DNA of 37,728 nt from an uncultured Piscirickettsiaceae bacterium (lineage in GTDB: Bacteria > Pseudomonadota > Gammaproteobacteria > GCF-002020875), in assembly GCA_964647745.1 (NCBI GenBank), contig CAZYJG010000003.1, forward strand, positions 1 to 37,728, given 5' to 3'. A program made the position numbers and the translations under genes. The notes below the pieces were generated by a model. It searched no databases. It worked only from the letters and a program-made list of their open reading frames with translations, and was not told the DNA's origin. Below are positions 1 to 37,728 of the stretch, one piece after another (the stretch's first letter is position 1; every line of letters starts with the position of its first letter).

Positions 1-154
1 CCTGAGCCAAGCCAGAGGTACACCTCTGGAAGGTGCAGAGACTACCTGAGAACTACAGTGTTCTTAATCACAGGTTAGAGCGTCCCGCATCCAAACAGCT
101 CATGCTGCGGATGGTGAGATAGTCCGCTCCAGATGGAAACATTTGGATTCAGTG
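1..154 (+). ncRNA. Group I self-splicing intron, 3' portion (5' part lies before the window), interrupting a tRNA anticodon loop
   Basis: Core motifs in the right order: CCTGAGCCAAGC (1-12, P4/P6), P6a hairpin CCAGAGG-TACA-CCTCTGG (12-29), GAAGGTGCAGAGACTA (29-44, J6/7-P7), P8 CATCC...GGATG (88-113), GAGATAGTCC (116-125, J8/7-P7'), P9 TCCAGATG-GAAA-CATTTGGA (128-147), terminal G154 directly before the tRNA 3' exon. Closely resembles the Azoarcus tRNA-Ile and cyanobacterial trnL intron cores as I recall them. Confidence 0.93.
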
Positions 155-194
155 AATCCCTTGGTCCCTGGTTCGAGTCCAGGTGGGCCCACCA
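155..194 (+). tRNA. 3' exon of an intron-split tRNA, most likely tRNA-Ile2 (CAU, lysidine); anticodon and 5' exon are outside the window
   Basis: AA-TCCCT (A37/A38 + anticodon stem 3' strand), TGGTC variable loop, T-arm CCTGG-TTCGAGT-CCAGG, acceptor strand TGGGCCC, discriminator A, encoded CCA. AATCCCTTGGTC...GGGCCCACCA matches proteobacterial Ile2 tRNAs, and an intron after position 36 matches Azoarcus. Identity is inferred. Confidence 0.85.
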
Positions 195-607
195 ACTTCC
201 TACAGAAGCTGATTCTCTCCAGACCCCATTCAACAACGATGGTCCCTGGTTGATGAATGCTGCGCATTCACCCTACGGGTGGCCTGCGGCCATCTCGGCT
301 TGCGCCGATCGAGTCCAGGTGGGCCCACCAACTTCCTACAGAAGCTGATTCTCTCCAGACCCCATTCAACAACGATGGTCCCTGGTTGATGAATGCTGCG
401 CATTCACCCTACGGGTGGCCTGCGGCCATCTCGGCTTGCGCCGATCGAGTCCAGGTGGGCCCACCAACTTCCTACAGAAGCTGATTCTCTCCAGACCCCA
501 TTCAACAACGATGGTCCCTGGTTGATGAATGCTGCGCATTCACCCTACGGGTGGCCTGCGGCCATCTCGGCTTGCGCCGATCGAGTCCAGGTGGGCCCAC
601 CAACTTC
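173..607 (+). repeat. tRNA-linked tandem repeat, 136-bp unit, ~3.2 identical copies
   Basis: CGAGTCCAGGTGGGCCCACCAACTTC starts at 174, 310, 446 and 582 (period 136). Units look identical by eye. Each is a 45-nt spacer + TGGTCCCTGGTT + 58-nt hairpin insert + CGAGTCCAGGTGGGCCCACCA. Confidence 0.97.
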
Positions 608-613
608 ACAACA

Positions 614-2161
614 CTATCTTGTTTCTGAGAGATAGCCCCTCTTCTGCCGATTCTCCCCCTTCAGAATTGCAGTCGCCTGCTCCCGCTCCTCTCCATAGAG
701 ACGCCCCAACAGTAGTTCTGCATCCTCCTCACCAAGCGTCCCCTGGATCATCCCGTGGTCAGCCACCCATCCGATAGCCGCCTTACGGTTTGCGCTCCTC
801 TCCAGCAGTGGCAATAGTGCAGAGAGCTTGATCGGGGCGGGAAGGTAGCTTCTCTTCTGTCCATTGTTCCCCAGCAGGGAGAGCAGCACGCTGTAGCGAG
901 ACTCACCAACAAGGCCGCTCATCAACCCGAGCGCCTGATCACTGCTCAACGGAGCGGCCAGCTGGTCACGCTCCACCATAAAGTGGATCAACTCATCCCT
1001 GTAGGCACTCCGTTCCATTATCTCCATTGCCCCCTGGGCGGTGAGCGGCAGTTCAAGATAGCTCACCCCCTGCTCATTGTTTCCCAGAAGGGCGCGGAGT
1101 GCATCATGGCGGTCTGCACGTGCAAGTCCCCCCAGCAGGAGAACACCGTCTGCCACACTCAGCCCATCAACCAGGGCACCCTGATCTGCCAGAAGCCCAA
1201 CCATCTCGTCACGATAGACCATCCCCTCCAGCAGGGCTCCCGCATCGGCCACAGCCAGTGGGGTCTGAAGATAGCGCCTCTCCTGCTCATTGAAACCAAG
1301 CAGAGACCTCACCACACTGAAACGGTCTGTCCTCTCAACCCCGTCCAGTAGCTGAATCGCCTCCTTGGCTCTCAATTCACCCGCAAATACCCCATGGTCA
1401 GCGAAGTAGCGGATCAGCTCAGAGCGCAGGGCAACCCCACTCAGCAACCTTTTTGCATCGGCATACCCAAGTGGAAGTTTCAGATAGTCCCTCTCCTCGC
1501 TGTTGGAGCCGAGCAGTGCCTTGACGGAGTCGTGACGATCCATCCCGCTCTGGCTCTGCATCATCCTCTCTGCATCATCGACAGTGAACCCCCCCTGCAG
1601 GAGCGCCCGGTCGGCCATATAACGGATCATCTCCGCACGATCCGAACCGGCAGCAAGAAGGGTATCGACCTGACCGGCCCCAAACGGGGCACGTGCATAG
1701 TTTCTCCCCTCCCGGTTGGCGCCCAACAGGGAGCGGAGGGAGCGGTCATACGCCCTTCGCCCTGCCGGCCCAATCAGTGTGCGTATCTCCTCAACATCAA
1801 GCCCTCCGGCAGGAGTCCCGGAATCTGCAAGATGGGCAATCAGATCCTGCCGCTGCCTGCCACTGCCATCCAGCAGGGCATTGATCTCTCCCACGGAGAG
1901 CGCTCCCGGCAGCAGGTTCCTGCTGTTGCGATTGTCCCCCAGCAGGGATTTGGCCGCATAGTAACGGTCTGTTCCGCTCAGCCCCTGGAGAATCTCGATC
2001 CCGCTGTTGATGGAAAACTGCTGCCCACCCCAGACCGTATCGGCAAGACGGGTAATGGCCGCCCTCCTCTCATACCCGCTCTTCCCCTCCAGATCAGCAA
2101 CGGGATCTGCCGCTACCCAGGAGGAGAACAGCACCAATAAAGTTAGACCTGCTCTGTTCAC
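614..2161 (-). CDS. Exported hypothetical protein of ~7 tandem ~70-aa helical repeats
   Basis: Long ORF (track 614..2188). GTG at 2161 has GAGGAG upstream and is followed by a signal-peptide-like NRAGLTLLVLFSSWVAA-DP. Recurrent R..(S/A)LLGxNxxxRxYLxxPL motif. Confidence 0.8.
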   Translation of the reverse strand: MNRAGLTLLVLFSSWVAADPVADLEGKSGYERRAAITRLADTVWGGQQFSINSGIEILQGLSGTDRYYAAKSLLGDNRNSRNLLPGALSVGEINALLDGSGRQRQDLIAHLADSGTPAGGLDVEEIRTLIGPAGRRAYDRSLRSLLGANREGRNYARAPFGAGQVDTLLAAGSDRAEMIRYMADRALLQGGFTVDDAERMMQSQSGMDRHDSVKALLGSNSEERDYLKLPLGYADAKRLLSGVALRSELIRYFADHGVFAGELRAKEAIQLLDGVERTDRFSVVRSLLGFNEQERRYLQTPLAVADAGALLEGMVYRDEMVGLLADQGALVDGLSVADGVLLLGGLARADRHDALRALLGNNEQGVSYLELPLTAQGAMEIMERSAYRDELIHFMVERDQLAAPLSSDQALGLMSGLVGESRYSVLLSLLGNNGQKRSYLPAPIKLSALLPLLERSANRKAAIGWVADHGMIQGTLGEEDAELLLGRLYGEEREQATAILKGENRQKRGYLSETR

Positions 2162-2352
2162 AATCCACTCCTCTGCACTTGTTCCCATATTGTGAGGTTA
2201 TGAGTCTAGTCCAAACCTGCAGCCAGGGCTAGGCCCCTCCAGGGACCCATCACCTCCTCCTGCTGCACGGCTTCACCAGCTACAAGGCTCTTTTCCGGCA
2301 GCCTGAAACTGCTTTGCGAGAAGCCAATTTAACCGCTTAACTTCCTAAGACC

Positions 2353-2367
2353 CTAAGTAATACTTAA
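2353..2367. promoter_or_regulatory. Palindromic candidate operator CTAAG-N5-CTTAA in the AT-rich divergent intergenic region
   Basis: TAAGTA-A-TACTTA (2354-2366) is a perfect inverted repeat between the repeat-protein gene and the XRE gene. Confidence 0.35.
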
Positions 2368-2482
2368 TTGTTTTTACTTGCGATCCAAAATAGAGTGCCT
2401 ACAGTGGTAAATATAATAGTAAAAAGCTCGGGTAAGGGCAGTTCAATCAGGAGGGAACCCCATCCATGTCGGCAACCAGACC

Positions 2483-2818
2483 ATGTGCGACCGCAAGGTA
2501 GTTTTCGGTGAGCGCCTAAGGCAGGCGAGACAGCAGTCGGGGCTGTCTCAGAAGCAGTTGGGTCTGGAGATTGACATTGATCCGGCAACAGCCAGCCCCC
2601 GCATCAACCAGTACGAAAACAACCGCCACCGCCCGAGTGACCAGACGGCTGTAAATCTGGCAAGGGCGCTCAAGGTGCCTGTCGCCTTCTTCTATGCAGA
2701 GGATGATGGGCTGGCAGAGCTGATCCTGCTCTGTGTTCAACTCAGCAGAGAGCAGCAGAGGGTACTTGGACGCTATATCGAGGAGCGGTATGGTATTGAG
2801 TGCTGCATCAAGATCTGA
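2483..2818 (+). CDS. XRE-family helix-turn-helix transcriptional regulator
   Basis: FGERLRQARQQSGLSQKQLG...ASPRINQYENNRHRP...LARALKVPVAFFY is a typical Cro/C1-type HTH. Confidence 0.9.
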   Translation: MCDRKVVFGERLRQARQQSGLSQKQLGLEIDIDPATASPRINQYENNRHRPSDQTAVNLARALKVPVAFFYAEDDGLAELILLCVQLSREQQRVLGRYIEERYGIECCIKI

Positions 2819-2829
2819 TGCCACAAGCC

Positions 2830-3417
2830 CTACGGCCTCTTCTGCCACTCCCCAAGGAAGAAATTCCGCAACCAGACCCTTAGCTCCCCAAACACGCCTG
2901 GTGTTGTTGCAGTTGCGGCCATAGGCTGTCTGGCGCGACCCTGTTCAGCCCGCTGTTGACGGTAGGCCTTCCACCCCTGGTCTGCCACCTCGGTGACTGG
3001 AACCGACTCCTCGTCTGGTGGCTCAACGGCCTCTGGCTGTGGGGCTGCCTGCTGCTGAGATGATCCCTGAATAGTCTGGTACTCCAGCAGGCGCAGCAGT
3101 CTGCGATTGTCCTCCCGAATATCATCAAGCTCCGATCTGAGGTCATGAATCAACCCCCGAAGATCGGTAAGCTCCCTTGCTGTAACATAGGGGTCCCCGC
3201 CGGATGCCGGGCTGGAGGGGATATCCTCTGGCTCTGCAAGGGTTGGGGAGTCATTGAAGTTGACATCATCGAAGACACGCAACAGCTCCGAGGTCTCTAC
3301 GCGCCGCTTTCCATCCTTGCCTACAACATAGGTCAGATCGCCGCGACTGAACATGCGGTAGATGCTGGAACGGCTCTTCCCCGTCAGTTCACAAACTTCC
3401 TTGATATTATGAAGCAT
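2830..3417 (-). CDS. DNA-binding protein: N-terminal excisionase/MerR-like HTH, central coiled coil, amphipathic C-terminal helix
   Basis: NIKEVCELTGKSRSSIYRMFSRGDL...GKRRVETSELLRVF (winged HTH); LTDLRGLIHDLRSELDDIREDNRRLLRLLE (heptads); GVFGELRVWLRNFFLGEW tail. Confidence 0.75.
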   Translation of the reverse strand: MLHNIKEVCELTGKSRSSIYRMFSRGDLTYVVGKDGKRRVETSELLRVFDDVNFNDSPTLAEPEDIPSSPASGGDPYVTARELTDLRGLIHDLRSELDDIREDNRRLLRLLEYQTIQGSSQQQAAPQPEAVEPPDEESVPVTEVADQGWKAYRQQRAEQGRARQPMAATATTPGVFGELRVWLRNFFLGEWQKRP

Positions 3418-3466
3418 CGCTACGCCCGTACAGAATCACCCAATAGATGGCATAATGATACACTGT

Positions 3467-3483
3467 GAGACAGTTGCTGTCTC
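3467..3483. promoter_or_regulatory. Inverted repeat GAGACAG-TTG-CTGTCTC upstream of the HTH/coiled-coil gene (operator or weak terminator of tsaC)
   Basis: Perfect 7-bp arms in the 3418-3499 intergenic region. Confidence 0.4.
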
Positions 3484-3499
3484 CATTATCGCACCCTTT

Positions 3500-4072
3500 T
3501 CAGCCGGCGCGAATCACCGCTCCGGAGCGGAAATCCCGAATCTCACTGGGCGACAGAAACCCGCCCGTTGCCCCGGAAACCACCATATCCAGCTGTTTTC
3601 CAAGAGACCGTCTCACTGAGACGGCGCTCCTCAGTGATGGATGCCCCGCAAGATTTGCACTGGTTGAGACCAGTGGTGACCCAACATGGTTGCAGAGCTC
3701 AACCACAGGGGGAAACTCCGTTATCCGCACTGCGACACTCTGATGCTCCCCCCTGATCCACCACGGTGTCTGCGCTGAGACGGGGACAATCCAGGTGATA
3801 GGCCTCTTGCGAATCGCTCCCAACCGCCTCAGGTCCGAGCTCTTGGGCAGCGAGAGAAATGGGGCCAACTGCTCGATACTGGAGGCGATCAGAATCACCC
3901 CCTTTGAGGGATCCCGCTGCTTGATCTCCAGCAGTCGAAGAGCCGCCTCGCGATTCCAGGGGTCGCACCCCAGTCCATAGACCGACTCTGTCGGGTAGGC
4001 AAAGACCCCGCCAGAGAAGAAGAGGCGGGAAAACTGACGCAGTCTCCATGGGGAGTAGCAGGATGAGGTCAT
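3500..4072 (-). CDS. tsaC: L-threonylcarbamoyladenylate synthase (Sua5/YrdC family)
   Basis: GGVFAYPTESVYGLGCDP, IKQRDPSKGVILIA and PLVSTSANLAG motifs. ATG at 4072 preferred over the TTG at 4099. Confidence 0.93.
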   Translation of the reverse strand: MTSSCYSPWRLRQFSRLFFSGGVFAYPTESVYGLGCDPWNREAALRLLEIKQRDPSKGVILIASSIEQLAPFLSLPKSSDLRRLGAIRKRPITWIVPVSAQTPWWIRGEHQSVAVRITEFPPVVELCNHVGSPLVSTSANLAGHPSLRSAVSVRRSLGKQLDMVVSGATGGFLSPSEIRDFRSGAVIRAG

Positions 4073-4157
4073 AGAGGGGCGCTCAACGGGCTGTAACAAT
4101 TTGACACGTTTAACATTTTACCGGCTGGTACGATAACATCCCGGAGGAGTACGATCC

Positions 4158-5954
4158 ATCAATACCAACCGCAATCCACCGCAAACAATCCGCTCCCTGG
4201 GGGCGGCAGGGTTACTCCTGACGGCGATCCTCATTCTGGTTGCCGCAACGTCCTCCCCTGTCGATGCCACAGGGGAGGCAGAGGCAGGGAACAGGCTCCT
4301 GGGAATCGAGATTGTCACCGCCTCTCCGGTTGAGACAGGGGGCAGAGCGCCGCTGGAGAGCGGTGTTGCCACACTACTGTTCCACTTTGCCCGACCAGCC
4401 CCGACACCGAGGCTCTTCTCCATCCACTCGACACAGCAACTGGTGATCGATTTTCCGAATACGGCGAGCGATCCGCAGCTAACCCCACCCCGGACAGCTC
4501 CCCCCCTGGAGGGGATAGAGGTGGCCTCCAATGGGGAGAGGGTCCGGGGTGTGCTCTCCATGCAGGAACCCCTTCTCTACCGCACCATGAACAGTGGGCA
4601 GACCCTGCAGCTCTCCCTGTTCCGGCCAGGCGACATCCAGCACCAGCCACCATCCATTGATGACAACGGTCTCATCAACCTCTCACTGGAGCGGGAGCCG
4701 GTTGCAGATGCACTGCGCAGGATTGCAGGCGATGCGGGACAAAACCTGATTCTCAATGGTGATATTGGAGGGACAACCACCCTTCAGCTGCGGCAGGTCC
4801 ACTGGAGGGAGGCCTTCGACCTGCTGGTTGAGCAGAACCGGCTGCAACTGCTGGAGCAGGAGGGCATTCTGGTCGTCAGTGATGGCCAACAGCAGCCGGA
4901 GCCGCAGGGTCCGGCCTCCTCCATTGACCCCGACACTGATGAGCCCCCATCTCCTGTGGAGGAGATCCATACCGAAATCATTCCGCTCCACTACTCGGAT
5001 GCTGCCGACCTGAAGAGAACCCTTGAGAGCGACCAGAGGAACCCCCTGCTGTCGGAGAGGGGGGTGCTGGGTGTGGATGAGCGGACCAACTCCCTCCTGA
5101 TCCAGGAGAGCGGGGAGAGGATGGAACAGATCCGGGCCCTGATCAGGGAGCTGGACACCCCCTCCAGACAGGTACTGATCGAGTCAAGGATTGTGATTGC
5201 AGCCGATGATTTCAGCCATGAGCTGGGGGCACGACTGGGCATCACCCACCTTGAATCCGCACAGGAGCAGTGGGGGTTCTCCCTCTCCGGCAGCAGTGAG
5301 GCCGCGGACGCTGCACTATCCGGCAATACCCCCGGAGTTGGTGGTGACAGCAGTCGCCTTGCGGTCAATCTTCCGGCAACCAACCCGACAGGGCGCATCG
5401 GGCTGACACTTGCCAAACTGGCCACCGGAAGCCTGATTGACCTGGAGCTCTCTGCAGCACAGATCGAGGGGCGTACCGAGATCATTGCCAGCCCGCAGAT
5501 CATCACCTCGGATGGCTACGAGGCGATTATCCAGCAGGGTGTTCAGATCCCCTATCGCTCGGATACCCTGAGCGGCGGTACAGATATCAGCTTCAAGGAT
5601 GCAGTCATGGAGCTGCGCGTTACCCCCCAAATCACCCCGGATCACCGAATTATCCTTACACTGCGGGTCAAAAAGGATGCCGTTGGTGCTATCCTTTGCA
5701 GCGGATGTGAGCCCAGTGTCGACACCCGGGAGGTGAAGACGCGGGTCATGATGGATGATGGCGAGACGTTGGTGATCGGCGGGATCTATGAGGAGCGGAA
5801 ATCGAGCTCCGAGAACCGGGTTCCCCTGCTTGCCGATCTCCCCTTTGTTGGGGCTCTGTTCCAGAACCAGAGCGAGACAGATGGCAAGGGTGAACTCCTG
5901 ATCTTCATCACCCCCTCCATTCTCCCTGAAGGGAAAAGTGCCGGAGAAAATTGA
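4158..5954 (+). CDS. pilQ: Type IV pilus/competence secretin PilQ (start uncertain: first canonical start is GTG 4443, but the frame is open from 4137 and encodes a signal peptide)
   Basis: STN/N0 segment (INLSLEREPVADALRRIA), N-domain (DERTNSLLI), QVLIESRIV, and C-terminal VPLLADLPFVGALF...ELLIFITPSIL. Directly upstream of aroK-aroB as usual. Confidence 0.88.
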   Translation: MNTNRNPPQTIRSLGAAGLLLTAILILVAATSSPVDATGEAEAGNRLLGIEIVTASPVETGGRAPLESGVATLLFHFARPAPTPRLFSIHSTQQLVIDFPNTASDPQLTPPRTAPPLEGIEVASNGERVRGVLSMQEPLLYRTMNSGQTLQLSLFRPGDIQHQPPSIDDNGLINLSLEREPVADALRRIAGDAGQNLILNGDIGGTTTLQLRQVHWREAFDLLVEQNRLQLLEQEGILVVSDGQQQPEPQGPASSIDPDTDEPPSPVEEIHTEIIPLHYSDAADLKRTLESDQRNPLLSERGVLGVDERTNSLLIQESGERMEQIRALIRELDTPSRQVLIESRIVIAADDFSHELGARLGITHLESAQEQWGFSLSGSSEAADAALSGNTPGVGGDSSRLAVNLPATNPTGRIGLTLAKLATGSLIDLELSAAQIEGRTEIIASPQIITSDGYEAIIQQGVQIPYRSDTLSGGTDISFKDAVMELRVTPQITPDHRIILTLRVKKDAVGAILCSGCEPSVDTREVKTRVMMDDGETLVIGGIYEERKSSSENRVPLLADLPFVGALFQNQSETDGKGELLIFITPSILPEGKSAGEN

Positions 5955-6482
5955 GTGGCCAAAAGCAGAACAACAAAAAACATTTTCCTGGTTGGACTGA
6001 TGGGTGCCGGAAAATCAACCATCGGGAAGAGGCTGGCAGAGTCCATGGGCAAGGTGTTTCTCGATAGTGACCATGAGATCGAGGATCGTACCGGTGTATC
6101 CATCCCCACCATCTTTGATATTGAGGGAGAGGCGGGGTTTCGGGACCGCGAAAGCGCCATCATTGATGAGCTGACCAATAAAAAGGGGATTGTTCTGGCA
6201 ACCGGCGGGGGCGCTGTCCTGCGCAGTGAAAACCGCAAGGTCCTGGCCGCCCGTGGCCTGGTCATCTACCTGAACGCCTCGGTGGAGCAGCTGTTTCAAC
6301 GTACCCGGATGGACCGTAACCGCCCACTGCTGCAGACCGGGGATCCAAAACAGAAGCTGCAGGATCTGCTGACACAACGTGATCCACTCTACCGTGAGAT
6401 TGCCGACCTTGTGGTGGATACCGATGACCGCTCCATTCAGCAGGCGATCCCCGAATTGATTGAGAAGATTGAGAAACTATGA
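5955..6482 (+). CDS. aroK: Shikimate kinase
   Basis: [17 protein letters not shown]-loop, [23 protein letters not shown]. Confidence 0.97.
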
Positions 6483-7561
6483 ATACACTGGAAGTTGATC
6501 TCGGTTCCAGAAGCTACCCGATCCACATTGGGTCGGGCCTGCTTGGTGATCCACAGTGGGTTGAGCCCCACATTCAGGGGACACAGGTGATGATTGTCAC
6601 CAATGAGACGGTCGCCCCACTCTATCTTGAGATGGCCAGAGAGGCCTTCCGCTCCTACCAGGTGGAGAGCGTGATTCTCCCGGATGGCGAGCAGTACAAG
6701 GACCTGAAGACATGGAACACCATCTTCGATGCCCTGCTGACTGCACGCTTTGACCGCAAGTGCACACTGGTTGCACTGGGGGGAGGCGTTGTCGGTGACA
6801 TCACCGGCTATGCTGCCGCCAGCTATCAGCGTGGTGTCGACTTTATCCAGATTCCAACCACACTGCTGGCCCAGGTAGACTCCTCGGTTGGTGGCAAGAC
6901 CGGGGTCAACCACCCGCTCGGAAAGAACATGATCGGCGCCTTCCATCAGCCCCGCTGCGTCATTGCCGATACCGACAGCCTCAACACGCTGGATGAGCGC
7001 CAGCTGAGTGCCGGCATTGCCGAGGTGATCAAGTATGGGCTGATCCGCGACCCCGACTTCTTCTCCTGGCTTGAAGAGAACATGGGGCATCTGGTTGCGA
7101 GAGAGCCCGCTGCACTTGCATACGCCATCCGGCGCTCCTGCGAAAACAAGGCGGAGGTGGTCGCTGCAGACGAACTGGAGGCGGGGCAGCGCGCCTTGCT
7201 CAACTCTGGCCACACCTTTGGTCATGCGATTGAGGCGGGAATGGGATATGGGGTCTGGCTCCATGGCGAGGCCGTTGCTGCCGGGATGGTGATGGCTGCC
7301 GACCTCTCCATGCGACTGGGGTGGATCTCCGAGAAAGATGTAGAGCGGCTGAGAAGATTGATTCAGCAGGCAAACCTGCCGATCCAGGGCCCTGCCACCC
7401 TGCAGCCAGAGCGCTATCTGGAGTTGATGTCTGTCGACAAGAAGGCGGAGGCGGGGAGGATCCGCCTGGTTCTGCAGAGGGGGATTGGAGATGCGGTTGT
7501 GACCGAGGAGTTCACTCAGGAAAAGTTACTGAAAACCCTTCGCTGCTGTAGTGAGCAATGA
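6479..7561 (+). CDS. aroB: 3-dehydroquinate synthase
   Basis: [44 protein letters not shown]. Confidence 0.97.
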
Positions 7562-7595
7562 CACTAACTACTAAACACCAACCACCAACCACTAC
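7561..7595 (+). repeat. Degenerate heptamer tandem repeat (CCACTAA-like x5)
   Basis: ACACTAA CTACTAA ACACCAA CCACCAA CCACTAC fills the aroB-dgt gap. Confidence 0.7.
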
Positions 7596-7597
7596 AA

Positions 7598-8761
7598 ATG
7601 GCTGACCCCTGCAATCTTGCCCCCTATGCCGCACACGACAGCTCCACACGGGGGCGAATTCATCCGGAGGAGGGGCCGGAGTACAGGAGCGCCTTTCAGC
7701 GAGACCGGGACCGCATTGTCCACTCCACCGCCTTTCGACGGCTTGAGTACAAGACCCAGGTCTTTGTAAACCACGAGGGTGACCTCTACCGTACCCGCCT
7801 CACCCACAGCATTGAGGTGGCACAGATCAGCCGCTCCATTGCACGCACCCTGCGGCTGAATGAGGATCTGACCGAGGCAATTGCACTGGCCCATGATCTC
7901 GGCCACACACCATTCGGCCATGCGGGGCAGGATGTACTGAACCACTGCATGAGACCCTATGGCGGTTTCGAGCACAATTTTCAGTCGCTTCGGGTGGTGG
8001 ACCATCTGGAGGAGAAGTACGCCCAGTTCCCGGGGCTCAACCTCACCTTTGAGTCCCGCGAGGGGATTCTCAAACACTGCAGCAGAGAAAATGCAGCCTC
8101 ACTGGGCGATGTGGGCGAACGTTTCCTCAACCGGACCCGGCCCAGTCTGGAGGCGCAGCTGGTCAACCTGGCCGACCAGATCGCCTACAACAACCACGAT
8201 GTCGATGATGGGCTGCGAGCAGGGCTGTTGACCATTGAACAGCTACAGGAGGTCTTCCTCTTCAGGGAGCAGTATGAGATCGTGGTCTGGCAGCACCCCG
8301 ACCTCAACCAGAGGCGCACCATCCATGAGGTGGTACGACGCATGATCAACCGGCTGGTGGTTGATCTGATCGAGACCAGCCAGAAAAACATCACCGAGGC
8401 CAACCCTGCAGACACTGATGCAGTCCGGCAGCACCCGGACTCACTGATCCAGTTCAGCGAGGCGCAGATGGAGCTGAACCATGAACTGAAGCAATTCCTC
8501 TGGAACAGCCTCTACCGCCACTACCGTGTCATGCGCATGAGCACAAAGGCGGAGCGCATCCTCACCGAGCTGTTCCAGGCCTTCATGGATGAGCCCCGGC
8601 TGCTGCCGGATGAGCCCTATGGAAGAATTAAGGGAGACGATGCCGCAGCGCGAGAGAGGAGCTGTGCACGTGTGGTTGCCGACTACATTGCCGGGATGAC
8701 CGACCGCTATGCACTTACGGAGCACCGGCGCCTCTTCAGCGCACCTGCCCCAACGGTCTAG
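7598..8761 (+). CDS. dgt: Deoxyguanosinetriphosphate triphosphohydrolase (HD family)
   Basis: [53 protein letters not shown]. Confidence 0.95.
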
Positions 8762-9210
8762 GAGAGCAGGCTCTGGATCTCCCGTGCGGTCCGCTCAACA
8801 AGGTCGGCTGGTGGGGGGGCATCACCACATCCGGAAAGCTCAGCACCGACAAGTGTGATCTCTTCCGGCAACTCATCCAGCGCATCTCCCAGGGCAACCG
8901 CCTCGGCAACACCTGCGGCATGGGTGGAGAGTGCCCCCCGAGAGAGTGCAATCAGCTCCTCCCTCCCGAAATGGCGGATTGAGCCGGTCACCCCCTCTGT
9001 TGAGAGCAGACCATCAACAAGGATCACCTGACAATACCCCCTCATCCGCTCCAGCAGCATCACCCCAGGGCGATCCTCAGTCAGCAGATCGATCCCTTGC
9101 TTATCCTCTTGGTCCAGCTGCTGCTGCAGGTGGTGGACAACCTGCCACCCAAAGCGGTCCGCCCCCAGCGGGCTGCCGATACCGATGACTGCCCGCTCTG
9201 GCCGGCTCAC
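8758..9210 (-). CDS. Hydrogenase maturation endopeptidase
   Basis: [20 protein letters not shown] and STH motifs. Last gene of the hydrogenase operon. Confidence 0.9.
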
Positions 9211-10508
9211 TTTCGCTCAACCTGAAGTCTCAGGAAGTGGGTTGCGCAGGAGATGCAGGGGTCATAGTTTCGGATCACCTTTTCGCCATGCAGCTTGATC
9301 TCCTCCTCATCCCGATCGAGCCCATAGGCTGTCAACGACGCCCTGAGATCCTCCTCTATCCGTGCCTGGTTCTGGCTGGTTGGGGGGACAATTCTTGATG
9401 ACAGCACCGTCCCCTCCCCGTCCACCTCGTAGCGGTGCCAGAGGATCCCCCGTGGGGCACAGGTCGCACCAAATGCGGTTCCGGCACGTGGCCTGTATTC
9501 ACTCCACGGGGACTCCGGCACCCGGTAGTCGGCAAGCAGCTGGCTCGCCTCATGAAGTGCGGCATAGAGCTCAACGGCACGTGCAACCACGCTGTGGAAC
9601 ATGTTTCTGCTGGGAAACTGGAGACCCAGCTCGTCGCACAGTGCCCTGACTTCGGCCGGGAGACGCTCGAAGTGGAGGTTGATGCGTGCCAGTGGCCCCA
9701 CCAGATAGGGGGCCCCATCGAGATGGGCATGAAATGCAGTGGAGTGCGGGACCTGGAACTCCCTGAAGCGGGACTCAAAGTCAGCAATCGGGATCTCCAG
9801 CCCGCTGTCCGAGATGATCTGATCCCCGATCATCGGGTAGCGATCCGACTCACTCAGGGCAACGCTGGTGAACGCCTGCTCATCCTCCGGCAGATCGAGT
9901 GTCACCACCCAGCGCAGCAGCGCCTCGGCATCACCCAGCCCCTCTCTGACATCCTCCAGCAGCGATGCCACCTCCTCGCGGGAGGGGGCATGGTGGAACC
10001 CCCCTATGCGGGCCCCGACCGGATGGACCGATCGCCCCCCCAGCAGGGTGATCAGCCGGTTGCCCAGCCCCTGTAGCCGCAGCCCCCTTCTCACCTCATC
10101 CGGGTACCCTTCGGCCATCGCGATGGCACTCTCGTATCCGAGAAAATCGGGGGCCGCAAGCAGATGGATATGGAGGCTGTGGCTCTGAACCCACTCCCCG
10201 CAGTAGAAGAGTCGGCGCATATCCCGAACCCATGGGGTGACCTCAACCCCAAACAGCCCCTCCAGCGCCTCCACTGCACTCATCTGGTAGGCTACCGGGC
10301 AGATGCCGCAGATTCTCGCCACCATCTCCGGGATATCCGCAACCGGGCGCCCCTCCAGAAACTTCTCAAAGAAGCGGGGGGGCTCATAGATTCTCAGGGA
10401 GAGTGACTCGATCTGCTGCTCATGGAGTGTGAGGTCGAGTGCCCCCTCCCCCTCGATCCGGGCCAGCATCGGCACCTCAATGCGAACTCTCTTCTCAGAG
10501 TCAGCCAT
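9207..10508 (-). CDS. hydA: Group 3b [NiFe]-hydrogenase (sulfhydrogenase-type) large/alpha subunit
   Basis: RIEGEG, EPPRFFE, L1 RICGICP, L2 YDPCISCATH plus a short cleavable tail. ATG at 10508 preferred. Confidence 0.93.
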   Translation of the reverse strand: MADSEKRVRIEVPMLARIEGEGALDLTLHEQQIESLSLRIYEPPRFFEKFLEGRPVADIPEMVARICGICPVAYQMSAVEALEGLFGVEVTPWVRDMRRLFYCGEWVQSHSLHIHLLAAPDFLGYESAIAMAEGYPDEVRRGLRLQGLGNRLITLLGGRSVHPVGARIGGFHHAPSREEVASLLEDVREGLGDAEALLRWVVTLDLPEDEQAFTSVALSESDRYPMIGDQIISDSGLEIPIADFESRFREFQVPHSTAFHAHLDGAPYLVGPLARINLHFERLPAEVRALCDELGLQFPSRNMFHSVVARAVELYAALHEASQLLADYRVPESPWSEYRPRAGTAFGATCAPRGILWHRYEVDGEGTVLSSRIVPPTSQNQARIEEDLRASLTAYGLDRDEEEIKLHGEKVIRNYDPCISCATHFLRLQVERK

Positions 10509-11265
10509 CTGCCTTCTCCTCACTGAACTGGGGTGCAGCAGAGTGGATCATCCGGAAGCGCTGCACTACCTCCTCCGGAGCCAACCCCAACCCCTCCAGT
10601 CTGCGCCCCAGAGAGGCGGTATTGGGCTCAGAGAGCGGCCCCGTACAGCCATAACAGTCGCGCCCAAAGCTGGGGCAGACTGCCCCACATCCGGTTCGGG
10701 TCACCGGCCCCATGCAGGGGGCCCCGGCGGTGACCAGGGTACAGACCGTCCCGCTGCGCTTGCAACTCTGGCAGAGCACCTCATCCCCTGCTGCCGGTGC
10801 CACCCCACGGAGCAGATCGGAGATCACGGAGAGCAGCTGTTGCGAACGGATTGGGCAGCCCCACAGCTCGAGATCGACCCGAACATGGTCCGAGATCGGG
10901 GTGGAGTGGGCAAGTGTCTGGATAAACTCCGGGGAGGCATAGAGGCTCTCACTCCACCCCTCTCCACCGATGTTTCGCAGTGCCTGGATCCCCCCTGAGG
11001 TGGCACAGGCACCGATGGTGATCACCCGCTCTGACTGGCTCCGTATCCGCTGGATGCGCTCAAGATCATCGGGGCTGGAGATACTCCCCTCCACAAAGGC
11101 GACAGCCACCTCTGCATCGGGATCGACCATCCCCGCCTCCGCAAAGTGGACGATCTCCACCCGCTCCGCCAGCTGGATCAGCGCCTCACCCAGATTGAGG
11201 AAGGCGAGCTGGCAGCCATCACAGGAGCTGAACTTGTGGACAGCGATACGTGCTCTTTTCATCAT
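10501..11265 (-). CDS. hydD: Group 3b hydrogenase small/delta subunit
   Basis: KFSSCDGCQL, VEGS, IGACATSGG, GCP, and a C-terminal Cys cluster (CMGPVTRTGCGAVCP...CYGC). Confidence 0.92.
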   Translation of the reverse strand: MMKRARIAVHKFSSCDGCQLAFLNLGEALIQLAERVEIVHFAEAGMVDPDAEVAVAFVEGSISSPDDLERIQRIRSQSERVITIGACATSGGIQALRNIGGEGWSESLYASPEFIQTLAHSTPISDHVRVDLELWGCPIRSQQLLSVISDLLRGVAPAAGDEVLCQSCKRSGTVCTLVTAGAPCMGPVTRTGCGAVCPSFGRDCYGCTGPLSEPNTASLGRRLEGLGLAPEEVVQRFRMIHSAAPQFSEEKADG

Positions 11266-12098
11266 GCCCCCCTGACCGCAAGCAGCTCACGGATCTCTCT
11301 CCAGTTAAAGACCGGGCCATCCCTGCAGACAAAGTGACTTCCGATCTGGCAGTGGCCACAATATCCTGCCCCGCACTGCATGTTGCGCTCCATGCTGAGC
11401 CAGATAGATGAGTGGTCCACCCCCAGCCGCTCAAGTGCCCCTGCTGCCGAGGTCATCATCCCCTCCGGACCACAGAGCAGTGCAGTGGCCCTCGAGGGGT
11501 TGATCTCCATCTCGTCAAGATGGGCCGTTACCCGGTCGGTATGCCAGGGCCAGGGAGCAGAGGGCTCACTGGTACAGAGAAGAACCTGGGTATCCCCCAT
11601 CCTCTGCCAGCGCTCAAAACGGTCCGGATAGATCAGATCCCTGCAGTGGCGCACCCCCTCCACAATGGCCACACGTCCATACCGCTTGCGGCGACGCTTG
11701 ATATGGGTCAGTGCAGAGACCACCGGTGCGCACCCCACCCCTCCGGTGATAACCACAATATCGCGCCCCCTCGCCTGCTCCATCGGCCAGCCACGCCCAA
11801 AGGGGCCGCGCAGCCCGATCACATCCCCCTGCTGCAGCTGCTCCAGCCCCCTTGTGACCCTCCCTACCCCACGAATGGTGTGGTCCAGCAGGTGGCTGTT
11901 TCTCTCATCGGAGACGATGGAGATCGCCACCTCTCCAACACCATGGAGGTAGACCATGTTGAACTGCCCCGGCTGAAACCGGTAGTGGCGTCGCTGCTGC
12001 TCATCCAGCAGACGCAGTCGCAGGGTAAAGACCGACCCGCTCTCCTGCCGCCGCTCGACAATCTCGGCCTCCATCGGGATTCTGGATGGGTTCTCCAT
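11262..12098 (-). CDS. hydG: Group 3b hydrogenase gamma subunit (FAD/NAD(P)-binding, 2Fe-2S)
   Basis: FQPGQFNM, GLRGPFGRGWP, GGVGCAP, CGPEGMM, MQCGAGYCGHCQ...CRDGPVF. Confidence 0.92.
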   Translation of the reverse strand: MENPSRIPMEAEIVERRQESGSVFTLRLRLLDEQQRRHYRFQPGQFNMVYLHGVGEVAISIVSDERNSHLLDHTIRGVGRVTRGLEQLQQGDVIGLRGPFGRGWPMEQARGRDIVVITGGVGCAPVVSALTHIKRRRKRYGRVAIVEGVRHCRDLIYPDRFERWQRMGDTQVLLCTSEPSAPWPWHTDRVTAHLDEMEINPSRATALLCGPEGMMTSAAGALERLGVDHSSIWLSMERNMQCGAGYCGHCQIGSHFVCRDGPVFNWREIRELLAVRGA

Positions 12099-13219
12099 CA
12101 ATGCCCCTCTCCCTCAGCTGCAACAAACCGTGCAGACTCATCAACCAGGTTGATCCCGACCGGGCACCAGCTGATGCAGCGCCCGCATCCGACACAGCCA
12201 CTCTCACCAAACTGGTCATGCCATCCCGCCAGCTTGTGGGTGAGCCATTGGCGATAGCGCTCTCGAATCCCCTTCCGTACCGGCCGCCCATGCAGCATGC
12301 TGTGCCCCGCACTGAAGCAGGAGTCCCAGATCCGCTGGTGGAGAGTGCTCTCCGGATCCAGTGACGGGACCTCCTCCTCACGGTGGCAGAAACAGGTGGG
12401 GCAGACCGCCGTACAGTTGCCACACCCCAGACAGCGCTCTGCAATCTGCGCCCATTGTGGGTCCTCCTCACGTCCGGAGAAGAGGGGGCGAAAATCGGCC
12501 ACTGCAATCCGCTGCCTCTGCATCGCCCCTGCCTGCTCAACCTCCTCCGCTGCGCGCTCAACCAGCTGCTCCGGTGCGGGCTGAAGATCGAGCGCTGCCA
12601 TGAGTGCCTCTCCCCTCTCGCTTCCGGCGCGGACGAGAAATCCCTCGTCGAATTCATGCAGTCCCAGGTCATAGCCTCCGGATGGTTCCGGCCCGCCTCC
12701 GGTGGATGCACAGAAACAGTTGTCTGAGGGGTGGGTACAGCTGACAGCAATCAGCAGCAGGTTGTTGCGCCGCTCCCGATACCAGGGGTCCTCTCCATCC
12801 GGACGGAGAAAGTGGCGATCCATCCGCTCCATCGCCACCAGGTCACACGCCCTTACCCCGAGGACGGCAACCGGGGTTACTGCCGGCAGAGAGGCCTTGA
12901 ACTCCACTCTCCCAGCGGCTGTTTTTGATGCGCTCCAGAGATTCTCATGGGGAGAGAAGAGCAGTGGCTTGAGTGCGCTGGGGCCATTGGCCCAGCCAAA
13001 AAAGTGGGGGCTATCGTGATCCCTCAGACGGTAGCTGCCCGGCGATTGCTGGTCGGAGACCCCTTGTGGCAGCTCATGAATGGTGTCCAGGGGTCGGTAG
13101 AGAATGGCACCATCCTCCACCTTTGGGCCGATACAGTTGTAGCCCCTGCCCTGCAGGGCGTGCAACAGCCCCTCAAGCTGGTTGTTTGGAAGAAACTGGG
13201 GGGCGCCTACACTATCCAT
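12098..13219 (-). CDS. hydB: Group 3b hydrogenase beta subunit (4Fe-4S dicluster)
   Basis: GVRACDL, CFC, CLGCGNCTAVCPTCFC, WDSCF, CVGCGRCISWCP. Start taken at MDSVGAPQF (13219). Confidence 0.92.
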   Translation of the reverse strand: MDSVGAPQFLPNNQLEGLLHALQGRGYNCIGPKVEDGAILYRPLDTIHELPQGVSDQQSPGSYRLRDHDSPHFFGWANGPSALKPLLFSPHENLWSASKTAAGRVEFKASLPAVTPVAVLGVRACDLVAMERMDRHFLRPDGEDPWYRERRNNLLLIAVSCTHPSDNCFCASTGGGPEPSGGYDLGLHEFDEGFLVRAGSERGEALMAALDLQPAPEQLVERAAEEVEQAGAMQRQRIAVADFRPLFSGREEDPQWAQIAERCLGCGNCTAVCPTCFCHREEEVPSLDPESTLHQRIWDSCFSAGHSMLHGRPVRKGIRERYRQWLTHKLAGWHDQFGESGCVGCGRCISWCPVGINLVDESARFVAAEGEGH

Positions 13220-13247
13220 TCCGCTATCTACCCCCCCATTCAGATCA

Positions 13248-13478
13248 TCACCGATCCAGACGATTTTTATTGATGCCGAGGGATGAACCTGACACGAAGA
13301 ATATTCTGAAAACAGCCCAGCCCCCCAGCAGTAACAGCAGCAGGTGGTCGGGACTGGAAAAGAGATGAACCACCCCATCCAGCAGGGTACCGATATGGAC
13401 CGCAGTGGTATGTGCCTCTACCGAAAGGGAGAGGGTCAGCAACAACATGGCCAACAATGTCTTGTAGCTACTTCTCAT
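13248..13478 (-). CDS. Small membrane protein resembling the N-terminus of HupE/UreJ nickel transporters
   Basis: Signal peptide ending in VEA-H, then GVVHLFSSPDHLLLLLLGG (cf. HupE/UreJ G..HP..G.DHLL). Leads the hydrogenase operon. Confidence 0.65.
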   Translation of the reverse strand: MRSSYKTLLAMLLLTLSLSVEAHTTAVHIGTLLDGVVHLFSSPDHLLLLLLGGWAVFRIFFVSGSSLGINKNRLDR

Positions 13479-13837
13479 TATTCATGTTCTCGTCGTTCAG
13501 CTTACCCCTATTTGGACCATCTTCTCAACTGACTATAGAGATTCTGAAAAATTTCTGAGGGTGCGGGGATTTTTGTTAAACCCGGATCCGCATATAGAAT
13601 CGCGGATGAGGGCGCATGATATTGATTCGTTGAGCAACCTTGAGACTACGCGGTGTACTTATCCTTAGATGACCGCGAGCACAGCTCGTAGGGTTATTGA
13701 TACACCCAAAGGAACAAGGATTGCTGTACGGATCAAGAGCTTGTGCTATCGCCGTGACCTCTATGTGCGGATTTGGGTTAAAGTGTAATACTGAAAAAAG
13801 GATGTAGTAACATGGAAAACCCATAGTGAGATGAACC

Positions 13838-14212
13838 ATGCATGAGCTCTCCATCTGCCACTCCATCCTCTCCCAGGTTGAACCGATCGCCAGAGAGAGG
13901 GGGGCAGTAATATCGGTTATCCATCTTCAGGTTGGCCCACTCTCTGGCATTGAGGCCCCGCTACTGAGAGATTGCTGGACCATTGCCAGAAGGGATACCC
14001 CGGCCTCCGGTGCACAACTTGAGGTTGAGGAGATGTCGATTACCATTGAGTGTACGGCCTGTGGCCGCAGGGGGGCTGCAACCCCCAACCGGATGGCCTG
14101 CAACCACTGTGGCGAGTGGAGGACCCGGCTGATCAGTGGTGATGAGATGCTGATAAAAAGTGTTGAACTTAAAGGGGTGGAGATCCCGGAAACGGAGAAG
14201 AGCGATGTGTGA
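13838..14212 (+). CDS. hypA: Hydrogenase nickel metallochaperone HypA
   Basis: MHELSI start, two CxxC motifs (CTAC, CNHC), GDEM. Confidence 0.96.
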   Translation: MHELSICHSILSQVEPIARERGAVISVIHLQVGPLSGIEAPLLRDCWTIARRDTPASGAQLEVEEMSITIECTACGRRGAATPNRMACNHCGEWRTRLISGDEMLIKSVELKGVEIPETEKSDV

Positions 14213-15041
14213 CACCTGTGGATGCAGCATCACGCCAGGCAATGAGCATCTGGTGGCAGAGCGAGGGAAACTCTCTCACACCAGCAGTGGCCGGGAGACA
14301 GTCGAGGTTCTGCAGGGGCTGCTACATGAGAATGACCATCAGGCTGCCCACAACCGCAGCCATCTTGACCGCCACCAGCTCCTGACCATCAATCTGATGT
14401 CCTCACCCGGGGCAGGAAAGACCGCCCTGCTCGAGGCAACCATTGATGCACTGGGTGACCAGCTTCGAATTGGGGTCATCGAGGGGGATCTGGAGACCGA
14501 AAATGATGCAGAGCGCATCCGCAGCAAGGGGGTTCCCGCCTGCCAGATCTCAACAGGCAGTGCCTGCCACCTGGATGCCCATATGGTTCATGATGCACTG
14601 CACCAGCTCCCTCTGGATGGGCTGGACCTTCTCTTTATAGAGAATGTTGGAAACCTGGTCTGCCCTGCAAGTTTCGACCTGGGGCACCACAGGAACATCA
14701 CCCTGCTCTCCGTTACCGAGGGGGATGACAAGCCAGAAAAGTATCCCGTGATCTTCCGTGCTGCCGACCTGATGCTACTGACAAAGACCGATCTGCTCCC
14801 CTATCTCGATGAGTTTGATCCCACCCACGCAGAACACGCCCTGCACCAGCTCTCCAACCCCGCCGAGATGATCTCCCTCTCTGCAAAGAGCGGCAGTGGC
14901 ATGGAGCGCTGGATTGAGTGGCTGCGCAGTGAGGTCAGCCGCTATCGGGAGAGGCTCTCCAGTGGAGAGACACTGAGACCACCACTGCAACCGGGGCAGG
15001 GTGCCCGCCACCATGGCACAGATCATCACCCCAACCACTAA
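14205..15041 (+). CDS. hypB: Hydrogenase nickel-incorporation GTPase HypB
   Basis: MCDTCGC, SSPGAGKT, CHLDA, ENVGNLVCPA, EGDDKPEKYP. Confidence 0.96.
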   Translation: MCDTCGCSITPGNEHLVAERGKLSHTSSGRETVEVLQGLLHENDHQAAHNRSHLDRHQLLTINLMSSPGAGKTALLEATIDALGDQLRIGVIEGDLETENDAERIRSKGVPACQISTGSACHLDAHMVHDALHQLPLDGLDLLFIENVGNLVCPASFDLGHHRNITLLSVTEGDDKPEKYPVIFRAADLMLLTKTDLLPYLDEFDPTHAEHALHQLSNPAEMISLSAKSGSGMERWIEWLRSEVSRYRERLSSGETLRPPLQPGQGARHHGTDHHPNH

Positions 15042-15067
15042 CCACTAACCACTAACCACTAACCACT
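15033..15067 (+). repeat. Perfect heptamer tandem repeat (AACCACT)5 overlapping the hypB stop codon
   Basis: Five exact copies starting at 15033, 15040, 15047, 15054 and 15061. Confidence 0.95.
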
Positions 15068-15090
15068 ATTTAATACCCCCAACCGCAACC

Positions 15091-15321
15091 ATGTGCCTTG
15101 CCCTGCCCACCCAGATTGTAGAGATTGACCCGGAGCGTGATGCCGCAATCGTCACCCTTGATGGGGTTCGGAAGGAGATCTCGCTGGCCCTGGTTGAGGG
15201 TATAGAGATTGGGGATTATGTCCTGCTCCACGTCGGCTATGCCATCAGCAGGATCAAGACCGAGGAGGCAGAGCAGACACTGGCGATGGTTGAGGCCATG
15301 GGGGCGAGCGAGAGCGGATGA
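15091..15321 (+). CDS. hypC: Hydrogenase maturation chaperone HypC
   Basis: MCLALP...GDYVLLHVGYAI. Confidence 0.96.
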   Translation: MCLALPTQIVEIDPERDAAIVTLDGVRKEISLALVEGIEIGDYVLLHVGYAISRIKTEEAEQTLAMVEAMGASESG

Positions 15322-16451
15322 GGTATGTCGATGAGTTTCGCTCGGGCAGACTGGCGGCCAAACTGGCCGAGGAGATCCGCCGCAACAGTGATCCGGATCG
15401 ACACTACCATCTGATGGAGTTTTGTGGGGGCCATACCCACGCCATCTTCCGCTACGGGATTCAGGACCTGATCCCTGAGAATGTCCACTTCATCCATGGA
15501 CCGGGCTGCCCGGTCTGTGTTCTCCCGACCGGACGCATCAACCAGATTCTCACACTGCTGGAGCATGAGGAGCTGATTCTCTGTTGCTATGGGGATCTGA
15601 TGCGGGTACCCACCAGCAATCGCCAGAGCCTGATCAAGGCCAAGGCTGCCGGGGCCGATGTGCGGATGGTCTACTCCACACAGGATGCCCTGAGGATTGC
15701 CCGGGAGAATCCCCAACGTCAGGTTCTCTTCTTTGCCATCGGCTTCGAGACCACCACGCCCCCCACCGCCGTTGCCATCCAACAGGCCGCCAGCGAGCGG
15801 ATCGACAACTTCTCGGTCTTCTGCAACCATGTACTCACCCCGGCGGCCCTCCATGCACTCCTCGAGGGGAGTCAGCAGGGCCCCGCCGAAGAGCGGGTGA
15901 TGATTGACGGGTTCCTGGGCCCCTCCCATGTCAGCACCATTATCGGCAGCGCCCCTTACGAACCGTTCGCAGAGCAGTACCAGCGCCCAATCGTCATCGC
16001 CGGATTTGAGCCAGTTGATGTCATGCAGTCCACACTGATGCTGATTCAGCAGCTCAACCAGAACCGCCACCGGGTAGAGAACCAGTACAGGCGGGCGGTG
16101 ACCCCCGAGGGGAACCGAGTGGCACAACAACGGGTTGCCGAGGTCTTTGAGCTGCGAGATGCGTTTGAGTGGAGGGGGCTGGGAACCATCCCCAACAGTG
16201 CACTCCAGATCCGCCCCGAGTACGCATCCTTCGACAGTGAGAAGCGGTTTGAGATGGGGCCCCCGACTGGAGAGGAGATCAAGGGATGCGAGTGCCCCTC
16301 CATCCTGCGTGGCGCGAAACGGCCACCGGAGTGCAGGCTATTTGGCACCGCCTGCACCCCGGAGACCCCACTCGGGGCCTGTATGGTCTCATCGGAGGGG
16401 GCCTGCGCCGCCTACTGGAGCTATGGCCGTTTCCGCAGGGAGGTCGCATGA
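15318..16451 (+). CDS. hypD: Hydrogenase maturation protein HypD
   Basis: MEFCGGHTH, HGPGCPVC, GFETT, CMVSSEGACAA. Confidence 0.97.
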   Translation: MRYVDEFRSGRLAAKLAEEIRRNSDPDRHYHLMEFCGGHTHAIFRYGIQDLIPENVHFIHGPGCPVCVLPTGRINQILTLLEHEELILCCYGDLMRVPTSNRQSLIKAKAAGADVRMVYSTQDALRIARENPQRQVLFFAIGFETTTPPTAVAIQQAASERIDNFSVFCNHVLTPAALHALLEGSQQGPAEERVMIDGFLGPSHVSTIIGSAPYEPFAEQYQRPIVIAGFEPVDVMQSTLMLIQQLNQNRHRVENQYRRAVTPEGNRVAQQRVAEVFELRDAFEWRGLGTIPNSALQIRPEYASFDSEKRFEMGPPTGEEIKGCECPSILRGAKRPPECRLFGTACTPETPLGACMVSSEGACAAYWSYGRFRREVA

Positions 16452-17464
16452 ACCTGAAATCAGGCCATATCAACATGACCCATGGTGGCGGTGGCCGGGC
16501 GATGAAGCAGCTGATTGATGAGCTCTTTGTCCGCCACTTTGACAATGAGCTGTTGCGCCAGGGGGATGACCAGGCCTCATTTGCTGTTCCAGAGGGGAGG
16601 CTCTCCATCACTACTGATGGCCATGTGGTCTCGCCACTCTTCTTCCCCGGAGGGGATATTGGCTCGCTCTCCATCCATGGAACCCTCAATGATGTCTCCA
16701 TGTCCGGCGCCCGCCCCCTCTACCTCTCTGCCGGATTCATCCTGGAGGAGGGTTTCCCGCTTGCCGACCTGGAGCGCATTGTCCGATCCATGGCGGCAGC
16801 CGCCTCCAGCGCGGGTGTCCCGGTGGTTACCGGCGACACCAAGGTGGTGGAGCGTGGCAAGGGGGATGGGGTTTTCATCACTACCACCGCGGTCGGGCTG
16901 ATCCCGGAGGGGGTTGAGATCTCCGGCAGGCTTGCCCGCCCCGGTGACCAGATTCTGATCAACGGCCCCATCGGAAATCACGGCATTGCGCTGCTCTCAA
17001 GCCGTGAGAACCTGGAGTTCGAGACCACCATCCACTCCGACTCTGCCGCGCTTCATGGACTGATCCAGACCATGGTGGGCGCGGCCCCCACCATCCACAC
17101 CCTTCGTGACCCCACACGGGGCGGGCTTGCCGCCACCCTGAATGAGATCGCCGACCAGTCGGGGGTTGGCATGAGGATCGAGGAGCCCTCCATCCCCGTC
17201 GATCCCGCTGTAACTGCAGCCTGTGAGCTGCTGGGCCTCGACCCGCTCTATATTGCCAACGAGGGGAAGGTGATCGCCATCTGCCCTGCCGCAGAGGCCT
17301 CCACCCTGCTTGATGCGATGCACTCCCACCCCCTGGGGGAGAGGGCAGCCATCATCGGTGAGGTGGTGGTGGACCCCCACACCCTGGTCGAGATGAGGAC
17401 CCAACTGGGTGGCATCCGGATGGTTGACTGGATGGCTGCCGAGCCCCTTCCCAGAATCTGCTGA
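16448..17464 (+). CDS. hypE: Carbamoyl dehydratase HypE
   Basis: HGGGG, FFPGGDIG, TGDTKVV, RDPTRGG, C-terminal PRIC. ATG at 16448 overlaps the hypD stop. Confidence 0.96.
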   Translation: MNLKSGHINMTHGGGGRAMKQLIDELFVRHFDNELLRQGDDQASFAVPEGRLSITTDGHVVSPLFFPGGDIGSLSIHGTLNDVSMSGARPLYLSAGFILEEGFPLADLERIVRSMAAAASSAGVPVVTGDTKVVERGKGDGVFITTTAVGLIPEGVEISGRLARPGDQILINGPIGNHGIALLSSRENLEFETTIHSDSAALHGLIQTMVGAAPTIHTLRDPTRGGLAATLNEIADQSGVGMRIEEPSIPVDPAVTAACELLGLDPLYIANEGKVIAICPAAEASTLLDAMHSHPLGERAAIIGEVVVDPHTLVEMRTQLGGIRMVDWMAAEPLPRIC

Positions 17465-17479
17465 GCAGGAACAGAGACC

Positions 17480-17905
17480 GTGTCAGCCTTAACCATCTCC
17501 AAGCGAGTCTCAATCCCCCTTGCAGAGATCGAGCTCACCCCCATTCGTGCCTCTGGTCCTGGTGGGCAAAATGTCAACAAGGTCTCTACCGCCATTCACC
17601 TCCGCTTTGATATCCATGCCTCCTCACTGCCCGACTACTACAAGAGACGACTGTTGGCACTGCATGACCGACGTATCAGCAAAGAGGGCGTCATCGTTAT
17701 CAAGGCACAGCAGGCACGCAGCCAGGAGCAGAATCGAAATCAGGCCCTGGAGCGGCTGGCGGAATTGATACGGCGTGTAGCAGAACCCCAGAAAAGGCGA
17801 ATCCCGACCAGTCCCTCTCATGCCGCCCGGAACAGACGCACCGACGACAAGACCAGGCGTGGGCGTGACAAGGCGTTGCGCAGAAAGGTACGCATCGAGG
17901 ATTAG
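17480..17905 (+). CDS. arfB: Alternative ribosome-rescue peptidyl-tRNA hydrolase ArfB (YaeJ)
   Basis: RASGPGGQNVNKVSTAIHLRFD, SQEQNR, basic C-terminal tail. Confidence 0.94.
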   Translation: MSALTISKRVSIPLAEIELTPIRASGPGGQNVNKVSTAIHLRFDIHASSLPDYYKRRLLALHDRRISKEGVIVIKAQQARSQEQNRNQALERLAELIRRVAEPQKRRIPTSPSHAARNRRTDDKTRRGRDKALRRKVRIED

Positions 17906-17961
17906 CTGAATTGGGGCAAGTCATGATCGCACCAGAGAAGAGCAGAGAGAGCAGATCATAA

Positions 17962-20307
17962 ATGGCAGGTCGGGCCATACAGATCCATGGAGTTGTACAG
18001 GGGGTGGGGTTTCGACCCACGGTCTGGAGGCTGGCCCGAGAGCACCAACTGGTGGGGTCAGTCTGGAATGATGCCGGTGGGGTCACCATTCATGCCTGGG
18101 GAGAGGCGTCGCAGATTGACCACCTCCTCCAGCAGCTCAGGGATTACCCCCCTCCCCTGGCAACCATCGACACCATCGAGAGCACCCCCCTGGACGCCCC
18201 CCCTCCGGAGCAATTTACCATCACCGAGAGCCAAACGGGTGGGGGAACCACCGGGGTGGCCGCGGATGCGGCAAGCTGCAGCGCCTGCATTGCCGAGGTG
18301 ATGGACCCGGAAAACCGACGTTATCGCTACCCTTTTACCAACTGCACCCACTGCGGCCCCCGCCTCTCCATCACCCGGGCCACCCCCTATGATCGCCGCA
18401 ACACCTCCATGGCCCCATTCCCCCTCTGTGAGGCGTGCCGGCAGGAGTATGATGATCCGGCAGATCGACGCTTTCATGCCCAGCCCACCTGCTGCCCCGA
18501 TTGTGGTCCCCGGCTCTGGCTTGAGGAACGACAGGGCCGGATTGATCCCCCCCCGGATCAGGACCCTGTTCAGCTCGCTGCACAGCAGATCCGGGGTGGC
18601 GCCATTGTTGCGATTCAGGGGGTTGGCGGGTTTCATCTAGCCTGTGACGCCACCGATGAGGCGGCTGTCTCCCGGCTCCGGGAGCGCAAGGGGCGGCCCA
18701 GCAAGCCTCTCGCGGTCATGGTCCACAACCTTGAATCTCTCCTCCAACATGGCAACCCCTCCAAACTGGAGATCGCGCTGCTGGAGGATCCGGCCGCACC
18801 CATTGTGCTGGTCCAGAAGGGGCGAGAGCCCCTGGCCCCTTCGGTGGCCCCGAACCAGTCCACCATCGGCTTTCTCCTCCCCTACTCCCCCCTCCACCAC
18901 CTGTTGATGGCTGCACTCCAGCAGCCAATCGTGCTCACCTCCGGGAACCACTCCAGCAATCCGCAGTGCATCGACCACACCACGGCCCATCGTGAGCTTC
19001 AGGGGGTTGCCGACTACTGGCTGCTCCATGACCGGGAGATCATCAACCGGGTCGATGACTCGGTGGTTCGGATTGAGTCTGGGGCCCCCTCCACGCTGAG
19101 GGTTGGGCGGGGCATTGCACCACTGACACTGCCCCTTCCGGAGGGGTTGGAGAGTGCACCCCCGCTACTGGCCATGGGCGGGGAGCTGAAGAACAGCTTT
19201 GCCCTGCTCCACGGCGGGCAGGTCACCCTCTCCCAATACCTGGGCAATCTGGGGAACGGCCCCACCTTTCACCAGTACCTCCACGCCCTGCAGCAGCACC
19301 GTCAGCTCTTTGATCACCACCCTGTCGCCATCGCCGTGGACCGGCACCCCGGTTACCGATCGACCCAACAGGGGAGAGCCACTGCCGAACAGGAGGGGTT
19401 GCCCCTGATTGAGGTTCAGCACCACCATGCCCACCTTGCATCGGTGATGATTGAACATCGGCTGCCACTCAACCACCCCCCCCTGCTGGGCATCATCCTC
19501 GACGGGATTGGCTATGGTGAGTCTGGCCAGATCTGGGGGGGAGAGTTTCTTCTCGCCAACTATGGCCACTCAACCCGGCTCGCCACCATCAGACCGGTTG
19601 CCCTTGCCGGGGGGGAGCTGGCCAACCGGCAGCCCTGGCGCAATCTCCTTGCCCACCTCGATGCAACCCTTGGCTGGGAAGAGGTTGCCCACAGCTACCC
19701 CAACCTTGAGATGGTCCGCTATCTGAAAACCAGGCCGATCCAGACCATCACCCAGATGATTCGCCAGGGGATCAACAGCCCAGCCGCCTCCTCTTCTGGT
19801 CGACTATTTGATGCCGTTGCCGCTGCAACGGCCCTCTGCAGGGAGCAGACCAGCTACGAGGGCGAGGCCGCCCAGTTGCTGGAGAACCGTGCCGAACCCT
19901 GGATCGAGCAGGAGCAGGACAACGGCTACCCTGTCCGGTGGATTGACGAGGGTGAACTGCAGACCATTGAGTGGGGGGCGCTCTGGAGGGGGATCCTTGA
20001 GGATCTCGCTGCGGAGGTTGATCCGGGCATTATTGCAGCCCGTTTTCACGCCGGTCTGATCAATGCACTGTGCGAGACCGCAGAGCGGCTCTGCCTCCAG
20101 CACGGTATCAACCGGGTGGTCCTGGGGGGCGGGGTCTTCCAGAACCAGCTACTGTTGGGTGGGGTCTCAGATCGCCTGCAAGAGGGTGGGGTCAGCCTCT
20201 ACCGATCGCACCGTCTGCCCTCCAACGATCAGGGGATTGCCGCTGGACAGTGCGCCATTGCTGCGGCGACCCTCCTCAAGAGTGGGGCAGGCCAGGCACC
20301 CCCGTAG
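17962..20307 (+). CDS. hypF: Carbamoyltransferase HypF
   Basis: GVVQGVGFRP acylphosphatase domain, zinc fingers (NCTHCGPR, CCPDCGP), QHHHAH, SSGRLFDA, NDQGIAAGQ. Confidence 0.96.
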   Translation: MAGRAIQIHGVVQGVGFRPTVWRLAREHQLVGSVWNDAGGVTIHAWGEASQIDHLLQQLRDYPPPLATIDTIESTPLDAPPPEQFTITESQTGGGTTGVAADAASCSACIAEVMDPENRRYRYPFTNCTHCGPRLSITRATPYDRRNTSMAPFPLCEACRQEYDDPADRRFHAQPTCCPDCGPRLWLEERQGRIDPPPDQDPVQLAAQQIRGGAIVAIQGVGGFHLACDATDEAAVSRLRERKGRPSKPLAVMVHNLESLLQHGNPSKLEIALLEDPAAPIVLVQKGREPLAPSVAPNQSTIGFLLPYSPLHHLLMAALQQPIVLTSGNHSSNPQCIDHTTAHRELQGVADYWLLHDREIINRVDDSVVRIESGAPSTLRVGRGIAPLTLPLPEGLESAPPLLAMGGELKNSFALLHGGQVTLSQYLGNLGNGPTFHQYLHALQQHRQLFDHHPVAIAVDRHPGYRSTQQGRATAEQEGLPLIEVQHHHAHLASVMIEHRLPLNHPPLLGIILDGIGYGESGQIWGGEFLLANYGHSTRLATIRPVALAGGELANRQPWRNLLAHLDATLGWEEVAHSYPNLEMVRYLKTRPIQTITQMIRQGINSPAASSSGRLFDAVAAATALCREQTSYEGEAAQLLENRAEPWIEQEQDNGYPVRWIDEGELQTIEWGALWRGILEDLAAEVDPGIIAARFHAGLINALCETAERLCLQHGINRVVLGGGVFQNQLLLGGVSDRLQEGGVSLYRSHRLPSNDQGIAAGQCAIAAATLLKSGAGQAPP

Positions 20308-20328
20308 GTGCAACCCCCAGAAAAAGTG

Positions 20329-20360
20329 AGGCCATCCAGCCGCTAGCGGATGGATGGCCT
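20329..20360 (-). terminator. Probable intrinsic terminator between the convergent hypF and cytochrome c genes
   Basis: AGGCCATCCA...TGGATGGCCT 10-bp stem. The A-run at 20321-20325 gives a U-tract on the minus strand. Confidence 0.6.
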
Positions 20361-20387
20361 GCTATCTCTACAACCCTGCCTGCGAAG

Positions 20388-20774
20388 CTAGTTGTTCTTC
20401 GCCCCCTGGGTGACCCAATCACGCAGGGTCTTCTGATCCTTCTTGGTAAGCGGGCTCTTGTCATGAGGCATTGCAATGGATGGATCCGCCTTGCCCTCGA
20501 CCAGAATATTCAAGGTACTGCTGACCGCATCTCCTGGCTTCACAATGGGGCCAAATTTGGTCCCCTTCATCAGGGGGACATAACCAGAGAGATCAAGACC
20601 ACTCGCCTGGATCCCCTCACCCTGAGGGTTGATATGGCACTCCGCACAATTCGCCTTGATGATTGGCATCACATCTGCCTGAAAACTGATCTCTTTTTCA
20701 CTGCATCCGGTCAGGAGTGAGACGGAGGCGATGGCAAGGATCCCTTGAGCCAAAAGAGCTGAATGTTTACGCAT
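20388..20774 (-). CDS. Monoheme c-type cytochrome lipoprotein (planctomycete cytochrome c-like domain)
   Basis: Lipobox LLTGC, ISFQADVMPIIKANCAECH, GLDLS, VKPGDAVSS, AMP (axial Met), WVTQGA. Confidence 0.85.
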   Translation of the reverse strand: MRKHSALLAQGILAIASVSLLTGCSEKEISFQADVMPIIKANCAECHINPQGEGIQASGLDLSGYVPLMKGTKFGPIVKPGDAVSSTLNILVEGKADPSIAMPHDKSPLTKKDQKTLRDWVTQGAKNN

Positions 20775-21088
20775 GACTTTCTCCCTAAAGCGATTAACTG
20801 TTTTTTTGTCCACAATCACCATTAACTAATAGTGATGAATATGCCTATAACTTTAACTATAGTACCTTCTTAATTCATTTCAAGCGATGCATAGCTACTG
20901 GCCACAAGTATAACCAGAATGGAATAGGAGACAAACCCCTGTTCTCCAATGAGAGGCAAATATCTTCAATGCACCTCTCAGGAATTCACCATGGATGGTC
21001 GATACGGTTTACACCCCTTGAGGGCTCGCGCTATATTGATGGCCTGGAACCACCACAACACCAGTAACAGCAGCCAGCCACCTCCCAT

Positions 21089-21358
21089 ATGCGCATCTAT
21101 ATGCAGACCCCGCCCATTGATGGGGCACCACTACGCTTCTATCAACTCCAGATCCAGGAGGACCTGATCGACGGCTGGACCCTGATTCGCGAATCCGGGG
21201 TGCAGGGAGGACGTAGCAGCTACAGGGAGGCACACTTTGAGTGCCGGGAGGATGCAGAGCAGGCGCTCCTCTCTCTTCGGGATCAACAGTTGCGAAAAGG
21301 GTACCAGACCACCTTTGCAACCGGCATCGCAAGCGGCGCTTCACACACTGATTCATAA
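21089..21358 (+). CDS. WGR-domain-like small protein
   Basis: RFYQLQIQEDLIDGWTLIRESGVQG...A......QLRKGY pattern. Confidence 0.75.
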   Translation: MRIYMQTPPIDGAPLRFYQLQIQEDLIDGWTLIRESGVQGGRSSYREAHFECREDAEQALLSLRDQQLRKGYQTTFATGIASGASHTDS

Positions 21359-21390
21359 CGGGTTTTACCTGCACTCCGGCGGCATACCGG

Positions 21391-21420
21391 TTGACAATCA
21401 AGCATTCTCTGGAATACAAT
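21391..21420 (+). promoter_or_regulatory. Sigma70-type promoter for the RND operon
   Basis: TTGACA (21391-21396), 18 bp, TACAAT (21415-21420), ending 37 bp before the ATG at 21458. Confidence 0.6.
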
Positions 21421-21457
21421 GTGTGCCATATTATCTGACAGAATTGGAACCAAACCC

Positions 21458-22585
21458 ATGAGAAAATCACTGATAAACAATGCCGTTGCACCCCTTCTGG
21501 TGCTCCTCACCTCTGCCGTTGCCGTAACCGAGGTGGCCGCAGAGGAGTTTGTGGCCGCCAAAAGCAGTCGTGTCGGTGCAATGATCTCCCTCGGCGGGAC
21601 TGTAATCCCCCATCGTGAGGTCAATCTGGTGGCAAAGATGCCCGGAGATGTCCTCTTTATCGCAGGCGAGGAGGGAGACTCCTTCAAGAAGGGGGATCGT
21701 CTGGCGAGCCAGGACATTGATGCAATGCTGGCGAAACGGGCCCAGGCAGAGGCACAGCTTGCCAGTGCCGAGGCGGGGATCCGCAACGCCCAGATGCAGC
21801 TGCGCAATGAGATCGAGAATCCCAACTCCCAGCCCAACGTAATGATGGGTGGACTGCCCAGCATGATGACCATGTTCTCCAACCCGATGCGTAACCTGAG
21901 TGGACGTGGGGACTCTGCCATCCAGCGCCAGACCAACCTCTACGGGATGAATGTCCAGGTGGAGACCTCCCAGAACGCCTATGATCAGGCCCTTGCCGCC
22001 ATCCGCGAGCTGGATGAGAACATTGAGCAGGCAACCATCATCGCCCCCTTCGACGGGGTCATCCTGAGAAAGATGGTTGAGGTTGGACAGCCTGCGCAGC
22101 CTGGTGTCCCCCTCTTCCTCTTCGGGGATACCGGAAAACTACAGATTCGCGCAGAGGTCCCTGCGCGTCTGGTTGAGGGGCTCCACAAGGGGATGCAGCT
22201 GAGTGCACGCCTGGATCAGGGCGGCGAGATTGTCCCCATTACCGTTACCCGTATCTTCCCCATGGCGGATGTGATGGGCCATACCGTTACGGTCAAGTTC
22301 AATATTCCGGCCGGTGCACCAGCAGCCCCCGGCATGTACACCGAGATCATGATTCCGGATCCCACGGCAGGTGCAACCAATCTGGTAACGGTCCCCCGCT
22401 CGGCCATTGTCTGGCGCGGCAGTCTTCCCGCCATCTTTGTCCGCAGGGATGAGGGCAACCTCGAGATGCGCCTGGTACGCGTTGGGGATATTGCTGATAA
22501 CGGCTGGCAGAGCGTGCTCTCCGGAGTCCGTGTGGGTGACATCGTACTGGTCAACCCATCCTCCACAACCACCTCCACTAGATAA
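21458..22585 (+). CDS. RND efflux periplasmic adaptor (membrane fusion protein)
   Basis: N-terminal hydrophobic segment, lipoyl halves (EGDSFKKGDRL; IIAPFDGVI), alpha-hairpin, PGMY, VPRSAI, VLSGVRVGD. Confidence 0.9.
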   Translation: MRKSLINNAVAPLLVLLTSAVAVTEVAAEEFVAAKSSRVGAMISLGGTVIPHREVNLVAKMPGDVLFIAGEEGDSFKKGDRLASQDIDAMLAKRAQAEAQLASAEAGIRNAQMQLRNEIENPNSQPNVMMGGLPSMMTMFSNPMRNLSGRGDSAIQRQTNLYGMNVQVETSQNAYDQALAAIRELDENIEQATIIAPFDGVILRKMVEVGQPAQPGVPLFLFGDTGKLQIRAEVPARLVEGLHKGMQLSARLDQGGEIVPITVTRIFPMADVMGHTVTVKFNIPAGAPAAPGMYTEIMIPDPTAGATNLVTVPRSAIVWRGSLPAIFVRRDEGNLEMRLVRVGDIADNGWQSVLSGVRVGDIVLVNPSSTTTSTR

Positions 22586-22594
22586 CAACAGACC

Positions 22595-25500
22595 ATGACT
22601 GACCAAAAAGAACCGATGGATGGAGAGGAGCGCCCTCAGGAGTCAACCGGGATAACGCAGCAGGAGTCATCCGAACAGACAACACAGGCAACAACAACGG
22701 AGAATGGCGAGGCCGCAGATCTCGGTTTTGCCGGCCGTCTGGCAGACTCCTTTATCCACTCCCCGCTCTCTCCACTGCTCTTCATCGCGATGATGGCGGT
22801 GGGAATCTGGGGACTGATTGCAACCCCCCGTCAGGAGGACCCCCAGATCTCGGTTCCGATGATCGATATCTTCTTTCCGGCTCCCGGCCTCTCTTCCGGT
22901 GAGGTGGCCAACCAGATCATCGACCCCTTTGAGCGCATACTGAGCGAGATTCCGAAGATTGAGCATGTCTACTCGGCCAGTGATCGCGAGTACGGCATCA
23001 TCACCATCCAGTTTGAGGTGGGTGAGCCGATGGGCCCCTCCATTGTTCAGGTCCACAGCAAGATACAGTCCAACCTGGATCTGCTGCCCACGGGGATCAA
23101 GCCCCCGATGGTCAAACCCAAGGAGGTGGATGATGTCCCCTCCGTCACCCTCACCCTCTGGTCAGAAGAGGTCGATGATGAGTACCTGAGAACACTCGGT
23201 GTCAGTGTGCTGCAGCACCTCAAGCAGCTGCCGCAGACCGGTGTTGGATTTGTCACCGGCGGTCGCTCCCGTCAGGTACGGATCGAGGTCCTGCCGGAAC
23301 GGCTGTCCGGCTTTGGGGTCAGCCCGGGACAGATTGTCCACGCAGTACAGACTGCCAACACAGGCCACACCGTGGGGACCATCGAGATGCAGGACCACTT
23401 CTTCTTTGTTGAGTCCGGCGGCTTTCTCTCAAGGGTTGAGGAGCTCAACCAGCTGGTGGTTGGACAGCACCGCGGAACCCCTGTCTTCCTGAGAGATGTT
23501 GCAAAGGTATCCGAGGGGCCACAGGAGACCAAGGAGATTGTCACCTTCTCCACCGGAATGGCCTCCCCACATGAAACACCGGTCAAGGATGCTGCTGCCG
23601 TCACCATCGCCCTGGCCAAGCAGCGCGGCTCCAATGGCGTTACCGTGGTCAACCGCATTCTCGACGAGGTCGACAACAACCTGAAGGGGTACCTGATCCC
23701 CGACAACGTCCATGTTGAGGTGACCCGAAACTATGGTGAAAGCGCCAACAACAAGGTCAACGACCTGCTCTTCAAACTCTTTGTGGCAACCGGTGCAGTC
23801 ACCTTCCTGGTCTGGCTCAGCCTCGGCATCAAGCCCTCCATCGTGGTTCTGCTGACCATCCCCGTGGTTCTGGTCGGAACGGTCTTTGTCTCCATGCTGA
23901 TGGGGTACACCATTGACCGGGTCAGCCTCTTTGCACTGATCTTCTCCATCGGCTTCCTGGTCGACAACGCCATCGTGATCGTCGAGAACATCTATCGACG
24001 CTGGCTGATGGCGGGAACCCGGGATACCCGTACCGCGGTTGATGCGGTTCGTGAGGTGGGCAACCCCACCGTTCTTGCCACCTATACAGTTGTTGCCGCA
24101 CTGATCCCGATGGGATTTGTCTCCGGCATGATGGGCCCCTACATGGAGCCGATCCCTGCGCTGGGTTCCGTCGCCATGCTGCTCTCGCTCTTTGCGGCAC
24201 TGGTCTTCGCCCCCTGGCTGGCGATGCGCATCGTCCCCAGCATGGAGAAGCTGCACAAGATGGAGGCACGTGACGAGAAGGTGGATGAGATTCTGGATGG
24301 CTTCTTCCGCAAAGTGATCCTCTCCCTGGTAAACCGGAGAATTCTGGGGTGGGGCTTCCTGATGGGGCTGATTGCCAGCTTCTTTGGTGCCATGTACCTC
24401 TTCTACAACACCACCGTTCCAGTGAAGATGCTGCCGTTCGACAATAAATCCAACTTCAGCGTGGTGATCGACATGCCGGATGGCACCGCCCTGCCCACCA
24501 CCGCAAACTTTACCCGCCGGGTTGCAGCAGAGCTTGCCGATATTGAGGAGATTGTCGCCTCCCAGAACTATGTGGGCACCTCACAACCCTTCGACTTTAA
24601 TGGACTGGTACGCCACTACTATCTGCGCCAGTTCCCATGGCAGGCCGAGATTGCCGTTCAGTTGACCGACAAGACACTGCGCGACCGCACAAGCCACGAG
24701 ATTGCAAGCGAGGCTCGTAAACGGCTGCAGCCCATTGCACAGGCCGAAGGGGTTGCCCTGACTGTGGTCGAGATGCCGCCTGGTCCTCCGGTGCTACAGA
24801 CCGTGGTTGCGGAGGTTCATGGTCCCGATGCTGAGACCCGGCGTCAGGTGGCCGACGACCTGACACAGATCTTCCGCGAGTCGGGGATCATCGACGATGT
24901 GGACAACCTGATGCGCAGCCCGATGGAGACCTGGCGCTTTGTCATCAATCGCGAGAAGGCCTCCCGACAGGGGATCTCCGTGGAGACCATCAATCAGCAT
25001 CTGGCAATGGTGATGGGCGAATTTGAGGCCGCCTCCATCTTCCAGTCCCTGATCCTGGAGCCCACCTATATCGTGATGACCATTCCGATCGAGAAACGCT
25101 CCCACCTCCACCGCTTGGGTGATCTTCCGGTGATGACCATGGATCAGCGCACCATCCCGCTCTCGGAGCTGGGTGAGTTCGTCAAGGTGCAGCGTGACCC
25201 CATCATCTTCCACAAGGATCTGAGAAAGGTTGAGTTTGTGGTGGGTGATGCCGTGGGTCGCCTCGGTGCCCCCATCTATGCAATGCTCGATGTGGAGCGC
25301 ATCCTGGAGGAGAAGGGCTACACAACCCCGGATGGTGTTGAGCTGCGCAGCGGTGAGTACACCGGACCACCCGCCGATGACAAGCAGACCGGCTTCGAGT
25401 GGAGTGGCGAGTGGACCGTCACCTATGAGACCTTCCGTGACATGGGGATCGCCTTTGGTGTTGCCCTGGTCGGGATCTACATGCTGGTGGTCTGGGCCTT

Positions 25501-25945
25501 TGGCAATTTCATAATCCCCGCCATCATCATGTCCCCAATCCCGCTGACCCTGCTCGGGATTGTCCCCGGCCACTGGCTGCTGGACGCGGAGTTTACCGCC
25601 ACATCGATGATCGGCTGGATCGCCCTGGCCGGTATTATCGTCAGAAACTCCATCCTGATGGTGGACTTCACGATGCACGCCTTCCGCACCGGTACCCCGC
25701 TGCTGGATGCAGTGATTCTCTCGGCAAAATACAGAACCCGCCCCATCCTGATTACCGCACTGGCACTGGTTCTGGGCTCTGCCGTGATCCTGACCGACCC
25801 GATCTTCCAGGGGATGGCAGTCTCGCTGCTGTTTGGGGTCTTTATCTCCACCCTGCTGACCCTGGTGGTAATCCCTCTGGGCTGTATCAGCGCCGGTGAA
25901 AATGTCTTCATGGAGGCGAAGGATCTGGAGGAGGACCAGCTGTAA
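22595..25945 (+). CDS. RND efflux permease (AcrB/AcrD/AcrF family)
   Basis: PRQEDPQI, SIGFLVDNAIVIVENI, GIIVRNSILMVDF, RTRPILIT. 12-TM layout with two large periplasmic loops. Confidence 0.93.
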   Translation: MTDQKEPMDGEERPQESTGITQQESSEQTTQATTTENGEAADLGFAGRLADSFIHSPLSPLLFIAMMAVGIWGLIATPRQEDPQISVPMIDIFFPAPGLSSGEVANQIIDPFERILSEIPKIEHVYSASDREYGIITIQFEVGEPMGPSIVQVHSKIQSNLDLLPTGIKPPMVKPKEVDDVPSVTLTLWSEEVDDEYLRTLGVSVLQHLKQLPQTGVGFVTGGRSRQVRIEVLPERLSGFGVSPGQIVHAVQTANTGHTVGTIEMQDHFFFVESGGFLSRVEELNQLVVGQHRGTPVFLRDVAKVSEGPQETKEIVTFSTGMASPHETPVKDAAAVTIALAKQRGSNGVTVVNRILDEVDNNLKGYLIPDNVHVEVTRNYGESANNKVNDLLFKLFVATGAVTFLVWLSLGIKPSIVVLLTIPVVLVGTVFVSMLMGYTIDRVSLFALIFSIGFLVDNAIVIVENIYRRWLMAGTRDTRTAVDAVREVGNPTVLATYTVVAALIPMGFVSGMMGPYMEPIPALGSVAMLLSLFAALVFAPWLAMRIVPSMEKLHKMEARDEKVDEILDGFFRKVILSLVNRRILGWGFLMGLIASFFGAMYLFYNTTVPVKMLPFDNKSNFSVVIDMPDGTALPTTANFTRRVAAELADIEEIVASQNYVGTSQPFDFNGLVRHYYLRQFPWQAEIAVQLTDKTLRDRTSHEIASEARKRLQPIAQAEGVALTVVEMPPGPPVLQTVVAEVHGPDAETRRQVADDLTQIFRESGIIDDVDNLMRSPMETWRFVINREKASRQGISVETINQHLAMVMGEFEAASIFQSLILEPTYIVMTIPIEKRSHLHRLGDLPVMTMDQRTIPLSELGEFVKVQRDPIIFHKDLRKVEFVVGDAVGRLGAPIYAMLDVERILEEKGYTTPDGVELRSGEYTGPPADDKQTGFEWSGEWTVTYETFRDMGIAFGVALVGIYMLVVWAFGNFIIPAIIMSPIPLTLLGIVPGHWLLDAEFTATSMIGWIALAGIIVRNSILMVDFTMHAFRTGTPLLDAVILSAKYRTRPILITALALVLGSAVILTDPIFQGMAVSLLFGVFISTLLTLVVIPLGCISAGENVFMEAKDLEEDQL

Positions 25946-25969
25946 CAGCGGAATAGTCCCCGCCTTCTG

Positions 25970-26011
25970 AAAGGGCATTGAGAGGCACCCCCTCCAATGC
26001 CCTTTTTCTTT
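25970..26011 (+). terminator. Intrinsic terminator after the RND operon
   Basis: AAAGGGCATTG...CAATGCCCTTT stem followed by TTCTTT. Confidence 0.8.
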
Positions 26012-26150
26012 GTCTGGAAAGCATTAATTGCACCCTGAAGAGGGGCAAAATCGGGGCATAAAATTGAATAAAAGAGGCCGCTGTTCTATACTTGCCGGCC
26101 GATTTTTGGGTGGATCATGGGATCCACCAGTCAATTGATAACAGACAGCA

Positions 26151-32038
<5,888 letters not shown>

Positions 32039-32088
32039 CCACTAACCGATTACCTTCTCTCTTAAGCAATTAAGAGAGGAGGTAGTCT

Positions 32089-33342
32089 GTGACAGATAAT
32101 CCGTTACACCCTGAGGATCAGGCCCTCCTGCAGGAGGCACTCGACTACCACGCGAAAAAACCGCACGGGAAGATCGCAACCCTCCCCACCAAACCCTTCG
32201 AGTCCCAGTATGATCTGAGCCTCGCCTACAGCCCCGGGGTCGCAGCCCCGGTACGCGAGATTGTCCGCAACCCCAATGAGGTCAACCGCTATACCGGCCG
32301 TGGCAACCTGATTGCCGTTGTCTCCGATGGCAGTGCGGTACTGGGGCTGGGGGATGTCGGCCCACTGGCTGCCAAGCCGGTGATGGAGGGGAAGGCCCTG
32401 CTGTTCAAGAAATTTGCCGATATCGATGCCTTCGATATCGAGATCGATGCCTCCTCCAACCAGGCCTTTATCGAGACCATCGTCCGCATCTCCCCCACCT
32501 TTGGCGGTGTAAACCTGGAGGATATCTCTGCACCCCACTGCTTCGAGATTGAGCGGGCACTGATTGACCGTCTCAACATCCCGGTCTTTCATGACGACCA
32601 GCACGGCACCGCAATCATCATTGCCGCCGGTCTGCTCAATGCACTCAAGCTGCAGGAGAAGTCGATCGAGTCGGCCAGTATCGTCTGCCTGGGTGCCGGT
32701 GCCGCTGCCATCGCCTCGATGCAGCTGCTGCTGACCCTCGGTGCCCGCAAGGAGAATATCACCCTGGTTGATCGCCACGGCGTGATCCATGGAGGGCGCA
32801 CCGACCTCAACCTCTACAAGCAGATCTTCGCAACCACCACCGGGCACAGAACCCTGAGTGATGCGATGGAGGGGGCCGATATCTTTATTGGCCTCTCTGG
32901 CCCCAATCTGGTGAGCCCTGCAATGGTGCAGAGCATGGCGGAGCGCCCCATCCTCTTTGCCCTCGCCAACCCGGATCCCGAGATTCACCCACATCTGGCA
33001 ATGGAGGCACGCTCCGACCTGATCATCGCCACCGGACGCAGTGACTTCCCCAACCAGGTCAACAATGTGCTCTGCTTCCCCTATATCTTCCGTGGTGCGC
33101 TTGATGCCAAGGCAACCACCATCAATACCGAGATGAAGGTGGCTGCGGTCAAGGCACTGCAGCACCTCACCTGTGAGCCGATCCTGGATGAGATCCGAGA
33201 GGCCTACCCGAACGAGACCCTGGAGTATGGCCCCAACTACATCATCCCCAAGCCGCTGGACCCCCGGCTGCTGGGCTATGTCTCCACCGCTGTCCGACGT
33301 GCCGCAATAGAGAGCGGGGTAGCCGGCCAGTCGGAACTTTAA
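32089..33342 (+). CDS. NAD(P)-dependent malic enzyme (short form, no phosphotransacetylase-like domain)
   Basis: [57 protein letters not shown]. Confidence 0.93.
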
Positions 33343-33348
33343 CCGGTA

Positions 33349-33987
33349 GTGAGAGAAGAGAACCCCTTCGAGCGCCATGCGCTCCAGTATGACCAGTGGT
33401 TTGACCGCCACCCGAAAACCTACCAGCTGGAGCTGGGTGCAGTCCGTGAGCTGCTGCCCGCCAATGGAAGGGGGGTGGAGGTGGGGGCTGGAACCGGCCG
33501 CTTTATGGGGCCACTGGGGATCTCATCGGGGATTGAGCCCGCTGCCGCCATGCGCTCCATCGCGTCGGAACGGGGAATCACCCTCAGAGAGGGCATCGCA
33601 GAGGATCTGCCGCTGGAGAGTGAAAGCGTCGACTACCTCCTCCTTGTCACCACACTCTGCTTTGTCACCTCAACAGAAGAGGCGCTGCTGGAGGCCCACC
33701 GGGTACTGAAACCGGACGGCTCCCTGATTATCGGGATGATCGATCGCAACAGTGGACTGGGGGTGAAATACGAACAACATAGTGGGGAGAGCACCTTCTA
33801 CCGCGGCGCAAGCCTCCTCTCGGTGGATGAGACTGTCGAGCTGCTGCAGCAGTCAGGATTTACCGGTTTTCAGTTTAGACAGACGCTACTCCCGGAGAGA
33901 ACCCCGGAAGAGGCAGCGGTCACTGAGGGGCACGGGGAGGGGGGCTTTGTTGCAATCCGCGCCCTGAAGGCGGAAAGGCAGCCATAA
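33349..33987 (+). CDS. Class I SAM-dependent methyltransferase
   Basis: YDQWF, VEVGAGTGRF, AEDLP, EAHRVLKPDG. Confidence 0.9.
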   Translation: MREENPFERHALQYDQWFDRHPKTYQLELGAVRELLPANGRGVEVGAGTGRFMGPLGISSGIEPAAAMRSIASERGITLREGIAEDLPLESESVDYLLLVTTLCFVTSTEEALLEAHRVLKPDGSLIIGMIDRNSGLGVKYEQHSGESTFYRGASLLSVDETVELLQQSGFTGFQFRQTLLPERTPEEAAVTEGHGEGGFVAIRALKAERQP

Positions 33988-34000
33988 CCCCGACAGGCAC

Positions 34001-34342
34001 CTAGAAGACCAATACCTGATCTGCCTCCACCGTCCGCTGGGCAAGCTCCTTCATGGTGCTGCGTTTTGCACCATCGACCACATCCTCATCCCCTATCCCG
34101 CGTGCATCCATACAGGTGCCACACATCAGAACCTCTCCATGGCGAACCACCGCCTTAACCATCAACTCCAGGTTATAAAATCCTTGAGCCACCTGCTGTC
34201 CCTTTCTTGCGCAACCAATGGAATCAGCCATCAGAAAGAGTGTCACCTCTGCCTGACCATAAAGTGCCTTTGCAAGCCGCAACCCATTGTAGCTACGCTC
34301 TGTTCCGTAGGGGGGATCATTCAAAATAATCAGAATTTTCAT
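34001..34342 (-). CDS. DsrE/DsrF-like (YchN family) protein
   Basis: ILNDPPYGTERSYNGLRLA, LFLMAD, CGTCMDARG. Confidence 0.88.
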   Translation of the reverse strand: MKILIILNDPPYGTERSYNGLRLAKALYGQAEVTLFLMADSIGCARKGQQVAQGFYNLELMVKAVVRHGEVLMCGTCMDARGIGDEDVVDGAKRSTMKELAQRTVEADQVLVF

Positions 34343-34376
34343 TCTCTGCTCCTCTCTGTCGACAACTCGCCTCTTC

Positions 34377-34439
34377 TTGACAGCATGCCCAGCGCATGTG
34401 CTAACATCTATGATATGAGTATATGCTCATATCTGTCAA
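34377..34439. promoter_or_regulatory. Overlapping divergent sigma70 promoters with a palindromic operator
   Basis: Plus strand: TTGACA 34377-34382 and TG-n-TAACAT 34399-34407. Minus strand: TTGACA 34439-34434, 18 bp, TATCAT 34415-34410. Palindrome GATATGAG-N6-CTCATATC at 34412-34433. Confidence 0.6.
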
Positions 34440-34458
34440 GGGGACCACTACTGTTGTC

Positions 34459-34866
34459 ATGAAAGAGATCTACAACCACTGGCTGACACTCCTGAAAACC
34501 CTTGGGTTTAACAAGAGAGGTGCCAACTGGAGCATTGACCAACTGGTAGAGCAGTTGCGCGACCATGAACTGCTCTTGCTGGATGTACGGTCAGAAAAGG
34601 ACTACCAGGGGGAGCTGGGGCATATTGCAAACTCAAGAAATCTTCCATTGGAGGTGCTTACAAAGCATCTCCCTGGACTTTCTGGTGATCGGGAGAGAAC
34701 CATCGCGCTGATCTGTACCACAGACAAGCGGTCAAAGAGGGCTGCCAAGCAACTGCGAGCGGATGGGTTCCCCAATATCCACGTGGTGAGTGGCGGAATG
34801 GCTGAGTGGAACAGACAGGGGCTACCTGTAGAAAAAGGAGGGGACGGTGATCAAAGTGATGCGTAA
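34459..34866 (+). CDS. Single-domain rhodanese/sulfurtransferase
   Basis: LLDVRS, GHIANS, active-site loop CTTDKRS, GGMAEW...LPVE. Confidence 0.88.
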   Translation: MKEIYNHWLTLLKTLGFNKRGANWSIDQLVEQLRDHELLLLDVRSEKDYQGELGHIANSRNLPLEVLTKHLPGLSGDRERTIALICTTDKRSKRAAKQLRADGFPNIHVVSGGMAEWNRQGLPVEKGGDGDQSDA

Positions 34867-35126
34867 GCTCTCTGAATGACCGTTAGGCTACTATCTGCCC
34901 TACACCACACTCAGACAGCCTAGAGTGTCATGATATCCCGAGCACGACCCTAATGGGACTCTTGGGATAGTACCTATACTGATGTATTGAGATAAGACCT
35001 AAGTTGTGTACCATACGGTACCCAATAACCATCCATACCCACCCTTCACACAATACAATCCTCAGCCTCAACCAAGGACAACCTGAGGCTGCAGCAACAA
35101 AATACTCCATAACTGGCTGGACGAGC

Positions 35127-35705
35127 ATGCAACAAACAATTGAAACAGTAATTAATCTAATGGCAGCCTCCGCTATAACCGCACCAAAAGCAGGAGGCAA
35201 AGATTGTCTAGAGATCGTGGCATTAACTGAACTGGATGATCTCAAGCGTATAGCAGATGAAATGAGAAAATATGCACACAATAGCTCTAAAGAGAACTAT
35301 TGGCACCGTGACGCAGCAAATGCTGAAAACGCACAAGGACTGCTGTTAATTGGTCTCTCAGGTCCCGTAACTGCCGGCTATGATTGTGGCGGATGTGGCT
35401 ACCAGACATGCCACGATTTTGAACAAAAACGTGAGCTTAAAGATTTTGAAATGGGCTATACCGGACCACATTGCATCATGAGAATGATGGATATTGGTGT
35501 TGCCCTGTCATCTGCAGCCAAAGCAGCCAGTCTCCTCAATATCGACAATCGTGTTCAGCAGAGGGTGGGAGCAGCTGCCCGTGCCTTGGGTTATATCAGC
35601 TGTGAAGTGGCAATGGGCATCCCTATCAGCATAAGCGGAAAGAGTATTTTTTATGATCGCAAGACCCCATCAAAATCGAGCCTGTCCAGCAGAAAATCTG
35701 CTTAA
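35127..35705 (+). CDS. DUF2148-like ferredoxin-domain protein
   Basis: LMAASAITAPKAGGKD, DCGGCGYQTC, GPHC, DIGVALSSA, IDNRV, GIPISISGKSIFYDR. Confidence 0.75.
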   Translation: MQQTIETVINLMAASAITAPKAGGKDCLEIVALTELDDLKRIADEMRKYAHNSSKENYWHRDAANAENAQGLLLIGLSGPVTAGYDCGGCGYQTCHDFEQKRELKDFEMGYTGPHCIMRMMDIGVALSSAAKAASLLNIDNRVQQRVGAAARALGYISCEVAMGIPISISGKSIFYDRKTPSKSSLSSRKSA

Positions 35706-35789
35706 CTGAGCTATAGACTTGCCGCAGTACCTAAACCATATTGACCTTCCCAAAACGACCCTAATGAGGCCTATAGAACAATAAAGGTG

Positions 35790-37728
35790 CTAGCCACGGA
35801 TCCTCTCGCCATAGAGCAGCAGAGTGGCATCCACTGCATCGGCATCATAGAGCGTATCGCGACCGCTGCGGATCTCATCCAGCACCTCCTCAATCGGTCT
35901 CGCCTTGCGGTAGGGACGGTCAGCGGTTGCCGCCTCAAGGGTGTCGGCCACAGCAAGGATCCTCGCCTCCAGCAGGATCTCATCCCCTCTCAGCCCACTC
36001 GGGTATCCAGAGCCATCCAGCCGCTCATGGTGCTGATGCACCATCTCTGCAACCGACCACGGGAAGTTGATCCCCTGCAGGATATTGAAGCCGGCCTTCA
36101 CATGGTCCCTGAGGATCAATCTATCATGGTCGGTGAGAGGCTCTGTTTTTTCAAGAAGGGTGGTCGGGATGCTGTTCTTGCCGATATCGTGGAGCAGTCC
36201 ACCGATGCGGATCCCCTCAATCTGCTGGGTGGAGAGGTTCATTGCGGTCGCAATCTCGGCCGCGATCCTTGATACATTTTTCTGATGGTTGGCGGTATAG
36301 GGGTCCCGTTGGTCGATCGTGGTGCTCAGCGCCTCGATGGTCTCCAGCAGCAGATCCCCCCGCTGCTTCTCCTCCTCGGTCATCAGCTGGCGGCCACGCA
36401 GGTCCTCGGCAGTCTGGCTCGATGCCGCCCACTCCCGCATGATCTCTCTGTTGTAGGAGTGATAGCTGCCCCTTTGGAGCCGCTTGCAGTAGTACATCGT
36501 GATATCGGCATAGCGAATGAGGTCCTCGAGCGTTTTGGCATCATCCGGATAGTAGCTTCCTCCCACGGTAAGACCGACCCTCACCGGGGTGCCATCAAGC
36601 TCATATGGGGCAGATACGGTCGTGATTAAGTTGTCTGCAATACGTGCCACATCCCTACTCTCGCCGCACTCCTCAAGGATCAGCACAAACTCATCCCCAC
36701 CCCAGCGACAGAGGATATCCGTCTCCCGTATGCTCTCCCTTAGTCGGGAGGCGACCTTCTCAAGTATCCTGTCACCGGCACTGTGTCCATGGAGGTCGTT
36801 GACAGCCTTGAACCCATCCAGATCCATGAAGAGCAGACAGGTGCGGTACCTGCCCCTTGATGACCTTCTGAGTACCTGTCTGCCCAGCTCCATCAACAGA
36901 TTCCGGTTGGGGAGCCCTGTCAGAGGGTCATGGGTTGCCTGCACCTCCGCAACCTTCCGCTCCTCTTCAGCCACAAGGCGACCGTTGCGCTCGGCCTTTA
37001 TCTCTGTTTCGGCTCGTGAGGTGCGCAGAGAGAAGTAGACGCCACCGATCAGGAACAACAGGAGGGCGGTCAGGAGTGTGGTCCAGTAGATCACCCGTAC
37101 CCGCAGATAGGTCTGAAAACCATCCTTGTAGTCGATCTCGGAGATGATCCCTATCTCCAGCTCCTTGTAGTCGGACCACGCCCCAACAACCGGCACCCCA
37201 CGATAATCGAGGTAGGGGGTCAGTTGTGAGCCGCTCTCTCCCTTCAGTATCATGCTGGCTGCATGGGTAAAGGGAGCTGCCTCCGCCTGAGCCGGGTCGG
37301 TGGGCGGTTTGATGGGGAGCCCGATCGAGCTTGGTCTCTCTCTCGAGATCAGACCCAACCGGATCAGGTCATCATGAAAGCGGCTCTCGCTGACCATTAT
37401 CCCCTCCCGATCGCAGATCAGGTAGGTCTCTCCACTCTTGCTCAATCGCGCACTGTCCGGAACCTTCGTCCAACCCTTCTGGTTTATGTGGAAGGCAAGC
37501 ACAGCGATTACCTTCTGGTTGTGGTCTCTAATCGGGCTCATTACGAATGGGGTGGGGAACCAGAGGCCGGTTTCAACATCCCATGCAATGGGTGAGGTGA
37601 TGAATGTATCTCCCGACAGTGCGCGCTGTAGGTATGGATCGATCTGTTCCGGCAGCCGCTGGTAGTCCTTTATTCCGCGGTAGGAGGCGATCCGCATATG
37701 GTCAGGGGTTGCAACAAAGAAGCCAATG
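35790..37728 (-). CDS. Membrane sensor with Cache-like periplasmic region, GGDEF and HD-GYP domains (5'-partial; frame is open to the window end)
   Basis: YLDYRGVPVVGAW (Cache-like), TM helix, HDPLTGLPNR, DLDGFKAVND, RETD...RWGGDEF, HDIGK, HHERLDGSGYP. Confidence 0.92.
   Translation of the reverse strand, partial: IGFFVATPDHMRIASYRGIKDYQRLPEQIDPYLQRALSGDTFITSPIAWDVETGLWFPTPFVMSPIRDHNQKVIAVLAFHINQKGWTKVPDSARLSKSGETYLICDREGIMVSESRFHDDLIRLGLISRERPSSIGLPIKPPTDPAQAEAAPFTHAASMILKGESGSQLTPYLDYRGVPVVGAWSDYKELEIGIISEIDYKDGFQTYLRVRVIYWTTLLTALLLFLIGGVYFSLRTSRAETEIKAERNGRLVAEEERKVAEVQATHDPLTGLPNRNLLMELGRQVLRRSSRGRYRTCLLFMDLDGFKAVNDLHGHSAGDRILEKVASRLRESIRETDILCRWGGDEFVLILEECGESRDVARIADNLITTVSAPYELDGTPVRVGLTVGGSYYPDDAKTLEDLIRYADITMYYCKRLQRGSYHSYNREIMREWAASSQTAEDLRGRQLMTEEEKQRGDLLLETIEALSTTIDQRDPYTANHQKNVSRIAAEIATAMNLSTQQIEGIRIGGLLHDIGKNSIPTTLLEKTEPLTDHDRLILRDHVKAGFNILQGINFPWSVAEMVHQHHERLDGSGYPSGLRGDEILLEARILAVADTLEAATADRPYRKARPIEEVLDEIRSGRDTLYDADAVDATLLLYGERIRG

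What the first reader, a model, noticed from the sequence alone, without database searches (positions are those of the whole stretch)
173..607. Tandem array of tRNA 3' halves, each interrupted in the T-loop by the same 58-nt element
Seen: three identical 136-bp units after the tRNA CCA. Each has the tRNA segment TGGTCCCTGGTT (240-251, 376-387, 512-523), a 58-nt insert (252-309, 388-445, 524-581), then the exact remainder CGAGTCCAGGTGGGCCCACCA. Removing the insert regenerates 33 nt of the tRNA 3' end exactly, so this is an insertion at TT^CGA rather than a plain duplication. Known: tRNA-linked repeats exist (e.g. E. coli tyrT), and T-loop/3' ends are integrase targets. Inference: a non-autonomous, tRNA-targeting mini-element that inserts at the T-loop and amplifies in tandem. 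Alternatively, an array of decoy att sites or CCA-ended tRNA-like small RNAs co-transcribed with the intron-containing tRNA. No mobilising enzyme is present in the window. This is the best candidate here for an undescribed system.
Basis: partly seen in the sequence, partly recalled or inferred. Interest (0 to 1): 0.85.

Follow-up and report, generated by a model that had tools for sequence, protein, structure and literature searches.

The report
tRNA-linked repeat array after a tRNA
The three identical 136-base units behind this tRNA gene are real, but they belong to the little-studied "tRNA-linked repeat" family known from E. coli, built around a conserved three-hairpin core that is widespread in proteobacteria and still has no known function.

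Summary
Window 173-607 holds 3.2 perfect 136-bp units. Each is trailer, 12 nt of the tRNA, a 58-nt insert, then the last 21 nt of the tRNA. Contig depths in four runs from three studies fit about three copies.

It is not an undescribed system. Two congeners carry one unit and one carries none. A model of the insert finds the same layout behind other tRNAs in other families. A second model, built without E. coli sequence, matches the E. coli tyrT/tyrV, serX and rrnA/B/D-distal repeats at full length. These are the "tRNA-linked repeats" (TLRs; PMC8144298, passages read).

The core folds as three hairpins closed by the split T-stem, with strong covariation. It lies in tRNA sense here and antisense in all ten E. 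coli units.

Best reading: a TLR array, expanded by unequal crossing-over, probably released from read-through transcripts at the copied 3' end. The function is unknown. Whether the core is or was mobile DNA stays open.

The parts
1..154 (+). 3' part of a group I intron in the anticodon loop of the tRNA(CAU) gene; the contig starts inside it
   Evidence: Rfam RF00028 matches 1-146, cut at the 5' end, E 4e-4. The full intron-bearing copy on G000:C130 scores 76 bits. The exon boundary follows from the match of the intronless tRNA to 155-194.
155..194 (+). 3' exon of the tRNA (positions 38-77: anticodon-stem 3' strand, variable loop, T-arm, acceptor 3' strand, CCA)
   Evidence: 100% match to positions 38-77 of the intronless tRNA(CAU) of G009; sequence.
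195..239 (+). trailer copy 1: C/A-rich and G-poor, with no terminator-like hairpin
   Evidence: 0 terminator-like sites in 1-900. Its first ~11 nt resemble the trailers of congeners.
240..251 (+). piece 'a' of unit 1: copy of the tRNA variable loop, T-stem 5' strand and first T-loop bases
252..309 (+). TLR core of unit 1: three hairpins, in tRNA sense
   Evidence: R2 match at 246-322, 75.8 bits; fold; covariation.
310..330 (+). piece 'B' of unit 1: copy of the last 21 nt of the tRNA, including CCA
331..466 (+). unit 2 (trailer 331-375, a 376-387, core 388-445, B 446-466)
   Evidence: Identical to unit 1; R2 match at 382-458.
467..602 (+). unit 3 (trailer 467-511, a 512-523, core 524-581, B 582-602)
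   Evidence: Identical to unit 1; R2 match at 518-594.
603..607 (+). first 5 nt of the trailer repeated after the last unit, so the direct repeat that flanks each unit is 26 nt long
614..2188 (-). convergent 524-aa ORF with no Pfam family; not part of the repeat, but it marks the conserved far side of the site
   Evidence: Its homologue follows the tRNA directly in G008 (no unit) and after one unit in G006.

Best explanation
This is a three-copy array of tRNA-linked repeats (TLRs), the class first seen behind E. coli tyrT. Each unit is a trailer followed by a copy of the last 33 nt of the host tRNA. That copy is split in the T-loop by a conserved core. The core folds on its own strand into three hairpins, and the two halves of the T-stem close the fold. 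SHOWN: the anatomy; about three copies; single-copy and empty states in congeners; the same layout behind other tRNAs, tmRNA and 5S rRNA across the phylum; homology of the core to E. coli TLR cores; covariation in all helices; and the core orientation (tRNA sense here, antisense in E. coli). INFERRED: (1) the array grew from one ancestral unit by unequal crossing-over or slippage between the 26-nt direct repeats (tRNA 3' end plus ACTTC), and recently, because the copies are identical. (2) With no terminator between the tRNA and the units, read-through transcripts carry the units. Each copied 3' end plus trailer start re-creates the tRNA's own 3'-processing site, so unit-length (~136 nt) CCA-ended RNAs with a compact core are released. 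This is what has been proposed for E. coli RrB and rtT. (3) What such an RNA does is unknown. A CsrA-sponge role like that proposed for RrB is unlikely here.
For: Anatomy and copy number.

Conservation: G004 has one unit (90.8% identical to G000 over 76 aligned positions) and G006 one unit (82.9%). G008 has none at the same tRNA/524-aa-ORF junction. G016, of another genus, has a shorter element whose T-stem strand matches its own tRNA. The trailer is not alignable between these species while the core is, with compensatory changes in hairpin 2.

Family: R1 and R2 find the layout behind tRNA-Pro, Asn, Arg (three anticodons), Ser, Glu, Phe, Lys and Met. Of 48 copies at 30 loci, 28 lie within 1.2 kb downstream of a tRNA, and 20 of those 28 (18 sense, 2 antisense) have an exact copy of at least 17 nt of that tRNA's 3' end beside them. 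R2 hits at E<=0.001 occur in 64 of 151 genomes sampled from the class and 34 of 151 from the phylum.

E. coli: R2, built from 10 non-E. coli modules, matches all 10 tested TLR units at full length: rrnA/B/D-distal 36-37 bits, serX x3 21-23 bits, tyrT/V x4 13-19 bits. In a global alignment of G000 against the tyrT unit, the score is 20.5 in core sense, -12.0 in the other orientation, and -2.6 +/- 3.3 (maximum 6.0) for 300 shuffles.

Structure: 84.8% of cells are paired against 71.4% in shuffles and at most 43% when partners are slid; 19 of 31 pairs change on both sides; 0 of 500 shuffles reach the covariation score. G:U outnumbers A:C 28 to 10 on the core-sense strand.

No terminator-like site in 1-900.

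Literature (PMC8144298, passages read): TLRs share 18-19 bp with the 3' end of the upstream tRNA or rRNA gene; 22 TLRs lie at 10 loci with 1-5 per locus; they have no known function; RrB is made by read-through, and its 3' end maps just after the repeat, suggested to be an RNase E site.
Against: No RNA data: no RNA run holding this stretch was listed, so transcription, strand and processing are untested here. The core has opposite orientations in different lineages (23 sense and 5 antisense among the 28 tRNA-adjacent copies; 10 of 10 antisense in E. coli). That is awkward for any sequence-specific RNA role tied to the host transcript, and it fits a DNA-level origin better. In some relatives the unit includes the tRNA's terminator hairpin (G106a, by eye), which would limit read-through there. 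Rfam's own RtT model does not match the window at E<=1, so homology rests on my models and alignments. E-values from those models are rough because calibration was shortened. Copy number rests on contig depth, not on spanning reads. I could not read Egan & Landy 1978, Rudd 1999 or Bosl & Kersten 1991, so I do not know how much of the split-T-loop anatomy was already described.
Confidence: 0.72

Rival explanations
1. The core is, or was, a non-autonomous mobile DNA element that lands in hairpin loops, just 5' of TCGA in the T-arm, on either strand. It survives only in dispensable partial copies of stable-RNA 3' ends. Under this view TLR arrays are by-products and carry no RNA function. This rival concerns origin and does not exclude membership of the TLR family.
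For: Both orientations occur relative to the host gene, yet read in the core's own sense the core is always followed by TCGA(A/G) or TCAA and preceded by GG(A)T. Local flanks match each host tRNA while the core is shared. G066 has two different cores side by side in one T-loop. Filled and empty sites occur in congeners. Some copies lie away from any tRNA-like flank, some inside other inverted repeats (by eye in L221 and L222; L195, L202, L204). Some genomes hold 20-28 copies. The core has short inverted ends, TGA...TC(G/A)A. The tyrT-rttR region shows raised exonuclease-resistant coverage in E. coli mobilome sequencing, although the authors do not claim circles (10.1101/2024.07.17.603846, passage read).
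Against: Copies within one genome differ strongly in stem sequence while keeping the pairing (G066a against G066b). That looks like old, individually constrained copies and not a recent burst. There is no target-site duplication. No transposase or integrase lies beside any of the three arrays examined, and G000 has no Y1 transposase match (assembly 87% complete). G000 holds the core at this one locus only. The 5S rRNA-linked copies are not in a TCGA loop. Simple insertion does not explain why a partial tRNA copy plus trailer exists at each locus.
Confidence: 0.3
2. The units encode a protein-sponge small RNA like E. coli RrA/B/F, which bind CsrA and Hfq in vitro through GGA motifs in hairpin loops.
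For: The rrnB-distal TLR core is homologous to this family (36 bits), and RrB binds CsrA and Hfq in vitro (PMC8144298). The reverse strand of G+C-rich relatives gives weak Rfam matches to rsmX and RsmW (E 0.05-0.23, far below gathering score).
Against: By my reading of the unit sequence, it has no GGA on the tRNA-sense strand, and its three loops lack GGA on either strand. In sense-type relatives the host transcript carries UCC-type loops, the complement of GGA. The same paper reports that the 19 tRNA-operon TLRs score below 0.01 in a CsrB/C predictor.
Confidence: 0.07
3. The repeated tRNA 3' ends are attachment-site scars or decoys left by tyrosine-recombinase elements that integrate at the T-loop.
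For: tRNA 3' ends are classic integration sites (established knowledge). The copied segment starts in the T-loop and runs 5 nt past CCA. Three small genes between the array and core genes include an HTH_17 (excisionase-type) domain protein.
Against: No further tRNA fragment bounds an island in the window. No integrase lies in the contig. Arrays in G089, G066 and G106 sit between housekeeping genes. The core interrupts the would-be crossover site. The covarying hairpins and the 5S-linked members are not expected of attachment-site arms. No match in phage or plasmid collections.
Confidence: 0.05
4. The three copies are an assembly artefact: a de Bruijn graph cycle traversed an arbitrary number of times near a contig end.
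For: The array lies 170 nt from the contig start of a short-read MAG. The period of 136 is close to typical maximum k. The copies are 100% identical.
Against: The depth of the unit contig is about three times the flanks in four runs from three studies. Single units with the same anatomy exist in two other species, so at least the unit itself is real.
Confidence: 0.04

Closest known systems
E. coli tRNA-linked repeats (TLRs): the 178-bp tyrT/tyrV repeats (rtT/rttR), the serX repeats and others (Egan & Landy 1978; Rudd 1999; both known to me only through PMC8144298 and recall)
   Same: They lie directly downstream of a stable-RNA gene. Each unit ends in an exact copy of the gene's 3' end plus the first trailer bases. 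There are 1-5 tandem units. Each unit also holds the bases just upstream of that copy, so a partial T-arm is split by a core of about 60-70 nt. The core is homologous: two or three hairpins (UGC-type loops in the tyrT units), the CCCTNCGGG motif, and TCGA after it.
   Different: The core is in tRNA sense here and antisense in all 10 E. coli units tested. Read in tRNA sense, the split lies after T54 here and after TTCGA in E. coli. The unit is 136 bp against 178-181 bp. The host is an intron-bearing tRNA(CAU) of a marine MAG. There is no terminator inside the unit (serX units contain one, by eye). Rfam RtT (RF00391) does not match the window.
RrA/RrB/RrF small RNAs between terminators T1 and T2 of E. 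coli rrnA, rrnB and rrnD (PMC8144298)
   Same: Same core family (best E. coli matches to R2, 36-37 bits). An 18-nt copy of the host 3' end follows the core.
   Different: The host is 5S rRNA and there is no T-loop. The core is antisense, so the transcript shows GGA loops that bind CsrA in vitro. The G000 unit has none.
REP/BIME-type extragenic palindromes and their Y1 (RAYT) transposases
   Same: Short, hairpin-forming, intergenic, orientation-free and dispersed in some genomes.
   Different: G000 has one locus only and no Y1 transposase match. The core is a defined three-hairpin unit of about 60-75 nt with a conserved single-stranded linker. No Y1 gene was seen beside a core; only coordinates were compared.
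3' external transcribed spacers of tRNA operons acting as RNA sponges (3'ETS-leuZ; mentioned in PMC8144298; details recalled)
   Same: A functional RNA could be cut from a tRNA trailer.
   Different: No base-pairing target is proposed or tested here. 3'ETS-leuZ has no copied tRNA end or three-hairpin core (recalled).

Membership tests
tRNA-linked repeats (TLR), as defined in PMC8144298 | Located in a tRNA or rRNA operon, immediately downstream of the stable-RNA gene | tested here: met
   The array starts at the base after the CCA of the tRNA 3' exon.
tRNA-linked repeats (TLR), as defined in PMC8144298 | 18-19 bp at the 3' end of each repeat identical to the 3' end of the upstream gene | tested here: met
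   21 nt are identical in all three units, plus 5 nt of trailer.
tRNA-linked repeats (TLR), as defined in PMC8144298 | One to five repeats per locus | tested here: met
   3.2 copies; depth ratio of about 3.
tRNA-linked repeats (TLR), as defined in PMC8144298 | Sequence and structure related to the E. coli members | tested here: met
   R2, built without E. coli sequence, matches 10 of 10 E. coli units at full length. Pairwise score 20.5 against a shuffle maximum of 6.0. The core is in the opposite orientation relative to the host gene.
tRNA-linked repeats (TLR), as defined in PMC8144298 | Transcribed with the host gene and processed to a discrete RNA (shown for rtT and RrB) | not testable with these tools
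   No RNA holder was listed for this stretch.
Rfam RtT RNA (RF00391) | Match to the covariance model at the gathering score (45 bits) | tested here: not met
   No RtT match at E<=1 in window 1-1000. Units of G066 score 19-20 bits on the reverse strand.
Integrase attachment-site remnant | Tyrosine recombinase nearby and a second tRNA fragment bounding an island | tested here: not met
REP/PATE-type elements mobilised by Y1 transposases | Many dispersed copies and a Y1 transposase in the genome | tested here: not met
   One locus only. No PF01797 match (assembly 87% complete).

The most novel reading that the evidence does not exclude
The TLR core is a phylum-wide structured element with no Rfam match found (none at gathering score in the 16 loci scanned). 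It colonises hairpin loops near the 3' ends of stable-RNA genes (tRNA, tmRNA, 5S rRNA) in either orientation, by a DNA-level mechanism with no recognisable enzyme next to it. The fold is selected on the core's own strand whatever the direction of host transcription. That would make it a new kind of non-autonomous mobile or single-strand-DNA-acting element and not a trailer RNA. Its E. coli members would include the rrnB T1-T2 spacer.
Probability: 0.25. Interest if true: 0.7.

Novelty: new variant of a known kind. Interest (0 to 1): 0.45.

Why it matters
[quoted passage not shown] This locus, followed outward, shows four things. The family reaches marine and G+C-rich lineages: 64 of 151 sampled genomes of the class and 34 of 151 of the phylum have matches. 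The 'copied 3' end' is really a split T-arm that clamps a covarying three-hairpin core. The core can face either way. The same core follows tmRNA and 5S rRNA genes.

This gives a concrete model and a testable contrast, namely sense-type against antisense-type hosts, for deciding whether TLRs act as RNA, as DNA structure, or are selfish. For the window itself the result is sobering: it is a member of a known family, not a new system.

Tried and rejected
ARAGORN finds no tRNA in the window or on C130, because of the intron and the contig edge.

Exact-word search of the assembly finds the insert and the trailer only at this locus.

A pattern scan of genome contigs gave 106 stretches. Only one was a true relative, the G016-equivalent record; the rest were chance hits in coding DNA. 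Two metagenome pattern scans gave nothing and one chance hit.

blastn of a G+C-rich unit against plasmids and phages gave no match.

The look-up of sequencing runs listed no RNA holder, so expression could not be examined.

No acceptor-like pairing partner for the copied 3' strand was found by eye or by folding. Single-sequence folds have weak z-scores of -0.6 to -2.8.

The ideas of a hammerhead or other small ribozyme, an integron attC site, a permuted tRNA and a primer-binding site were considered from the sequence. They were dropped for lack of the defining motifs. No formal test was made beyond Rfam.

Y1 transposase (PF01797) was found in 5 of 5 genomes with 20-28 core copies and in 1 of 5 complete genomes without copies. 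I chose these genomes by the feature itself, and genome size confounds the comparison. No Y1 gene lay beside a core by the listed coordinates. This is a lead only.

Literature searches on tandem repeats with partial tRNA and integrase, on rtT/tyrT (63), and on four 12-mer motifs (104) gave nothing relevant. Bosl & Kersten 1991 (PMC329039) is not held. Egan & Landy 1978 and Rudd 1999 were not seen. Supplements of PMC8144298 and of the mobilome preprint were not opened; they may show which TLR loci and which coverage patterns were found.

Full report
1. THE OBSERVATION

The window is the first 37.7 kb of contig C3 of a 169-contig, 1.55-Mb assembly that is 87% complete. Bases 1-146 match the 3' part of a group I intron (Rfam RF00028). 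Bases 155-194 are the 3' exon of a tRNA with anticodon CAU. This is shown by the full intron-bearing copy on contig C130 and by the intronless orthologue of a congener.

After the CCA, TRF reports 173-607 as 3.2 perfect copies of a 136-bp unit, and a script confirms that the three units are identical. Each unit is a 45-nt trailer, 12 nt equal to the tRNA's variable loop, T-stem 5' strand and 'TT', a 58-nt insert, and then the last 21 nt of the tRNA. After the last unit the first 5 trailer bases recur, so each unit is bracketed by a 26-nt direct repeat.

2. IS IT REAL?

The array lies close to a contig end of a short-read MAG. I therefore laid Logan contigs of four seawater or marine runs from three studies on bases 1-1000. 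In each run the unit forms a 163-166-nt self-overlapping contig. Its depth is about three times that of the unique flanks: 38.9 against 11.5/12.6; 67.8 against 29.3/22.5; 1230-1290 against 477/421; 31 against 11.2/7.7.

Two of the runs may be the source sample, and the tool warns that contig depth is not a copy number. This is good but not decisive support for three copies. In the deepest run, rare single-base variants of the unit exist (depth 25 and 4 against about 1250).

The same samples also hold the C130-type trailer joined to the same tRNA end, at roughly half the depth in X2 (12.4). A second strain or locus without the array therefore co-occurs.

3. RELATIVES

The GTDB order holds only 17 genomes. 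Two congeners carry exactly one unit after the same intron-bearing tRNA: G004 (90.8% identical over 76 aligned positions) and G006 (82.9%). G008 has the tRNA directly against the homologue of the 524-aa ORF, with no unit.

G016, of another genus, has a shorter element behind an intronless tRNA(CAU). The T-stem strand of that element matches its own tRNA and not that of G000. In the remaining genomes of the order whose tRNA(CAU) trailers I read, other sequence follows the tRNA, in several cases with what look by eye like terminator hairpins.

Between G000, G004 and G006 the trailer is not alignable, but the insert is, with compensatory changes in the middle hairpin. The insert is therefore under selection for structure. 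The three-copy state is a recent expansion of an older single unit.

4. A FAMILY, NOT A ONE-OFF

A covariance model of the three congeneric modules (R1) was run on 150 genomes spread over the class. It found the same layout behind tRNA-Pro(CGG), tRNA-Asn(GTT) and two tRNA-Arg genes of other families, several in tandem. In each case the flanks copy the local tRNA, while the core is shared.

In one array two different cores lie side by side in the same T-loop. In another array the third unit is disrupted, and by eye a transposase-like frame lies downstream (not tested).

ORFs next to three such arrays gave either housekeeping domains or no Pfam match. No integrase or transposase domain was found among the 9 ORFs scanned.

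I aligned ten modules (A8) and wrote a structure with the split T-stem, a short extension, and hairpins 1-3. It holds in 84.8% of cells, against 71.4% in shuffles and at most 43% when partners are slid. Nineteen of 31 pairs change on both sides. None of 500 shuffles reach the observed covariation score. G:U pairs outnumber A:C 28 to 10 on the strand as read, so the fold is selected on the core's own strand.

5. THE LINK TO E. COLI

Each 178-bp tyrT unit, and also the tyrT-tyrV spacer, has the same layout. It holds a partial T-arm of tRNA-Tyr split by a core of about 68 nt, followed by the last 18-19 nt of the tRNA.

Read in reverse complement, that core aligns end to end with the marine and G+C-rich cores. 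The shared features are the UGC-type loops, the CCCTNCGGG linker, the GCC-TGC-GGC middle hairpin, and TCGA right after the core.

Model R2 was built from the ten non-E. coli modules. It matches all ten E. coli units that I tested, at full length and always on the strand opposite to the host gene: rrnD-, rrnB- and rrnA-distal at 36-37 bits; serX x3 at 21-23 bits; tyrT/V x4 at 13-19 bits. An eleventh weak hit overlaps thrV itself. A scan of the whole K-12 chromosome lists these five loci and no others at E<=10.

A plain global alignment of the G000 module to a tyrT unit scores 20.5 in that orientation. It scores -12.0 in the other orientation, and -2.6 +/- 3.3 (maximum 6.0) for 300 shuffles.

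The rrnB copy lies between terminators T1 and T2 and is followed by an 18-nt copy of the 5S rRNA 3' end.

6. WHAT THE LITERATURE CALLS IT

Passages of PMC8144298 (Front Microbiol 2021) define 'tRNA-linked repeats (TLRs)'. They were first described in 1978. Twenty-two were catalogued at ten K-12 loci by Rudd 1999, with one to five per locus. All have 18-19 bp at their 3' end identical to the 3' end of the upstream tRNA or rRNA gene. [quoted passage not shown]'

The paper shows that the three rrn TLRs (RrA/B/F) are made by read-through of T1 and processed, and that they bind Hfq and CsrA in vitro through GGA motifs. It suggests that the repeated 3' end is an RNase E signal. It reports conservation within Enterobacteriales only, and scores below 0.01 in a CsrB/C predictor for the 19 tRNA-operon TLRs.

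A search for the term in the held library finds only this paper and one editorial on the subject.

A mobilome preprint notes raised exonuclease-resistant coverage over tyrT-rttR under stress, without explaining it (10.1101/2024.07.17.603846, passage read).

I could not read the 1978, 1991 or 1999 papers. The window's array meets every structural criterion of a TLR. It fails only Rfam's narrow RtT model.

7. BREADTH AND ORIENTATION

With R2, 64 of 151 genomes sampled across the class have matches at E<=0.001. This count includes two unpublished genomes, G054 and G156; without them it is 62 of 149. In a sample of the phylum, 34 of 151 genomes have matches, including other classes, and some hold 20-28 copies.

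In 30 loci that I held there were 48 copies (the 49th match, a partial one in L212, was left out). Of these, 28 lie within 1.2 kb downstream of an ARAGORN tRNA, 23 in tRNA sense and 5 antisense. Of those 28, 20 have an exact copy of at least 17 nt of that tRNA's 3' end beside them.

Of the other 20 copies, several show tRNA-like 3' ends in their flanks by eye. L210 lies 600 nt downstream of a tmRNA gene, and one more locus from the phylum sample, L224, follows a tmRNA gene. About a dozen copies have no such flank, and some of those sit inside other inverted repeats.

Rfam at gathering score names nothing at 16 of these loci except the tmRNA and two tRNAs.

Read in the core's own sense, the core is preceded by GG(A)T and followed by TCGA(A/G) or TCAA in both orientation classes. 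This is possible because the T-loop TTCGAA is palindromic.

8. HOW IT MOST LIKELY WORKS

The following are shown: the anatomy, conservation, covariation, family membership and orientation.

The rest is inferred. First, identical copies bracketed by 26-nt direct repeats point to recent unequal crossing-over or slippage from a single ancestral unit, and the 0, 1 and 3-copy states in the genus fit that.

Second, no terminator-like hairpin stands between the tRNA and the units or within them. Read-through transcription should therefore carry the array. Each copied 3' end plus trailer start should be cut and trimmed like the tRNA's own end, giving ~136-nt RNAs with a compact core.

Third, the role of such an RNA is open. 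By my reading, the G000 unit has no GGA on the tRNA-sense strand and none in its loops on either strand, so a CsrA-sponge role is unlikely.

The two orientations, the constant TCGA junction, the side-by-side cores and the dispersed copies keep alive a DNA-level origin, namely a mobile hairpin-loop invader. I rate this at about 0.3. It is not exclusive of the above.

Against the DNA-level origin: cores within one genome differ in stem sequence while keeping the pairing. There is no target duplication. No enzyme lies nearby, and G000 has no Y1 transposase match and only one integrase-family match, on another contig. Simple insertion also does not explain the partial tRNA copies themselves.

9. 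VERDICT

The interpretation as an undescribed system is not: this is a tRNA-linked repeat array. It is a variant of the E. coli kind, because the core faces the other way, the host is an intron-bearing tRNA(CAU), and the lineage is marine.

The wider picture that came out of the follow-up is worth more than the locus itself: a covarying, phylum-wide core in either orientation, behind tRNA, tmRNA and 5S genes, with no Rfam match found. However, part of it may already be in papers that I could not read.

Noticed in passing
window 1-194; G000:C130 (L002 1210-1522): The tRNA(CAU) gene carries a group I intron in its anticodon loop. The intron is present in G000 (both copies), G004, G006, G008 and G010. 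It is absent in G001, G002, G003, G005, G009, G011, G012, G014, G015 and G016. It is therefore polymorphic within one genus. That this tRNA is the lysidine-type tRNA-Ile and not tRNA-Met is my recall of its likeness to E. coli ileX and of its position after rpoD; it was not tested.
   Followed up: partly
G000:C130 (L002), against window 1-200: A second copy of the intron-bearing tRNA lies after rpoD on a 2.9-kb contig. It differs by several single-base changes in the intron and has a different trailer with no repeat. Its trailer is seen in runs X2 and X8, in X2 at about half the depth of the window's version. It is either a co-occurring strain binned together or a second locus.
   Followed up: partly
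window 614-3417: Between the array and the core genes (yrdC/Sua5-like, a secretin, aroB) lie three ORFs: a 524-aa ORF with no Pfam family, an XRE-type HTH protein, and a 195-aa protein with an excisionase-type HTH_17 domain. The 524-aa ORF keeps its place next to the tRNA in G006 and G008. This may be a small islet, with no integrase.
   Followed up: partly
L186 (E. coli K-12 rrnB distal, 4171829-4171917) and the like in rrnA and rrnD: The spacer between terminators T1 and T2 of rrnB is one of the best E. coli matches to the core model (36 bits). By recall, this segment is part of the rrnB terminator cassette in many cloning vectors.
   Followed up: partly
L170 1860-2050 (G066, tRNA-Arg CCG array); L155 (G066, tRNA-Arg CCT array): One unit holds two different cores in tandem inside a single split T-loop. 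In the other array the third unit's core is truncated, and by eye an IS3-like transposase frame lies downstream (not tested with Pfam).
   Followed up: no
L224 1501-1592 with tmRNA at 1655-2004 (-); L210: A core in antisense orientation follows a tmRNA gene, and its flank is the reverse complement of the tmRNA 3' end. TLR-like units are therefore not limited to tRNA and 5S rRNA genes.
   Followed up: partly
genomes G066, G123, G178, G192, G227 against G020, G027, G044, G187, G201: Y1 transposase (PF01797) matches occur in 5 of 5 genomes with 20-28 core copies and in 1 of 5 complete genomes with none. None was seen next to a core.
   Followed up: partly
L129 (G015), downstream of tRNA(CAU): By eye, the sequence after this relative's tRNA(CAU) encodes the C-terminal motif region of a tyrosine recombinase on the opposite strand. 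If so, the same tRNA serves as an integration site in the family. Not tested.
   Followed up: no
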